DNA of 64,000 nucleotides from a virus. Lineage: Duplodnaviria; Caudoviricetes. Positions within the stretch are counted from its first letter, which is position 1; the number at the start of each line of letters is the position of its first letter. The DNA is taken from positions 64,001-128,000 of the IMG/VR virus record IMGVR_UViG_3300005611_001698; one strand, written 5' to 3'. A program made the translations under genes and the position numbers. The notes beneath the pieces are model-generated. The model ran no database searches. It was not told where the DNA came from and was given only the letters and a program-made list of their open reading frames with translations. Positions 1 through 64,000 of this stretch are shown in pieces.

Positions 1-34
1 CCACATTCGCACGAATGAAGAGGAAAAATGACAA

Positions 35-108
35 CGGGCAAGGAGGGATTCGAACCCCCGACCTACGCATTAGAAGTGCGCTATTCTAATCCACTGAACT
101 ACTTGCCC
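35..108 (-). tRNA. tRNA-Arg(UCU)
   Basis: Reverse complement folds as a cloverleaf: acceptor GGGCAAG/CTTGCCC, D arm GTTC/GAAT, anticodon loop CTTCTAA (TCT), T loop TTCGAAT; CCA not encoded. Confidence 0.95.
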
Positions 109-554
109 AAATTATCAAATTCCCAATGACAATTGGGACATAACGCCATTAGGTTTTCTTTTGAATTTATAACACTTATTAAGGTGTCTCCTTCAAAAGT
201 TGAAATACCCTTGATGTGAGCAATTTCAACATGTTTATTATAACCGCATTTGAAGCAGGTGTCAAGACCCAGTTTTTTAGCAATGGACCTTGCTCTTGTT
301 CTAATAAGAGCATATGCTGAAGACCTGTGATGCTTCTCATAAATTGCTTCATTAAGCGTCATATCTACAGTAAAACTACAACATTTTCTACATCTTGTGC
401 TTCTACTATCGATAGATATACCACATATTTCGCAGTTTTTATCTATTCTAGTTTTTTTCTTTTTTGGATAATGTTTATTGGTCCATTTGGCAGCACAACT
501 TCTACCACAAAACTTGGGATTAGTATGCTCTACACCGCAGGATAAACATTTCAT
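99..554 (-). CDS. HNH endonuclease with N-terminal Cys-rich zinc-binding repeats (putative homing endonuclease)
   Basis: C-terminal CxxC..EIAHIK...NLMALCPNCHWEFD HNH motif; N-terminal CxxC and KFCxxSC motifs. Confidence 0.85.
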   Translation of the reverse strand: MKCLSCGVEHTNPKFCGRSCAAKWTNKHYPKKKKTRIDKNCEICGISIDSRSTRCRKCCSFTVDMTLNEAIYEKHHRSSAYALIRTRARSIAKKLGLDTCFKCGYNKHVEIAHIKGISTFEGDTLISVINSKENLMALCPNCHWEFDNLGK

Positions 555-560
555 ACCATT

Positions 561-607
561 AATAGATATTACAAAACTATTTATATTTTTTATTTGTAAT
601 ATCTATT
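561..607 (-). promoter_or_regulatory. 15-bp inverted repeat with T4 late promoter TATAAATA (578-585) in the loop, just upstream of the HNH start
   Basis: aatagatattacaaa (561-575) / tttgtaatatctatt (593-607); tatttata at 578-585. Confidence 0.85.
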
Positions 608-608
608 T

Positions 609-637
609 ATTATAATGTATTTTTACCAAATTGTCAA
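609..637 (-). promoter_or_regulatory. sigma70-type promoter TTGACA-17-TATAAT
   Basis: Perfect consensus, -35 at 637-632, -10 at 614-609, 17-nt spacer, facing HNH and tRNA. Confidence 0.85.
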
Positions 638-683
638 GATCTCTTAAAGACTTTAAAGATGTCCCATCAACCCTGACAGAGTT

Positions 684-712
684 ATCATACTCATATTTAA
701 TCACCTTGTCAA
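684..712 (-). promoter_or_regulatory. sigma70-type promoter TTGACA-17-TATGAT
   Basis: -35 at 712-707, -10 at 689-684, 17-nt spacer. Confidence 0.75.
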
Positions 713-743
713 GGGCCACATTCGATAAATAGCTGAGCACCCA

Positions 744-1247
744 ATGAGTGTAAAGATGAAAAGGTTTTTACCTTTCATTATGTTTCTGATGGCGGCACCT
801 GCAAATGCCGATATGATTCATAAAATTTCATCTAGTGTCCAGTTGAATGTTGAGGGTCCAGCTGTTCAATCGACCAGAATCGGTTCATCCTACTCTGTGA
901 GCGGTAGCAACATAACAGCAGGAACTCTTGGCGGTCTTACTGCTCCTGCAAGTGCTACTGCCGCTGCTACGATGAGTTCAGGTACATACACACAGACAAC
1001 TGCTGGTGATGCATTCACGTTCAGTGAATCGTTTAATCAGGGCGATGCAATCGTAACCACTCAAACTGCTCTCAGTGGTGGCCAGATTGATCAACCAAAC
1101 ATCTACGGAAACACCACCACACAACTCGGTGGGACCGCTGGAAGTCTTGCTGGTACTATTGGTAGCGATGGTTCCATGACGCTTACAGCAGGCGGTGCTG
1201 GAACGACTGCAACAGGGCAGTTTGTCACGGAGATTACTGTAAGATGA
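744..1247 (+). CDS. Secreted Gly/Thr/Ser-rich hypothetical protein
   Basis: Signal peptide ending ANA; GATAAATA late-promoter-like box at 724-731; start may be ATG 756. Confidence 0.8.
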   Translation: MSVKMKRFLPFIMFLMAAPANADMIHKISSSVQLNVEGPAVQSTRIGSSYSVSGSNITAGTLGGLTAPASATAAATMSSGTYTQTTAGDAFTFSESFNQGDAIVTTQTALSGGQIDQPNIYGNTTTQLGGTAGSLAGTIGSDGSMTLTAGGAGTTATGQFVTEITVR

Positions 1248-1672
1248 AAAAGTTCCTAGCAGTTTTAGCACTGCTAGGAACTCCTTCTTATGCAGTTCCT
1301 GTGGTGCCTAACTTTACACAAGGAAGTATGACTTCCCATACAGAAACAACAAGTAAAGTCGTAGAGACTATTAATTCTATTGACTACAATACTGGATGGC
1401 AGTATTCAGTAACGGGAACAAATGTCCAGCATAGTGGATCATCAATGTCCCCAAGTGCGATAGATACTACAAACCAAACCATTAACGGCGTGACTTCAAA
1501 ATGGACAGGATTAGATGTCAAAAACAAACCAAACTGGACAATTGTAAATCCAGGAGGAGCGTTTCAGTTCACCGAAAGTTATTCGGGTCCTGGTTTGAGC
1601 AATCAAACAATCATTCAAAGAGAAACAACCATAGAATCCATTACGGACACAACCTCCGTATTCCAACAATAG
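1244..1672 (+). CDS. Secreted Thr/Ser-rich hypothetical protein
   Basis: Signal peptide ending SYA; ATGA overlap with upstream gene. Confidence 0.8.
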   Translation: MKKFLAVLALLGTPSYAVPVVPNFTQGSMTSHTETTSKVVETINSIDYNTGWQYSVTGTNVQHSGSSMSPSAIDTTNQTINGVTSKWTGLDVKNKPNWTIVNPGGAFQFTESYSGPGLSNQTIIQRETTIESITDTTSVFQQ

Positions 1673-2397
1673 TATTATCATTATTTCTTTCATCTCCCTC
1701 TTATGCTGAAACTGTTGGTGGTGTCTCTGCTACTGCTGCTCCTGTTGCTAATTCCAGCGGCAGCGTTACAAACCAAGCTATACAAGTTCTTCAAGGACCA
1801 TACATTACAAACACATACGGTGCTGGTATTCAATGCCAAGGTCCCACTCTTAACATCACTCCATATGTAACTGGTGCTGCATCAGCAACAAAACCATATG
1901 AAGCATATTATGATAGTCCTGTTTATGATATGAGAGATCTATCTGGTGCTTTTGATGATGAAGGAAATATCATTCCAGATGGAGTTCCTGATAATCCTGG
2001 TGCCATTCTTTATAATGTTCCTACAAGAACGGGACAAAAAGATAACTACAACTTATCTGTGGGTGTATCTGCGACATGGAGTATTCCACAAGATAAGAAA
2101 CTACAAGATCAATGTAAAGAAGCAGCTGCTGCTAACATCGCTTTGATGCAACAGACAACTGCTAATAAGAGATTAGATTTTGAGATTGCAAGACTTAAAA
2201 ATTGTGGTCAGTTAATGAAGGAGGGTATTAGTTTCCACCCCAAATCCCCATACTATAAAGTGTGTGCTGATGTAATGGTTAATAATGTTACTTACATCAA
2301 ACCACACGTGCATTCTATTCCTTCCCCTTCAACTTCCTCAGGGCGTGTGAGTACAAACGCTGCTGATCTTGGCGGTCCTTTAAAGACAAAACCTTAG
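1501..2397 (+). CDS. Hypothetical exported protein (start uncertain)
   Basis: Hydrophobic stretch ending PSYA at about aa 55-68; four Cys in the mature part; only ATG lies 172 nt inside the upstream gene. Confidence 0.7.
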   Translation: MDRIRCQKQTKLDNCKSRRSVSVHRKLFGSWFEQSNNHSKRNNHRIHYGHNLRIPTIVLSLFLSSPSYAETVGGVSATAAPVANSSGSVTNQAIQVLQGPYITNTYGAGIQCQGPTLNITPYVTGAASATKPYEAYYDSPVYDMRDLSGAFDDEGNIIPDGVPDNPGAILYNVPTRTGQKDNYNLSVGVSATWSIPQDKKLQDQCKEAAAANIALMQQTTANKRLDFEIARLKNCGQLMKEGISFHPKSPYYKVCADVMVNNVTYIKPHVHSIPSPSTSSGRVSTNAADLGGPLKTKP

Positions 2398-3112
2398 GTT
2401 TCTTCCCCCGTAGTTTAGAAATCTTCTTCATCACTTTCTTGACCGTTGGTTTGATGACCTTTAATAGGACATCTGCCAGCGGTTTTGCCATAAGTGCTGA
2501 TGCTGTTGCAACGACAGCAATACTAGCAGTTGTCATCACGACACCAGCACTGGGAGCACCAGCAATGATCTGTTCTGGGATTGGTACTTTCTCTGTGATC
2601 TGAATACATTCATTGTTGATAAGTTTATATTCAATAACTTTCTTTCGAAAACCTTCAATATATGTTCCAACAGGTTCTTTTGCCTGTTGTGATGCTGTTG
2701 GACAATCTATCTGAGCAGATGATGGTGCTGCAGCCTTTGGCAAATCTGGATTTACTTTTGGGTCAGGTTTATCACCCAATCCCCCAGTATTGATACCCTC
2801 AAATGGTTTTTGTTTTGGGGTTGGAATTACTTGTTCAGGTTCAAACTGAATAGGATTAAAACTAGGAAGACCAGAATCGCAATACGTCTGTACTCCTCTT
2901 TCGTCATCTGACTTTACTTGATTGTTTTTTGCATTGTTTGTCTCATGTGCCTCAACACACCCAGGCATATCAACAATAGGAACTCCAATCTGCTGTGTTA
3001 CAGGAACAACAGGAGGAATTGCCTGAGGTGGTGTCATTAACCAATCAGGAATATTTGGTATTTCTAACTTTCTAATATTAATGTTATCAGTAGAAACATC
3101 AGGTATTTCCAT
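2315..3112 (-). CDS. Pro-rich hypothetical protein with C-terminal membrane anchor and basic tail
   Basis: TAATG coupling to upstream gene; hydrophobic segment followed by Lys-rich tail. Confidence 0.75.
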   Translation of the reverse strand: MEIPDVSTDNINIRKLEIPNIPDWLMTPPQAIPPVVPVTQQIGVPIVDMPGCVEAHETNNAKNNQVKSDDERGVQTYCDSGLPSFNPIQFEPEQVIPTPKQKPFEGINTGGLGDKPDPKVNPDLPKAAAPSSAQIDCPTASQQAKEPVGTYIEGFRKKVIEYKLINNECIQITEKVPIPEQIIAGAPSAGVVMTTASIAVVATASALMAKPLADVLLKVIKPTVKKVMKKISKLRGKKPKVLSLKDRQDQQRLYSHALRKLKGKE

Positions 3113-3759
3113 TAGCAATCATTGAATATTGATCCAACTTCTGATCCAACTTCACTACCAACTTTATTTCCCAACAAAGTTGCCCATCCTGCGGCTAACC
3201 ATCCGACATATGGAATATTCATTACAGCAGGAACAAGAACCCCAGCACTAATTGCTGTCCCTGCCATTGCACCTTGACTCCGTGCGCCAGCGTCCGCCAC
3301 TATGCACTCTACGTCTTTCGCAGACTTTCCCTCACCGTCTGTTGCGGCACCTCCTGCACCAATATTACGAGTGCCGTTAATAGTGTACTCATCACGGCGA
3401 TACTCACTACGCTTTTCGCTACCACCACCAAACCATCCATTTTTCTTTTTATCAACATCTAATGATCTTTCCGAGGACATCACCTTCGGATCATTTGCTT
3501 TATACTTAATAGAGTATCCATCCTTTCCGACATTAACATCGTAGGATGAATAATCTCCACCAGTTGGTAAGTTGATCGATGGAAACTGAGGACGATCTGC
3601 ATACTTTCCAGTAAGATTAATCAGATGACCCAGAACTCCAATATGAGCAATTCCTATCGTTGCTCCAACAATGCCAATAAACCATTTCATTGGTGATTTC
3701 CTCCTCGTTGGTGTTTTATAAGGGCAGTGTTCTGCTGGATAGTAATCACCAGTTTCCAT
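3112..3759 (-). CDS. Hypothetical membrane protein with glycine-zipper-like C-terminus
   Basis: N-terminal TM segment; GAMAG...GNKVGSEVGSEVG. Confidence 0.75.
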   Translation of the reverse strand: METGDYYPAEHCPYKTPTRRKSPMKWFIGIVGATIGIAHIGVLGHLINLTGKYADRPQFPSINLPTGGDYSSYDVNVGKDGYSIKYKANDPKVMSSERSLDVDKKKNGWFGGGSEKRSEYRRDEYTINGTRNIGAGGAATDGEGKSAKDVECIVADAGARSQGAMAGTAISAGVLVPAVMNIPYVGWLAAGWATLLGNKVGSEVGSEVGSIFNDC

Positions 3760-3761
3760 GA

Positions 3762-3983
3762 TCAGAATGGAATAGCAGGACCAGTTGTTTTAGGAAACTC
3801 TGAAACGTTTGGCATCAATGGTTCAATGATTTTTGGAAGTGCTTCTGAAATTTCTCTCACAATCTCCTCTCTTGCACTTTCAATCATTGTATCTGCATTT
3901 TTATAAAGATACACTGTTCCAGCAACAGTGGTGAGAGAAACTAAACCAGATAGAAGTGCTACGACATTAATCAGTTTTTGCAT
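3762..3983 (-). CDS. Small membrane-anchored hypothetical protein
   Basis: ATG 3983 (MQKLINVVALL) with N-terminal TM; upstream part of the track ORF overlaps the neighbour. Confidence 0.7.
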   Translation of the reverse strand: MQKLINVVALLSGLVSLTTVAGTVYLYKNADTMIESAREEIVREISEALPKIIEPLMPNVSEFPKTTGPAIPF

Positions 3984-4296
3984 CTTTTTTAGGCTCGATA
4001 GCGGAAACAACTTCTGGTTCTTTCTTTTGTGCTTGCTTTTGTTGACCATTTCCATTTCCACCATTTTTGGCAGGAGAAAGACCAAAAGCAGCTAATGAAC
4101 CAGAGAATACTGAGGCAATGAAGGTAGGGTCAAAGTCAAGAATCTTTTGACCGTTTGGAAGTCTAACGTAACTAAATGTGAGAAGAGAAGCAGACCATAT
4201 AAGTACAACTACTTTCACCAGATTAGCCAAAACTTCACCTTTATCTTCATGATCGGTGTGCTTTTCTTCTACAACTGCTGTCTTTTTATCAGACAT
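3967..4296 (-). CDS. Two-TM membrane protein with charged tail (holin-like topology)
   Basis: Two hydrophobic segments, hydrophilic C-terminus; GATAAATA upstream near 4319. Confidence 0.7.
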   Translation of the reverse strand: MSDKKTAVVEEKHTDHEDKGEVLANLVKVVVLIWSASLLTFSYVRLPNGQKILDFDPTFIASVFSGSLAAFGLSPAKNGGNGNGQQKQAQKKEPEVVSAIEPKKDAKTD

Positions 4297-4321
4297 TTGT
4301 AGAGAGATCAGGCATTCCTAT

Positions 4322-4975
4322 TTATCTAATGAAGTCGTTCTGGCGCAACCACTTTTCAGTTAATGGTGTTGGGGGATACACTTCCCACATATTTCCAGCA
4401 GCACAAGCATGAAGTGCTTCCTGTGTCATGCCAGCAGTATGTCCTGCCCACATAGCTTCACGTTCCCATGGAAGTGATTGTGCTGGATATGTGTCTTTTG
4501 CGATTGCTGCCCAATATGCAGGAACATCTTCTTCTGGTTTAATGATAGCAATCATTGAATTATTAATACTGCCTGCCATACAATCTTGTGCAGCGTGCCA
4601 ACCTTCGTGACGCATGACACTCATCAAAGTGCTTTGGCGATGCATAAAAGCATCATTAAGATAGAAATTATTACTTACGGTATGATAAACGCCACGGTGA
4701 CCAGGTGGGAAATATTTTTGATCTGCTAGAAAAACCACAACTCCGATCTGATTAAGGGATACCAGCATCTGGTTAAACTCATCAGCAACAGCGTTATAAT
4801 CAGACTCGGGATACCTATTTTTAAGATCGTTGATACTAAAAATTTGGTGGACATTATCTTTACATTCTTGGAGCAACATACATCCCATTGCATCCATAGT
4901 AAAGTATCCTTTGGTTGGTTCAGCAAGGACGGGTGATGCTATTAAAAGCAGAGCACTAAGAATAAATTTTTGCAT
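4322..4975 (-). CDS. Secreted zinc-metallopeptidase-like protein
   Basis: Signal peptide (VLA); HEGWH motif plus downstream WEREA. Confidence 0.7.
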   Translation of the reverse strand: MQKFILSALLLIASPVLAEPTKGYFTMDAMGCMLLQECKDNVHQIFSINDLKNRYPESDYNAVADEFNQMLVSLNQIGVVVFLADQKYFPPGHRGVYHTVSNNFYLNDAFMHRQSTLMSVMRHEGWHAAQDCMAGSINNSMIAIIKPEEDVPAYWAAIAKDTYPAQSLPWEREAMWAGHTAGMTQEALHACAAGNMWEVYPPTPLTEKWLRQNDFIR

Positions 4976-5177
4976 AGTAAGCCTCAAAATATTTCACAAT
5001 CCCAAAATGAGTTTTGTGTCCTTGTGATACCCAGTCATGAGCACACTCATAAATGGACTGTGTTGAATATTTAGGCTTTCCGCTATCTATTTGCCCACCA
5101 AACTTCGTGAGAAGAATATTTAATACTTTCTCACGAAGTTTTAAACGATCATTGTCGTAGCGCCAATCTTGATTCAT
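4956..5177 (-). CDS. Hypothetical protein
   Basis: TAATG-coupled ORF in operon. Confidence 0.65.
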   Translation of the reverse strand: MNQDWRYDNDRLKLREKVLNILLTKFGGQIDSGKPKYSTQSIYECAHDWVSQGHKTHFGIVKYFEAYYAKIYS

Positions 5178-5791
5178 TAGAATACAAACTTTTTAACATA
5201 GTCATATGCATATAACTCACGGTTCCCTTTAATACCCCAACCTAACCAGTAATATGCAGCAACCATATATTGCCTTACAGGACGCCCCGTTCCCTCAAAC
5301 TCTGGCAGATACTTTTGAAAGATGGGTTCATTAATCATATAACGTGTCTGACATTTCAATTCTGAGGGATCACAATCATACTTTCTAGCAAACTTACCTA
5401 GCCCCAGATAACGACCCGTAGAGGTCCACTGAATGAGTCCGTAACCACCGCGATGGCAATTATGATAAGAAACCCTAGCACCTCCCTCACAAATATTGGC
5501 ATGGAAGTTACTTTCTGATTTAATATTTCCAAGAATTGTTGCGAGTGCATTACGATCAACGATATTTGTCTTTTCTTGGAGTTGTTCTAAAACGTATTGT
5601 TCAGCAGGAGAACATGTGGGACACTTCCATTTTTTCTCTTCCACTTCGATTTTTACAACCTTTTCTGGATTTACTTCTCCAACAACTGGTTCATTTACTG
5701 CTGGTGGTGCTTTGATATCACTTAAAGTTGGATAAGCACAAGCAGCAGGAATAGAGGTTGCCAAAACAAGTGGCAGGATTTTTTTGAACAT
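5177..5791 (-). CDS. Lysozyme-family cell-wall hydrolase (phage tail lysozyme-like domain) with signal peptide
   Basis: GNIKSESNF catalytic Glu motif and GYGLIQWT motif; N-terminal signal, possible lipobox Cys. Confidence 0.75.
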   Translation of the reverse strand: MFKKILPLVLATSIPAACAYPTLSDIKAPPAVNEPVVGEVNPEKVVKIEVEEKKWKCPTCSPAEQYVLEQLQEKTNIVDRNALATILGNIKSESNFHANICEGGARVSYHNCHRGGYGLIQWTSTGRYLGLGKFARKYDCDPSELKCQTRYMINEPIFQKYLPEFEGTGRPVRQYMVAAYYWLGWGIKGNRELYAYDYVKKFVF

Positions 5792-5865
5792 TTGAATGGT
5801 AAACTCAACATCCGTCTAGGCAAGGGAGAGGTTCCCCTTCTCGGGGGCAGTGCCCACGGCTCATG

Positions 5866-6321
5866 TTATTTAGAAAAGTAATCCTTTCGGTAGTACCTTC
5901 CTAAGATGTTGCTATTATAGTATGCAGGGGTCCCGTCTGTCAAGGATTCCGTTAAGACATTGTTAAGAAAAAGTTGACGGGTCTCCTCAAAATTAGTTTT
6001 TCCTACCGTGGAATGTAAAGATAGGATTTCTCGTTTGAAGGAAGAATGTCCATATTTTGCAATATCTTCTTTAAGCTCTGGACAACTTCCGTAGTATTTT
6101 TTCCAGTTACTTTCAGTTGTAACTCTTCTCCTCCGTGCATTACTAGAACAAGTTCTAGGTTTTCGTTTTTGCCAGAAATATTTTCTTCCGATGTATTTTT
6201 TACCATTAGCGATGTTAGTGATGCGGTACACAAAACCGTAGCAATCACCAATGTCATCGGATGTGAAAGGGCGTCCTTCAAAAATCCAGGGGTTTTCATA
6301 ATCACACTCTATATTCTTCAA
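5866..6321 (-). CDS. GIY-YIG endonuclease (Seg-like)
   Basis: GFVY-x9-KYIGRK, YYGS, F.REIL..H motifs; start codon uncertain. Confidence 0.8.
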   Translation of the reverse strand: MKNIECDYENPWIFEGRPFTSDDIGDCYGFVYRITNIANGKKYIGRKYFWQKRKPRTCSSNARRRRVTTESNWKKYYGSCPELKEDIAKYGHSSFKREILSLHSTVGKTNFEETRQLFLNNVLTESLTDGTPAYYNSNILGRYYRKDYFSK

Positions 6322-6460
6322 TGATATTCAATACCTCGTCCAAATATTTATGGGCAAGGTTCAGTTCATAATCGCCACCATGAGGTTCACGATACAACTT
6401 GTCTTTGAGTTTTAGAACGCGCATTTTCATTTCATCGCGTTTAAGTTCGTTTCTAGACAT
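6302..6460 (-). CDS. Small hypothetical protein, 52 aa, absent from ORF track
   Basis: MSRNELKRDEMKMRVLKLK...AHKYLDEVLNIIEEYRV; TAATG-coupled. Confidence 0.7.
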   Translation of the reverse strand: MSRNELKRDEMKMRVLKLKDKLYREPHGGDYELNLAHKYLDEVLNIIEEYRV

Positions 6461-6687
6461 TACCATCTGTTTCTACCAAAATGTTTTGTGTAATCATATT
6501 TCATTGCACCAAGAGCCCAAGAGTCAGTAAGACTTTTAGGACCCTCAGTAAGAAGCTGACGTTGCTTCTCAGAAAGTGTAGCACCTTTCCATGCCAAATA
6601 GGTTTCGGTCCAGGTTTGAGGTGCTTCTATGTTTTGATTCTCTAACTCATCAGAGTTGGAATCCAGCAAATGTTTTCTTTGTGACAT
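6460..6687 (-). CDS. Hypothetical protein
   Basis: ATG 6687 within nrdB 3' end with GGAGG upstream; fills the gap in the operon. Confidence 0.6.
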   Translation of the reverse strand: MSQRKHLLDSNSDELENQNIEAPQTWTETYLAWKGATLSEKQRQLLTEGPKSLTDSWALGAMKYDYTKHFGRNRW

Positions 6688-7837
6688 CTTGTTTGATACC
6701 TCCGACAATATAAGACTCAACCTCAGTTTCCTGAGGAGCAACTTGAAGACCCTTAGAGGAAATCCAATGCTGAGTCCATGGTAGTGGATTGTTCTTGGCA
6801 GCAATATCATAGCACGGTTTCATGCCAATGGCTTTAAGTCTACGATTGGCAATCCACTCAACATACTGATGAAGCAGTTTGTCATTGAGTCCAATCATAC
6901 TACCGTCTTTGAAGAGATATTGTGCCCAACGTTTCTCTTCGTTAACAGCACGGTCAAAAAGTGCATACAACCACTCTTTCTCTTCCTCAAAAATCTTTTT
7001 CATTTCAGGATCATCACCCTCTGCCCATTTGTTCAGAATATTCTGAGTCAAAACTAAGTGTTGGTTTTCGTCCCGTGCGATGAGGGAAATAATTTTAGCA
7101 GATCCTTCCATGAGTTTGAGCTCACCGAAGGCAAATGAACAGGCGAAAGACACATAGAATCGTATGCCTTCCAGAACGTTGACATTTGCGATTGCGCGGA
7201 AGAGTTTCCGTTTGAGTTCATACCTTGTTTCTTTGAAAGTACCAGCACCTTCAATCGCATGTTCCCATGCGTTAGATGAACCATACTGCTGTGCCTCACG
7301 AATGAAGTCGTTATACGCTCCTGTAACGCTCTCAGCGCGTTCTAGAATACGATCATCCGTGAGAATAGTATCAAACACCTCACTGGGGTTTGAATACACG
7401 TTTTTGATGATGTAAGTATAGGAGCGACTATGGATCATCTCCATAAACTCCCATACGGTCATTGCTGCTTCCAACTCAGGCAAAGAGCAATATGGGATAA
7501 AAGCCATCCCAGGACCACGACCCTGAACAGAGTCAAGCATAATCTGATACTTCAAGTTAGAAGTGTAGATATGCTTTTGCTCTGGACGCAGTGTTTGATA
7601 ATCTCCACGATCTTTTTGAAGAGAGACCTCCTCAGGTCTCCAAAAATATCCTAACTGTTGAGTTGTAAGTTTATCAAAGACAGGATACTTATATGAATCA
7701 TATCTTTGAACTCCCAGTGGAGCACCAAAGAACATTGGTTGTTTTTTGGTGTCTACTTGGTTGGCGTTGAAAACTGTCATGCCTTCAACTCTCCTAGATT
7801 CTGGATTGTCGTTGAGTTTAAACTGCACAGGACTCAC
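6650..7837 (-). CDS. nrdB: Ribonucleotide reductase class Ia beta subunit
   Basis: FWRPEEV, EMIHSRSY, EGIRFYVSF, DENQH di-iron/tyrosyl motifs. Confidence 0.98.
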   Translation of the reverse strand: MSPVQFKLNDNPESRRVEGMTVFNANQVDTKKQPMFFGAPLGVQRYDSYKYPVFDKLTTQQLGYFWRPEEVSLQKDRGDYQTLRPEQKHIYTSNLKYQIMLDSVQGRGPGMAFIPYCSLPELEAAMTVWEFMEMIHSRSYTYIIKNVYSNPSEVFDTILTDDRILERAESVTGAYNDFIREAQQYGSSNAWEHAIEGAGTFKETRYELKRKLFRAIANVNVLEGIRFYVSFACSFAFGELKLMEGSAKIISLIARDENQHLVLTQNILNKWAEGDDPEMKKIFEEEKEWLYALFDRAVNEEKRWAQYLFKDGSMIGLNDKLLHQYVEWIANRRLKAIGMKPCYDIAAKNNPLPWTQHWISSKGLQVAPQETEVESYIVGGIKQDVTKKTFAGFQL

Positions 7838-10115
7838 ATTCCCCTTCGTTAGCGTTTTCTAATTCTACCATCAAAGCTTCCAGTTTGGAAGACTTATCTT
7901 CTACCTCATCAGTCTTTTGATCGTGAGTGTTCTGATAGTAGGATGTCTTCCATCCATACTTGTATGTAGTTAAAAGATCATTTGCCATGACTGATGTAGG
8001 AACTTCACCATCAGGATAGTGCTCTGGATTATAAGACCAATTACCACTGATAGCTTGGTCAAAGAATTTTTGCATCATAGCAACAACATTGATATAACCA
8101 GTGTTATTAGGCATATCCCAAAGAAGAGTATAGTTGTTTTTGAGATGCGAATACCCAGGAACAATCTGTTTAAGAGGTCCTTTCTTGGATTTCTTAATGG
8201 ACAAATAATCTCTGGGTGGTTCGATTCCATTGGTTGCATTTGACACAACGGAACTGCTCTCCGATGGCATCTGTGCGGACAATGTACTGTGTCGCAGTCC
8301 GAACTCTTTGATAGAATCTCGTAAACTATCCCAATCATGCTGCAACTCTGGATTAGCAATATCGTCTACATCTTTTTTGTAAGTGTCGATTGGAAGAATA
8401 CCATCAGCATACTTAGTACGACCAAAGTATTCACAATGACCTTTCTCCCTTGCAAGTTGATTTGATGCTTTCAGGAGATAATACTGGAAGGATTCTGCTA
8501 GTTTATGAACTGCATCCCATGCCCCTAAGGAATCGTAATTAAATCCAAGTTTGGCAAGATAATGTGCAAGACCAATAAATCCAATACCAAGTGATCTACG
8601 TGCCTTAGTACAGATCTCTGCTGCTTTAATTGGGTATTCTTGATAGTCAATCAACTCATCAAGACCACGAACAGAAAGATCACATAAGTTTTCAAGTTCT
8701 TCATCAGACTTCACTTTACCAACATTAATCGCAGAGAGAATACAGAGAGCAATCTCACCCATTTCATCATCAATATGTTGAAGAGGAACCGTTGGCAGAG
8801 TGATTTCTTGACAAAGATTACTCATCTCAACCTTATCTTTAAAAGAAGAGTGTGAGTTGCAGTGATCGATGTTCATGATATAGATTCGACCCGTCTCTGC
8901 TCTCTCTTTCAGGAGGTCCAGAATGAGTTCCTGAGCTTTGACAGTCTTTCTTGGAACAGAGTTATCTGATTCATAACCCACATAAAGGTCGTCAAATCGA
9001 TCAGTACCAAAAGCATCATACAAACCAGGAACATCGTGGGGAGAGAAGAGTGAGATCTCTCCATCTTGGATGAATCGTTCATAGAAGATTTTGCTGATCT
9101 GGATACTGTAATCTAGTTTACGAACACGATTGTCCTCAGTTCCTTTGTTGTTTTTGAGAACAATGATATCCTCTATTTCTTGGTGCCAGATTGGAAAGTG
9201 GACAGTTGCGCTTCCACCTCGGATGCCATTTTGAGTGCAGCATCGGACAGTTGCTTCAAACTTTTTAAGGAAAGGGACAACGCCTGTATGCTGAACTTCG
9301 CCACCTCTGATTTTACTGTTGATGCCCCTGATGCGACCTGCGTTGATACCGATGCCCGCCCTTTGTGCAACATATCTGCCGATAGCCATATCACTAGTAA
9401 AGATACTATCGAGGGTGTCATCAACATCAACAAGAACACAGCTAGCAAATTGTCGAAGTGGAGTTCGCACTCCCGCCATGATAGGTGTGGGAATGTTGAT
9501 TTTGTGTTTTGAGATTGCGTTGTAGTAGCGTCGGACATAATCGAGACGTGTTTCCTTAGGGTAGTCTTGGAAGATCGTCAGGGCAATCATGATGTACATA
9601 AACTGTGGCGTTTCATATACTGCGCCACTGCTTCTGTCCTGCACAAGATACTTGTCAACGACCTGACGTAAACCCGCATAAGTGAAAAGATAGTCACGAT
9701 GATGATCGATAAACGAATCAATTTTATCAATCTCTTCCTGAGAGTATTTAACAAAAACCTCTTTGTCATAAAGACCTTGATATGCAAGTTTTGTAATATG
9801 TTCGCTTAGTGAAGGAATATCATCAATACAGTTATACAGGGATTTTCTAAGAGAAAACAGCAGTAACCTTGCAGCAACATATTGATAGTTGGGATGATCC
9901 AAATCGATCAAATCTGATGCAGCACGAATCAAGATTTTTTGAATCTCTGCCGTAGTAATACCATCATAGAACTGAATACCAGACTTCATCTCAACTTGAC
10001 TTGCAGAGACGCCTGCAAGACCCTCACATGCCTTGCCAACCATCAAGTGCATCTTATCTAAGTCGAGTGGTTCAATTCTACCATCTCTCTTTTTTACTTC
10101 GATACCGTTGCTCAT
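7818..10115 (-). CDS. nrdA: Ribonucleotide reductase class Ia alpha subunit
   Basis: ATP cone, PTPIMAG, SNLCQEI, C-terminal CESC. Confidence 0.98.
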   Translation of the reverse strand: MSNGIEVKKRDGRIEPLDLDKMHLMVGKACEGLAGVSASQVEMKSGIQFYDGITTAEIQKILIRAASDLIDLDHPNYQYVAARLLLFSLRKSLYNCIDDIPSLSEHITKLAYQGLYDKEVFVKYSQEEIDKIDSFIDHHRDYLFTYAGLRQVVDKYLVQDRSSGAVYETPQFMYIMIALTIFQDYPKETRLDYVRRYYNAISKHKINIPTPIMAGVRTPLRQFASCVLVDVDDTLDSIFTSDMAIGRYVAQRAGIGINAGRIRGINSKIRGGEVQHTGVVPFLKKFEATVRCCTQNGIRGGSATVHFPIWHQEIEDIIVLKNNKGTEDNRVRKLDYSIQISKIFYERFIQDGEISLFSPHDVPGLYDAFGTDRFDDLYVGYESDNSVPRKTVKAQELILDLLKERAETGRIYIMNIDHCNSHSSFKDKVEMSNLCQEITLPTVPLQHIDDEMGEIALCILSAINVGKVKSDEELENLCDLSVRGLDELIDYQEYPIKAAEICTKARRSLGIGFIGLAHYLAKLGFNYDSLGAWDAVHKLAESFQYYLLKASNQLAREKGHCEYFGRTKYADGILPIDTYKKDVDDIANPELQHDWDSLRDSIKEFGLRHSTLSAQMPSESSSVVSNATNGIEPPRDYLSIKKSKKGPLKQIVPGYSHLKNNYTLLWDMPNNTGYINVVAMMQKFFDQAISGNWSYNPEHYPDGEVPTSVMANDLLTTYKYGWKTSYYQNTHDQKTDEVEDKSSKLEALMVELENANEGECESCAV

Positions 10116-11080
10116 ATTTTTTTCCAAAGATTAAATTTGAGTTGTGCTTCTAAACCAGAATAGGTGTTTGATTCTATCATTTTCCGAACATCATGTCCAG
10201 CCATAACCATATCATTAATATCCTTTTCTTCAATTGAAGAAGGCCAAATGACTATCTTATCTCCTCGCTGTATAGTCTTAGCGATACGTTGTAAGATTTC
10301 TCGATTGCGTGGTTCGTTATCATAGATCCAAACAGGATCGCTAATCCCCCACTTACTAATATCAGCATCAGCTCCACACATAGCAATCGCATTGCAAAGG
10401 AACGTGCTATCAAATGGTCCTTCTGTAATATAGATTGGTTTTGATCGATCAATTTCATCAAGTCCATAAATTTTTGGCGCATCATCATCAAGCATGATAG
10501 TGATATATTTAACCTTGCTAGGACCTAAGGATCTCCCTTGGAATCCAACTAAGTTATTCTCATAAAACAGAGGAATTATAATGCGAGGTTCATCATGTCT
10601 CACATCTTCAAATGTTTCTTTGTGTGAATTGACAAATGCCTTGAAGTTCTCAGCAAAATAAAACTTGGAGGGATCGATCATCCTAGCAGTGAGATAACCA
10701 CTTGCACTAGAATTCTCTGATGCCCTAGGTAAATTTATCTTCTTTTTAAAGATTGGTTTTTCAAAGTTGAACTGTGGATTTTCTATGATGGTTGCTTTAC
10801 CAGTCTTCCCATCTTTAAACTTCTCAAAGACATATTGTTTCTGGATCATTGGATCCAGTTGCTTTAAAAAGTTATTGAATGTCATAGATACGCCACAGTT
10901 ATGACATTTGAAGTTAGTATCTCTCTTCATTGAATAGAGATACCCTCTGGTCTTTGATTTACTTTTTTTAGAGTCTCCGCAGAGAGGGCAACGAAAATTA
11001 AATAAATCTGCTTTGACTCTTTTAAACTTTTCTAATCTACAAGATATAATTCCAATGTATTTTGAATCAATGTGATCCAT
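10112..11080 (-). CDS. gp61: DNA primase gp61
   Basis: CPLCGDS...CHNC zinc ribbon; EGPFDS TOPRIM; DNEPRN, KDINDM. Confidence 0.96.
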   Translation of the reverse strand: MDHIDSKYIGIISCRLEKFKRVKADLFNFRCPLCGDSKKSKSKTRGYLYSMKRDTNFKCHNCGVSMTFNNFLKQLDPMIQKQYVFEKFKDGKTGKATIIENPQFNFEKPIFKKKINLPRASENSSASGYLTARMIDPSKFYFAENFKAFVNSHKETFEDVRHDEPRIIIPLFYENNLVGFQGRSLGPSKVKYITIMLDDDAPKIYGLDEIDRSKPIYITEGPFDSTFLCNAIAMCGADADISKWGISDPVWIYDNEPRNREILQRIAKTIQRGDKIVIWPSSIEEKDINDMVMAGHDVRKMIESNTYSGLEAQLKFNLWKKI

Positions 11081-11468
11081 TCACAACGGTTGCCACTGGG
11101 GATATCATAGCACTTTCAGCACTGGAAATCAAGGGTTTTAGAGTTTTGATTGCCTGTGGATTTGTTGTTGCTATAATTGCTCCCAATACTCCGATAGCAA
11201 TCCAAAGTTTCCGTTCCAGTTTTGATAATCTTGCAACGACGCCGTTATGATCGCTGTCCATTTTATCACGGAGTTTGTCGATTTTATCAAATAATACTGA
11301 GTCCATTTCTTCTTGTTTTGATATTCTTTCTTCATGGACGGCAAGCATCCGCGACACATTATTATTTACCTCAGCAATCTTTTCAATGGCAGCATCTAAC
11401 TTGGAAACAACAGACTCAAAGTTTTGCAGTTTTTCTTCTAAAATAGCAACCTTTACTTGTTCTGCCAT
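11067..11468 (-). CDS. Coiled-coil protein with C-terminal TM segment
   Basis: Heptad-rich N-terminal part then hydrophobic segment. Confidence 0.75.
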   Translation of the reverse strand: MAEQVKVAILEEKLQNFESVVSKLDAAIEKIAEVNNNVSRMLAVHEERISKQEEMDSVLFDKIDKLRDKMDSDHNGVVARLSKLERKLWIAIGVLGAIIATTNPQAIKTLKPLISSAESAMISPVATVVNGSH

Positions 11469-11644
11469 CTTTTACGGCTCCCGATTCCTAGTGAAAGATA
11501 AGTTTTTTTCTTTAATCTTTTTCTCACCGGAGGATCATCGCCAGCTTCAACAGTTCCCGCAATATTTCCACTGCCCACATTTACTGTTGGTGCCTCTTCC
11601 CTGAAATATTCAAGTATTTTATTCAGTATCTTGTCCTTGTCCAT
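11453..11644 (-). CDS. Hypothetical protein
   Basis: In-operon ORF; EEAPT..GSGNIAG motif. Confidence 0.65.
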   Translation of the reverse strand: MDKDKILNKILEYFREEAPTVNVGSGNIAGTVEAGDDPPVRKRLKKKTYLSLGIGSRKRWQNK

Positions 11645-12017
11645 TGTATTCCAGTTGAAGGAGTCTAAAACATTCTAGATCAACTTTAATATCATGAATA
11701 TAACTTTTTGGAGTTTGAGGAAAACGGTTCAAGAATAATAAAAAAGATTTCATCGTTGGCCAAAGATCTCTATCAATCTTGTAAAATAAAAGAGGAATAG
11801 TAGCATCCCCAAAAATATTAAACAAAATAATAAAGTGATTAACCAGAAGATGAGATTTAAGTTCTCCTGTTTTTTTGAAACGTTTCAATAATCTTTTGAT
11901 ATATTTGAAACGTTTCAAATCATCCAAAAAGTCTTCTTTGGTTACAGAATGTGGATTCTCATAATGACGAATTGCAAAAAGCATGTAATTGTCATCATTT
12001 AATTCACGAAATATCAT
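11619..12017 (-). CDS. Conserved T4-like hypothetical protein
   Basis: FAIRHYENP...DDLKRFKYIKRL motif typical of T4-like phages. Confidence 0.8.
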   Translation of the reverse strand: MIFRELNDDNYMLFAIRHYENPHSVTKEDFLDDLKRFKYIKRLLKRFKKTGELKSHLLVNHFIILFNIFGDATIPLLFYKIDRDLWPTMKSFLLFLNRFPQTPKSYIHDIKVDLECFRLLQLEYNGQGQDTE

Positions 12018-12023
12018 TCTTCA

Positions 12024-12572
12024 TCAGACGTAGTTAGGATATGGTTCGTTACCAGTCTGAATACCAGACATAGCAACAAGAACCTCAGTCTTGACTCTTA
12101 GGTTGCCGTGATTATCAGTATAGGTCTGAACACCAACCCAACCAGAGTGGGCAGGACGATATCCAGTAGCAGTTGCAAGACCTTGATATCCAATGGTCAT
12201 GGCAGTTGAACCAACGCCAAAGTATCTTGCAGTTGCAATACCAGATGTTCTTGCCTCAGCAACGGCAAGGGGATCCTCATCCAGAGACTTAGGCATTGTG
12301 GTGAGCGAGTAAGCAACACCAGCAATGGCACCGGTGGCATCAGGAATCAGAGCAGCAGTCGTTCCAATCGCAACAACTGTGGTGCTTGATACACTAACGA
12401 TCTGAGCAAAACCACAAGTGGCACCAAGACCAAGTTTAATCATTGGTGAATCAGTTCCGATTCCTGCCTCAAAGGGACCAGGTTCAATAGTAATAGTATT
12501 AGCAGCGAGATCAACAGTGGCGATACCTACGGCAACCGACTGAAAATTGTCTCTATCTCCCCAAAGAGCCAT
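12024..12572 (-). CDS. Probable virion structural protein
   Basis: MALWG start, HSGWV...RVKTEVLVAMS end; TATAAATA at 12600-12607. Confidence 0.7.
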   Translation of the reverse strand: MALWGDRDNFQSVAVGIATVDLAANTITIEPGPFEAGIGTDSPMIKLGLGATCGFAQIVSVSSTTVVAIGTTAALIPDATGAIAGVAYSLTTMPKSLDEDPLAVAEARTSGIATARYFGVGSTAMTIGYQGLATATGYRPAHSGWVGVQTYTDNHGNLRVKTEVLVAMSGIQTGNEPYPNYV

Positions 12573-12606
12573 TTCTTTACCTAAAAGATTTCCTAAACAT
12601 ATTTAT

Positions 12607-12640
12607 AAAAATAGGAGACCTTAAAGTTTAGGTCTCCTAT
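12607..12640 (-). terminator. Rho-independent terminator overlapping a late promoter
   Basis: ATAGGAGACCT/AGGTCTCCTAT 11-bp stem followed by T-run on minus strand. Confidence 0.8.
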
Positions 12641-12668
12641 GATTGTACCAGTTTAAAAATTCAACCTT

Positions 12669-12875
12669 TCAGTTGATCTCTTCTCTGGATTTAATTGACT
12701 TGGTTACAACTTCTAAAAGTTGATCATCCATTTCTGTTTTGGTCAGTTTAACTGCCTTGCCGAGAATAACTAAACAAATCTCGATGAGTTTTTCGCCAAG
12801 TTCCTCATTATCAGGAATCTTAGCAACTGCATCTGCAACAATCTTAGATGCTAATGGAAGTAAAAAAGATAACAT
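12669..12875 (-). CDS. Hypothetical protein
   Basis: 68-aa ORF, T..DDQL motif. Confidence 0.7.
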   Translation of the reverse strand: MLSFLLPLASKIVADAVAKIPDNEELGEKLIEICLVILGKAVKLTKTEMDDQLLEVVTKSIKSREEIN

Positions 12876-12923
12876 GATTCTAAAAAATACACCTCATCTT
12901 ATATAGCAAAAAGACTGATTAAA

Positions 12924-13034
12924 TCACTCCTTTGTTTCCAGGTATGCAATCCTCATGATATATCCAATAGATAGTCCAGTAAGAATAAGGAGAATCAATA
13001 CTAAAATATTAACAGACCAAACAACATTAGACAT
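12924..13034 (-). CDS. 36-aa membrane peptide, absent from ORF track
   Basis: MSNVVWSVNILVLILLILTGLSIGYIMRIAYLETKE; TGATG-coupled. Confidence 0.65.
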   Translation of the reverse strand: MSNVVWSVNILVLILLILTGLSIGYIMRIAYLETKE

Positions 13035-14629
13035 CAGTCAAATCTTGAAGACATACTATTTTGTGATCTTTTAGCAGCAGCACGTTTTGCAGCAAGTTTT
13101 TGAGCAGGAGATCTAGGTGCTCCAAACTCACCAGCAACTGGTGGTTTCTTACCTGGTTCCTTCTTTACTCCTCTTGGTTGAACGCCAAATCTAGATGATC
13201 CCATCATTTTAGATACTGCTTTAAATGCAGCACTTGGTTCGGCAGGTCTTGGTTTGCCCTTGTCCTCTCTTCTTCTCTCATCAATCTGCTCAACTTCTTC
13301 CTTTGCAACTTTCTTTTCAGGAAGACCTTTGTGCTTGGTTCCAGCAAAATCCTTTGCTTGTTTTTTAGTCATGCCGGCAGCAGCTTTGGCAATCTCAGGT
13401 GATGCTGGCGTTTCGCCTTTCTTCGCCGCATAAACTGCTCCCATAAATCTTTGCTGCGCCTTAGAAAGTGCCTTTTCATCAAGTTGCTCCGATTCTTCTC
13501 CAACCATTTTGTATCTCTTATCTCCTGCTTTATACTTTTGATAAGCAGGAGTGTTTGCTTTCTTATCAGCATTGGTGACAGTCATGCGCTTATCAGTAGC
13601 AGCACCAGATCTTTCTGCTTGTTTACGCTTAGCATATTGCATGTAGGACTCACCAGGTCTCAAAGAACCTTCATCAAGTTCAATGAATTCAACAATCTCA
13701 GCACCTAACTCATGAGCGATTGCTTCCAGTTTCAGTTCTGGATCAATGACAACTTTATTCTTGACTTTTTTTTCCTTGATCTGTTTATCTTGTTCTTCTG
13801 TATCAACGATTTCACGAAGATCATCTCTCCAATTAGAAAAAGATTCTTTCTTTACACCAGTATAAAGTCTTTTTTTACCATCAGGAGTAGGTACAAACTC
13901 TCCCATAGGACCAGCCTTAGGATCATTTTTATCTACATCCCCATCAACATCAGCATCAATTCTCTTGGTTGCTTTTGATGCCATGCCCTTCAAAGATTTG
14001 CCACCGATCTTTTCTTCTTGTTCAGACATTCCTTTCTTCTTGGCAATTGCTTTACCGATTGCCTTACGACGCTTGTGCAGATACTTATCAGACTTATCTA
14101 CATCACCATCGTTATCGATGTCCTTATCTTCCTTACCAACAGGATCCAGTGTTTCTTTTACATTCTCAACTTCTTCATTAGTTGGAGGGGGAGGAAGTTT
14201 CTTTCCCTTTAATTTTCCTTGTGCTTGAAGTTTTCTATCATAAGCAAAGACATCAACCTTGTTCTTTTTCTTCGCAGCATCTATACGAGCAGCACCCTTA
14301 GGGTCAATCATCTCATCAACGTTCTCAACTTCTTCTTTATAGTTATCACGTGCCTTGATATCTGCCATCTTGGAGAAACGCTCTTTTTCCTTTTGGCGAG
14401 TGATTGCAGAAACAATCTTACCAGACTTATTCATCGCATCTTCTTTCTTCTTACCCCTAGAAGAAAGTGCAGTACGTGCCAAGTTACCAGCACGGCGATA
14501 CATCTTATTCTCTTTCTCGCGGTCAATCTCCTTATAACCCTCTTCTACCTCATGAGACTGAGGATTATTCATTTCAGCATAAAGCGCGTTCAGTTCTTGA
14601 ACTGCCTTGCGACTTGCGTGGATATCCAT
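13034..14629 (-). CDS. Modular basic/acidic protein, putative internal-head polyprotein
   Basis: Lys/Arg-rich modules separated by EEVE(N/Q)(V/I)xE linkers; two DxDxDG loops; CATAAATA upstream. Confidence 0.7.
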   Translation of the reverse strand: MDIHASRKAVQELNALYAEMNNPQSHEVEEGYKEIDREKENKMYRRAGNLARTALSSRGKKKEDAMNKSGKIVSAITRQKEKERFSKMADIKARDNYKEEVENVDEMIDPKGAARIDAAKKKNKVDVFAYDRKLQAQGKLKGKKLPPPPTNEEVENVKETLDPVGKEDKDIDNDGDVDKSDKYLHKRRKAIGKAIAKKKGMSEQEEKIGGKSLKGMASKATKRIDADVDGDVDKNDPKAGPMGEFVPTPDGKKRLYTGVKKESFSNWRDDLREIVDTEEQDKQIKEKKVKNKVVIDPELKLEAIAHELGAEIVEFIELDEGSLRPGESYMQYAKRKQAERSGAATDKRMTVTNADKKANTPAYQKYKAGDKRYKMVGEESEQLDEKALSKAQQRFMGAVYAAKKGETPASPEIAKAAAGMTKKQAKDFAGTKHKGLPEKKVAKEEVEQIDERRREDKGKPRPAEPSAAFKAVSKMMGSSRFGVQPRGVKKEPGKKPPVAGEFGAPRSPAQKLAAKRAAAKRSQNSMSSRFD

Positions 14630-14636
14630 GAATTGA

Positions 14637-15848
14637 TTAAGATTTCTTCTTATACTTATTTATGAAATTCTTGATTGCCTTAGTATCAGTCATTCTCATT
14701 GCATACTTTCTAAAAGCATCTGTTCCAACCAATCTCTGATCCGAAGGAACCCCAGATTGTTCTGTATATTCATTGAGATCACGAATCCAAGATTTAAACA
14801 TTAAGTTATCTTCGGTCACACAGATCAAATGATTTGTTCCTCTACGAATAATCTTACCAATCAATCCAGTATTAAGATTCTCTACAAAATCACCGACTTT
14901 GAAGATTAGTTCATTAACATAATTTTCTCTGAGACCTTTCCAATCAAGTTTAGGTGCAAACTGCCATGTTTCCATAGCAACCTTTGACTTGATTTCCATC
15001 TTCTTGCGGATGGTGTTAAAAAGTTTCATTGCATCTTCATCATCTAAGGCTTTGGGAACTCCCGTTTTGAACGCCTTGAAATCTCCATCAGCAGCTGCTT
15101 TTCTAAGTTTAGAGGCAGACATGCCTTCGACACCCTCAGCATCGGGATCGCGTTCCCCTGCTGACACAACGTTAATCTCATCAAAGTCGTAGAGTTCGCC
15201 GTTATACTTAGTTGCGAGTTTCTCAAACTCTGCCTGTCTATCAGCACCAACCATGATGTTGATGCTACCGTATCCGTCCTCATCTGCTTGCTTTAATACG
15301 TCGAATATGCTTTTCATATCCTCATCGTTAATGATCCTTTCACCATGATCTGGATACATTCTCCTCATGTAAGAAATCTTTTCATCAGGAGAAAGAGGAT
15401 TCTTTTTAGGATCTTCTGAACGTGATGGATATATCTTGTATGCCCCACCTGCTGCTTGTCTTTTTGCAGCATTTAACAGTTTTTCGTGACCGACCGTAGG
15501 AGGGTTGAACCTTCCAAATACAACAGTGAGAGTCTCTCCCTCTCTTTCTTCTGAACCCTCAGATTCTCCGTCACCAGAAGGACGACGTGGTTCAGGTCTT
15601 TCTTGTGCTGCTGGTTCTGCATCTTTTTGTGGAGCGGCAGCAGCACGTTGTTGTTGAGGTTGTGGTTCTTCTTCTTTCGGTCCTCTCTCTTTACTCAGAA
15701 GAAGATCACCTTTATAAGTTCTACCTCTGTATTTTCCTTGACGATCATACCAGTTTCCATGTCCATCCGAAACTAATCCCAGACGCTTTGCTTTTTCAAC
15801 AGCGCGTGAGATTACTGCTTCTTGAATGAATGCCGAAAACGTTTTCAT
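14637..15848 (-). CDS. Cytidylyltransferase-like (HIGH superfamily) protein
   Basis: FGRFNPPTVGHEKL and MSASKLR motifs; N-terminus MKTFSAFIQE. Confidence 0.85.
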   Translation of the reverse strand: MKTFSAFIQEAVISRAVEKAKRLGLVSDGHGNWYDRQGKYRGRTYKGDLLLSKERGPKEEEPQPQQQRAAAAPQKDAEPAAQERPEPRRPSGDGESEGSEEREGETLTVVFGRFNPPTVGHEKLLNAAKRQAAGGAYKIYPSRSEDPKKNPLSPDEKISYMRRMYPDHGERIINDEDMKSIFDVLKQADEDGYGSINIMVGADRQAEFEKLATKYNGELYDFDEINVVSAGERDPDAEGVEGMSASKLRKAAADGDFKAFKTGVPKALDDEDAMKLFNTIRKKMEIKSKVAMETWQFAPKLDWKGLRENYVNELIFKVGDFVENLNTGLIGKIIRRGTNHLICVTEDNLMFKSWIRDLNEYTEQSGVPSDQRLVGTDAFRKYAMRMTDTKAIKNFINKYKKKS

Positions 15849-15877
15849 TTATTAGTATCCTTCTTAACTATTATTTA

Positions 15878-17053
15878 TCAATATATTTTTAGGAAAGGAC
15901 CATTTGATGATCCAAACTCTTTTTTTGCTCCGTAATAAAGAACACGGCACCAGTCTTTCATTTTTTTCTTTTTAGCAATCTGAACCCAACAGTTTGCCCA
16001 TTCCATAGCGATTAATTTTGAAGAGAATCTACCACCAGAACTTCTATCAGCTCCCGCAGTTTCATATATGATAGCACTCTCTAAAACATCAGAGAATTCA
16101 TCTCCCACTTTCTGTCCATTTTGGTAAACTGCAACTTCACCAAAGTCAATCATTCTGTTGTTCTTTAATTTATTATACAAATCAACCCAATATTTTTTGT
16201 CAACATCAGTCCATTTACCAACAGGAGGGATATGTGGATGTTTTGTGGCAGAAGATGGTCTTGTCATGTTCATGCCCTTAAAAAATTTATCCAGGGCAAC
16301 ACTTGACACCTTTCCAAGTTTAGCACCAGCATCCTTTCCCTTGGGAGTCAAGTCTGTTTGTACCAGATTTCTTGCTTTTGAATACTGAAAGTTTCTAGAC
16401 TGTCCATGAATCTTACCACCAGTTTCTGATTGAATGTCAAATCCAAGTTCACCAGTATCAAACAAATAATCTTTCTTTTTTCCAAGAGTAAGAGTACACT
16501 TTAAAGAACCAGGAACGAGATCAAGTCTAACTCTTGCACTTTTATCACCACCAAGATTAGCAAGTTCAACACTTGCTGTCTTTTTTGTTTTTGAAATAGC
16601 TTTGAGAGAAACCCCAATCAATACTTTTTCTTTCAGAGTTTCTTTCATATATGCATTTAAAAGAGACAGTTTTGCCTCTTTACTCATACCCTCAATATTA
16701 GTGAGTTCTTTTATTGTTCCTTCTACTGTCTTCTTCAAGGTCTTTTTGACCATCACGATATCCATTGGATTCCATCTATCTTTTACACTAACTCCACACT
16801 CAGATTTAGCGATATCTTCAATGTAAGGCATGATTCCATTGTCTCTGGAATACTCATAACCTTTTGATGATCCAAGAAACTTCTTTAATGCAGTTGCTTG
16901 CTTTTCATATGTTGATTTCCATTCTGCGTTATATCCATCATACACTCTTAACATCTCAGAGTCGGATGGAAGTTTTCCTCTCTCTATGTAAGATTCAAAG
17001 AAAACTCTGGATCCGTTCTCTTGCTTTGCAGTTTCTATCGCGTTGGTCGCCAT
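15878..17053 (-). CDS. Uncharacterised nuclease-like protein (putative PD-(D/E)XK variant)
   Basis: QENGS...WNPMDI...GVSLK motifs; homologous to 24781-26226. Confidence 0.6.
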   Translation of the reverse strand: MATNAIETAKQENGSRVFFESYIERGKLPSDSEMLRVYDGYNAEWKSTYEKQATALKKFLGSSKGYEYSRDNGIMPYIEDIAKSECGVSVKDRWNPMDIVMVKKTLKKTVEGTIKELTNIEGMSKEAKLSLLNAYMKETLKEKVLIGVSLKAISKTKKTASVELANLGGDKSARVRLDLVPGSLKCTLTLGKKKDYLFDTGELGFDIQSETGGKIHGQSRNFQYSKARNLVQTDLTPKGKDAGAKLGKVSSVALDKFFKGMNMTRPSSATKHPHIPPVGKWTDVDKKYWVDLYNKLKNNRMIDFGEVAVYQNGQKVGDEFSDVLESAIIYETAGADRSSGGRFSSKLIAMEWANCWVQIAKKKKMKDWCRVLYYGAKKEFGSSNGPFLKIY

Positions 17054-17080
17054 AGTTCTTTTTAGAACTATTTAGAATCA

Positions 17081-17638
17081 TCAACGACCCATTTGCTTGG
17101 CATACCACTTCTCAAAGTCCTCTCTACGCTTATCACCTCTTGGTGGCATAGGAGTTTTTTCTCCACGAACAGGAGCATACTTTTTATCTTCCTTCTCACC
17201 TTTCTCAGGATTGCGTTGATAACCTTCGGAGAAAGTGAATTGAGCAACAAGAGCATATGCTTCTTGCTCTGTGTGTCCTCTCTCAACCAATGACTCAATA
17301 ATTTGATCGAGTTCAAACTCCTCTTTCTTTAAGTTTGCTTTACGATATTGAAGATCAGCACGGGTGCCACGGTCCATCCTACCCTGAGACTTGGGTTTGG
17401 TCTTGCCACCTACATCAGGTTGCATACCTGGGTTTGCTGCCTTGACTCTGCGACCATGAGTATATTCGGCACCACTCATCTTGGAGTCACCAGAGACCAT
17501 CTTACCACCTTGGGAGCGAGAGTCAGCATACTCTTTATCAGATTGGCCATGCTTACCCTTATAAACTTCCTCTACTTCTTGGGGAGCATAAACATCACCA
17601 TATGCTTCCATCAATGCCTTTACTTCTTTAAGATTCAT
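17081..17638 (-). CDS. Modular basic/acidic hypothetical protein
   Basis: Basic modules flanked by VEE, LVE, FSE; CTAAATA upstream near 17667. Confidence 0.7.
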   Translation of the reverse strand: MNLKEVKALMEAYGDVYAPQEVEEVYKGKHGQSDKEYADSRSQGGKMVSGDSKMSGAEYTHGRRVKAANPGMQPDVGGKTKPKSQGRMDRGTRADLQYRKANLKKEEFELDQIIESLVERGHTEQEAYALVAQFTFSEGYQRNPEKGEKEDKKYAPVRGEKTPMPPRGDKRREDFEKWYAKQMGR

Positions 17639-17658
17639 TGTTAGCAAAAGTATTCTTC

Positions 17659-17853
17659 CTATTCTTTATTTAGTAAATACTCTTTTTCTTTTTGATAAAT
17701 CGAAGAGGGGTTAAAATAAATCTCAACTCCCTCTTGGATTCCAGGAACTAACCATTGATCAACACGATAACAATACTTCCAGTTTACTGGTTGGGCACAG
17801 TTCAAAACAACCACAGACCAGAAAGCAGTAACATAGTTGATCAGAGTTTGCAT
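17659..17853 (-). CDS. Small hypothetical protein
   Basis: TAATG-coupled to mazG; hydrophobic N-terminus. Confidence 0.65.
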   Translation of the reverse strand: MQTLINYVTAFWSVVVLNCAQPVNWKYCYRVDQWLVPGIQEGVEIYFNPSSIYQKEKEYLLNKE

Positions 17854-18257
17854 TAGAGATCGCCTTCCACACGATTTTCAGAACGCTCAATACTAAATGC
17901 ACCCTCAGGATAACGAGCACTCAGTTTGTCGAAGTTCATCTGAATTACCTCTTCGATACTAATATCAAGTGCCATACATGCTTGGGCAATATACCACATG
18001 ATGTCTCCAAGTTCGCGCTTCATATGAAAGATATTATCTTCATTATATGGTTTACCTTGGAAGATAATCTTCTTTACAACCTCAGTAAACTCACCAGCTT
18101 CGGCAGTCATTCCAAGAGCAGCAGTCAGAAGTTGAGTGACATTACAATCATTTTCAAGTTCCAGAGTATTCAGACGAGTTAGAAATGCAGCATAATCCAG
18201 AGACGGATCGCTAGTGGTTTCACGAACAAATTCAACGTATTTTTGAGTGTCAATCAT
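17853..18257 (-). CDS. mazG: MazG-like nucleotide pyrophosphohydrolase
   Basis: EAGEFTEVVKK...ELGDIMWY...N..KL..RYP. Confidence 0.92.
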   Translation of the reverse strand: MIDTQKYVEFVRETTSDPSLDYAAFLTRLNTLELENDCNVTQLLTAALGMTAEAGEFTEVVKKIIFQGKPYNEDNIFHMKRELGDIMWYIAQACMALDISIEEVIQMNFDKLSARYPEGAFSIERSENRVEGDL

Positions 18258-19636
18258 TAGAATTTCAGTGTAGAGAACTTTTTCTTTAAATCAGTGGTTT
18301 CTTTGTAATCATACTCCTCTTCCTTGCCGTTGTCAAGGATATCATTCTGTGCCGACTGCTCACAATCGTAGAGTCGCATCTTGGCACGATCAATACCAAC
18401 TACAAATCGTTTGTTGATGGTGGGATCATTATATCGGTTCTTCAACTGCTTCACCATAATCTGTCCCAGTTCTTCCAGTTCCTCAGTTGAAATAAGGGCA
18501 AGCATAAGATCAGCAGTAGCAGGGAGACCAAAGGATTCACTAGTGTCAGTAATGTCAACGTCAGAGCTACCATAACCAGAACGAGTGGTCTGGGTGGCAG
18601 ATACGATAGGGACGTTTGCTTCGACAGCGAGCCCTCTAAGTTCCTCAGCAATCGACTTAACAAGTGTATAGGAATTGATATTGGCAGACCCTTTGTAACG
18701 CGAAGAGGCACAAATATTGAGATAGTCCACAAAAATAATATCAGGTCTAAAAGACTTTTTAAGTGCAAGTTCGTTAAGGAGTGACCTAAAATGTCCAGCA
18801 TGTGCAGATGCCGTAGGGTACTCTTTAATAATTAGGTTGCCTTGTGTCTTTTTAGAAAGATTATTAACCTTCGAATCAAATATTTGTTTTGGTAAGTCAA
18901 CAATATCTTGTATATTTACATTCAGGAGGTTTGCATCAATTCGCTCAGCAATTTTTTCCTCTGCCATTTCACATGTAATGTAGAGTACGTTCCTACCCTG
19001 CATGAGCGCGGCACTAGCAACATGGCACATGAATAGACTTTTGCCGACACCTGTACCAGCAAGAGCGATATTGAGAGTTTTATTAGGGAGACCACCTTTG
19101 GTGATTTTGTTAAGATATTCCAGATCAAAGGGGATTTTGTCTTCCTTACGGTGGTAGATAGCATAGCGTTCTTCGTAGTCTTCTAGGTAGTTGTGTCCAA
19201 CATGATTATCAAATGATACTGCCAAAGCATCAGAAAGAATAGATGGAATGGCATCTCGTCCCTTCTTCTCGTCCTTGCCGTCTGCCAGGGCAATAGACTC
19301 CATCAGTGCCAGATAAATGGCACGATCACGACACCACTTTTCTGTGGTGTCACATAACCAATCAAAATCAGCAGGTTCTTTATCAAGATAAGAAATAATC
19401 TTGCTAAGTTCTTTAAAGAGTGATTCGTTTAGATCCTCTCTGTTTTCAACCTCAATCGATACTGCTTCTTTCGTAGGAAGCTCATCATACTTAATAATAA
19501 ACGAAGAAATCTCCTCATAAAGAATTTTATGACTAGGATCCTCAAAGTATTCTTTCTTGATAAAAGGAATAACTTTTCTAGAATACTTTTCATCATAGAG
19601 GAGATTTTTGAGAACAAGATTCTCAACTTTCTCCAT
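18257..19636 (-). CDS. gp41: Replicative DnaB-like helicase gp41
   Basis: AGTGVGKS Walker A, VDYLNI, SESFGLP. Confidence 0.97.
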   Translation of the reverse strand: MEKVENLVLKNLLYDEKYSRKVIPFIKKEYFEDPSHKILYEEISSFIIKYDELPTKEAVSIEVENREDLNESLFKELSKIISYLDKEPADFDWLCDTTEKWCRDRAIYLALMESIALADGKDEKKGRDAIPSILSDALAVSFDNHVGHNYLEDYEERYAIYHRKEDKIPFDLEYLNKITKGGLPNKTLNIALAGTGVGKSLFMCHVASAALMQGRNVLYITCEMAEEKIAERIDANLLNVNIQDIVDLPKQIFDSKVNNLSKKTQGNLIIKEYPTASAHAGHFRSLLNELALKKSFRPDIIFVDYLNICASSRYKGSANINSYTLVKSIAEELRGLAVEANVPIVSATQTTRSGYGSSDVDITDTSESFGLPATADLMLALISTEELEELGQIMVKQLKNRYNDPTINKRFVVGIDRAKMRLYDCEQSAQNDILDNGKEEEYDYKETTDLKKKFSTLKF

Positions 19637-20630
19637 AACTAAACTCCTTCTTTGCGATTTCGTCCAACTGTTCCATCACCTCTGGCGTGAAATATTTTTC
19701 AGGTTCTTTGTAGATTGCCTTGGCATATACTTTCTTTCCGTCAATTTCATATCTACCTGCGACATTCTTCCAAAGTCCACCGAGTTCACCGAGTTCAAGA
19801 AGACCATAATATCGATCAAGACCACGCTCATCATAATACAAACGTATTTCCACATCTTTATTCTCTTTACTTAGACGCGACTTAGCAGTCTTTGCCTTGA
19901 TAATGTTTCCAACAACTTCCGTTCCATCCTTTTCCTTCTTCTTGCTAAGATAAATGATACTAGAAGCGGCATATTTAAGGCCACTACCACCACCCATCTC
20001 CTTAGTAGGAACGTAAGCACCGATGACATCGTAGGTATGATTAGTAACAATCATTGGTATGTTAGCTTGACCAAGTTTCAATGTCAACATTCTGAATGCA
20101 CCTTTAACAAGTTGTGATTTTGTCATGTCACGAACTTGTTTATCATTTAAAGCATCAGTTATTTCTTTTTCAGTTGAGAGCATACCCAAAGAATCAAGCA
20201 CAAACATGCAAGGTTTGCGTTCTTCTACGGGTGCTTTTAAGTATATATCAACTGCACGAAGTGCTTTACTGCGAAACTCTTCGATTGTTACGACATTCAC
20301 AACAACTGTTCGATCAAGATCAACACCACGACTTGCTAAAAGAGACTTGTTAACTGCTGCTTCTGTATCAAAATAAAGACAGTACCCATCGGGATTGCTA
20401 TCAAGAAAATTTTTAACAACAGCCAACGAGAAGAATGTTTTTCCAGTGCTAGACTCCCCAGCAATAGCAGTAATCTTATTCCCAGATACACCGCCAAATA
20501 TGCTACCTGAAACCAGTGCATTAAAAATGTACGAACCCGTATCAACATATGTCTCAGTTTCATCAATGTCTGATGCAAGTTTGGTGTAATCATCACCAAT
20601 CTCTTTTACGATGTCTTTCAAAAAATCCAT
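19623..20630 (-). CDS. uvsX: RecA-like recombinase UvsX
   Basis: GESSTGKT, FDTE, LDSLG, MGGGSG. Confidence 0.96.
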   Translation of the reverse strand: MDFLKDIVKEIGDDYTKLASDIDETETYVDTGSYIFNALVSGSIFGGVSGNKITAIAGESSTGKTFFSLAVVKNFLDSNPDGYCLYFDTEAAVNKSLLASRGVDLDRTVVVNVVTIEEFRSKALRAVDIYLKAPVEERKPCMFVLDSLGMLSTEKEITDALNDKQVRDMTKSQLVKGAFRMLTLKLGQANIPMIVTNHTYDVIGAYVPTKEMGGGSGLKYAASSIIYLSKKKEKDGTEVVGNIIKAKTAKSRLSKENKDVEIRLYYDERGLDRYYGLLELGELGGLWKNVAGRYEIDGKKVYAKAIYKEPEKYFTPEVMEQLDEIAKKEFSYGES

Positions 20631-20827
20631 CAATGCCACCTAAGAGTGTGCAGATATTCTAGCACATTTTTACGCACATCCATCAGTTCATGATAACACT
20701 TTTGGTTGTGAGCACACTGTCTTAATGCACTGTCTGGTTTGTGAACTGATTCGATAAAGATGTCAAGTCCACGATTCCATTTCTCCTTTTTCGATTCGCC
20801 GTCATCGATTACGTATTGATCTTTCAT
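20630..20827 (-). CDS. Hypothetical protein
   Basis: Coupled ORF between g43 and uvsX. Confidence 0.75.
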   Translation of the reverse strand: MKDQYVIDDGESKKEKWNRGLDIFIESVHKPDSALRQCAHNQKCYHELMDVRKNVLEYLHTLRWH

Positions 20828-23316
20828 GAGAAGAATGCCTCCAAGTTTGTAGTTTTTTCAACAGACCAACCAATGGAATCAAGAATGATCTTCAATGGTT
20901 CCAAGAATGCCTTATCAAATTGAAGATCGTAGTCAATATATTTGTTGAGATCCAGTTCTTTTGGCCATTCTTGAATGAATGATAACACATTTTCATGAAT
21001 TGGATTTGGTTTTTTCAAATACAGAAACCTAATCTTTTCCCCGTTCTGAATAAGAGAATACTTGTTGGTGAGTTTTTTCTGTTTTATGTAGTGGTTGAAC
21101 AAAAGTGCTCCGCGACAATGAATCGGAGTTCCCTTATCATAAATTGAGTTGACTGACTTATACTTTTCGACATCAGATACCGAACGAGGAAAAGAAATCT
21201 GCTCTGGATCCATCTTCTTGAAGTCTGATCGGCACCTTTCAATGTATTCAATCACATCATTTTCAGTGCCAGTCATCATGAGTTTGAAGGAATCCTTCAA
21301 CATCTTGCGACAAGGTGCAGGTGTAGAGGACTTAACTGCCTCAATACCCATGACTTTCAGTTTAGGTTCTGCATACTGAACACCCTCACTGTTCCATACG
21401 TTGAGAATGTATCGCTTCTTCGCAGTCCAAATACCACGATCAGCAATGTTCTCACGCTTCATGAACATCTTCTGCTCATATGCCGACATGTAGTCCGCAA
21501 GTTCCTGATAAGACTGTTCGATGAATGGTTCCAACTTGTCTTGACAGATCTGATCAAGTATGGAAACAATCGCTGCTTTGTCGCTAGACTTATTAGCAAA
21601 AAATTTACTAACAAGAGGTCCAAGATTAAGATAGATTGAGTCAGTGTCGGATGCAATGACGTAATCCTCTCCTTCTGTTTTAAGAAGATTATTTAGATAG
21701 TCATTCATCTTGTTCTCAATCCATCGAATTGATGCCTGACCAGAAAGAGTAATAGCTTCTGCATTCTCCAACTTATAATATCGGAAATACTGATTACCAA
21801 TAGCACCATAAGCAGAGTTCAGTTGGATCTTACGTGCCATTTGGATGTTATTACACCGCGCAATCTCCTTTTCAAGTGTCTTGGAGGGTGACTTTTCGTT
21901 CTCTTGCTTAGCAGCAAGCATCTTTTTCTTGTAAATGGTGCGTTCTTTGTAGATTTTATCCATCAGTTCTGGCAAAAATCCACGCACATCTTTGCGATAC
22001 ATTGCACCATTTGCTGCTGTTGCATAACGACCATCTGCCATAAATGTTCCAGACAAGATTTTATCCACAGAACATCTTGGATGAGGTTCATCCACCAGAG
22101 TTTCTGGTGAAATGTTATATTGCATAATTAAATGTGGATATAGACTGTTCAAGTCAAAGGAAACAACCCAATCATAACTACCAGGAATCGGTTCTTTAAC
22201 ATATGCACCAGCATATTTGTCATCCTTTTTGGCACCAACCTTTGGCGGAATAACAATATTTCTCTTTTTAAGATAGTTGTAGATGATTGCATCCCACATT
22301 CTGACCTGATAAAACACGTCGGTGAAGTTTACTTTGGCATCATATGCCATTGTCAGTGCCAACTCAATCAATTTCATCTTGTCTTCCAAACGGTCAACAA
22401 GTTCCACGTCTTTGATGTTGTATTCAACGAACTTTTGCCAGTTACCAGTATAGAAATCTTTGAAAGTGTCAAACTCAGAGTGATCTAGTTTTTGTTGACC
22501 GAGTTCAACCAGTGCAATATGATCCAGACGATAAGATTCTTGGTTGGTATAAGTAAATTTCTTATACAAATCAAGGTAATCTAGCTGGGTAACACCACCA
22601 ATATCCATTGATTTGTTCTTTCTGCCTTGAATAAAGACCTCATGTTCACTTACAAGACCCCATGGCGAAAGACGCTTCATACGTTTTTCGCCAAGAACTT
22701 TTTTAAGGCGTCCAGCAATATATGGGATATCGAATAGTTGGATATTCCAACCAGTGATAACCTCAGGCGGTTCATTTTCCCAATAAGTTATGAACTTATT
22801 AAGAAGATCTACTTCATCCAAGCAACGAATATACTCAACATTCTTTTGTTTAACCACAAAAGGTTTGACACCCCACGTGATAATCTGTTTAGTTGCATAA
22901 TCTTGTATCGTGATTGTGAGCAATTCTTCCTCACAAGTTTGCACATCGGGGAATCCTTGCTCAGCAGTTGTCTCAATATCCAGAGTAATCAACTTGATCT
23001 TTAAAATATCAAAGTCGATGTGCTCATCAGGATAGTTATCCGAAATGTACTGATAAATGTACCTTTCATTACCGTAGATATTGAATCCTTCAACTCCATC
23101 ATACTTTGAAAAAAACTCACGACAGTCTTTTACATAACCAGGGTGAATGGGTTCAACAAGTTTACCATTCAAAGTTTTATATTTCGAATCTTTTTTCTTG
23201 CTGTCAACAAAAAGAGTTGGTTTGTACTCTTCACGGAGAGCAAAATGTTCTCCATTATCATAACCACGGACCAGGAATTGGTTACCGACAAGTTGTACGT
23301 TGGTGTAAAATCTCAT
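20824..23316 (-). CDS. gp43: Family B DNA polymerase gp43
   Basis: DIET exonuclease, SFDLNSLYP, KxxLNSAYG, DTDS. Confidence 0.98.
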   Translation of the reverse strand: MRFYTNVQLVGNQFLVRGYDNGEHFALREEYKPTLFVDSKKKDSKYKTLNGKLVEPIHPGYVKDCREFFSKYDGVEGFNIYGNERYIYQYISDNYPDEHIDFDILKIKLITLDIETTAEQGFPDVQTCEEELLTITIQDYATKQIITWGVKPFVVKQKNVEYIRCLDEVDLLNKFITYWENEPPEVITGWNIQLFDIPYIAGRLKKVLGEKRMKRLSPWGLVSEHEVFIQGRKNKSMDIGGVTQLDYLDLYKKFTYTNQESYRLDHIALVELGQQKLDHSEFDTFKDFYTGNWQKFVEYNIKDVELVDRLEDKMKLIELALTMAYDAKVNFTDVFYQVRMWDAIIYNYLKKRNIVIPPKVGAKKDDKYAGAYVKEPIPGSYDWVVSFDLNSLYPHLIMQYNISPETLVDEPHPRCSVDKILSGTFMADGRYATAANGAMYRKDVRGFLPELMDKIYKERTIYKKKMLAAKQENEKSPSKTLEKEIARCNNIQMARKIQLNSAYGAIGNQYFRYYKLENAEAITLSGQASIRWIENKMNDYLNNLLKTEGEDYVIASDTDSIYLNLGPLVSKFFANKSSDKAAIVSILDQICQDKLEPFIEQSYQELADYMSAYEQKMFMKRENIADRGIWTAKKRYILNVWNSEGVQYAEPKLKVMGIEAVKSSTPAPCRKMLKDSFKLMMTGTENDVIEYIERCRSDFKKMDPEQISFPRSVSDVEKYKSVNSIYDKGTPIHCRGALLFNHYIKQKKLTNKYSLIQNGEKIRFLYLKKPNPIHENVLSFIQEWPKELDLNKYIDYDLQFDKAFLEPLKIILDSIGWSVEKTTNLEAFFS

Positions 23317-23567
23317 CAAGAAATCAAGGATTTGTATTTTTCAAGTAGTTTATTGTTTGGTTCAACAATGGTTAAGATTTTATCTGAACTGATCATAAAC
23401 TCATTTTGTGATGTAAAATCAATACACCATGGCATCAATTCTCCTGTTGTTTGAACAACAATAAATGGTTCGATCAGTTTACAATCGGGTTCTCCGAGTT
23501 CAGATCCAACCTCTTCAATCTGCGAAACCAAGATCGAGTTGTTCATTAGAACTAGAACTTTGACCAT
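23316..23567 (-). CDS. Small beta-rich hypothetical protein (Sm-like fold suspected)
   Basis: Pattern similar to neighbour: L.PW...F.I..D.I.TIVEP. Confidence 0.7.
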   Translation of the reverse strand: MVKVLVLMNNSILVSQIEEVGSELGEPDCKLIEPFIVVQTTGELMPWCIDFTSQNEFMISSDKILTIVEPNNKLLEKYKSLIS

Positions 23568-23853
23568 CTTTAATACCTTCCTTATACTTTTGTGTTACTT
23601 GTGGAATAGGTTCAACCAATGTAATAATCCAATCAGGAGCAACTGGAATTTCTTTCTGTGATGTCAACGGAATCCAAGGAGCAAAAACAATATCAATGTC
23701 TCTACCTTTCTCATAAAGAGCTTGTGGATCTAAGAATCGAACAGTTGCTGGATTAACAAACGTATATCCAATTACACGTTCTCCCATCACAAGTTCTTTT
23801 ACATCAGCGATAACATCCTCGCCCGATTTCAAAACTGCCAGTTTGATTGCCAT
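23515..23853 (-). CDS. Small beta-rich hypothetical protein (Sm-like fold suspected)
   Basis: IKL.VLKSGEDVIADV...PW...DWIITLVEP; GGAGG RBS. Confidence 0.75.
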   Translation of the reverse strand: MAIKLAVLKSGEDVIADVKELVMGERVIGYTFVNPATVRFLDPQALYEKGRDIDIVFAPWIPLTSQKEIPVAPDWIITLVEPIPQVTQKYKEGIKDGQSSSSNEQLDLGFAD

Positions 23854-23874
23854 AAGTCACATTACCTCCATCTA

Positions 23875-23927
23875 ATTATACCAAGAAAAAAGAGGGGCGT
23901 CAACTGGTTTGTGCCAGTTGCCCCTCT
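23875..23927 (-). terminator. Rho-independent terminator overlapping a TTGACG-17-TATAAT promoter
   Basis: AGAGGGGCAACTGG/CCAGTTGACGCCCCTCT stem plus T-run; -10 at 23880-23875. Confidence 0.8.
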
Positions 23928-23950
23928 GCGGCGACGATATTCAATACTAT

Positions 23951-24217
23951 TTAGTCTCTAATAATCACTTTAATTTTTGTTTTTGAATTATCAGTATGCT
24001 TAAAGCAAGATTTTAATGGAAGAACCTTGCGTTCAGTATACCATCCCCAATTATCATACTTAGTTACATATTTAATTTTCTTACATCGTCTCCAATCTTT
24101 TCTCACCATAACATCCTTTTCAGGATGATAGTATACAGAACTATTATAATTCCTTGGGTGAGCAAATGCTGGAGACGCAATTAATAATGAAGTTAATCCA
24201 ATAATAAGTTTGTTCAT
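23951..24217 (-). CDS. Small secreted basic protein
   Basis: Signal peptide ending AFA; ATGA-coupled to hsp20. Confidence 0.7.
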   Translation of the reverse strand: MNKLIIGLTSLLIASPAFAHPRNYNSSVYYHPEKDVMVRKDWRRCKKIKYVTKYDNWGWYTERKVLPLKSCFKHTDNSKTKIKVIIRD

Positions 24218-24645
24218 AGATAATCCTTTCGTTTGTGTGCCTCTGGAACAATTTTTCCAAGCACAATATTTAGAAGCCCATCTTCAAAAGTAACTGATCT
24301 AACTTCCGTGTCCTCACTGAGTGTCCAGGAACGTGTAAAACTCCGTTGAGCCACACCCTTGTGGACGTAGTTAGTTTCCGTTTCTTTATCTTCCTTCTGA
24401 CCCTCCACAAAGAGTTTACCATCTTGTGTGTAGACATGAACTTCCTTCTTTTTGAATCCGGCAAGAGCAATCTCTAAACGAGACTCCACATTGTTTAACG
24501 AAACCAAATTGTATGGAGGATAATTTGATGTTGTCTCATGAATTGTAAATAGACGATCGAAATATTCGTCCATTCCAATAGAGTTTCTAGTAATGCGATC
24601 CAACAGTTGATTTAAGTTGGCAGCATTATACTTCGTTAGTTCCAT
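24214..24645 (-). CDS. hsp20: Small heat-shock protein (Hsp20/IbpA-like)
   Basis: YPPYN, LEIALAGF, F.RSW.L, DGLL alpha-crystallin motifs; true start ATG 24645 behind AGGAGA. Confidence 0.95.
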   Translation of the reverse strand: MELTKYNAANLNQLLDRITRNSIGMDEYFDRLFTIHETTSNYPPYNLVSLNNVESRLEIALAGFKKKEVHVYTQDGKLFVEGQKEDKETETNYVHKGVAQRSFTRSWTLSEDTEVRSVTFEDGLLNIVLGKIVPEAHKRKDYL

Positions 24646-24652
24646 TTGTACT

Positions 24653-24699
24653 TCTCCTGTTAAAGCGAGATTTGATTGTGTGGACCCCGAAGGCATCCA
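24653..24699 (-). promoter_or_regulatory. Structured hsp20 leader: C(UUCG)G hairpin plus ROSE-like SD-sequestering hairpin
   Basis: UGGAUGCC-UUCG-GGGUCCA; UCUCGCU pairs with AGGAGA leaving a bulged G. Confidence 0.7.
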
Positions 24700-24719
24700 T
24701 AATTATATATTAGCACAAG

Positions 24720-24751
24720 GCATAAAAAAGGGGGGTGTTGTAACCCGCCCT
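24720..24751. repeat. Left copy of ~32-bp direct repeat (terminator-like hairpin)
   Basis: GCATAAAAAAGGGGGGTGTTGTAACCCGCCCT matches 26221-26252. Confidence 0.85.
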
Positions 24752-24780
24752 CATAATAAATACTTTTAAAATATTTTCAA

Positions 24781-26226
24781 ATGACCAGTAGATTTTTGAC
24801 AGATGTTCTTTTTTACTTATCAAGTCTTGAAAATACTGATCTAAAAGACTCTGTAATTGATGAGGTTGATGATTTTGCTACAATTAACAGAGGAGTTATT
24901 CAATTAGAATATATTTCTTCTAAGAAAAAATCTGGCAAACCTGTGATTGCTGATGAAGTAAAAAAATTATTAGTTAAAAAGTATCAAAAAGGTAAGAGAT
25001 TAGTTTTATCTCTAAGAGATGGTGGATTGCGAATAGTCCCAGACGATGTTTACGTATCCTTTAAACAAAAACCAAAGACAGGTAAAAGCAGTAGTAGTGG
25101 GAAAAGTGTCAAAACTGCGATTCAGGAAGAGGGGAGTGCTTTTATTCTGACGCAAGTTTTGAAAAAGAATAAGAAATTTGAAAGTGCAAAAGATATTTTA
25201 AATGACACAGAAACCTTCAAAGGTTTAGAAAAAATATTTGGGTCTGCTTATAAGGATAAAATAAATGCGTGGGTGCATAGTTATTACGAACATCAAAAAG
25301 CATTCTTCAAAAAATTTCAACCATCTCAATGGGATGTTTTTGAACATGGTGGACAAGACTTCATGACTTTCATAAAAGATGAACTAAAAAAAGTTAGTGT
25401 CATGACAGTCCGTGGTAAAGTCCCTGTTGGCAAATATGAAACTTGGAATCCTGCTGATATATGGGCAGTAAAAGATAAAACAACTGTAAAAAATATGATT
25501 GATAAAGCAATAGATGGTGATCATCAAACGTTGACTGAGTTTAATAATGTTCTTTATAAATTAATTAATCAAGAAAAACTTATTGGACTATCACTTAAAA
25601 AAATTGATGACAGGCAAACAGCAAAATTCAAATATGTCAATGTGAGTCCAAAGGATATTGAATTTGCAGACGTGGAACAAATAAAGATGAAGGATATCAA
25701 AATAGAAATAGACACATCCCCATCAAAAGATGGGATGATTCAAGGTGCGTATGTTACTTTTGCTGATTATACGACTTACATCATAAGAACACCTGGGGAT
25801 AAATTTTCTAACCTAAAATATGAAAGTGTAATCAAGGGAAGTGGAGGTAAGGGTGGTGCTGCTCCTGTCAATTTAGTTGAAGATTTGATTCAATCGACAA
25901 CAAGCGAGAAAACTTTTACCAATAAACATCAAGAGTATCCTCAAACTATTGAGGAATTTAATGATGACAAACGTGATTATAAAACGATGTATAATAACTT
26001 GAAAAAATATATTAAAGGAACTAGCACTTATGATCAATTTGAATCTATGATAAAAGAAATGTTTGAATCCAACAGTGCTAAAAGCAGAGCCATAGCACAA
26101 TCAAAATTAATGCAACTTAATTTTTTCAATGATGTATTAAATGCAGAATCTGAATTCTGGACAGATTTGCTCTACATGTCTCTTAAAGTTGGAAAGAGAT
26201 TTGCACCTCACGGAAAACTCGCATAA
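24781..26226 (+). CDS. Uncharacterised nuclease-like protein (putative PD-(D/E)XK variant) inserted against the operon direction
   Basis: QEEGS...WNPADIW...GLSLKK; AT-rich; AATAAATA at 24755-24762; flanked by direct repeats. Confidence 0.6.
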   Translation: MTSRFLTDVLFYLSSLENTDLKDSVIDEVDDFATINRGVIQLEYISSKKKSGKPVIADEVKKLLVKKYQKGKRLVLSLRDGGLRIVPDDVYVSFKQKPKTGKSSSSGKSVKTAIQEEGSAFILTQVLKKNKKFESAKDILNDTETFKGLEKIFGSAYKDKINAWVHSYYEHQKAFFKKFQPSQWDVFEHGGQDFMTFIKDELKKVSVMTVRGKVPVGKYETWNPADIWAVKDKTTVKNMIDKAIDGDHQTLTEFNNVLYKLINQEKLIGLSLKKIDDRQTAKFKYVNVSPKDIEFADVEQIKMKDIKIEIDTSPSKDGMIQGAYVTFADYTTYIIRTPGDKFSNLKYESVIKGSGGKGGAAPVNLVEDLIQSTTSEKTFTNKHQEYPQTIEEFNDDKRDYKTMYNNLKKYIKGTSTYDQFESMIKEMFESNSAKSRAIAQSKLMQLNFFNDVLNAESEFWTDLLYMSLKVGKRFAPHGKLA

Positions 26227-26253
26227 AAAAGGAGGGTGTTGGTAACCCTCCTT
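26221..26253 (-). terminator. Rho-independent terminator after regA; right copy of direct repeat
   Basis: AAGGAGGGT/ACCCTCCTT stem plus T-run on minus strand. Confidence 0.85.
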
Positions 26254-26297
26254 GTAGCGTATATTCCTTTTGTAGCGTGTCGCGCACGAAAGCGACG
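26225..26297 (-). ncRNA. Candidate late small RNA downstream of regA
   Basis: TAAATA at 26306-26301, 5' hairpin, ACGCTACAA twice, terminator, no ORF. Confidence 0.5.
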
Positions 26298-26303
26298 TTC
26301 TAT

Positions 26304-26735
26304 TTAGGACTCTTGTGTCTTCTTTTTACCAATGTTATATTTTGTTTCAAGGGTCCACTCATTCTTTTCTTTGAAAGAGAGAACCTTGATTTGATTCAGA
26401 GGAGCAATCTCAGTGATAGTCTCAGCGTTGACTACCTCAATGAGTCCCCAATCAGAAAGAAGTTGAGTAATACGATTACGACGTTGAACATCATTAGGAG
26501 TAAGATTGGCATGTTTGCCATCCAGAGCAAACAACTCCTTAAAGTGAACGATAAAGTATCTTCCTTGCTTATGAAGAATGTGGCAAGACTGATACAGTTT
26601 CTTTTCTTTGCGTGATGCTACTCCAATACGAGTCAGTGTCTCACGCACTTTGAGAAAGTCATCAGGTTCTCTCAGTCTTACTTCAATCATCTGGTCCTGG
26701 GACCACTGTACCTCAGGTTCTTTCACCGTGCTCAT
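26304..26735 (-). CDS. regA: Translational repressor RegA
   Basis: DDFLKVRETLTRIG...LYQSCHILHKQGRYFIVHFKELF. Confidence 0.97.
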   Translation of the reverse strand: MSTVKEPEVQWSQDQMIEVRLREPDDFLKVRETLTRIGVASRKEKKLYQSCHILHKQGRYFIVHFKELFALDGKHANLTPNDVQRRNRITQLLSDWGLIEVVNAETITEIAPLNQIKVLSFKEKNEWTLETKYNIGKKKTQES

Positions 26736-27100
26736 TTTGCGCCTCCAATGTCAAGCCGTTGCTTAATAAATTCGATTTGTTGTTTAGATAAAATCCTCAG
26801 TGCCTGAGATGCTTTCTCATTGCTGTAACCATAATATTGTTTTACAATATCGAGGTCTTGTACTTTATCTTTTTTGATCCAAGGAGAGAATCTCTTCCTT
26901 TTCCTCAGACTATTTAGATAAAATTGATATTGCATATCTTTATCCAACTGATGATTCATGTTCATCTCATTAGCAAACATAATACAATCAATGTGACCAG
27001 ACAAACAACGATTGACAATATATGGGGGATAAGACTTAATCTCCCCAGACAGATCCTCTTTGTTATAATTGATAGAGTTAAGCCAGTCCTTTAATTCCAT
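26732..27100 (-). CDS. gp62: Clamp loader small subunit gp62
   Basis: YPPYIVNRCLS..ANEMN; YYGYSNEKA; precedes regA. Confidence 0.93.
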   Translation of the reverse strand: MELKDWLNSINYNKEDLSGEIKSYPPYIVNRCLSGHIDCIMFANEMNMNHQLDKDMQYQFYLNSLRKRKRFSPWIKKDKVQDLDIVKQYYGYSNEKASQALRILSKQQIEFIKQRLDIGGAK

Positions 27101-27962
27101 AATTCATCAACACAAGTTCTTTACGATCTTTTTGTTCACGCATGTATTCTCCAACAGAACGCATCGTATAAGTCAGATCAAACTCACCTGCTTTCCAACC
27201 TTGAAAACGATCCTTTACAAGTTGATCCGAATTGTAACTCACCATGCAGTGGGCATCAGTGAAGTCCATGCGTTTGGCAAATAGATCATGATCAAATCTC
27301 TTATGCATATCTCCCTTACGACCATAGAGATTGTCTTTAATGTCGTATGGTGGATCGAGATAGATGAAGGTCTTAGGAGATGTTTCCATCATCATCTCGT
27401 AAGAGTAATTTGTAATAGTCCAGTTCTGGATTAGTTTAGAATATTCAGGAAGTTTCAGGATGCCTCGCATCGAGAAGTTTGAATCAGATGCTTGGGCAGA
27501 AAAGGATGAGGACTCAGTGAGACCAGAAAAAGAGCACTTGTTAACAACATAAAAAGCAACGGCAGAATATACGGGTTCACGGTCCCCGTGGAGGGATGCT
27601 CGGATTTCTGGGGCGTCACCAGTGTTGTCAAGAAAGTCCTTAGCCTCGAAAAATAACCCACGGGCAGATCCTCTATCTGGGTATCGTGATTTAAGTTCTT
27701 GGAGTTGTCTCGTAATTTCATCAGCGTTGTCCCTCAATTGAATCCAAAAATTATAAAGAGGACCATAAAGATCATTCACCCAAACCTTAATGTTTGGATA
27801 CTTCTTGGTTATGTGTAAAGCAACACTACCGCCACCAAGAAACGGTTCACGATATTCATCGTAGTTTCTAAGATCAGGGAAATACTGATCCATTTTGGTG
27901 CAAGCACGGGACTTGCCACCAGGGTAGCGAATCGGCGTCTTAAGAGATTTCAACGACTTCAT
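27078..27962 (-). CDS. dam: DNA adenine methyltransferase (Dam/D12 class)
   Basis: RYPGGKS, EPFLGGGSV, YLDPPY. Confidence 0.93.
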   Translation of the reverse strand: MKSLKSLKTPIRYPGGKSRACTKMDQYFPDLRNYDEYREPFLGGGSVALHITKKYPNIKVWVNDLYGPLYNFWIQLRDNADEITRQLQELKSRYPDRGSARGLFFEAKDFLDNTGDAPEIRASLHGDREPVYSAVAFYVVNKCSFSGLTESSSFSAQASDSNFSMRGILKLPEYSKLIQNWTITNYSYEMMMETSPKTFIYLDPPYDIKDNLYGRKGDMHKRFDHDLFAKRMDFTDAHCMVSYNSDQLVKDRFQGWKAGEFDLTYTMRSVGEYMREQKDRKELVLMNYGIKGLA

Positions 27963-27964
27963 AA

Positions 27965-28258
27965 TCAAAAATAATATTTACCAGGTGTTGTATAAACAGG
28001 ATGTCTCTGATCTTCTCCATGATGACTGTAACCGTTTCCATGGCAGTGCCTGTGTTCATGAATGATGCCAGATCCCTGATGAAAGTGAAAATGTTTATGG
28101 CATACACTAGGACGATGATGTCCTCCATCATAATGATGGTAATGATAATTATGGGAATGATGACCGTCAAACGGTTCCCAGAATTCCTTCCAAGTAATTG
28201 CGTTAGCAGGTGTGGAGAGTAGAGTCAGACCACCAAGAAGAAACAGATACTTTTTCAT
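27965..28258 (-). CDS. Secreted His-rich protein
   Basis: Signal peptide ending ANA; dense His clusters. Confidence 0.7.
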   Translation of the reverse strand: MKKYLFLLGGLTLLSTPANAITWKEFWEPFDGHHSHNYHYHHYDGGHHRPSVCHKHFHFHQGSGIIHEHRHCHGNGYSHHGEDQRHPVYTTPGKYYF

Positions 28259-29211
28259 TTGAATTCACACTCACACATAATCTCAGTCAACGCCGCGATC
28301 AGGTTGATTTCCTGATCGGCTACAAACGCGATCTGATACTGATACTTAGCAATAATGAGCACAGCAGCAGGAATGCTAGGGTTTTCAAGGGCATCAACCA
28401 GAGCATCGTAAACACGACGCAACAATACCCCAGGATCATTGTCCAGATTAGCCACCACCCATTTCCGAACTTCCGTGAAGTTCTTCTCTTTGAGACATTT
28501 AATGAGATCATTGATTTTTACGTCACTAAATTGGGCAAGAATTGCAGAATCAATCTTTCCACCAACACTATAACGTTGGCACTCATTCAGAACACGACGC
28601 CAATCAGGGAAGTGTTTGTTGATGAGTTCTACCAGGACCTTGTTATCAGATTCAACACCTTCTGTAACCAAGATTTCTTGGAGGCGCTTGAAGAACTGTG
28701 CTGCGATTGCTGGTTTTTGTTTGTTTGTAATTGTAAACTCCACGACGGCACATCGGGAGTGGAGGGGTTCAATGATCTTGTTCTTGTAGTTGCAGGTGAA
28801 GATGAATCGACAGTTGTTATAAAACGCCTCAATATTTGCCCGTAAGAGGAGTTGTACATCATGGGTTGTGTTATCAGCCTCATCAATGATGATGACTTTG
28901 TGTTTACCAGTTGCTTGAAGTGATACGGTCGAAGCAAAGTTCTTTGCTTGGTTCCGTACCGTGTCCAGAAATCGTCCTTCGTCAGATCCATTGATAATAA
29001 TGTAGTCACAACCAAGTTGTTCACAAAGGGCACGGGCAATGGTTGTCTTGCCGCACCCCGCTGGTCCTGCTAACAGGAGATTGGAGATTTCTCCCCTCTC
29101 AACAAAATCCTGAAATGTGGACTTGATTGATTCGGGAAGAATACACTCTTCAACCGTGCGTGGTCTGTAAGATTCCACCCACAAAAATGGTTTATTTCCA
29201 GAATGATTCAT
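28255..29211 (-). CDS. gp44: Clamp loader large subunit gp44
   Basis: WVE.YRP, GPAGCGKT, DEAD, SRC. Confidence 0.97.
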   Translation of the reverse strand: MNHSGNKPFLWVESYRPRTVEECILPESIKSTFQDFVERGEISNLLLAGPAGCGKTTIARALCEQLGCDYIIINGSDEGRFLDTVRNQAKNFASTVSLQATGKHKVIIIDEADNTTHDVQLLLRANIEAFYNNCRFIFTCNYKNKIIEPLHSRCAVVEFTITNKQKPAIAAQFFKRLQEILVTEGVESDNKVLVELINKHFPDWRRVLNECQRYSVGGKIDSAILAQFSDVKINDLIKCLKEKNFTEVRKWVVANLDNDPGVLLRRVYDALVDALENPSIPAAVLIIAKYQYQIAFVADQEINLIAALTEIMCECEFK

Positions 29212-29213
29212 AC

Positions 29214-29882
29214 TTACGAGCCATACTTAAAGTCGGGTTCCAGAGCAATATAATAAGTCAGATTACGATCTTTGCTCTTAAAACGAGAAAGACCAGATTT
29301 AGAAACTACAACTTCATAAGAACCAGGAATCACCTTGATATTCTCAACCTTGAAGTTGAATTCAAATACCTCATCAGTCTCTCCAACTACAATTTCATGA
29401 GTATTGGAAGTCTCATTCTTCTTGTCGCGGACAACAAGTTTAACCACACCGTTCTCTCCAACAGCAGATAGATCAGGCACCTGATACACTGCTGCTGCTT
29501 TCAGCAGGCGATCAAGGTCTTGTGTGGTAAGAATGAAGCAAACGTCCTCAGAGGGCAGCGTGAGCGTCTTTTCAGGAGGAGAAATGATGACGTTGGGATC
29601 TGCAAAGAAGTACTTAGATCGTGATTTATCTTCACGAACAACAACATAGTTGTCATTATCAAAATCAAGATCAGGACTGCGATGCAGTGACATCCCGTTC
29701 AAGAACTGATTTAGATCATAGATACCAAAGTCCTTAGGGAACTCTTCATCAATCGTTGCCTCTGCAAGGATATTTTTCATCACACTGATAGTGCGAAGAG
29801 AGTTACCCTCTTTGAATAGCAGCGACTGATTGATGTTGCTGAAATTTTTGAGCAGAGTCAGAGTGGAATCAGAAAGTTTCAT
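29214..29882 (-). CDS. gp45: Sliding clamp gp45
   Basis: MKLS..T..LLKNFS.IN; FGIYDLNQFL; YYIALE. Confidence 0.95.
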   Translation of the reverse strand: MKLSDSTLTLLKNFSNINQSLLFKEGNSLRTISVMKNILAEATIDEEFPKDFGIYDLNQFLNGMSLHRSPDLDFDNDNYVVVREDKSRSKYFFADPNVIISPPEKTLTLPSEDVCFILTTQDLDRLLKAAAVYQVPDLSAVGENGVVKLVVRDKKNETSNTHEIVVGETDEVFEFNFKVENIKVIPGSYEVVVSKSGLSRFKSKDRNLTYYIALEPDFKYGS

Positions 29883-30354
29883 ATGGTTGGGGGTTTTCAT
29901 TACAAAGGCCAGCAAAGTGATAGAGAAGAATGCAATAATGGATTGCTTTCAGAATGTCCTGTTTGGACTTACCGTTCTTCTTACCGAAACGTGAGAGGTA
30001 TTTGATAGCATTAGATCGACAGAAAGGTTCTGCATCACCAATACCCTCAATCAAATCAAGAGTTTGAGTCTTAGATCCCTCAAAAGCATAATGGGAATGA
30101 TAAGTTCCACCAAGATACTCACGAATCTCTTTGAGGATTACATCCTCATTATACTTCCAAAAACCGTTAGTGTTACTAGGAGCATCTGGAAGATCGGGAA
30201 TATTCAGATCAAAGGAGATGCAATCTTCATCCTCGCCAAGATAGTTCATATAAACTTCCGCAGCAGCGAGTGGACCATTTTCATCATAGTTGTATTCAAA
30301 AATGTTTGTTGCAGTGTCAGTCATGGCATAATAAAAAGAAGAAGAGTTTATCAT
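29869..30354 (-). CDS. Hypothetical protein (DUF3310-like)
   Basis: HY...D.I...F..SNAIKY..R.GKK...D..KA..Y. Confidence 0.75.
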   Translation of the reverse strand: MINSSSFYYAMTDTATNIFEYNYDENGPLAAAEVYMNYLGEDEDCISFDLNIPDLPDAPSNTNGFWKYNEDVILKEIREYLGGTYHSHYAFEGSKTQTLDLIEGIGDAEPFCRSNAIKYLSRFGKKNGKSKQDILKAIHYCILLYHFAGLCNENPQPYETF

Positions 30355-31406
30355 CAGGATTCTACATCAAACTGTACGTCAGTGTCAACCTTATCATAAA
30401 GATCCATGAAAGCTTGTTTGGTCTCATCGTCGAAACGATTCAGGCAGACTTGAATTGCCTTTGCTTTGTCGCCAAAGATCTTGTATGCCTGAATAATGTG
30501 AACCAGACGACGAGTAGAGATCACCTCATCAATACCACCATCATAGAAAGTCTTACGGATAATGTCTGCCCAATCAGCAAGACGCTGACAGAACTGTTGA
30601 TCATCACACAGTTTATTCAGGATCTTAGTTTCAGTAGCAGCAGTAGGATACTCCTGCTCAAAGGTCACACAGAAACGTTCAAGGAATGCCTCATTCAGAA
30701 CATTAGTTCCAATAAAACGACCATCATCAGATCCCTTACCCTTAGTATTGGCAGTGGCAATCACATTGAAACCAGCAGTTGGTTGAATGTACTTACCAAT
30801 CTTTTTCAGAAAGACTCCCTTTCCTTCTAGGATCGATTGAAGGCAAAGAATCTTGTTGGAAGCCAAGTCAATCTCGTCAAGCAGTAGAATCGCACCGCGT
30901 TCCAGGGCTTCGATGACTGGGCCATTGTGCCAAACGGTTTCACCACCGACAAGACGGAATCCACCAATGAGATCATCTTCATCAGTCTCAATCGTAATGT
31001 TTACACGAATCAGTTCTCGATTCAGTTGAGCACACGCTTGTTCGACACCGAACGTTTTACCATTACCCGAAAGACCCGTAATGAACGTAGGATAAAAAAG
31101 GCGGGACTCAATAATTTTTTTAAGATCACCAAAGTTACCAAACTTGACGAAGGAATCATCTTTCTCAGGAATAAGATTTTGTTCGATTGCAGGCTGAGCA
31201 GCAGGTGCCTGATAAGTTTTTTCTAGTTTTTCTTGCACAGTCAGATTCCACTTACCACGACCAATTTTGTATTGTTCCAGACGCTTAGTGACAGTTTGAT
31301 AGCTAGTGCCGTTCATTGCACACCAAGCACGAACGTCACCAGTGGTTACAGATTCTCCGTAGAGATTTTGAAGTGAGGTGACGACGTATTGAGTGGAGAG
31401 AGACAT
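30354..31406 (-). CDS. cobS: MoxR/CobS-like AAA+ ATPase
   Basis: GLSGNGKT, LLLDEID, ATANTKG, FLERF. Confidence 0.9.
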   Translation of the reverse strand: MSLSTQYVVTSLQNLYGESVTTGDVRAWCAMNGTSYQTVTKRLEQYKIGRGKWNLTVQEKLEKTYQAPAAQPAIEQNLIPEKDDSFVKFGNFGDLKKIIESRLFYPTFITGLSGNGKTFGVEQACAQLNRELIRVNITIETDEDDLIGGFRLVGGETVWHNGPVIEALERGAILLLDEIDLASNKILCLQSILEGKGVFLKKIGKYIQPTAGFNVIATANTKGKGSDDGRFIGTNVLNEAFLERFCVTFEQEYPTAATETKILNKLCDDQQFCQRLADWADIIRKTFYDGGIDEVISTRRLVHIIQAYKIFGDKAKAIQVCLNRFDDETKQAFMDLYDKVDTDVQFDVES

Positions 31407-31419
31407 GAGTTTGTTTTGT

Positions 31420-31830
31420 TCACTCCGTTATTATAACGGAGGAATCGGTCCTAGTGACGGGTGGGTAGACAGGTTTCCGAAGTGTCACAGTCGGTTCATC
31501 GTCAAATGGTCTGGTGTACTCATGGTGAACAGTCTTGCCAGCATGAAGTCTACTCGTCATGCAATCAAATCCTGGCATTGGATTACAATCACCACAAGTA
31601 AAGATATCACACACAGCCATCTTTTTTTCTGGCCATGTGTGAATGCTAATGTGAGATTCCGCAAGAAGTGTTACTGCCGTAACTCCCTGAGGTTCAAACT
31701 GATGAGATACTGTATTTAAAAACGTAGCACCACACTGTCGTGATGTTTCGTATAACATATTCTCAATATAAATTCTATCATTTAAAAAATTTGGATCACA
31801 GTCGTAAAGTGTGAAAAGAACATGTTTCAT
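31420..31830 (-). CDS. speD: S-adenosylmethionine decarboxylase proenzyme
   Basis: HQFEPQGVT..LLAESHISIHTWPE...DIFTCG. Confidence 0.95.
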   Translation of the reverse strand: MKHVLFTLYDCDPNFLNDRIYIENMLYETSRQCGATFLNTVSHQFEPQGVTAVTLLAESHISIHTWPEKKMAVCDIFTCGDCNPMPGFDCMTSRLHAGKTVHHEYTRPFDDEPTVTLRKPVYPPVTRTDSSVIITE

Positions 31831-31833
31831 TAG

Positions 31834-32361
31834 TTACACCCAATCTGGTTTTCTGGATTTGTCACGAAGATAATTAGATGCAACCCAAGGTTTGCTGCTA
31901 ATGTAATTTTTGTAAGCAGTAAAAGTGTCAATGCTTGCGTCATATTTAAACTCATCAGGCATTGCCCTCACAAATGGCGTTGTATCTTTACCACTACGAC
32001 CTTGTGGATCAGCAGTTGGTAGTATCTCTTTTGCTGCTAAGAGAGTATTGTGACAAGTATGTCTCTTACCATATCTATGCGTATATTCGTCGCATAATGC
32101 AAGACCATGAGCAAGTAACCATTGCCAGTTATTGACAAATGAGTTTGCCCATATTGTGCATGGGTGATTACGAAAAGCACCTTTTTCAGTTATGTATGCA
32201 GCACCATCTGCTTTGGGAAGAGTACCAAATCCATGACCCCATTTGTCAGAGCATACGATAGCAAGCATCTGACAAGTTTCCAGGGGCATTTTAACAATGT
32301 GTTTATCTGGTAATACAACTGCCGATTTATACGGACTTGGATCGGTGACAAATATATTCAC
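31834..32361 (-). CDS. Pyrimidine-dimer DNA glycosylase-like protein
   Basis: MNIF..D..DKHIVKM.LE..Q.L, NHPCT.W, EYT.RYGK.H. Confidence 0.75.
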   Translation of the reverse strand: MNIFVTDPSPYKSAVVLPDKHIVKMPLETCQMLAIVCSDKWGHGFGTLPKADGAAYITEKGAFRNHPCTIWANSFVNNWQWLLAHGLALCDEYTHRYGKRHTCHNTLLAAKEILPTADPQGRSGKDTTPFVRAMPDEFKYDASIDTFTAYKNYISSKPWVASNYLRDKSRKPDWV

Positions 32362-34487
32362 GCGATCAGCTCCACGAACTCCGATAGAATTTTACGATTG
32401 AACTTGGATTTTGTCAAGGATTTTTTAAAAGCAGCACGGATCGTTGATTTCTTTGCACCCTCTTCAACCTCAAAAGATGCATCTTGATTCAGATTGTTAG
32501 AACTGATGCAGAAGAACTTAGCAAATGCTGGGATGTCAATTGCAGCTGCTTTATTGTTTTTGAAATCCGTAGAATATTTTTCATATTGCTGCCAGTCAAG
32601 TCTATGGAAAGTGTAATGTTTTACAAAACGATTGAACTCATTAGGTGAAGTAAGACGAATGCCAATGAAGTTTACCTGAGAAAAGTTGTCTTGAAGGTTT
32701 TTCAAAATAGAAGTTGTGTGACTTACCCAACTTTCAAGTTTGTAAGTGGTGCGAAGTTTACGATCACGCAGAAACTCACTACCATCTTCACGCAAGCGAG
32801 CAGGGCAAATTTCAATATCTTTGTTATAGGTGTAACGCTCAGTAGATTTAAGAAGAGGTTGTGCATCACCATCGGTCAAAATGATTGTTTGGATTTTCTG
32901 AGCACCAGTTTCGTTTTTAAACTGTGGAATGATATCATGAAGAGATAGCAATGCTTCATTCAAAGGAGTTCCAGACAAACCATACTGATGAAGAATGTGA
33001 CAGTATGCTCCAACATCGTTTGAAACGGAAGAAACCAAACGCCAGAAATTAATGCATTGACGTTCAAAATCTTTATTGCTGCCTTCACTTGTCAGAAATT
33101 CAAGCATACGAAATTCTTTATCAATCCAAAAACTATTGTTTACGGGTTTACTGGGATGAATACCATTTTCGTTATTCAAGCAGCAATAAGATGAAGTAAA
33201 TCCATAAACACGGAAAGGAATATTTACTTTACGGCAGAACCAAACCAGATTCAAGAGTTGTTTTACGGTTGATCCCATAATATTACCCATCGATCCAGAC
33301 CAATCCAAAACAAAAATCAATCCATGATTCTTTCCATCAGGGACAACTGAGACTTTCTTGAATAGATCCTCATTATATTTGTAAGTGTGAAGTTTAGTGC
33401 AATCCAAAATACCAGTGCGGCTAGTTGTAGCACGTGCATAAGAATCCGCAGATTTCTTACATTCAAACTCTTTCACAATGTAGTTGACCTCTTTCTGAGC
33501 AGAGTTCTTATATTCTTTGAAAAGAGAATCACACCGACCCAAAAATTCATCTTTCAACTCTTGCTCAACATAAACAGTCGCCCAATATTTTTCTAGATCA
33601 CTATTGATTTGTTCATTAGAGATAATGGTGTCTTCAAGATCAAATACAGGACGTTCGTAGTAATAGTAATCACGACTTTGGTGATTAATAAGATCTTGAA
33701 GTTTATCTTCCAGACTATCGGCAGTGTTTACATTAGGTTCATCAAATTGATCAGAACCCATGCTGCCATCAGTATCGTCATTATTGCTATCACCTTCATC
33801 AAAATCATCATCAGAATCAGTCCCATTGGAATCAAAATCACTGCCACTGGAACTAGAAGAAGAATTAGCACTGTTGCTCTCAGAGGACTGTTGTTCTTCC
33901 AGATCCTCTTGATTTTTTTGTTCAGATTTCGGAGAGTTGTTTTGTTTCTTGCAGTAGGCATAGAGAAGTTCAGCAGCAATCAAAGCATCTTCAAAAGTTT
34001 CAGCATCAGCAATCGCATTGATGATATCCATTTCTTCACCACGTTGAATTGGAATATCACTATACTTTCCAATCTTAAACCAAAGATTGGCACGGTCAGC
34101 AAGATTCATTTTATTCAGATCTTCATCTGCAATGGAAAAGAAATCCATTTCATGAAGTTCTTTGTAACCCTTGAAAAAAGTTTTGGCAAGTCCAGGAAAA
34201 CGGCGTTTGATAAGTTTCTCAATGCGAGCATCCTCAGTCACATTGACAAACTGTTGAGGAACCTTAACATTCTCTGTCCAGTCTTCATTTGGAGTATAAA
34301 GGGCATGACCAACTTCATGTGCCACCAACATATCAAAGATGGCATCTGTTGCCTTTTCCCAAATCGGAAGCGTTAGAACTCTGGTATCGACATTGAACTG
34401 TGCCGTTTGAACTTTACGGTGTTCAACAATAAGATTTTCTTGTGCCAGCAGTTTAGCGACCGTGCCTTTGACTTCCAGGTTGATCAT
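32358..34487 (-). CDS. HExxH peptidase-like plus VWA domain protein (CobT-like)
   Basis: HEVGH, EDARIE, acidic Ser-rich linker, MIDAS DWSGS, GTP, LTDG. Confidence 0.85.
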   Translation of the reverse strand: MINLEVKGTVAKLLAQENLIVEHRKVQTAQFNVDTRVLTLPIWEKATDAIFDMLVAHEVGHALYTPNEDWTENVKVPQQFVNVTEDARIEKLIKRRFPGLAKTFFKGYKELHEMDFFSIADEDLNKMNLADRANLWFKIGKYSDIPIQRGEEMDIINAIADAETFEDALIAAELLYAYCKKQNNSPKSEQKNQEDLEEQQSSESNSANSSSSSSGSDFDSNGTDSDDDFDEGDSNNDDTDGSMGSDQFDEPNVNTADSLEDKLQDLINHQSRDYYYYERPVFDLEDTIISNEQINSDLEKYWATVYVEQELKDEFLGRCDSLFKEYKNSAQKEVNYIVKEFECKKSADSYARATTSRTGILDCTKLHTYKYNEDLFKKVSVVPDGKNHGLIFVLDWSGSMGNIMGSTVKQLLNLVWFCRKVNIPFRVYGFTSSYCCLNNENGIHPSKPVNNSFWIDKEFRMLEFLTSEGSNKDFERQCINFWRLVSSVSNDVGAYCHILHQYGLSGTPLNEALLSLHDIIPQFKNETGAQKIQTIILTDGDAQPLLKSTERYTYNKDIEICPARLREDGSEFLRDRKLRTTYKLESWVSHTTSILKNLQDNFSQVNFIGIRLTSPNEFNRFVKHYTFHRLDWQQYEKYSTDFKNNKAAAIDIPAFAKFFCISSNNLNQDASFEVEEGAKKSTIRAAFKKSLTKSKFNRKILSEFVELIA

Positions 34488-34660
34488 ACTGTTTTCTCAG
34501 GTATGTACCCATAATACGACGAAGGATCGCCTTTTGGGCGATCCATGTGACGCTTCTTCAACTGTCTAAGGGACTCCCTTCGGGCTCGGAGTCTCCCTTT
34601 ACAGGTTCCTTTACCTTTCTTTTCCTTACCAGAGTTGTGTTTCCAGTTTGAGGTTGTCAT
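34484..34660 (-). CDS. 58-aa basic hypothetical protein, absent from ORF track
   Basis: MTTSNWKHNSGKEKKGKG...; ATGA overlaps at both ends. Confidence 0.6.
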   Translation of the reverse strand: MTTSNWKHNSGKEKKGKGTCKGRLRARRESLRQLKKRHMDRPKGDPSSYYGYIPEKTV

Positions 34661-36369
34661 TGGACTTTATGCGAAAAACCTTTCACTTTCTCAAATTTTA
34701 TCACATCATCAAATTTGTCGAATAGACTATCTTTGTGCGAAATAATGAAGATATTGGCATCGCTAATAACATATTTGATGATTTTCAAGAACTCATCTGT
34801 TCCAAGTCCATCAAGAGAACTATCAAACACTTCATCCATGATCAAAAGATTTGTGCTAACGGAGTTCTTGAATCTTGCAACTTCACGCCAAGTGAACAGC
34901 AGTGCAAGATCAATCCTCATCTTTTCACCTTCACTAAAAGAAGCATAAGAAAAGTTATCATGAATTGGAGATTGAATACTCTCGTTGAACTCTTCATCAA
35001 GATTAAAGTTGATGTAGAAATCCATCAGTTGTAAATAACGATTCACTTGTTGATTAATAAAGGGGAGATACTGTTTGATAATTTTAGTCTTGACTCCCCC
35101 ATCCTTCAATAAGGAATATGCAAAATCGTGATTCTTAACTGATTCAGTTTTAGATGCTAACTCTTCATAAACCCCCTGTAAAGTTTCATTGAAGTCTTTT
35201 AACTTCTCATGCTCAGTATTTCTGTTTGCAAGTTGATCGGCAATTCTTTGAATTTCCGATTCCAGATCTCGGCATTGCCGTTGCAGTCCAGAAATCCGAA
35301 CAGTGTTTTGAGAAACTTCATTAGTTAGGGAAACAACCTCCTGTGAGAGTTCAGTAAAGTGGGACTCTCTTGACTCCTCTTCTTGTATTTTGGATTCTAA
35401 ATCGCACAAACCCTCATGCAACTTTTCTATTGAAGCATTGAGTGTCCCAATTCTATTTAATCTGAAAGATTCTTCAATATCTTGTGTGCAGGTAGGGCAT
35501 ACCGTATTCTCACAAAAGAATACAGTTTCTTCATTAATGGATTCTTTTTTTGTCTGAATCTGTGCTTTGAGTTGAGCATATTTAAATAGAGTCTTTCCAG
35601 CACCTTGAAACTCTTGCATTGAAGAATTGATTTCCTCAATCTTTTTGGAAAGATTGTCATTGGATTTCAAAAGATCAGTTGCTGTTTTTGCATGTTCTTT
35701 GATCTTTTCTTTTCTTTCATCAATATCACTTTTTCCTTGATTCTGAATTTTATCGATAAAATCTTTTTGCATTTTGATTTTATCTTTCAGAGAATCTTTT
35801 TTAAGTTCAAGAGTTCTTGACTCATCTCTAAGAGATCTGATTTTATCTTTAATCAACATATTCATTGAAGAAAAGATCTTGATATCAAGAAGATCTTCAA
35901 TCACCTCTCTGCGATGTGCCAAAGGCAACTGCATGAAAGGAACAAAGGTGGAGCTACCCAAGATCACAATCTGAGTAAAAGACTTGAAGTTGAGTTTAAG
36001 AATATTTTGTTCCAGTTTCTTTTGCTGATCAACCGCAGATGCATCTTGATCTTGCAGTTCTCCATTCACCCAAATCTCAAACTTTGCTGGTTTAAGACCA
36101 CGAACGATTTTATATTCCTTTCCCTTGATATCGAACTCAACTTCAACCAAACAATCTTTTTCGTTTACTGAGTTAATCAGTTGTGGTTTGTTAATTTTAC
36201 GAAACGGTTTGTTGAACAATGAAAAAGTAAGGGCATCTAGAATAGTCGATTTACCAGATCCATTACTTCCAATAATAATTGTATTGCTATTTTTATTCAG
36301 TTCAACTTCTGTCCATTGATTGCCTGTGGAAAGAAAGTTCTGCCATCTAATAGTCTTAAACGTTATCAT
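34657..36369 (-). CDS. gp46: Recombination endonuclease subunit gp46 (Rad50/SbcC-like)
   Basis: GSNGSGKS, CPTC zinc hook, FSEGE, DEVFD. Confidence 0.97.
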   Translation of the reverse strand: MITFKTIRWQNFLSTGNQWTEVELNKNSNTIIIGSNGSGKSTILDALTFSLFNKPFRKINKPQLINSVNEKDCLVEVEFDIKGKEYKIVRGLKPAKFEIWVNGELQDQDASAVDQQKKLEQNILKLNFKSFTQIVILGSSTFVPFMQLPLAHRREVIEDLLDIKIFSSMNMLIKDKIRSLRDESRTLELKKDSLKDKIKMQKDFIDKIQNQGKSDIDERKEKIKEHAKTATDLLKSNDNLSKKIEEINSSMQEFQGAGKTLFKYAQLKAQIQTKKESINEETVFFCENTVCPTCTQDIEESFRLNRIGTLNASIEKLHEGLCDLESKIQEEESRESHFTELSQEVVSLTNEVSQNTVRISGLQRQCRDLESEIQRIADQLANRNTEHEKLKDFNETLQGVYEELASKTESVKNHDFAYSLLKDGGVKTKIIKQYLPFINQQVNRYLQLMDFYINFNLDEEFNESIQSPIHDNFSYASFSEGEKMRIDLALLFTWREVARFKNSVSTNLLIMDEVFDSSLDGLGTDEFLKIIKYVISDANIFIISHKDSLFDKFDDVIKFEKVKGFSHKVQ

Positions 36370-36631
36370 GAAATGGAGTTCGCGGGGGGATTACAATGTC
36401 ATTCTTGGTTATAATAGCATATCTTGTCGAAGAAAACTCACATGCCTTAACCATCATTTGAGGATCTACTTCTATGACATGCATGAGAGGACAATCATCT
36501 TCCTCTAACATCATAGCATATCTCATAGCATCATCTTCTTCTTCAAAGAGGTAAAGCACACGTTCACCATCTTCATTTGCTACGGAGTATGCACCCTCGT
36601 CTTCTTTTCCTTCGATGGTAAGAACAAACAT
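36356..36631 (-). CDS. Hypothetical protein
   Basis: EGAYSV...LFEEEDDA.RYA..L; coupled between g47 and g46. Confidence 0.8.
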   Translation of the reverse strand: MFVLTIEGKEDEGAYSVANEDGERVLYLFEEEDDAMRYAMMLEEDDCPLMHVIEVDPQMMVKACEFSSTRYAIITKNDIVIPPRTPFHDNV

Positions 36632-37671
36632 CAGATTACCTCACAAGCCTCCTGATAGATGTTTTTTATAATATCTTTGACCGCATTCTTATCTATATCA
36701 GTTTCAGATTCATCAAGATATCTACTCAGGATTGAAAGAGTATCTTCCGATTGTTGAATATCAAAATCTTCATTTTCAGCAATAGCAAAGTTTTCAACAA
36801 TCTTCAAATCAGCAACACCAGAATCAAGAAGTTTATCTACAAACTTTTCAAACTTCTTTGGATCTGTTTTCTTACGGACAATAAGTTTTACAATTTTATC
36901 TTTATACTCTGCTGTATTAAATGTTTGATATGGAGTATCCTCATAATAGAGACGATAAAACATCCTGAAAGGATTATTGACAGGAGTTGTTTCAAGTGTC
37001 TCTGTATCAAAAATGTGAAACCCTCTGGTTTCTTCTAGATCACTCCAATAAATCTCATATGGATTTCCAAGATAATTGATATTATCCTCTGTACTTCTGT
37101 GATGATAATGTCCAGAGAAAACTTTTTTAAATCTTGCATAAGGAGCTCGATCAGCACCATGATCCATTAAGTGCTGGCGATTAGCATAGAATCCTTGCAG
37201 TTCCAAGTGTCCCATGACAACAGGACATTCGGTTTTTTTAAGTGAATCGTAAGTTGAACTTTCATTCTCCTGATTGATCCAGGGAACCATTGCAATGTTC
37301 AGTCCACCAATTTCACACTCTTCATACTCAGGTATAACATATACATTATCATATTCTCGCAACAAAAGATCAACTGCATTGATACTATTGGTGTTTTTAT
37401 AATAGGCAGTGTGGTTACCAACGATTGTGTAAACCTTAATGCCCATCTTTTGAAGTCTGTCATAATAGTTCTTCTTTGCCCATGAAAGTGCTGAGAAGTT
37501 AATACCAGTGCGATTATCAAAGGTATCACCCATATCTATGACTACGGTGATTTTCTCTTTCTCTAAGGTAGGGAAGAATACCTCATTATAGAACTCCAAA
37601 AAGAAGTCGTGAAACAGTTTAGAATTTTTACGAGCACCGAAGTGCTGATCTGTTATGATTGCGACTTTCAC
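36631..37671 (-). CDS. gp47: Recombination endonuclease subunit gp47 (Mre11/SbcD-like)
   Basis: TDQHFG, GDTFD, GNH, SGHYH. Confidence 0.97.
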   Translation of the reverse strand: MKVAIITDQHFGARKNSKLFHDFFLEFYNEVFFPTLEKEKITVVIDMGDTFDNRTGINFSALSWAKKNYYDRLQKMGIKVYTIVGNHTAYYKNTNSINAVDLLLREYDNVYVIPEYEECEIGGLNIAMVPWINQENESSTYDSLKKTECPVVMGHLELQGFYANRQHLMDHGADRAPYARFKKVFSGHYHHRSTEDNINYLGNPYEIYWSDLEETRGFHIFDTETLETTPVNNPFRMFYRLYYEDTPYQTFNTAEYKDKIVKLIVRKKTDPKKFEKFVDKLLDSGVADLKIVENFAIAENEDFDIQQSEDTLSILSRYLDESETDIDKNAVKDIIKNIYQEACEVI

Positions 37672-38228
37672 GAACGAAGTTTTGTGTGGACGTTATCTTT
37701 GATTTGATTATAGTCCGAATAGTTGCTGCTGTCAAGGGTATTGTTATCCACGAATACTTCATCGTATCCAGAGCGTTCAAGAATCTTGTTCTTGATTTCC
37801 ATTTGCTTTTTCTCTCTTTGAATCCGTCTCAGAAAAGCGTAGTGAATAATCTGAGTGAAATATGCAAAGGGATTCTGTGATTTTTCTGGATTGAAGTTAT
37901 TAATATATTGAATACAGTTCTCAATACCATCACAAACCATGTCATCTTTGAACATGTAGTTGACAAAGTTTGGTTTATATGAAAGGTGTGTTGCAATCTT
38001 CAAAAAACATTCACCAAGATAGTTTGTGATTCTTGGTTTGTTCGGACTCTTCCAGGTTTTTAAGATTTCAAACTGCTCATCAGGACTCATACTAGCAAGA
38101 TTAGGAATCTCTTTCTCAGCAGCTCTACGAACCTTGATTTTATACTCAATGATAGCAGCAAGAAAATCTTTATTGTTGACGTAATGTTCTGATCTCTTAC
38201 GTGTTTTTGGCATATTAGTTATTAACAT
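37668..38228 (-). CDS. gp55: Late sigma factor gp55
   Basis: HYVNNK.F, NF.NY...DDM..DG, NPFAYFTQI. Confidence 0.96.
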   Translation of the reverse strand: MLITNMPKTRKRSEHYVNNKDFLAAIIEYKIKVRRAAEKEIPNLASMSPDEQFEILKTWKSPNKPRITNYLGECFLKIATHLSYKPNFVNYMFKDDMVCDGIENCIQYINNFNPEKSQNPFAYFTQIIHYAFLRRIQREKKQMEIKNKILERSGYDEVFVDNNTLDSSNYSDYNQIKDNVHTKLRS

Positions 38229-38254
38229 GTTTTATAACCATTATTATTAATAAT

Positions 38255-38304
38255 ATTATACCATATTTTAGGGGCTTGACAAGTCCTTAAAATACCACTA
38301 GAAT
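38255..38304. promoter_or_regulatory. Divergent sigma70-type promoters sharing one -35 site
   Basis: Plus: TTGACA(38276-81)-17-TAGAAT(38299-304); minus: TTGTCA-16-TATAAT(38260-55) with TG extension toward g55. Confidence 0.7.
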
Positions 38305-38328
38305 AACTCTGTGGAGGTTCAAGAGAAA

Positions 38329-38721
38329 TTATAGCTTATATAACTTCTCTAATACCTCTTTTGCTTCGATTACACTAGATATATATCCCATTTCACGATT
38401 AATTGAAGATCTGCTACTAGATGAATCGAAAGATGATTCTCTAACATATGAATTATAGACTTCAATTATTTCAATATTATCACTTTCGCTGATTGTAAGA
38501 ACACGATTCATATCAATAATGAACATGTCATCAGATGAAGTTTTTAACCATGGTTCTACTTTATAACCAATGGCTCCCCATTTTTTCATCTTGACCTCTT
38601 CAAGTGTCACTGGATTAGAAAGAAGTAAAAGTGTTCTTTCATCTTCTTCGCATACAGAAACCTTTGCAAAGATTTCCTCACCAGAGATTAATTTTATTGA
38701 TGCGTAAAAATCGTCTTCCAT
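38329..38721 (-). CDS. Hypothetical protein (Sm-like fold suspected)
   Basis: IKLISGEEIFAKV...PW...F.I....V.TISE; lies between uvsW and g55. Confidence 0.8.
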   Translation of the reverse strand: MEDDFYASIKLISGEEIFAKVSVCEEDERTLLLLSNPVTLEEVKMKKWGAIGYKVEPWLKTSSDDMFIIDMNRVLTISESDNIEIIEVYNSYVRESSFDSSSSRSSINREMGYISSVIEAKEVLEKLYKL

Positions 38722-38723
38722 AT

Positions 38724-40187
38724 TCACTTTAAGTTAACTGTGATGATTTCATAATTGAAGTTCTCCTCGTTGTAGATTTTGATACGTTCAATTAAATGAT
38801 TCAATGTGTAGTTTTTTCTTTGATTATGTGTACAATCATCAGCAATGTCATAGAGAACAGCTTTTACTTTGTTGTTCCCCTTTCTAAGAATTCGTCCAAT
38901 GCTTTGAAGGTTTCTGATTCGGGATTTACTAGGTGAGGCAAAGATAACATTATGGAGATTTTTAATATTGATGCCAGTAGAGAAAGTTCCATAAGAGGCA
39001 ACGATGATAGCGTTTGATTCTCTTTCTGTGATTTCCCTAACTAGTTCACGCTCCTGAGCATCTACTCCACCATGCACGAAGAAAACCTTTCGATTTTCAT
39101 CTGCTTTTTTGTTATTTATTTCCTCGTAAAGGACCTGACCGTGAGATTCAACTCTTGAATAAAGAACAAGAGTATTTCCTTTTAGATCTAATGTCAGATT
39201 TGTGATAAACTTATTTCGTTGTTGATGTCCAATAATGTATTGAACTTCATCCTCAAAGTTCTCAAACTTTTGTGGTGGATGTTTGAGTAGGATACAGTTG
39301 ATATCTAACTTAGAAAGATATCCTTTCTGCATTAACTCCTCTGTACGGATGATCTTGTATGATGGTCCAAACAGTCCCTCTAAGACCCATTTATGCGTCT
39401 GTGTGCCGTCTAATGTCCCTGTGAACCCAAATCTATGTTTAGCAGTATGTAACTTCGTCATGATCTGTATAAGAGACTTAGATTTGAAAAGATGAGCTTC
39501 ATCTCCAATCACAACATCAAATCTCTCAAACCACTTCCTATCAAGTTTATAGATAGATTGCCACGTAGTGATCACAATTGGCCGATTATCCGTCTTTTCG
39601 CGCCCAGAGTAGATGCGGTGACAATACTCCTCTGCCTCCCAGCCATAATCCTCAAAGTCCTTATACATCTGCTCTACCAGAGATGTCGTTGGAACAACTA
39701 CCAGGGTATTTTTGTTGTGCTCTGTATAATATCTGGCGAGAGAATAAATCATCAAAGATTTGCCAGATGCAGTTGGACTTATCAATAATCTTCTATTGTG
39801 TTTTAGAGCATCGTATACTCCCTCTATTTGGTATTCACGTGGTTCGTGAACGGAAATAGATTTCATATAATCTTTTATACCCTCCTTTGAGATAGACTCA
39901 TTGATTTCAAAAGGAGTTCCAAAAAACTTGTTATCAACAAACTTATATTCGTATCCGTAGCGTTTGCAAAATGATATAAGTTTGTCTAAAAGACCAACGT
40001 AGATTTCACCTGTTGCCGTAGAGAAAAGGCGAATCTTTCCATCCCAGTATTTGTTTCGATACTGAGGCATAAATTTTGCACCAGGAACATCAAATGTAAA
40101 CTCCTCAGATAGTTCCTGGTAGACATGAGGTTCTGCTTTTATTTTAAGATATACTTCGTTCTTTTTTTCAATACTGAGTTCAACCAT
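38724..40187 (-). CDS. uvsW: SF2 helicase UvsW
   Basis: SPTASGKS, DEAH, TGT, QSIGR. Confidence 0.97.
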   Translation of the reverse strand: MVELSIEKKNEVYLKIKAEPHVYQELSEEFTFDVPGAKFMPQYRNKYWDGKIRLFSTATGEIYVGLLDKLISFCKRYGYEYKFVDNKFFGTPFEINESISKEGIKDYMKSISVHEPREYQIEGVYDALKHNRRLLISPTASGKSLMIYSLARYYTEHNKNTLVVVPTTSLVEQMYKDFEDYGWEAEEYCHRIYSGREKTDNRPIVITTWQSIYKLDRKWFERFDVVIGDEAHLFKSKSLIQIMTKLHTAKHRFGFTGTLDGTQTHKWVLEGLFGPSYKIIRTEELMQKGYLSKLDINCILLKHPPQKFENFEDEVQYIIGHQQRNKFITNLTLDLKGNTLVLYSRVESHGQVLYEEINNKKADENRKVFFVHGGVDAQERELVREITERESNAIIVASYGTFSTGINIKNLHNVIFASPSKSRIRNLQSIGRILRKGNNKVKAVLYDIADDCTHNQRKNYTLNHLIERIKIYNEENFNYEIITVNLK

Positions 40188-40611
40188 AACCTGCTACGAA
40201 TTTTTGCCACTCGATAGCATTCTTGATTTGATAAGTGCGATTACTTATTTGTTTTAGAATGCTCTCAATATAATTTAGTTGAGTTTCGTAGTAGTCGATT
40301 TTGAGATTGACATTCATCAACTTTTCATCAGCATCCAGATACTTTTGCATTGTATCTTTGTCACGAATCTTCTTTGGAAATGGATTCTCAATGTAAACTT
40401 CTGGATCTGCTTTTCCAGAAAAATATTCGTATCGTTCATGACGAATATTTTTTCTCTGCTGCTCTGCTTTCTTTCTTAGCAACAAAGTATTGTTAAACAT
40501 TTCATGATATTTCGCATGAAGTGCAGGTATCTTTAATGATTCGTCGTGAAGATTATCTTTATCAATCTGTGAGTCTTTCTCCCACATACTTTGTATATCA
40601 TCAAGATTCAT
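40180..40611 (-). CDS. uvsY: Recombination mediator UvsY
   Basis: D..ID..NL..ES..IP.LHAKY; IKNAIEW. Confidence 0.93.
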   Translation of the reverse strand: MNLDDIQSMWEKDSQIDKDNLHDESLKIPALHAKYHEMFNNTLLLRKKAEQQRKNIRHERYEYFSGKADPEVYIENPFPKKIRDKDTMQKYLDADEKLMNVNLKIDYYETQLNYIESILKQISNRTYQIKNAIEWQKFVAGYG

Positions 40612-41174
40612 AAAGGATTGCCAGCCAAGTCAGTGATAGTATATACAGTATACTTGAAAGTACACTCTGCTGTAAAGTAATCAACGTCTGTTGGGGTAGC
40701 ATCAAAATCCAAAGTTGTCAAGGATATCGGAAACATTCCTTTGAACTTCACAAGAAACTGTGGATTCATTGTGCTATTTAAAACTTCTAACGTAGCATCG
40801 GAATATAAAAGTTCTTCCGATCTGTTAAATTTTCTATTGTATAGTTCTGCATACTCGGTGTATTCCGAATATATCTCTGCCAAACTTTCTGGGAAACCAA
40901 GACCTCTCATCCAGTTTTGAATCTGCATGTAGTTTTTAAGATCTTCATCGACCAGAAATCTTAGGTTGAAATCTGAAAACTGTAACTTTTCACCTGGTCT
41001 TGGAATATCATTCAAATAGTTTGGTTGAGTTGCAACACCAAGATCAATACCAGGAATCTGTGCTGTATTAGAAAAGAAACTTACTTTGGGGCAGCGTTGC
41101 AAAGTGAAATTAAAACCTGTTGGTGCCAGGTAATTCCTATTTTGTATTTGCTTATCGTATATTGAACGTGCCAT
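40608..41174 (-). CDS. gp3: Tail tube terminator gp3
   Basis: PG.KL.F..F.LRFLVDEDL.NY; FP.SL..LDF. Confidence 0.9.
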   Translation of the reverse strand: MARSIYDKQIQNRNYLAPTGFNFTLQRCPKVSFFSNTAQIPGIDLGVATQPNYLNDIPRPGEKLQFSDFNLRFLVDEDLKNYMQIQNWMRGLGFPESLAEIYSEYTEYAELYNRKFNRSEELLYSDATLEVLNSTMNPQFLVKFKGMFPISLTTLDFDATPTDVDYFTAECTFKYTVYTITDLAGNPL

Positions 41175-41177
41175 GAG

Positions 41178-41384
41178 TTATTTTCTATGAAATGCTTCTG
41201 GTTCTGTTTCGTGTATCCAATCTTTGAGGTTTCTTACGTAATCTCTTAATTTTTCTGCCTGTTTTTCGTGGAAGGGATCATTTGTATCAAGATATAATTC
41301 TGTGTGGAGATCTACTCCATCAAGGCAACTCTTTATGATAGGGTTCCACGGTTCCCTAAAAGAGGTATTCCATTCACGTGGCAT
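41178..41384 (-). CDS. Hypothetical protein
   Basis: 68-aa ORF after CTAAATA at 41419-41425. Confidence 0.7.
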   Translation of the reverse strand: MPREWNTSFREPWNPIIKSCLDGVDLHTELYLDTNDPFHEKQAEKLRDYVRNLKDWIHETEPEAFHRK

Positions 41385-41427
41385 ACAAGGTCACGATCAC
41401 CTCATATAAGTAACACATTATTTAGAT

Positions 41428-41453
41428 AAAAAAAGGGACCCTTTCGGGTCCCT
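41428..41453 (-). terminator. Rho-independent terminator after g23
   Basis: AGGGACCC-GAAA-GGGTCCCT followed by T-run. Confidence 0.92.
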
Positions 41454-41472
41454 CGCACTTCCTTCACACAAA
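41428..41472 (-). ncRNA. Candidate late small RNA (or g23 3' UTR element) complementary to the Yfr1 motif
   Basis: TATAAATA at 41483-41476 directly after g23 stop; GTGTGAAGGAAGT; terminator; no ORF. Confidence 0.5.
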
Positions 41473-41483
41473 GGATATTTATA

Positions 41484-42899
41484 TCACATCAAGTTGGTGA
41501 CCTTGACGCGACGATAGTAGCGGTTCTGGTTGGCAAGGAGTCTGCCAAGACCCTGATCAGTGCCCTCAGCAAATGGGTTAGCAACAAGACCGTAACGGGT
41601 CTTAAAGCCAATCTTAGGCTGGAAGTTGTTCTCACCAACGGCACGAACCATTTGGAGAGGAACATATGGACAGTAGAAGATACCAGCGTCATAAGGTGAA
41701 GAACCCTTATAACCTACAACGTAGTACTGGTTAGCAGCAACGTTAGCAGCATATGGGTCAATGTAGACGCGATACTTACCATTGATAGTACCAGCAAAAG
41801 TGTTGCCAGTGTCATCAACGTTCAGGTTAGCGTTCAGGGCAGGGGTGTAATCAAGTACACCAGCCATGGTCAGAGCAGAAGCAACGTCAGCAGAGGTCAT
41901 GATGATGTTGCCCTTTCCTCTACGAGTTCTTTGTGCGATAGCGTTAGCATCGCGCTCGATTTGGAACAGCAGACCTTTGAACTTCTCAACAGACCAACGA
42001 CCGTTGGAGTCAACGTCCAGGTTGAACTCACCAGCGGTAGCGGTGTTGACGGTAGCACCTTGCTCAGCAACCTTATAGATGGTTCTGATGACTTCACGGT
42101 TGATCTCAGCCAGAATCTCAGTGGAGAGGATGTTGGCGAGTTCAGCCTCAGCATTCAGACCATGAATTGCTTTCAGGTCTTGTGCCAGTTCCAGTGAGTA
42201 CTCAGCTTTCAGAGCACGTGACTTAGCAGTAACGGTAACTTTCTCAATCGAGAATGCCATCTCGTTGAAAGCATTGGTGGTAGTACCATCCAGTGCCTCA
42301 GCATCGGCAGTACCCATGCCCTGACCAACGTTATAACCGTCAGTAGCAGCAGTTCCAACAGGGTTGAGAACAGATGGGTTGGTGCCAGTCTGTGAAGTAG
42401 TACCGAAACCAGCAGCTACGTCAGAGAAGTAGCTGGTGTTGTCGAAGCCATGATCCATACCGGAGAATGCGGTATCAGCTTCGTTATAGAATGCCTCAGC
42501 ACCGCTCATTCCAGGAGTACCAGGAGCAGCGTAGCGTGAACGCATTGCGAAGATCAGTCCAGTAGGACCGTTCATTGGTTGAACGCCAGCCAGGTCATAA
42601 GCAACCAGGTTAGGCATTGAGCGTCTGATCAGGGAGATCAGAACAGGGTCGAAACCAGCAACAGGACCAGCAGCAGTGGCATCAGCAGAGAAACCAGCAG
42701 CAGAGGTTGAGGAGTTGGTGTTGACCGTTGGGGTCTCCATCAGGTTCATGCCACTGTTAAAGGCATTTTCCTCACGGAGGAATCTTTCTTGGTTTTCCAG
42801 CAGAACAGCGGTTACAGCTCTACGATGGGAATCTTTGATTCCACCATCATGATCGAGAAGAGGCTTCCACTTTTCTACCAGATGCTCGGATTGGAACAT
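41484..42899 (-). CDS. gp23: Major capsid protein gp23
   Basis: GVQPM.GPTGLIFAMR, KSRALKAEYS.ELAQDLKA.HG, FQPKIGFKTRYG. Confidence 0.99.
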   Translation of the reverse strand: MFQSEHLVEKWKPLLDHDGGIKDSHRRAVTAVLLENQERFLREENAFNSGMNLMETPTVNTNSSTSAAGFSADATAAGPVAGFDPVLISLIRRSMPNLVAYDLAGVQPMNGPTGLIFAMRSRYAAPGTPGMSGAEAFYNEADTAFSGMDHGFDNTSYFSDVAAGFGTTSQTGTNPSVLNPVGTAATDGYNVGQGMGTADAEALDGTTTNAFNEMAFSIEKVTVTAKSRALKAEYSLELAQDLKAIHGLNAEAELANILSTEILAEINREVIRTIYKVAEQGATVNTATAGEFNLDVDSNGRWSVEKFKGLLFQIERDANAIAQRTRRGKGNIIMTSADVASALTMAGVLDYTPALNANLNVDDTGNTFAGTINGKYRVYIDPYAANVAANQYYVVGYKGSSPYDAGIFYCPYVPLQMVRAVGENNFQPKIGFKTRYGLVANPFAEGTDQGLGRLLANQNRYYRRVKVTNLM

Positions 42900-42943
42900 T
42901 GGTTTTTACCTTGGTAAACGATTGGGTTTGGTTAATGTTAAAT

Positions 42944-44020
42944 TCACTTATTCATCTTGCTGAGAATATCAAGGTATGAAGACATACCACCAGCAACAGG
43001 TGCCTCGGTATGATCTACACCCTCAGAAAGAGTATCAGCGGTTGATGATTGAGATACTGACTTAGGAGCGGAGAAATAAGATTCTCTCAGGGTAGTCAGT
43101 TTTTCTCTAAACGATTCTTCACTTTCAAACTCAACACCTTCGGCAAGTGAAGCGAGCTTCTCTCTTTGAGTCTGTGCAAGACCCTCAGATACATCGGAGA
43201 GAATTCCATCAGCAACCGACTCTGCGAGACGCTTGTTAAGGGAAATATTCTTTTCGATTTGCTCGTTGAGTTTAGTCTCCATGTCATCTAACTTGTCTGT
43301 CATTGCAGACAAGACATCATATTTTTCTTCAGGGATTGATACATAATGTTCTTCAAAAAGTGACTTCATACCTTCAAGGAAGGATTCAGTCATTTCAGTT
43401 TTAAGACCTCTTTCAACAGCGAGTTGGTTCTCAGTGATCCACTCATCTGCAACATACTCCAAGTAAGAATCAACACGCTCTTGAAGTTCGGTCTTCATTT
43501 CTTCAATCTCTTCTGCAAGAGCAGCAGTATAGTGCTCTTCAAGAGATTCTCTGATTTCAGCAACTTTTGATTTGAGAGCAGCTTCAAAGATGGTTTTTGC
43601 TTTTTCTTTGAATTCTTCGGAAAGTTCTTCACCGCCAAGGAGAGCATTAACATCTTCCTCAACGTCGATTTCTTCCTCGACAACTTCTTCTTCATCAACC
43701 TCTTCGGTCTCAGCAAGAACTTCCTCGTCTTGGAGATCTTCCTCTTCCTTCATTCCTTTCATTGCATCAGCACCTTTTGCTCCTTTGTTGACAACATCTC
43801 TAACTTGTTTCAAAGTGCCGCCTGGTTCTCTCAGTTTTGCGCTATCGTCGTCAGAGCGATAGTTCTCAGGAGTAGGACCACCAAGGTCTTCTACACTACC
43901 AAGTTGTGTTCCAGGATCTGCCATTTTGGGCATTGGATCGCCCGCTTTGGCACCTGAGTTAACGGCGGTGCGGGACTGTTGTGTCTTTACTTCCATTTCT
44001 TGTAGATTTCCACGCGACAT
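42944..44020 (-). CDS. gp22: Prohead scaffold gp22
   Basis: Acidic coiled coil, LSEEFKEKAKTIFEAA, YLEYV..EW; TATAAATA 44054-44061. Confidence 0.94.
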   Translation of the reverse strand: MSRGNLQEMEVKTQQSRTAVNSGAKAGDPMPKMADPGTQLGSVEDLGGPTPENYRSDDDSAKLREPGGTLKQVRDVVNKGAKGADAMKGMKEEEDLQDEEVLAETEEVDEEEVVEEEIDVEEDVNALLGGEELSEEFKEKAKTIFEAALKSKVAEIRESLEEHYTAALAEEIEEMKTELQERVDSYLEYVADEWITENQLAVERGLKTEMTESFLEGMKSLFEEHYVSIPEEKYDVLSAMTDKLDDMETKLNEQIEKNISLNKRLAESVADGILSDVSEGLAQTQREKLASLAEGVEFESEESFREKLTTLRESYFSAPKSVSQSSTADTLSEGVDHTEAPVAGGMSSYLDILSKMNK

Positions 44021-44062
44021 TTGAAATAAACCTATTTTGGTATTATCTTTATTTATTTATAA

Positions 44063-44713
44063 TTAGATATTTTGCAAAAAGTCGTTAAAGAGACTTAATT
44101 TCTTTTCGTCAAGTTGTTTTTGATCAACAAGAGTGTTAATCTGGGCATATGTTTTAGCAGCATACTTTTCACGGAGGATGCCACCATCCCATACCCACTC
44201 TTTTCCTTCCATGATTCCCTCAACAAATGCATCAGGTGCGGAAGGATCAGCAACGATATCAGCAGCAGTTGCTAACATGAAATCATCACCTACAACATTG
44301 ATTCCCTCTCTTGTAAGTTTGAGTGAACCAATTCCTCTGGAAGAGACACCAAGTTTGACACCTTCCTCTACCAGAGAAGCAGCAATCTTACCCATTGGGG
44401 TGTTGAGGATTTTTGCCTTACCGATAAAGTTAGAACCACTCTCTCTGAGTGATACAATCTTATGTGAAACTCTATCAAGGTTTACAGTAGGACCTTCGGG
44501 ATGACCGAGTTCTCCAAGAGCACGTCCTTTTTGAATATGATTTTCGTTGTATCTTCCAACTTCACGGCGAAGTGTTTCCATTGGATACATGCGACCGTTG
44601 CGGTTCTTGATGTTTCCTTGCAGAAAAACACCTTCGATATAAAGTTGTTTCTTACCGCCTTTGTTTTCGATAAGAAATTCAACTGATTCGATTTCTTCTG
44701 TGATGAGTTTCAT
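44063..44713 (-). CDS. gp21: Prohead protease gp21
   Basis: NRNGR.YP, ALGELGHP, GVSSRG.GSL, D.VADPS. Confidence 0.97.
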   Translation of the reverse strand: MKLITEEIESVEFLIENKGGKKQLYIEGVFLQGNIKNRNGRMYPMETLRREVGRYNENHIQKGRALGELGHPEGPTVNLDRVSHKIVSLRESGSNFIGKAKILNTPMGKIAASLVEEGVKLGVSSRGIGSLKLTREGINVVGDDFMLATAADIVADPSAPDAFVEGIMEGKEWVWDGGILREKYAAKTYAQINTLVDQKQLDEKKLSLFNDFLQNI

Positions 44714-45285
44714 TAGGAGATACCGCTTGTTTGAACTTGAATGAGTTGGACTGTTGTTCCAGTTCCGCTAGCTTTGGCAGAAACTTTAAGTGAGTTTCTC
44801 ATCTCAGAACCATTAAAGGTTGCTGTTGATGCACCAGAAACAGTTGCACTTGAAGTGTCTTTTGTGACTACAACTCTTGTGGAATAATAACCAGTTGCAT
44901 GAGATGCTGAGGTTAGAACTCTTTCAATAGGAAGATGAGTTCCGTTTAATGAATCGGGAGTGATACCTGTGATCGTAACAGTGTCACCAACATTAAATGT
45001 AGTTCCAGTTCCCTCTGGGAAGTGATAAACAGTTGAAGCACCAGTGGTGATTCCGCTGATTGGTTGTGACTTTGGTGTCAAAGAAAGAGTCGCAGAAGTA
45101 TCAGCAACAACAACGTAATCTAAATCAGTTGCAGTTGGATTAGTTCCAATAGCAACATTAATATCTTGTGACCCTACCGCACTGATTCTAAGAGAATCTG
45201 ATCTCACCGAAAATGGTTGAGATGTAGTTACACCATTTGCACTAGCAAAATATGTGCCAGTGCCCACTATTGGATTATGAGCCAT
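44713..45285 (-). CDS. Hypothetical, probable virion protein
   Basis: Thr/Ser-rich beta protein in head operon. Confidence 0.7.
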   Translation of the reverse strand: MAHNPIVGTGTYFASANGVTTSQPFSVRSDSLRISAVGSQDINVAIGTNPTATDLDYVVVADTSATLSLTPKSQPISGITTGASTVYHFPEGTGTTFNVGDTVTITGITPDSLNGTHLPIERVLTSASHATGYYSTRVVVTKDTSSATVSGASTATFNGSEMRNSLKVSAKASGTGTTVQLIQVQTSGIS

Positions 45286-45482
45286 TACTCCTCCTCGGAT
45301 TCGGTTTCGATTTCATCTTCAAAGTCATCTTCAATTTCTTCTGCACCAAACAATGACGAAGCAGCAACAGGTTTCAGAGCATCAACTCTTTCTGCTGATT
45401 TTGCATAAAGAATTTCTTTCATTTTATCCGAAACCTCCGAAGGAGATTCACCAGTCACCATAAGATCCATTAATTCTTCCAT
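45285..45482 (-). CDS. Small acidic prohead core-like protein (gp67 position)
   Basis: Follows portal, very acidic tail; TATAAATA 45510-45517. Confidence 0.7.
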   Translation of the reverse strand: MEELMDLMVTGESPSEVSDKMKEILYAKSAERVDALKPVAASSLFGAEEIEDDFEDEIETESEEE

Positions 45483-45512
45483 TGTTTAGAAATATATTAA
45501 GACTGTATTTAT

Positions 45513-47186
45513 TTATATTTCTCCACCTTCGGGAGCCACAGTTTTCTTACCTTCACCTTCAAGATCAGGTTCCATGATTGGTTGACCTAAATCTGGACCA
45601 GTGCCAACTGCTGATTGTTGACCCATTTCTCCCATACCATCCATTGACATTGCTGTTTCAAGAGGATCAACGATGATTCCATCCTTGATTTCTTGTTCGA
45701 TTTTTGCATCCTCTTCCAAAATATCAGCATCAGTTTGACGGATAATCTTACGACGGACATAATCCTGTGAGAAGTATTTGCCAATATAAGGTTCTGCAAT
45801 AGTTGCCAGATTGATTCTGTTCTCCATGAGTTCTGCTTCTTTCAGTTCAGCAAAGTGATTGTCATAGAGGAAATCAAACTGAATGTGCTCCGACATCCTT
45901 TCCCAATCTTCGGGAGTAACGACATTTTTCAGAAGCAATTGTGTTCTCAGCATGTCAAGGAACATCTGAGAAAATCTCTTTCTCAAACGCCCAACAAACT
46001 TACTAAATTTGAGTTCGTCTCTTAGAATTTCAGAAGAACGTCCTAGATTAAATCCCCCATCACCTTCAATACGTGAGATGGGAACATTGAGAGACTTATA
46101 CAGTTTTTTCTTGAAATATTCAACGTCAGTCAGTTCGCCAAGGTTTTGTCCACCAGGAAGAGTTGTAATTTCAGTTCCACGACCACCTTCTCTACGTGGC
46201 AACCAGAAGTCTTCCATCATGGACATAAACTTCTTGTCATCACGAATCTCACCAGTCGCTGCGTTATAAACAAGTTTATTTCTGTAACGTGACATCACAT
46301 CACGTAAGTATTGTTCTGCTTTAACTTTGGGAAGATTACCAACATCGATATAAAAGATACGACGCTCAGGTGCTCTACTCAAACGGTAGATAACCAGAGA
46401 GTCCTCAATCATTCTAAGCTGATTGAGTGCCTTAATTGCTTTATGAAGATATGAAAGTGTTGATCCTTTATTTCTATCTACAAGACCTGAGGTGCAATAT
46501 GAAATAGAATCTTTTGAAAACTTAACTCCTTTTTGATCCTGTGATGCGGAAGGATTGCCAACTGGATAGTTAAGTTTTGGAGTATAAACAAAATATTCTT
46601 CAATCTCTGGAAATGCCTGATCAACAGAATTAAGATCAGTTTTTCTAGCAGTTACACCTAAGTCTTTTGTATTTTTCTTTGCATGACGCACATATTTCAT
46701 CTTTGCTGCGTCAATATAACGAAGTTCTTTAATTCCTTCCTCTGGTTTTTTTAAATCAATAACTTTATGGTAGTATAATCTCCCGTCAATATACCAGTTA
46801 CGATAAATCTCATGTGATTTTTTATCAAAGTCAAGAAGATCTTTGATGTTTTTAAACTCATCTCTAATTACTTTCTTGATTCCATCAGAGGCATTAAGGT
46901 TTGACAGTTCAATCTCAACGGGACTGTCATTAAGGTCGCTTACAATTGCCTCATTTACAATATCTTCAATGGCACTGTCCACTTCTGGATGCAGTGCCAT
47001 CTCTCTATAACGACGAATAAGTTCAACTTCGTTTTTATATGTTCCTTCTAAATCTACGTAAGATCCGAAAAATCCAGATGTAATATAGTGGTCATTCCCG
47101 TCCTCGCTTGAAGGAGGAACAGGACTGACCACTGATTTAGATTCTTCTTGGGAATCTTCAATTGAAAAACCGAATAGTTTCGCCAT
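45513..47186 (-). CDS. gp20: Portal protein gp20
   Basis: YLHKAIK..NQLRM.ED..VIYR..RAPERR.FYIDVGN; EDFWLPRREG. Confidence 0.99.
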   Translation of the reverse strand: MAKLFGFSIEDSQEESKSVVSPVPPSSEDGNDHYITSGFFGSYVDLEGTYKNEVELIRRYREMALHPEVDSAIEDIVNEAIVSDLNDSPVEIELSNLNASDGIKKVIRDEFKNIKDLLDFDKKSHEIYRNWYIDGRLYYHKVIDLKKPEEGIKELRYIDAAKMKYVRHAKKNTKDLGVTARKTDLNSVDQAFPEIEEYFVYTPKLNYPVGNPSASQDQKGVKFSKDSISYCTSGLVDRNKGSTLSYLHKAIKALNQLRMIEDSLVIYRLSRAPERRIFYIDVGNLPKVKAEQYLRDVMSRYRNKLVYNAATGEIRDDKKFMSMMEDFWLPRREGGRGTEITTLPGGQNLGELTDVEYFKKKLYKSLNVPISRIEGDGGFNLGRSSEILRDELKFSKFVGRLRKRFSQMFLDMLRTQLLLKNVVTPEDWERMSEHIQFDFLYDNHFAELKEAELMENRINLATIAEPYIGKYFSQDYVRRKIIRQTDADILEEDAKIEQEIKDGIIVDPLETAMSMDGMGEMGQQSAVGTGPDLGQPIMEPDLEGEGKKTVAPEGGEI

Positions 47187-47214
47187 TATGCAATTTTTTA
47201 CGATGAACTATTTA

Positions 47215-47847
47215 TCAGTTCAGCGCACCAGGACCACCAGCGATTTCAAAGTATTGAACTTGGAACTCAACAGTAAACTCCTCAATGGTGTTCTCAGTAT
47301 CATATCCAAGAGCAATCTCGGAAACGGCAGTTGGGAAAATATCGTAGAAACGATACGATCTCAGAACGTTTGCTTTTGTTCCAGTGGTTCTGCCTTGTCC
47401 TGCATCAGGAACAGCAGTAGTGGTTTCGATCTGACCAGATGAACCTCTGCCTAACTGATAGACATAAGCGTCTTTCATGTAAGCATTGGGGTTAGATGCG
47501 CCAGTATTGTTGGAGAGTTTGCTGATACCGTTCATCCACATTTCCATTGCATGACGAATTCTGAAATCCTCATCATTGATGATGGTGAGGGTCCAAGGAT
47601 CGAAAGTTCTATCGCCAGCAACTTTCAGAGTACGACCTCTGAAAGGAACATCGATAGAAGCAACGTTGGATGCTGGGAGGTTAGCAGCCTTACACATGAA
47701 GGTAAGGTCTTTCAGCATTTCACCATCTTTGGTAACATATGCTGGGAACTCAGGAATCGTTACCTCAAATAGATTGGGGCGGGCCCCGCCCCCTTTGAGG
47801 ATAGACTTAAAGTTGGAAAGTGTTTTGATTTGTGGTGCTTCGGCCAT
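47215..47847 (-). CDS. gp19: Tail tube protein gp19
   Basis: GGARPNLFEV, FRGR.LKVAGDRTF..W, IEEFTVEF. Confidence 0.96.
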   Translation of the reverse strand: MAEAPQIKTLSNFKSILKGGGARPNLFEVTIPEFPAYVTKDGEMLKDLTFMCKAANLPASNVASIDVPFRGRTLKVAGDRTFDPWTLTIINDEDFRIRHAMEMWMNGISKLSNNTGASNPNAYMKDAYVYQLGRGSSGQIETTTAVPDAGQGRTTGTKANVLRSYRFYDIFPTAVSEIALGYDTENTIEEFTVEFQVQYFEIAGGPGALN

Positions 47848-47887
47848 TGTTTTCTATGCTCCGTGGAATCTTCGTAAGGGGAATGAA

Positions 47888-50110
47888 TCAGACTCTACCA
47901 GCAACTTCCTCAAAGCTGACACCAGTTCTGGTGGCAACGAAGGTGAGGGAGACATAGTTGATAGACTTGGCGGGCTTCAAGAAGATGTCCGCTCTGAACT
48001 CGTTGTTATCAATAACATCAGGAGTGTTATTTGTTTCGTCACAAATAACGAGGAAGTCATAAATTCCTCTCTTTGCCTGAACATCACGCAGATAAGGTTC
48101 TACGATGTTGACAAAGTTAGCTCTTGTGATTTCATCATTGAGTTCAAACAGTTGCGCTTTTGCAGCACCCTCTAAGGCTTGTTCCACAGTCAGGAAGAGA
48201 CGCCTTACGTTGATTCTATCGAACGCGGAGGCATAACCAAGGGCAGTCTTATCACCGAAGAGCAGAATACCGATACCAGGTTGGAATGAAATTGGGTTTA
48301 CACGTGCCTGATAAAGTTCGTCTCTTTGATTTTGATTTGGATTATATGCCAGTTTAACGGCATTGTTCAGTACACCACGCTGCTGACCAGCAGGTGAGAA
48401 CCATGGGAACGCTCTAATGTTAGTGCGAACCATGAGACCAGCAACGTCAGCATTCGTAGGAATGTAACGGAACTGATTGTTGAAACGGTCATAAGTGTAC
48501 TTATAACCAGAATCAATGATGCCATAGGAGGAAGACTTAACTCCGTTGGCAAACTTGACGATGTTGGAGGTCTGAGTGTCATCATCGATAACACCAACAA
48601 CACCAGATCTGTGTGGAGAAACAACAGCAACGCAATCCTGTCTCTCTTCGGCAATCGAGATCAGTCTGTTTGCCTTAGCTTGTGACTCTTCAATACCATT
48701 GATCGAAGGACCCATGATCAGGTAATCAACCTCAACCTCTTCCTTATTACGGAACAGATTGTATGAGGTGATCAGATCACCCAGAGTTGCCTTGTGACCA
48801 CCAGTGCTGCTGTAATCAACACCGCCACTGAAAGCATAACCAACGTTACCCAGAGCAGAATAAGTAACACCCTGAGCATTTTGTCCCCACAGACCCTCAG
48901 AAGTGGTATAAGGAACAAAGTTGGTTGAGAATCCAGTTGCTCTTGGAACAGTTCCCCAGAAAGAATCTTCATCGCTAGATGGGTTAACACCAGCGTAGGC
49001 ATAACCAGAGAAATCTGCCAGGAAGTCCTTGTACCAGATTTTCTGTGGAGAGTTTACAGAAGATACTGCATCAAGTGCCTTGGACAGTGAAGAGAACTTC
49101 TCAACAATATTGCCTTGAATACCAGTTACATTTCCTTCATCATCAACGATACAGATGTTCATTCCATCATTGTATCCCTGACGCTCAGTGACGTAGTTGT
49201 TAGAAACTGGTTTTGGAGAAATGGACTTCCAGAAAACATTTCCATTTACAATTGGAAGTTGCTGTTGATCATACCAGTCAACAGCAGTAACAGCAGAAAT
49301 GCCAGAACCAGTTACTGCACCAGAACTGTCTTTGAAGGTAATCGAAGTATCATCTTGATAAGTGCTTCCGATTGAAATCGAAGCAGAATCACTATTCTTT
49401 TCGTAAGAAATTCTGGTCTCAGTTGAACCTGCGCCAGAGGCATTGACACGTGAGAACCACTTAACATCAAAAGTGGAATCTCCACCATCTGAATCGGTCT
49501 TAACACCAGTAACAATACCTTTCAGATATCCAGTGGTGATAGTTGAAATCGTACCAGTTGTTGCGTTAGGAATCACCAGATTAGTGAGACCAACTGTAAC
49601 TGCATATCCAACAGTAACACCAACACCAGCAAGGCTAGTTGTGGTAACGCCAACGGTTTGATCTGCCAGATCATCGATGAAGCAGAGTTTCAGACCGTTT
49701 GCCCACTTACCAGGAGTTTTGGCGGCATAAGTCCAACCAGTGTCAGTGGTGTAGTTTTCTTTATAGTCGTCGTAGTTTTTAATTTTGAGTGCCGTATCGG
49801 CATATACATCATTACCAGCGTTAGCGTTATTCAGAGTAGAACCATTGGTTCTTACAACTTTAAGAACACCACCGTAAGTAAGGAAAGAACTTGCACTCAT
49901 CCAGTACTCATACTGGGCATCAGTGCTGATTGGTTTACCAAAGACTTCAATCAGTTCTTGCTCTGTTTCAATGGTATATGGTTCATCAACTGGACCTTGT
50001 GTAAAAGGTCCGCAGATGCCACCAATGTTATCTAAAACGTTTTCGGCTCTACCGACAGTGAGATCTACCTCTCTAATCAGTACACCAGGAGACAATAATG
50101 CTACTGCCAT
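47888..50110 (-). CDS. gp18: Tail sheath protein gp18
   Basis: SPGV..REVDLT, WFSPAG, FDRINVRRLF; TATAAATA 50148-50155. Confidence 0.97.
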   Translation of the reverse strand: MAVALLSPGVLIREVDLTVGRAENVLDNIGGICGPFTQGPVDEPYTIETEQELIEVFGKPISTDAQYEYWMSASSFLTYGGVLKVVRTNGSTLNNANAGNDVYADTALKIKNYDDYKENYTTDTGWTYAAKTPGKWANGLKLCFIDDLADQTVGVTTTSLAGVGVTVGYAVTVGLTNLVIPNATTGTISTITTGYLKGIVTGVKTDSDGGDSTFDVKWFSRVNASGAGSTETRISYEKNSDSASISIGSTYQDDTSITFKDSSGAVTGSGISAVTAVDWYDQQQLPIVNGNVFWKSISPKPVSNNYVTERQGYNDGMNICIVDDEGNVTGIQGNIVEKFSSLSKALDAVSSVNSPQKIWYKDFLADFSGYAYAGVNPSSDEDSFWGTVPRATGFSTNFVPYTTSEGLWGQNAQGVTYSALGNVGYAFSGGVDYSSTGGHKATLGDLITSYNLFRNKEEVEVDYLIMGPSINGIEESQAKANRLISIAEERQDCVAVVSPHRSGVVGVIDDDTQTSNIVKFANGVKSSSYGIIDSGYKYTYDRFNNQFRYIPTNADVAGLMVRTNIRAFPWFSPAGQQRGVLNNAVKLAYNPNQNQRDELYQARVNPISFQPGIGILLFGDKTALGYASAFDRINVRRLFLTVEQALEGAAKAQLFELNDEITRANFVNIVEPYLRDVQAKRGIYDFLVICDETNNTPDVIDNNEFRADIFLKPAKSINYVSLTFVATRTGVSFEEVAGRV

Positions 50111-50196
50111 TTGTTACTCCTTTTTTAGGTCCATATTTGTCTAAGATTATTTATAAAATAGTGGTATTTAGAGGGGGGAAATGAGACGTGAACAGA

Positions 50197-50436
50197 CTAC
50201 CAATCTGGATATACATCTTTTATCCTAGGAACTGGGTTGTATTCTTCTTTCCTCTTCTCAGTAATTCTTTTTATTGTACAATCCTTACATTCGTAAGAAT
50301 ATGATGACGGTACAGAACCTTTGTCTTTGCGAGTTCGATAAAATTCTTCAATCAAGTTTTTTTTCTCGCCACAAACTTTACACCATCTCTCTCTGAAAAG
50401 TAAGTGTTCTAGTTGAAACTGATCTTCTAAGTCCAT
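50197..50436 (-). CDS. Small zinc-finger protein
   Basis: CKVC...FY...SYECKDC; TAATG-coupled to g17. Confidence 0.7.
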   Translation of the reverse strand: MDLEDQFQLEHLLFRERWCKVCGEKKNLIEEFYRTRKDKGSVPSSYSYECKDCTIKRITEKRKEEYNPVPRIKDVYPDW

Positions 50437-52082
50437 TAGAGGTAATCCCACATATAAGATCGATCTCCATATTCATCCGCAAACCATCTATCACCATCAG
50501 CATCTACGAAACTATTATCACCTAGTCCATCATCTAAGAATCCAAATGGAGCCATATCCTGCTCAATTTGATTCTTCTGCTCTTCATATAATCTCTTACG
50601 AACATCCTGATCAGTAAGTTCCTTAAAGTAATCCTGTGCTACCAACCAAGCATAAATGACAAGACACATCGCAAGGTCATCATTACATCCCTCTTCTGCT
50701 TCAAATGAGTTTCCTTTTGAAATGAAGGTAGTAAGTTCACTGATAACTTCATAATCTTTAAACAGAAGTTTGTCCGCTTCAATCATTGTTTTAAGATTGA
50801 GTGATCCAACTTTCTTAACAGTCTTGGACATTTTAATGCCAAGTTGAGTTTTCTTTCCAGAGAAACCTTGTCCAACGATTTGTCCTGCTCTTCCGCGCAT
50901 AGAGCACATCAAAAGATTTTGATATTCGAGATCATATTGAAGAATTGAAGCTACCTGATCTCCAATATCATTTACCTCGCACAATATGAATGCATTATTG
51001 TATCCCTTACAAGTTTCCCATATCACGTTTGGGAAAAGCATTGGTTTGATATCGTTCTTTCTATACTTTGCTACAAGTTTATGTGGAAATGTTGTAATGT
51101 CCACAACAACAAAAGCAGAATAATCTTCACCAACTCCTCTTGCTACGTCAACGGTACAAACATAATCATGATTTGGAATCGGATCTTCATAAACATCTAA
51201 TCCTTGATTTGATTTGATTGGTGCATCATAAATCATACTTCTTAATTTTGCTGGCGCAATCAAAGTATCAACAGATCCTAAGAACTCACACTCAAACTCA
51301 ACACGGAACTGTTGTTCACTTGTGTTCTTAATTGTCTGTTCTCGCCAAACATCATCCCTACCAGGAACTTCTGACCAGTGAACCTGAGTTGGGACATATT
51401 CATTTGCACCTCTCTCCGCATCATGCCACATGCGGTAGAAATGATTCATACCCTTAGGGGTAGATACGATAATAATCTTAGTAGACTTACCAGATGAAAT
51501 CGTAGGATAAACTGAACTGAAAAAGTCGTCAGCAATATGATTTGGCACGAACGCAAATTCGTCCAAGAACAAGATATTAAATGTCATACCACGAACGGCA
51601 GCAGCAGATGTAGATGCTGCAAGAATCTTACTGCCGTTCTCTAACTCTAAACTACCTTTGTTCCATGCCAAAATACCTTGTTGCATCCATTTAGGAAGAT
51701 TCTCATATGCTGTTTGTAATCGAGCAAGAAGATCTCTTGCGGTAGATGCTTTGTTGGCAAGAATACCAATATTCACATTGTCATTAAAAACTGCATAATG
51801 CAACAAATAAGAAACCGACGTGGTAGACTTACCAGTCTGTCGTGGCATCATGCAGATATTAAATCTATTTTCGTGGAACTTACGAATCAGTCCTTCCTGA
51901 AACGGCCACATTTTAAATGGAACAAGACCTTCATCAACGTTAACGATCTTGATATAATTCAGAGCAAAGTATACTGGATCTTCTTTACACTTGATAAACT
52001 CTTGAATCTGTTCAGCAGTAAACTCAATCTTTGTATTTGCTTTTTTTAGATTGGGATTACCTAGATATACTTCGCCTGACAT
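50436..52082 (-). CDS. gp17: Terminase large subunit gp17
   Basis: YLGNPNLK, PRQTGKST, LDEFAF, DVARG, DDL.M. Confidence 0.98.
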   Translation of the reverse strand: MSGEVYLGNPNLKKANTKIEFTAEQIQEFIKCKEDPVYFALNYIKIVNVDEGLVPFKMWPFQEGLIRKFHENRFNICMMPRQTGKSTTSVSYLLHYAVFNDNVNIGILANKASTARDLLARLQTAYENLPKWMQQGILAWNKGSLELENGSKILAASTSAAAVRGMTFNILFLDEFAFVPNHIADDFFSSVYPTISSGKSTKIIIVSTPKGMNHFYRMWHDAERGANEYVPTQVHWSEVPGRDDVWREQTIKNTSEQQFRVEFECEFLGSVDTLIAPAKLRSMIYDAPIKSNQGLDVYEDPIPNHDYVCTVDVARGVGEDYSAFVVVDITTFPHKLVAKYRKNDIKPMLFPNVIWETCKGYNNAFILCEVNDIGDQVASILQYDLEYQNLLMCSMRGRAGQIVGQGFSGKKTQLGIKMSKTVKKVGSLNLKTMIEADKLLFKDYEVISELTTFISKGNSFEAEEGCNDDLAMCLVIYAWLVAQDYFKELTDQDVRKRLYEEQKNQIEQDMAPFGFLDDGLGDNSFVDADGDRWFADEYGDRSYMWDYL

Positions 52083-52083
52083 A

Positions 52084-52245
52084 TTAAGTCCACTTTGGAG
52101 GATTATGTGGGCACTTTGCAAAGGGGAGTTTTGTCTTTAACTCCATAAAGCAATTACAAATAGAGCACCTCTTATATTTACCCTTCAAATATTCGCACGA
52201 TTCGCAAATTTTTAATCTTTCCTCAGCAGATAATTTTTCCATCAT
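52084..52245 (-). CDS. 53-aa Cys-rich protein, absent from ORF track
   Basis: ERLKICESCEY...RCSICNCFMELKTKLPFAKCP...KW. Confidence 0.75.
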   Translation of the reverse strand: MMEKLSAEERLKICESCEYLKGKYKRCSICNCFMELKTKLPFAKCPHNPPKWT

Positions 52246-52268
52246 GATTGTAATATAATAATTATATA

Positions 52269-52559
52269 TTAGTCTTCACTTTCTTTTTTGAACATATCAG
52301 TCATTCTTTCATGAAGAGATCCGAATCCAGTTTCTAAATCTGCCATTCTCTTTTCCCAAGTATCTCCACCATCATCACCTTTTCTTGGGTTAATGCACTG
52401 ATGATTACCTAATCTATTACAAACAAGTCCAGCAAGGTCAAGTTCGTTCCCTTTCTTACCTGTGCCCGACCAATAGTGTTGGCCGTTAATCCAAACAGCA
52501 CCGCACTTAGGACATTCTGCTCTGCTCATGGACAGATCGGACATTTCTCTGTCGTTCAT
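52269..52559 (-). CDS. Hypothetical Cys-containing protein
   Basis: CPKCGA.WINGQHYW...LAGLVC...CINP. Confidence 0.75.
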   Translation of the reverse strand: MNDREMSDLSMSRAECPKCGAVWINGQHYWSGTGKKGNELDLAGLVCNRLGNHQCINPRKGDDGGDTWEKRMADLETGFGSLHERMTDMFKKESED

Positions 52560-52564
52560 TTGTC

Positions 52565-52768
52565 TTATTCCTTATAGTTGGATAAATGAAGATTGAGTTG
52601 CTTCTTCAACCTCCTCCCCATAAACCACATTCTAGTCCTGACCCAAGCGTAGCGCAACTGTAAGTCAAGAAAAACAAAAACACGCAGAGTGCCTTCGACA
52701 CCTGCATATGCAATCATTAATACTACGATTAATAATGTAAAATAAAGTCCAATGATAGATGGATCCAT
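52565..52768 (-). CDS. Small membrane protein
   Basis: ATG 52768, hydrophobic N-half; downstream of TTGACG-17-TATCAT. Confidence 0.6.
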   Translation of the reverse strand: MDPSIIGLYFTLLIVVLMIAYAGVEGTLRVFVFLDLQLRYAWVRTRMWFMGRRLKKQLNLHLSNYKE

Positions 52769-52801
52769 TAAGGCACAGAGATATTTAATAATAGTATCTA
52801 T

Positions 52802-52830
52802 ATGATACATTATTTCTGGATTATCGTCAA
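52802..52830 (-). promoter_or_regulatory. sigma70-type promoter TTGACG-17-TATCAT
   Basis: -35 at 52830-52825, -10 at 52807-52802. Confidence 0.6.
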
Positions 52831-52844
52831 GTATCAAATGTTAC

Positions 52845-54200
52845 TTACCTAGTTTCTCGCCACTGAATAGTATTCCAAACATCTGTTGTCGTATTAGTAT
52901 CTAGGTTCCGAACAATAACGGCAAAAATATTACTGTCGTTGGAATCAATATTTTGTGCGATATAAGATCTTCTAGCAGTCGTTGGGTTAAATGCAACACT
53001 AGCAGATGCTTGTTTACCTGATGGATTATTAGCAGCAATCAAAGTTGCCTGTCTCAAATCTCCACCAGTTGTTGTGAAGTTAGTCCCTACCGTGACATTA
53101 TATTCAACTGCTGAATCATTATCAGCATCTACCCAAGTTCCACCAGTAATATTACTATTTCCAGGTAATCTCCAAAGTTCAATTCTGCAATTTGTAGAAT
53201 CACTCAAAACTTCAATGTCAGTTACTCTTACAGTTGTTCTGTTTGGAATTCCCTTAAATGTGTTCTTACAACGAATTGCCATAACACACTGTCTCGCAGT
53301 CGCACCACCAGCACTGGAAAAAGATATTGGACCATCAAAAGCACCAAACTCAACACCAGTCTCAACATATCCACCTTCACTCATTACAGTGGCACAAATC
53401 TGTTCCATTGATGTAATACCAACAGCAGTGCCAGTATTGGCAACTTCACATCGAATTGGTAGTGAAGGTAAACTCCAATATGCGTGTTCTAAATTATTTG
53501 CGTGTTGGAACTCATGGAAGTAATAATTTGTTCCATCTAAAACTAACCCACACCTAAGTCTTCCAACTCCCAACCACTGGAAGTCTGTGATAAACAGTTG
53601 AGTCTTTGTCCAATCAACAGTAATGCTGGAAAGACCCGTACCATCAAGTGGATCAAGACTCCAATTGACTTGATTAACTACAACGTCACTTGCAATGCCA
53701 GTATTATATGATCTTCTTACAATAGAAACTGTTCCATCTCCTGCCTGTTGCAAAAACACTCCGTTCCTATCATCAAAGTATCCAACTTTTTTTGTTGTGT
53801 TTTCTCTATAATCAATAAAGTTAAAACTTGCCATAGCAAACTGAGATTTGCCTGGCATATAGTGATGATACATTCTTGACTGGTGTATCACCTGTGAGGT
53901 TGAACCAACACCAACTATGAGTCCAATAGATGCTGTGTTTGCATTTACTTCTGTTGTAGAACCAGCACCAATTTTCTTCGTCAGTAATTCAACTTCTTCG
54001 CCATAAATGTGAGAATAGTCTGCAAGAGTATATGGTTCAGATACCCGCATTCTACCAAATGCATCATATCCTCCTCCACCTACTCCTGTGCCAACTCCAC
54101 AGTTTCCGATATTGCCATATCTATCGGCACACATGAAAACTTCATGAAGTGTCCTTTCTTGATTCAAATAATCTTGTGTATTCTTATTCCACTGAGCCAT
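52845..54200 (-). CDS. Conserved phage hypothetical, probable virion protein
   Basis: DAFGR.RVSEP, Y.PGKSQ, FQWLGVG motifs; beta-rich. Confidence 0.75.
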   Translation of the reverse strand: MAQWNKNTQDYLNQERTLHEVFMCADRYGNIGNCGVGTGVGGGGYDAFGRMRVSEPYTLADYSHIYGEEVELLTKKIGAGSTTEVNANTASIGLIVGVGSTSQVIHQSRMYHHYMPGKSQFAMASFNFIDYRENTTKKVGYFDDRNGVFLQQAGDGTVSIVRRSYNTGIASDVVVNQVNWSLDPLDGTGLSSITVDWTKTQLFITDFQWLGVGRLRCGLVLDGTNYYFHEFQHANNLEHAYWSLPSLPIRCEVANTGTAVGITSMEQICATVMSEGGYVETGVEFGAFDGPISFSSAGGATARQCVMAIRCKNTFKGIPNRTTVRVTDIEVLSDSTNCRIELWRLPGNSNITGGTWVDADNDSAVEYNVTVGTNFTTTGGDLRQATLIAANNPSGKQASASVAFNPTTARRSYIAQNIDSNDSNIFAVIVRNLDTNTTTDVWNTIQWRETR

Positions 54201-54206
54201 AATTTA

Positions 54207-54533
54207 TTAAACCCAATCTAATTTGGCAGGATGATATCTTTTACTGTTTGTAATGTTAATTGATTTAGTTCTTTTTTCTTCGACAGGATAAACGTTCTGA
54301 ACGATTGCGCCTGGGTATTCATCCTGAATATCTTCTGTCAAGTCTTTGTTGGAGGGAAGATCTCCATCAATAGAAAACTCCATTCGATAGAGATTACCTT
54401 CCCATACAACGTCAGCAACAAAGTTCTCGCCAACCGATTGTTGCTCTTGCTGTTCACCACCGATGATAAGTGTTCCGTTAAAGTCTCCTGCGATATTTAC
54501 GCTTTCGGAGAGAAATTGTTTGAAGGATTTCAT
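54207..54533 (-). CDS. Hypothetical protein with capsid-targeting-like N-terminus
   Basis: MKSFKQFLSE; TGATG-coupled. Confidence 0.75.
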   Translation of the reverse strand: MKSFKQFLSESVNIAGDFNGTLIIGGEQQEQQSVGENFVADVVWEGNLYRMEFSIDGDLPSNKDLTEDIQDEYPGAIVQNVYPVEEKRTKSINITNSKRYHPAKLDWV

Positions 54534-56356
54534 CAGCAGTTCCACGCTCTAAGGGACTTATTGATTCTGCTATCGGGATCGTTAGCAGTCTTGGCAGAAG
54601 TCAGTTTCTTCTTCATGCCTTTCATTCTTGCACAGAATGATGCACGACGAGGATTGCCAACTTTCTTTGAAGGTGCTTTGAGATCCGAACCAGGATTCTC
54701 TCGCTCATAAGACTTACGTCCTTTTTCGTTCAAACCACCTGAGGGATTCTTGCCAGACTTCTTGGTCCAAGCAGCTGCTTCACTCATATCACTTGCAGCT
54801 TCTTCTTGCTCTTTCTCACTAGCATCATCTACACTATATTTTTCCCACATCTTAGGACCATATCCACATTGACTCTTGGTTTCTTTTTTCTTACAGAGTC
54901 TACAATATTTTTTTTCGGAATCAGACTCCTCTTGCATATGCATGTCAGTATTGCCACCTTTTTGAACTGCTTTTTGTTGCAGTTGAAGTTTTTGGCGATT
55001 AAGAACTAATTGCTTTCTTTGGATTGCCTGTTTTTGCTTATCCTCTTGTTCCGTTTGCTCACTTACTCTAATCAATGGTTGAGTTGGATCAACCGTAGAC
55101 TTCATATATTGAGTCACACGGGCATCAGGATAAATCTTTTGAACAGCATCAGTGACTTCTTGCTTAGATGGAATACTTAAACTTGGGAAAAACAGTTGCA
55201 TCATATAAAACTTTCCTCTGAAAGTGAGGAAAACTCTCATCAACTGACCATTTTCACGGGGAACCGTAACAGCCTCAATGACATTTGAACTATCTGCTTG
55301 TCCAGATACATTTTCAACCTCCTCTTTCTCGCAGCGGTTGTAAGTCTTACCAAAGAGTTTCTGTGTGCCTACTTTCTTATAACCTTTCCAGCACTTTTTC
55401 CCTGCCTCGTTAATCTCAATAGCACCAATTGATTCCAGAGCAGCGATCTGTGAGGGCGTGAACCCCTCTTTCTTGGTTTTATTGCCCCAACTATCGGCAC
55501 CGACTTTACGGCACTTTACAAGGGCACCAGAGGCATATGCAGAAGGCCATACTTTATAACGTGATTTGACCTTATGGTAACAAGCGTCTTTTTCCTCTCC
55601 ATAATGAAACTTTCTATCTTTTGTTTTTGTTGGAAGTTTACCACTTCTTACTTTTGTTGAAGAAGTTTCACCATATCCCTCAGGATGTTTACCAACTTTT
55701 GTTTTTCCAATGTTATCTGATTTTGCTTTACTCCCTTTTTCGGTATAATGCAACTTTGCTGGTTTATCTTTATCCTTTGTAATCACGGATTCCTGACCAT
55801 GTTTTCTACCAAGACGACGCATCACTTTTCCAAAACGCCTCTTTGACATTCCTTTTCCAGGACTGGTATGGTATGAAACTTCTCTTCCTGTTTCTCCGCT
55901 ACCATACTTATATTCACCTACACCTTTTTTATATCCAATACCATGTTTTTTTAGATCTTTTTCTAATCCCTTCCTCTTGGCACGATTTGCCTTTTCGTCA
56001 GACCCTCTATCTGCGGAAATGTGTCCAGTAGTTTGAGTCTTGGATTTGCTCATCGCTCTTGCAAGACCACCTTCTTGTACAAATTCTTCTGTCTTCACGT
56101 TGATTGCCTTCCCTGATCTTTCTGGATTTGGATCTTGACGATTCTTTCGACGAAATGCTCTCTCCTCTTCATCCTTAGAAAGATTGCGTTTCATCTTACT
56201 TGAACCACACTTTGGTTTAGTTGTTTGTCCTGGTTGCTTAGCACATGGTTTACCAGCATATTTGCCGCCAAGTTGAACCCAACCAGGTTTGCCATCAGAA
56301 GACTTACTCTTGCCAAACCAATCATGTAAAGAGGAGTCGCCGCTCTTGTTCGCCAT
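54533..56356 (-). CDS. Modular basic polyprotein-like protein
   Basis: Several basic modules separated by Glu-ending linkers; TATAAATA 56378-56385. Confidence 0.75.
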   Translation of the reverse strand: MANKSGDSSLHDWFGKSKSSDGKPGWVQLGGKYAGKPCAKQPGQTTKPKCGSSKMKRNLSKDEEERAFRRKNRQDPNPERSGKAINVKTEEFVQEGGLARAMSKSKTQTTGHISADRGSDEKANRAKRKGLEKDLKKHGIGYKKGVGEYKYGSGETGREVSYHTSPGKGMSKRRFGKVMRRLGRKHGQESVITKDKDKPAKLHYTEKGSKAKSDNIGKTKVGKHPEGYGETSSTKVRSGKLPTKTKDRKFHYGEEKDACYHKVKSRYKVWPSAYASGALVKCRKVGADSWGNKTKKEGFTPSQIAALESIGAIEINEAGKKCWKGYKKVGTQKLFGKTYNRCEKEEVENVSGQADSSNVIEAVTVPRENGQLMRVFLTFRGKFYMMQLFFPSLSIPSKQEVTDAVQKIYPDARVTQYMKSTVDPTQPLIRVSEQTEQEDKQKQAIQRKQLVLNRQKLQLQQKAVQKGGNTDMHMQEESDSEKKYCRLCKKKETKSQCGYGPKMWEKYSVDDASEKEQEEAASDMSEAAAWTKKSGKNPSGGLNEKGRKSYERENPGSDLKAPSKKVGNPRRASFCARMKGMKKKLTSAKTANDPDSRINKSLRAWNC

Positions 56357-56380
56357 TCCTAGAAGAGAGTCTCTTTTTAT

Positions 56381-58111
56381 TTATACTTCTATGGCAGTAA
56401 AGACAGTTTTGAAAGTGGTTTGAGCACCAGATGCTGGATATCCAATCAATCTCAAAGATCCACCATTAATATCTGTTGAGAAAGTTGCTACTCCTACCGG
56501 TTGATTTATAGTTCCATATTCAGACATGTATGTAGTTGTTCCGTCATGTATCACACTAATAGTGGTTGAATTATAATTTGTACCCTCAGTTACTTGAATC
56601 TGATAGTTAACAGATCTATAAGTAGAAGCACTGATCGACATTACAACTGCTGGCCCAGTTGAATTTGTTGTTAAAACACCAGACTGAATATCACCAGCAA
56701 TGAGTTCTAAATTTGTTGCAGATACTGGCGCAAAAGTAAACTCAGAAGAAGATGCATCATACCTTAAAAATCTACCATCTCCAAGGTTTGAAGAGTTTAC
56801 ATCAGTCAAACTAATCAAAGTGGATGATCCACTTAATGCAGTGCTGGCAATACCAACCCATTTAGAATTTGTCTGATCGTAAATAAGAAGTTTGTTATTG
56901 CCTGTTGCTCCGTCAAATTCAACATCATCAAGATCTTTGATAAATCCTGCTCCGCCGCCACCCATTGTTGACAGTTGAGTCTGAACTCTGTTTATGAAAA
57001 TTCTATAATGCTCTGCCAGATCTTTTAGTGTGGCAAACTTTTGATCCATTGGGGTGAGTGGATCTTGTCCTGTTCCGATGTTTTCTGGTTCATCTGGTGG
57101 TTCCGTTAGGAGATAGTTCTCCTGTAAGTCCTCAATCCTTTCCTGCTTTATTTGAATCTGTTCAACGATCTCTCTTAAACTTTCAAAGTTTTTGAGATCC
57201 TCTTTTATCTTATTGATATCTTCTTCATAATATTTTGGTTTTGGTAAACCATTGAGTTTATTTTTGAGAGAATCTACTTCAACATCAATTTTATTTCCAA
57301 CATACTCAAATTTTTTATTTAAAGATTCTTCAATCCTTTTTACAGTCTCAGCAGTTACATCTGATACATCATCTATCTTATTATTAACTTGATCTGTTAT
57401 AACGATTTCAAACTCTTTTTGATTATCTTTAAGTTTCTTTTGGAGTTTCCAAATAATTTCAGATTGTTCTTTCAGTTGATTGAAAATCTGTTCTTTAAGA
57501 GTTCCAACTCTATCATGGATATTTTTAAAGTCCGTTTTGGATTCAAAAGCAAAAACTTCTTTTTCTTCTTCAATTCTGTTTAACTCATCTTGAATACGGG
57601 AAGAAATAGTTTCTACACAATCTTCAACTATCTTAAATCGCTCATCAACTGTATTGAAAGTTTGCCCAACCCATGTAAAATCAGGAACTTCTGTGACTTT
57701 ATCGATCCAGGATGGAAGTGAAGGAATCGATTGTTTTACTAACTGTATAGATTCTTTGATTATTTCAAGTTCTTCCTCATAATATCTTACCTCTGGAACA
57801 ACTGGAATAGATGCTTTTATATCATCAATAATCTCACAAATTGCTTCAAGTTCTTTGTCATATGTTTTTATTTCAGGTATTTCTGGAATATTTTCGCGGA
57901 CATTATTGATTAGACGTAAAAGTTCTCCCCATTCTGGTGCCTTAACAACATCAGATATTTCAATGCTGGGATTGCCATCAAGATCGTCAATAACTTGAAT
58001 ATCTTCTTCTACACTCTCTTCCTGCAAATATTCTTCAACCGAAGGAAGTAACACGGTTTGCCCAACGATATCTTCAATAGATGGTAATTCGTTACTATGC
58101 TTTTGGGGCAT
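56381..58111 (-). CDS. Long coiled-coil protein with C-terminal beta domain, probable virion fibre
   Basis: P.(I/V/P)(K/R)(T/Y)Y.E repeats, GGGG hinge, LxDV repeats. Confidence 0.7.
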   Translation of the reverse strand: MPQKHSNELPSIEDIVGQTVLLPSVEEYLQEESVEEDIQVIDDLDGNPSIEISDVVKAPEWGELLRLINNVRENIPEIPEIKTYDKELEAICEIIDDIKASIPVVPEVRYYEEELEIIKESIQLVKQSIPSLPSWIDKVTEVPDFTWVGQTFNTVDERFKIVEDCVETISSRIQDELNRIEEEKEVFAFESKTDFKNIHDRVGTLKEQIFNQLKEQSEIIWKLQKKLKDNQKEFEIVITDQVNNKIDDVSDVTAETVKRIEESLNKKFEYVGNKIDVEVDSLKNKLNGLPKPKYYEEDINKIKEDLKNFESLREIVEQIQIKQERIEDLQENYLLTEPPDEPENIGTGQDPLTPMDQKFATLKDLAEHYRIFINRVQTQLSTMGGGGAGFIKDLDDVEFDGATGNNKLLIYDQTNSKWVGIASTALSGSSTLISLTDVNSSNLGDGRFLRYDASSSEFTFAPVSATNLELIAGDIQSGVLTTNSTGPAVVMSISASTYRSVNYQIQVTEGTNYNSTTISVIHDGTTTYMSEYGTINQPVGVATFSTDINGGSLRLIGYPASGAQTTFKTVFTAIEV

Positions 58112-58128
58112 TTTAATCACAGTTTTAT

Positions 58129-58545
58129 CTATTTATTTTGTGACTTTTGTGCATCTTTTAACATCTTTGTAAGATCGGCAGTTGATCCCACAAATAAAGC
58201 ATTTGTGACATTTGTTGGACCTTTTGGAATATCTTCCTCAACATCTTTCAGTTTCTTTTGAAGATCCATCAGTTTATCTGTTGCATCAGAAACACTCTTA
58301 ATCAACTGACCAGCAACCTCATATGCTCTTGGCATTTCACTTTCTTGTGCAAGTTCAAGAATACCATTAATAGCCTCCTGTCCTTTTTCAATGATGCTAT
58401 AAAGATTACCTCTGGTGTATTCATAATCTTTTCTAACATCAGATCGATCTGAGTTAGCTTCTGGTTTTTTTATTTTAACATCCTTTGTTGCCGCTACTAT
58501 TTCAGTGGCGACATCAAATGTTTGATCTAGGTCATCAAATTTCAT
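58129..58545 (-). CDS. gp16: Terminase small subunit gp16
   Basis: DYEYTR.NL, PRAYEVAG, NALFVGST. Confidence 0.95.
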   Translation of the reverse strand: MKFDDLDQTFDVATEIVAATKDVKIKKPEANSDRSDVRKDYEYTRGNLYSIIEKGQEAINGILELAQESEMPRAYEVAGQLIKSVSDATDKLMDLQKKLKDVEEDIPKGPTNVTNALFVGSTADLTKMLKDAQKSQNK

Positions 58546-59570
58546 TAGTCTGCACTAAAATCTTGGAAGAAAGAAACAGTTTCATTGAAACCGAAGTCAT
58601 CTCCAACTTCAATGAGAGCATCATCAGCACTGTTCAGAATATTAACACCAGATCCTTTAACATGATCCACAGCGATTGTTCCATCTTTACCTCTCTGAAC
58701 CTTGATGTTGTTACCAGTGATGGATTCAATAAACATTTCTTCATCATTGATAGTAATATAGGTCTCCTCTGTAAATGGAGATGTATCTGTAAGAGTTAGA
58801 ATAGTCTCAGTGCTTTCAATATCTTCATCAAGGAATGCAGATGCATCACCAACATAATTTTGTGTTGCTCTTGGTGTTACAGTATAACGAAGTTCTCTTC
58901 TAGGATTCTTTGTATCTAAGTTAGTCATATAATCAAGAGTAGCTCTCTTAATAATACCAGCACTTTGATCAGGAACAGGACCGAACAGATAAGTCTTGGC
59001 AGTAAATCTTAAAGTATAAATCAGTGCCCTTCTTGTGGAAAAATCTCCTTCATAATCATCAGTAAAATTTACTGAATCTAAAACGATTGGAATATCTCTT
59101 TTTTCGTTTATTTCTCCAACGAGAGTTACAGTAACGTTATATGATGGTTGAAAATATGGAAGAATTTGTTCAACAATTTGCAATGCGTCATCATTCAACT
59201 TAGTCATAATACTAAGTTGAAAATCCATATTATATGGAACTGGCATATATGCTTTTTTAACCGTTGATCCAGAATCAACTTTTTTTGATAAAAATGTTTG
59301 AGTTTGAGAAACTTTTCTTGAAGGATCGTATGTCAAACCAGTAAACTCGAATGACATCCTTGGAAGAGTTAAAGATGTTGCTTTATTGAGATCTGCTTGC
59401 TGTTCAAGACGTGCCAAAAACTTCTGAGTTGGACCATAAGCCAAAGGAACTTTCATCACGCTAACAGTATTATCGCTACCGTCAGTATGTTTGATTGTGA
59501 TGTTATTAAATAAAGTTCCAAAGGCAATAACAGTCCTTCTTAGAACCTCATTGTAAAAATATTCAAACAT
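58545..59570 (-). CDS. gp15: Tail sheath stabiliser gp15
   Basis: YFYNE, FGTLFN, VPLAYGP.QKF, LPRMSFE, EQILPYFQP. Confidence 0.95.
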   Translation of the reverse strand: MFEYFYNEVLRRTVIAFGTLFNNITIKHTDGSDNTVSVMKVPLAYGPTQKFLARLEQQADLNKATSLTLPRMSFEFTGLTYDPSRKVSQTQTFLSKKVDSGSTVKKAYMPVPYNMDFQLSIMTKLNDDALQIVEQILPYFQPSYNVTVTLVGEINEKRDIPIVLDSVNFTDDYEGDFSTRRALIYTLRFTAKTYLFGPVPDQSAGIIKRATLDYMTNLDTKNPRRELRYTVTPRATQNYVGDASAFLDEDIESTETILTLTDTSPFTEETYITINDEEMFIESITGNNIKVQRGKDGTIAVDHVKGSGVNILNSADDALIEVGDDFGFNETVSFFQDFSAD

Positions 59571-59607
59571 TTTAACTTATTAAATCTATGTTAACTATTT
59601 AACACTT

Positions 59608-60972
59608 TTATGCTTCGCCAAATGGATTTCTTTGAGTCCAATCAACAATTTCATCTGCTTCTCTTTGAATATTGTCATTATCCGCAAATGTATCTAATAA
59701 ATCATCCGTATTGGTATTCTTCAATGTATAAACCGCACCAGAGTCTGCCCCAGTGATAGATTCGCCATAAGTAAAGGTTCCAGTTGCAATAGTAACTCTA
59801 AGTGTATTGTTCGAAGAGTTCCATTCTTTGACTCTTGCCTGAGTTCCAGATGTTCCACCAGTGACAATTTCATTGAAGATAAAGTCTCCTGAACCAATCA
59901 ATGATGGATCGCTGATTGTAATCGTTGGAGAAATTGTATATCCATAACCAGCATTTGAGATTCTGATTGCTGTCACAGTTCCAGCAGAACTTACAATTGC
60001 CTCGCCAAGAGCAGTTACACCAGTACCAGGAGAACTAAACGTAACTGTTGGAGTTGTTGAATATCCAGCACCACCACTAGTAATTGTTAAGATGCCGACA
60101 CCACCTGTGGTGGCAATGCCCACCGTTGCAGCAGCACCTGCTCCTCCGCCACCAACAAATGCCACAGATGGTGGCACTGTATATCCAGATCCAGGATTAG
60201 TGAGAACAACACTATCAAGTGAATATGCTGTTGCAAATCCAGTTCTGGATGTTGTGATAGCAACAGCAGTTGCATTAATTCCAGGAGAGGAAGAAATTGC
60301 AACTATTGGTGTTGATGTATATCCTTGACCTCTATTTGTCAGACTAATAAACTGGATGCCACCATTTACAAACGTAGCAGTTGCAGTTGCAGTTGATCCA
60401 ATTCCAAGGAGAGTAAGGGTCTCAGAGTATCCAGCATCTTTTGTGCTGTCATCGATTTCATCAACGCCAGTATCGATGACCTCATCTTCATAGCGGAAGA
60501 CTTCACATCTCAGTTCATAGGTATAAAGTTTTTGTAGTTGATAGAAAGGATCAGCACGTTCTACAAACTTGATCTCATACAATCTATCGTCAAGTGGAAA
60601 ATATATTAAATCTCCTTCTTTTGGTCGTGTTACCAACTCAACATTTGATTCATTTTTCATCAAAGGTTGAATATATGTCTCCCACCTATCTTTTGAAATG
60701 ACAAGAGTAATATCTTCCTGTGCCTGAACACCAAACCTTGACATCAAAATGCCAGCACCCTCATAAGCATCTGATTTTACATATGCCTCAATGGGATATG
60801 CATCATCAAATTTTGATTGAATAACCTCTTTGATGATTGTATTTTTCGTTAAATACTTTCTTGGAATATAATGAACATCGACTCCATACATGCGAAGTTG
60901 TTCGTTGATCAGATCTTGAACAAGACTCTGCTCACCTCTGGTTCCTTGTGAAAAGTAGGGATTTAAAGCCAT
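59608..60972 (-). CDS. gp14: Neck protein gp14 with internal Gly/Thr-rich repeats
   Basis: EQ.LVQDLI.E, RPKEGDLIYFP, NPFGE. Confidence 0.93.
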   Translation of the reverse strand: MALNPYFSQGTRGEQSLVQDLINEQLRMYGVDVHYIPRKYLTKNTIIKEVIQSKFDDAYPIEAYVKSDAYEGAGILMSRFGVQAQEDITLVISKDRWETYIQPLMKNESNVELVTRPKEGDLIYFPLDDRLYEIKFVERADPFYQLQKLYTYELRCEVFRYEDEVIDTGVDEIDDSTKDAGYSETLTLLGIGSTATATATFVNGGIQFISLTNRGQGYTSTPIVAISSSPGINATAVAITTSRTGFATAYSLDSVVLTNPGSGYTVPPSVAFVGGGGAGAAATVGIATTGGVGILTITSGGAGYSTTPTVTFSSPGTGVTALGEAIVSSAGTVTAIRISNAGYGYTISPTITISDPSLIGSGDFIFNEIVTGGTSGTQARVKEWNSSNNTLRVTIATGTFTYGESITGADSGAVYTLKNTNTDDLLDTFADNDNIQREADEIVDWTQRNPFGEA

Positions 60973-61817
60973 TATCCGATAAGATCAAGAGGTGGGATTT
61001 CGTAAGTAGATAACATCTGATCTTGTATTTCTTTCAGTTCAAGAACAGCATCGTCATATATCTGTCTTCCATTAAGTTCAATACCACCAGGTAACTTGAC
61101 TCCTTGAAACTTAATCAAGTTTTGTCCCCATTGTTTTTTCATGGTAGTAGTCAAATATTTTTTAATAAATCTATCGTTATATACTTTGGTATTATCGTTG
61201 GGATCGAGAACACGCCAACAATCAATAATAATATAATCGCCAGCAGCAAAGTCTGACCAGTCCGCATCAATATAAAGTCTTTGTTGTCTAATATTAAATC
61301 TTATCTGTTTTAGTGGATTTAATAAGAAATCAATATCTTCTAACTTTGTCTTGACCATTGCATATGACAACAGTTCAAGAGAATCAAAGAAATACACATC
61401 ATTCAGCATCAACTGATATTTTACATTGAACATTCCAGAACTCATCGTTTGAGTTCCTGGAAATCTATAAATCTTATTGACTCCAATGATGGAATCTGGA
61501 AGTGGAATATAATTGCCGTTTTCTTGGTAAGCAAAAGAAGATGTATTACCAACTGTTTGCGTTACTGTGGTTGTTGTGATGCCAACTGCCCCACCATCTC
61601 CTGCTGGTGCTCTACCTCTATTGATATCATCCTGAGTAATTTGATATCTCAGGGGCATTTGCATGACACCATCATAGTGTCTCTCTTGAAAATATTGAAT
61701 AGCATCATCCACCAGATCATCGATCTGTTCATCTGCAATATTGATTTCTAATACTGGTGCGCCAAGTTGCCTAAGGCAATAATCGATAAGACCTTGACGA
61801 TTTGATGGTTGAGACAT
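60972..61817 (-). CDS. gp13: Neck protein gp13
   Basis: YCLRQLGAPVLEIN, QWGQNL.KF.GV.LPGG..LNG. Confidence 0.95.
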   Translation of the reverse strand: MSQPSNRQGLIDYCLRQLGAPVLEINIADEQIDDLVDDAIQYFQERHYDGVMQMPLRYQITQDDINRGRAPAGDGGAVGITTTTVTQTVGNTSSFAYQENGNYIPLPDSIIGVNKIYRFPGTQTMSSGMFNVKYQLMLNDVYFFDSLELLSYAMVKTKLEDIDFLLNPLKQIRFNIRQQRLYIDADWSDFAAGDYIIIDCWRVLDPNDNTKVYNDRFIKKYLTTTMKKQWGQNLIKFQGVKLPGGIELNGRQIYDDAVLELKEIQDQMLSTYEIPPLDLIG

Positions 61818-61839
61818 ATTATAAGTCCTCCTGATCTAT

Positions 61840-62226
61840 TTAGACAGAGGATGTAACTCCTGCCCTGACCATTACATCTCCTTCAACAATTCTGTAAACT
61901 GTTGTACCACTATTGACAAGAACATCGTATTTGTATCTACCCTCTTTTAACCCAATTGTATTAGCAGCAGAAAGTCCAAGAGTAAGATTTGGATCAGATC
62001 CTGTTGTTCCCAGGCTGACGTTAAAAGATCTCAAAGCATACAATGATGATCCGATACTTACGGACTTAGTTAAACTTGCCGCACCAGAATATCCAGTGAA
62101 ATTAAATGCTGTTCCACCAATTGTTGTTACCGAATAATTGGCAACAAAACTAGCACCAGTAGAAATAACTTGATTTACTGCTTGGGCAACCCCAGAATTG
62201 GGGTCAAAGGTAAAACTAGCGTCCAT
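61840..62226 (-). CDS. Hypothetical virion-associated beta-sandwich protein
   Basis: L.EGRY.YDV...RIVEG motif. Confidence 0.7.
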   Translation of the reverse strand: MDASFTFDPNSGVAQAVNQVISTGASFVANYSVTTIGGTAFNFTGYSGAASLTKSVSIGSSLYALRSFNVSLGTTGSDPNLTLGLSAANTIGLKEGRYKYDVLVNSGTTVYRIVEGDVMVRAGVTSSV

Positions 62227-62438
62227 TATTTTTCTGCGAGTTTGAGTAAAAGTTCTTTAATCGTTGACATATCTTCCTTTAAGGAATTTATGTCATCTTT
62301 CATATCTAGTATTTCTTGTGACTCAGCTTCGTTTTTTGCCTTATTGATCAGGTAGTTGTTATAGGCGTTACCGTTTGTATTGACGATAGCGCCAGTATTC
62401 ATATCACGTCTGAGATTTGGGTGTCCTTCAACTTTCAT
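62226..62438 (-). CDS. Small conserved hypothetical protein
   Basis: KVEGHPNL.RD..TGAIVN plus coiled coil. Confidence 0.75.
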   Translation of the reverse strand: MKVEGHPNLRRDMNTGAIVNTNGNAYNNYLINKAKNEAESQEILDMKDDINSLKEDMSTIKELLLKLAEK

Positions 62439-62439
62439 T

Positions 62440-64000
62440 TTATCTCACTGCAATGGCACGAAGATTTTTGATAATCGGTGGTTTAGCCTGATTTGTGCCT
62501 GTCATAATAATCTTCAATTGGAATCCAGTAAACTCTGGAAGGTCATCAACAAAGAACTCATATTCTTTATATTGTCCAGGATTACTTGGAGTTACAAATG
62601 TATTTGAAAGTCCAGTATTGTTTGCCGGATCAATCACATTTCCAAGATCATCGATGTTACTGTATCCAGGGAAAAGATTATATGGAGTTGAATCAATATC
62701 ACTATCATTAGTAAAGATTTTATAGAGAACTCTAATCTCAGCAGTTTCATCTCTATAAGCATCTAGAAGAACTTTGATTGAGTTTGCTGGATTTGCCAAA
62801 TCAACTTTCTTAGTAATATAAATCGCAGCATTAGGATCATCACCTGTGACTCTAACTCTATTATCCTGAGTAAAATCAGAAATAGGTTCATTGAGTCTAT
62901 TTGAGGTTAAGATCATGTTAACTCTATCAAGATCAACTGCTGGTGAAACAAATGAGTTATTAGAGAAAAATTCAAGATCGAGAGTAAATGATTTATTGCC
63001 AGGAAGATCATTCAAAAGAACATCTTCATTTTTCTTTGATGCAAGGAGTCTTGGAGTAGAAAGATCATTTGGAACTCCAAGAGAAATGCTCTCATAACCT
63101 TGATCAGCAAATGACTGTTCGTTGCCATTAACACTTGTTCCACTAACTGTTCTTACACTTGCATTAAGAGTTGTTCCAGTTAACTTCAAGTTTTGTACAT
63201 TTGGAGTAATAGTTTCAAACTGAATATTATTTCCACCAGTTACTTTATCGCCACCAACTTTTTTGGTTGAGTTAAATCCAAGTTTGGGGAAAGATGTATT
63301 AACTGATCTGTCAATACCATTGCTAGACATATCAACCTTAATTGCATATGAATCAAGAGTTCTTGGATTGGGAACAGTTGCATCACTAAGAGTATGATCA
63401 CGATTGATTCTTCTAAGAGAAACGCCATTTAACTCATACTTTGCAATCAAATCACCAGAGTTATGCAAGAATGATCCTTTGTTATCAATATTTCGTGAAA
63501 TTCCAGTAAGGGCATTACCACTAAGTCCAGTATAAGAAATAATCTCATTACCAATGAGAGCATATCCTGGATTTGTTGTACCAACACCAACATTTTCAAA
63601 AGTATCAAACTTGGCAGTATTTGCAAGTCCAATATTACCAGTTGATGTTGCATCAATGTCAGCACTAATGCTGGTTGGTCTCATATCTGGTTTAATGTTG
63701 GAAATTGTAACACCATTTGTTCCAGAGTACATCGCATGATTTCTATGACGAACTTTAAAGTGAAGTCCATCAAAACTAGAATTTACGGTTACCGAGTCAG
63801 CAGCGATTCCAGTCAAAGTTGTAGTAGCACCAGTTGACTGATCAATATATGCCATAGTTGCCGCAACACCAGTGTTAAAGTCACCTTGAATACCATCAAG
63901 AACGACGGCATTAATCGCAGAGATTATACCAACACTAAATCTTGCATTTCTTCCAAGAGTTGTACTTCCTAGTGTCGTGATTCCAAGTTCATCTCCAACT
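62440..64000 (-). CDS. Large virion structural protein, C-terminal part (5' end outside window)
   Basis: Frame remains open from 63855 to the window edge; SP.VD..R, F.GFQLKI.M...P..KNLRAIA C-terminus. Confidence 0.85.
   Translation of the reverse strand, partial: VGDELGITTLGSTTLGRNARFSVGIISAINAVVLDGIQGDFNTGVAATMAYIDQSTGATTTLTGIAADSVTVNSSFDGLHFKVRHRNHAMYSGTNGVTISNIKPDMRPTSISADIDATSTGNIGLANTAKFDTFENVGVGTTNPGYALIGNEIISYTGLSGNALTGISRNIDNKGSFLHNSGDLIAKYELNGVSLRRINRDHTLSDATVPNPRTLDSYAIKVDMSSNGIDRSVNTSFPKLGFNSTKKVGGDKVTGGNNIQFETITPNVQNLKLTGTTLNASVRTVSGTSVNGNEQSFADQGYESISLGVPNDLSTPRLLASKKNEDVLLNDLPGNKSFTLDLEFFSNNSFVSPAVDLDRVNMILTSNRLNEPISDFTQDNRVRVTGDDPNAAIYITKKVDLANPANSIKVLLDAYRDETAEIRVLYKIFTNDSDIDSTPYNLFPGYSNIDDLGNVIDPANNTGLSNTFVTPSNPGQYKEYEFFVDDLPEFTGFQLKIIMTGTNQAKPPIIKNLRAIAVR

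Follow-up and report, generated by a model that had tools for sequence, protein, structure and literature searches.

A conserved seed complementary to host tRNA-Val(CAC) in a putative small RNA gene behind g23 of a Synechococcus cyanomyovirus

Base-pairing small RNAs (sRNAs) with a 5′ seed and a Rho-independent terminator are known, as are RNA sponges, including prophage-encoded ones, and the tRNA-spacer sponge 3′ETS-leuZ. T4-type phages are said to carry promoter-stem-loop cassettes, the PeSLs of Arbiol et al. (2010). To our knowledge, no natural bacterial or phage RNA has been shown to target the anticodon arm of a mature tRNA. Yfr2 (Cyano-1, RF01701) is a short RNA of picocyanobacteria with a conserved unpaired 5′ end that binds another abundant small RNA. 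Yfr2 binds both Yfr1 and Yfr10 via this 5′ motif (PMC6778093, PMC2518516). Phages also act on the tRNA pool, and host tRNA loss was reported as a form of resistance (PMC11726456).

In this study, a 64,000-nt stretch of a cyanophage genome (the window) was analyzed, with attention to a short unit directly behind the major capsid gene g23. The unit resembles sRNA sponges in having a promoter, a conserved single-stranded seed, and a terminator hairpin with a U-tail, and in being carried by phages. Like 3′ETS-leuZ, it would in some of them be freed from a tRNA precursor. Unlike the known sRNAs and sponges, its predicted partner is the anticodon arm of a mature tRNA, not an mRNA or sRNA. Its battleground is that of phage tRNA genes, namely the codon/tRNA mismatch between AT-rich cyanophages and GC-rich Synechococcus; the known tRNA-pool cases add tRNAs or use proteins, whereas the phage RNA would subtract a host isoacceptor by antisense. 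The unit is like a PeSL in its compact promoter and hairpin, its varying intergenic sites, and its signs of mobility. It differs in being single-copy per genome and in the 14 invariant nt, matching a host tRNA, that are inserted between promoter and hairpin. The likeness to Yfr2 lies in the seed. The Yfr2 5′ end reads GUGUGAGGAGUG in Synechococcus and GUGUGUAGGAG in MED4; with two A added, this string becomes the phage seed. The phage RNA nevertheless gave no match to the RF01701 covariance model at its threshold of 41 bits, while host loci scored 47–57 bits. It lacks the GGAAACA/CGAAACA loop found in host Cyano-1 copies and is only about 43 nt long. Unlike that of Cyano-1, its seed is a perfect partner for tRNA-Val(CAC) and a poor one for Yfr1.

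The source phage was a 194-kb T4-like Synechococcus cyanomyovirus of the Kyanoviridae, with its window genes on the minus strand. Its nearest relatives were S-8S56, S-CAM9, and S-PRM1 (g23 identity about 80–84%). All features of the locus are on the minus strand. The g23 major capsid protein gene lay at 41484–42899 as a 471-aa ORF (Pfam PF07068 Gp23, E 1.2e-149). Its TGA stop (41486–41484) abutted a perfect T4-type late promoter box, TATAAATA, at 41483–41476. The box was followed by UCCUUU and then by the purine-rich 14-mer GUGUGAAGGAAGUG at 41469–41456, the seed, after which came CG. The hairpin AGGGACCC-GAAA-GGGUCCCU at 41453–41434 had a G+C stem of 8–9 bp and a GAAA loop, and a U7 run at 41434–41428 formed its tail. 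Stem, loop, and U7 run together (41454–41428) made an intrinsic terminator of −18 kcal/mol. A second late box, TCTAAATA, at 41426–41419 stood 34 nt before a 68-aa ORF (41384–41178), followed by gp3-like, uvsY, and uvsW genes, and would serve these downstream genes. The 68-aa ORF had no Pfam match. A linked protein partner was considered and rejected: this neighbour had no significant similarity to Syn9 gp134–137, and the genome was without a clear gp134 homologue.

Seven perfect TATAAATA boxes were found in the window, all on the coding strand (3.0 expected). Six of them sat 21–37 nt upstream of an ORF. The box behind g23 was the only one without an ORF behind it, and it ran into a terminator; no ORF of at least 40 aa started within 90 nt of it. 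On sequence, it has the features of a T4-type late promoter, with TATAAATA lying on the coding strand and correctly spaced from a transcription unit. Transcription would presumably start about 6 nt downstream, at U41470 or G41469, according to T4 late-promoter geometry. The resulting ORF-free unit of about 43 nt would contain the seed, the GAAA hairpin, and the U7 run. Folding of the region was more stable than that of shuffled sequences (z −4.1), and the seed was unpaired in the fold of the short transcript. RNA folding also gave a small hairpin, UCCUUU-GUGU-GAAGGA (41475–41460), with GUGU in the loop; it is possible only in the longer g23 3′UTR isoform, and its upstream arm differs in sequence and register in other phages. 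The seed occurred exactly once in the 194-kb genome. The locus thus has the sequence traits of a base-pairing small RNA, namely its own promoter, a conserved unpaired seed, and an intrinsic terminator. The best explanation of these features is a single-copy small RNA gene of about 43 nt, whose putative product would also form the 3′ end of the g23 mRNA.

A sequence-only reading of the window had described the perfect box against the g23 stop, the short ORF-free unit closed by a GAAA-capped terminator, and a late box belonging to the next gene. These three elements were confirmed. Its proposal of a discrete RNA that also forms the g23 mRNA 3′ end is supported by the arrangement above, in which an orphan late promoter leads through an ORF-free stretch into a terminator. 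The unit also carries a conserved single-stranded stretch fit for antisense pairing with an abundant host RNA. Two more late-type boxes, ACTAAATA and CCTAAATA (23885–23955 and 26225–26308, minus strand), also led into short ORF-free stretches, the first of which visibly closed in a terminator.

The seed was the exact reverse complement of nt 25–38 of host tRNA-Val(CAC). It covered C25 and A26, the CUUCC strand on the 5′ side of the stem, and the complete anticodon loop, UUCACAC. In the window phage, the complementarity reached 17 bp over 41470–41454, including one G-U pair. In an exact 14-mer scan of 185,579 species genomes, about a dozen of the first 80 matches listed were cyanobacterial, and further ones lay beyond these. 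All the cyanobacterial matches listed, bar one in a coding region, lay inside a tRNA-Val(CAC) gene (ARAGORN) on the antisense strand. When 38 host tRNAs were compared, a long anticodon-arm match outside the phage's own tRNA genes was found only for Val(CAC). Two 13-nt matches in the genome, to the anticodon arms of tRNA-Trp and tRNA-Ser(GGA), were rejected as chance matches in coding context. By our arithmetic, the chance of a predefined 14-mer matching any host tRNA was about 2e-5. The expectation of a 14-nt match to some host anticodon arm anywhere in a single 194-kb genome was about 0.4, which is not rare. The case rests on conservation across phages.

The computed pairing favored the same partner. 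The seed-tRNA-Val(CAC) duplex reached −24.8 kcal/mol, and none of 2000 shuffled seeds was as good. The first 18 nt of the window RNA formed 17 bp with the tRNA at −31.7 kcal/mol. In full-length cofolding, the net gain was −17.7 kcal/mol with tRNA-Val(CAC) vs. −12.5 kcal/mol with Yfr1, in an energy model that leaves out tertiary structure and base modification, while the tRNA anticodon stem must melt and its bases may be modified. The locus showed the exact 14-mer at the predicted 5′ end, a G+C hairpin within a few nt, and a single copy, which are the marks used here for an anti-tRNA-Val(CAC) module. An anti-tRNA small RNA directed at host tRNA-Val(CAC) is the best reading of the element, and we put its probability at about even.

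In an alignment of the region behind g23, the 14-mer was invariant in five phages of different genera, although their g23 genes were only about 80% identical. TTTTTTTATCTAAATA of the second late box region was also invariant in these five phages. The terminator stem varied in sequence across phages with its pairing kept. An exact 14-mer scan of IMG/VR gave at least 119 contigs. A hairpin and U-run came next in 57 of 109 unique instances, and in many others the hairpin was followed by tRNA genes. The two bases before the seed were CC in 32/58 terminator-bearing copies, which lets the pairing continue through G39 and G40 of the tRNA. Conservation of the seed across phages does exceed chance. The unit recurs in related cyanophages; its absence there would, for the sequence-only reading, have counted against a sponge.

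The architecture was counted in 106 unique instances with complete flanks. A sigma70-type promoter was present in 43/106, its −10 box ending 5–9 nt (mode 6) before G1, and a TAAATA box lay 4–9 nt upstream in 16/106. The median length to the U-run was 45 nt. From this promoter spacing, the transcript would be tiny and would carry the seed right at its 5′ end, irrespective of promoter class. The order was constant: promoter, antisense-tRNA seed, hairpin. This phage and each of seven other phage genomes having the module carried one copy. A MAFFT/RNAalifold consensus fold of 31 modules retained only 5 pairs, though each sequence folded well alone, because the stems differ in length and register.

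The site of the module varied. It stood behind g23, behind a small gp134-like gene (Syn9, Syn19, and Syn33), or beside phage tRNA genes. Among the 77 nearest g23 loci, only three had the module behind g23, which indicates an optional, mobile, and dispensable unit. A terminator followed g23 in 77/77 of these loci, and a late box lay behind the terminator in 67/77, with the seed present or not. At the left end, the junction CT(C/T)ATGTGATATAAT (CT(C/T) ATG TGA TATAAT) was common to two unrelated upstream genes, g23 (…KNLM*) and the gp134-like gene (…KEVLM*), as seen at 41484–41500 of the window and in loci L105, L127, L136, L199, L356, and L359. The TGA stop supplies the TGn of an extended −10 box at this junction. 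The shared junction suggests that the cassette may have moved by short homology.

T4-type phages are known to shuffle promoter-stem-loop cassettes. The g23 terminator and the promoters could thus belong to a mobile regulatory cassette with no role in trans, with the 14-mer as a captured scrap of a host tRNA gene or as a start-of-transcript or recombination sequence. The differing sites and the terminator and late box kept with or without the seed count for this, and the left junction shared by two genes is expected of a moving cassette. The seed itself behaves otherwise. A neutral scrap would drift, yet the 14 nt stayed fixed while promoter type, spacer, hairpin sequence, and site changed. The orientation was always promoter, seed, and hairpin, and one copy per genome is unlike the multi-copy PeSLs. 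A start-of-transcript signal is unlikely to serve both sigma70-type and late promoters. We consider a cassette without a trans role unlikely; it accounts for the shared frame and the signs of mobility, but not for 14 bases that stay invariant in one orientation while the rest varies freely.

Two further observations concern the neighborhood of the module. In tRNA-rich cyanophage contigs, which also gave wcaG and abiF RNA matches, the order was TTGACA-17-TATACT, seed, a hairpin without U-run, and a tRNA gene directly after (among them L086, L088, L095, L100, L107, L110, L122, L128, and L130). In such contigs, RNase P cleavage would free the seed RNA as a 5′ leader. When the first 40 nt after the g23 stop were compared in loci L005–L084, TCACA was found at a fixed +9 to +13 in 36/77 related loci (29 of them TTCACA), with about 4% expected by chance. 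The tRNA-Val(CAC) anticodon loop reads UUCACA in the sense direction, and UGUGAA of the seed is complementary to it. One locus (L077) had both the seed and a TTCACA downstream of g23, and the two can pair with each other.

The distribution in phages and hosts was then compared. The full module was present in Syn9 (119424–119466), Syn19, Syn33, S-8S56, S-CAM9, SynMITS9220M01, and S-PRM1, and BLAST found further Synechococcus phages with it. It was not found in eight Prochlorococcus myophages (P-HM1, P-HM2, P-SSM2, P-SSM4, P-RSM4, P-SSM7, MED4-213, and P-TIM68). S-PM2 and S-RSM4, which infect Synechococcus, were also without it. One-mismatch seed matches in P-HM1, P-HM2, P-TIM68, and S-RSM4 were rejected, being coding-like and without hairpin or U-run. 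The module occurred in 3/5 arbitrarily chosen Synechococcus phages vs. 0/8 Prochlorococcus phages (Fisher p about 0.035 by our arithmetic, in a small sample); the Synechococcus phages found by similarity all had it. On the host side, the 19-nt anticodon arm of tRNA-Val(CAC) was present, by our tally, in 79/86 Cyanobiaceae genomes of at least 2.0 Mb vs. 2/43 genomes of at most 1.7 Mb. Five 1.7-Mb genomes (27–44% G+C in the fetched loci) had only tRNA-Val(GAC) and tRNA-Val(UAC), and Yfr1 was present in three of them. The phage and host distributions together indicate that the module tracks tRNA-Val(CAC), not Yfr1.

The pairing with tRNA-Val(CAC) could be real and work in the reverse direction or protectively. 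In the first case, the tRNA would bind in cis to the phage RNA, which would act like a T-box sensor or have its g23 3′ end, or a phage tRNA-operon leader, stabilized; in the second, the RNA would shield the tRNA from a host anticodon nuclease or act as a decoy for it. The seed reads GUG followed by A opposite U33, in the manner of T-box specifier loops, which counts for this explanation. In many phages, moreover, tRNA genes have the seed as their 5′ leader, with a hairpin but no U-run behind it, and the outcome of infection of Synechococcus WH5701 by Syn9 is decided by tRNA supply (PMC11726456). A T-box would need more length than the unit has, however, and neither the T-box architecture (stem I, specifier loop, and antiterminator) nor an Rfam T-box match was found. 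It also closes at a strong terminator, so that nothing downstream is left to regulate. For the nuclease version, we know of no tRNA-Val-specific anticodon nuclease in such hosts. We consider a reversed or protective pairing distinctly unlikely.

The partner named by the sequence-only reading was the host sRNA Yfr1. As a Yfr1/Yfr10 sponge and mimic of Yfr2, the RNA would pair with the single-stranded motif ACUCCUCACAC of Yfr1 and lift Yfr1 control of porins and other targets. Host Yfr1 (RF01116) and Cyano-1/Yfr2 (RF01701) were taken from four Synechococcus or Cyanobium genomes. Host Cyano-1 begins with UGUGUGAGGAGUGC, a perfect 12-bp partner of Yfr1, in agreement with the published Yfr2-Yfr1 pairing (PMC2518516, PMC6778093), and the phage seed equals this 5′ end apart from its two inserted A. 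Most Rfam Cyano-1 RNAs retrieved from marine Synechococcus and Cyanobium likewise begin with a perfect complement of the Yfr1 motif. In Yfr1, an abundant RNA, this motif is unpaired, and the Yfr1 cofold was favorable. The earlier count of 11 nt paired to Yfr1 with two bulged A was also arithmetically correct.

The energies point away from Yfr1. The canonical two-A seed reached only −14.8 kcal/mol with Yfr1, where host Cyano-1 reached −23.0 kcal/mol. As 14% of shuffled seeds were as strong, the Yfr1 pairing alone is no more than chance. With CC in front, the two-A seed gave −15.1 kcal/mol with Yfr1 vs. −29.9 kcal/mol with tRNA-Val(CAC). The corresponding values were −18.9 vs. −22.1 kcal/mol for the one-A variant and −22.4 vs. 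−15.4 kcal/mol for the Yfr2-like zero-A seed. The flanking bases, CC upstream and GUG downstream, lengthen the match to the tRNA and not that to Yfr1. The resemblance to a Yfr1 partner has a simple source, as only two U distinguish the Yfr1 motif ACUCCUCACAC from the tRNA stretch ACUUCCUUCACAC. The same two-U difference separates the Yfr1 motif from nt 26–38 of the tRNA, and host Yfr2 against that tRNA computes to −15 to −20 kcal/mol.

The natural variants agree with this. A Yfr1 target would favor fewer bulges, and the opposite was found in IMG/VR, which argues against Yfr1. The two 'bulged' A were kept in at least 57 modules. A terminator stood behind the zero-A seeds, the perfect anti-Yfr1 strings, in 1/102 and 2/61 instances; these matches were dubious, and bulge-free seeds formed no modules in the IMG/VR rows examined. 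It stood behind the one-A seed GUGUGAGGAAGUG in 0/48 instances and behind the one-A seed GUGUGAAGGAGUG in 10/67, of which three were true modules. These three homologous modules (L642, L643, and L655) lay beside phage tRNA-Leu(UAA)/tRNA-Thr(UGU) genes. They pair with Yfr1 better than the canonical seed does, and still prefer tRNA-Val(CAC). A perfect anti-Yfr1 11-mer, present as a single copy in 1.3 Mb of viral loci, was rejected as a chance match in coding sequence. An Rfam scan of the whole window at gathering score returned nothing relevant, and Cyano-1/Yfr families gave no match at 41350–41550 even at E up to 10. The module was also missing from the eight Prochlorococcus phages, though Yfr1 is present in three of five Prochlorococcus-type genomes, none of which has tRNA-Val(CAC). 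Set against a perfect match to tRNA-Val(CAC) over 14–19 nt, a chance-level energy reached through two bulges makes Yfr1 a very unlikely target. The sponge proposal is supported for the unit and its antisense stretch and not for Yfr1 as the partner. When phages show short matches to the Yfr1 motif, tRNA-Val should be considered as the first candidate.

A Shine-Dalgarno-like (SD-like) 5′ stabilizer, in which AAGGAAGUG, one base off the ideal AAGGAGGUG, binds the 16S rRNA 3′ end so that a parked 30S subunit guards the RNA, has precedents in Bacillus and its phages but is hardly credible here. It leaves unexplained the invariant GUGUG, an A where G would pair better, and why Prochlorococcus phages lack the module although the anti-SD of their hosts should be identical; nor would tRNA precursors, or a terminated RNA of 43 nt, gain much from such protection. 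An attP-like relic of integration at a tRNA site was set aside because the phage is lytic and T4-like and the promoter-to-terminator orientation is fixed, and a CRP-type DNA site because its half-site arrangement was wrong.

Codon usage was compared between phage and host. GUG made up 10% of the phage Val codons (6.6 per 1000) and was absent from the 32 Val codons of g23. In four host genomes it made up 36–53% of Val codons (27–30 per 1000). The phage encodes its own tRNA-Val(UAC) just outside the window, and the anticodon arms of phage tRNA-Val(UAC) on related contigs showed no seed match. The phage has eight tRNA genes (Thr-UGU, Leu-UAA, Met, Pro-UGG, Ser-UGA, Val-UAC, Gly-UCC, and Arg-UCU) at 20914–21078 and 62661–64109 of the genome contig, most of which read A- or U-ending codons. 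With few GUG codons and its own tRNA-Val(UAC), the phage would be burdened far less than its host by removal of tRNA-Val(CAC). Host tRNA-Val(UAC) probably reads GUG by wobble, and loss of the CAC isoacceptor need not stop host translation.

From these results, a course of action can be proposed for the anti-tRNA small RNA. The RNA would be transcribed from its own late promoter and accumulate during infection. Its seed would pair with tRNA-Val(CAC), probably first through a 7-nt contact with the anticodon loop and then into the stem. The tRNA could be taken out of translation, either sequestered or marked for cleavage. Translation of GUG-rich host messages would slow, and GUG-poor phage messages, served by phage tRNA-Val(UAC), would be spared. 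The timing need not be uniform, since the promoter is late-type here and sigma70-type in other phages. The full proposal is a natural anti-tRNA RNA of Synechococcus phages that docks on the anticodon loop, disables or destroys the tRNA, and tilts translation to GUG-poor phage genes beside a seed-immune tRNA-Val(UAC). We offer it tentatively, as a possibility somewhat short of probable.

The element is real, conserved, and unusual as judged from its sequence, and its target is strongly suggested by sequence and distribution. In the literature that could be searched, no description of the seed string, of a link between cyanophages and Yfr1, or of a phage anti-tRNA small RNA was found. If the full proposal is true, antisense regulation of a mature tRNA would be seen here for the first time, and phages would have a further, novel way to shut off their hosts. 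We take Syn9, which has the module, to be a phage with genetic tools and mapped transcriptomes. If the RNA binds tRNA-Val(CAC), tRNAs would join the targets of antisense RNA, and 43 nt would be a cheap way to bias translation against a GC-rich host. Such binding would bear on which tRNAs cyanophages carry, on Synechococcus vs. Prochlorococcus host range, and on the recent observation that the outcome of Syn9 infection hinges on tRNA supply (PMC11726456).
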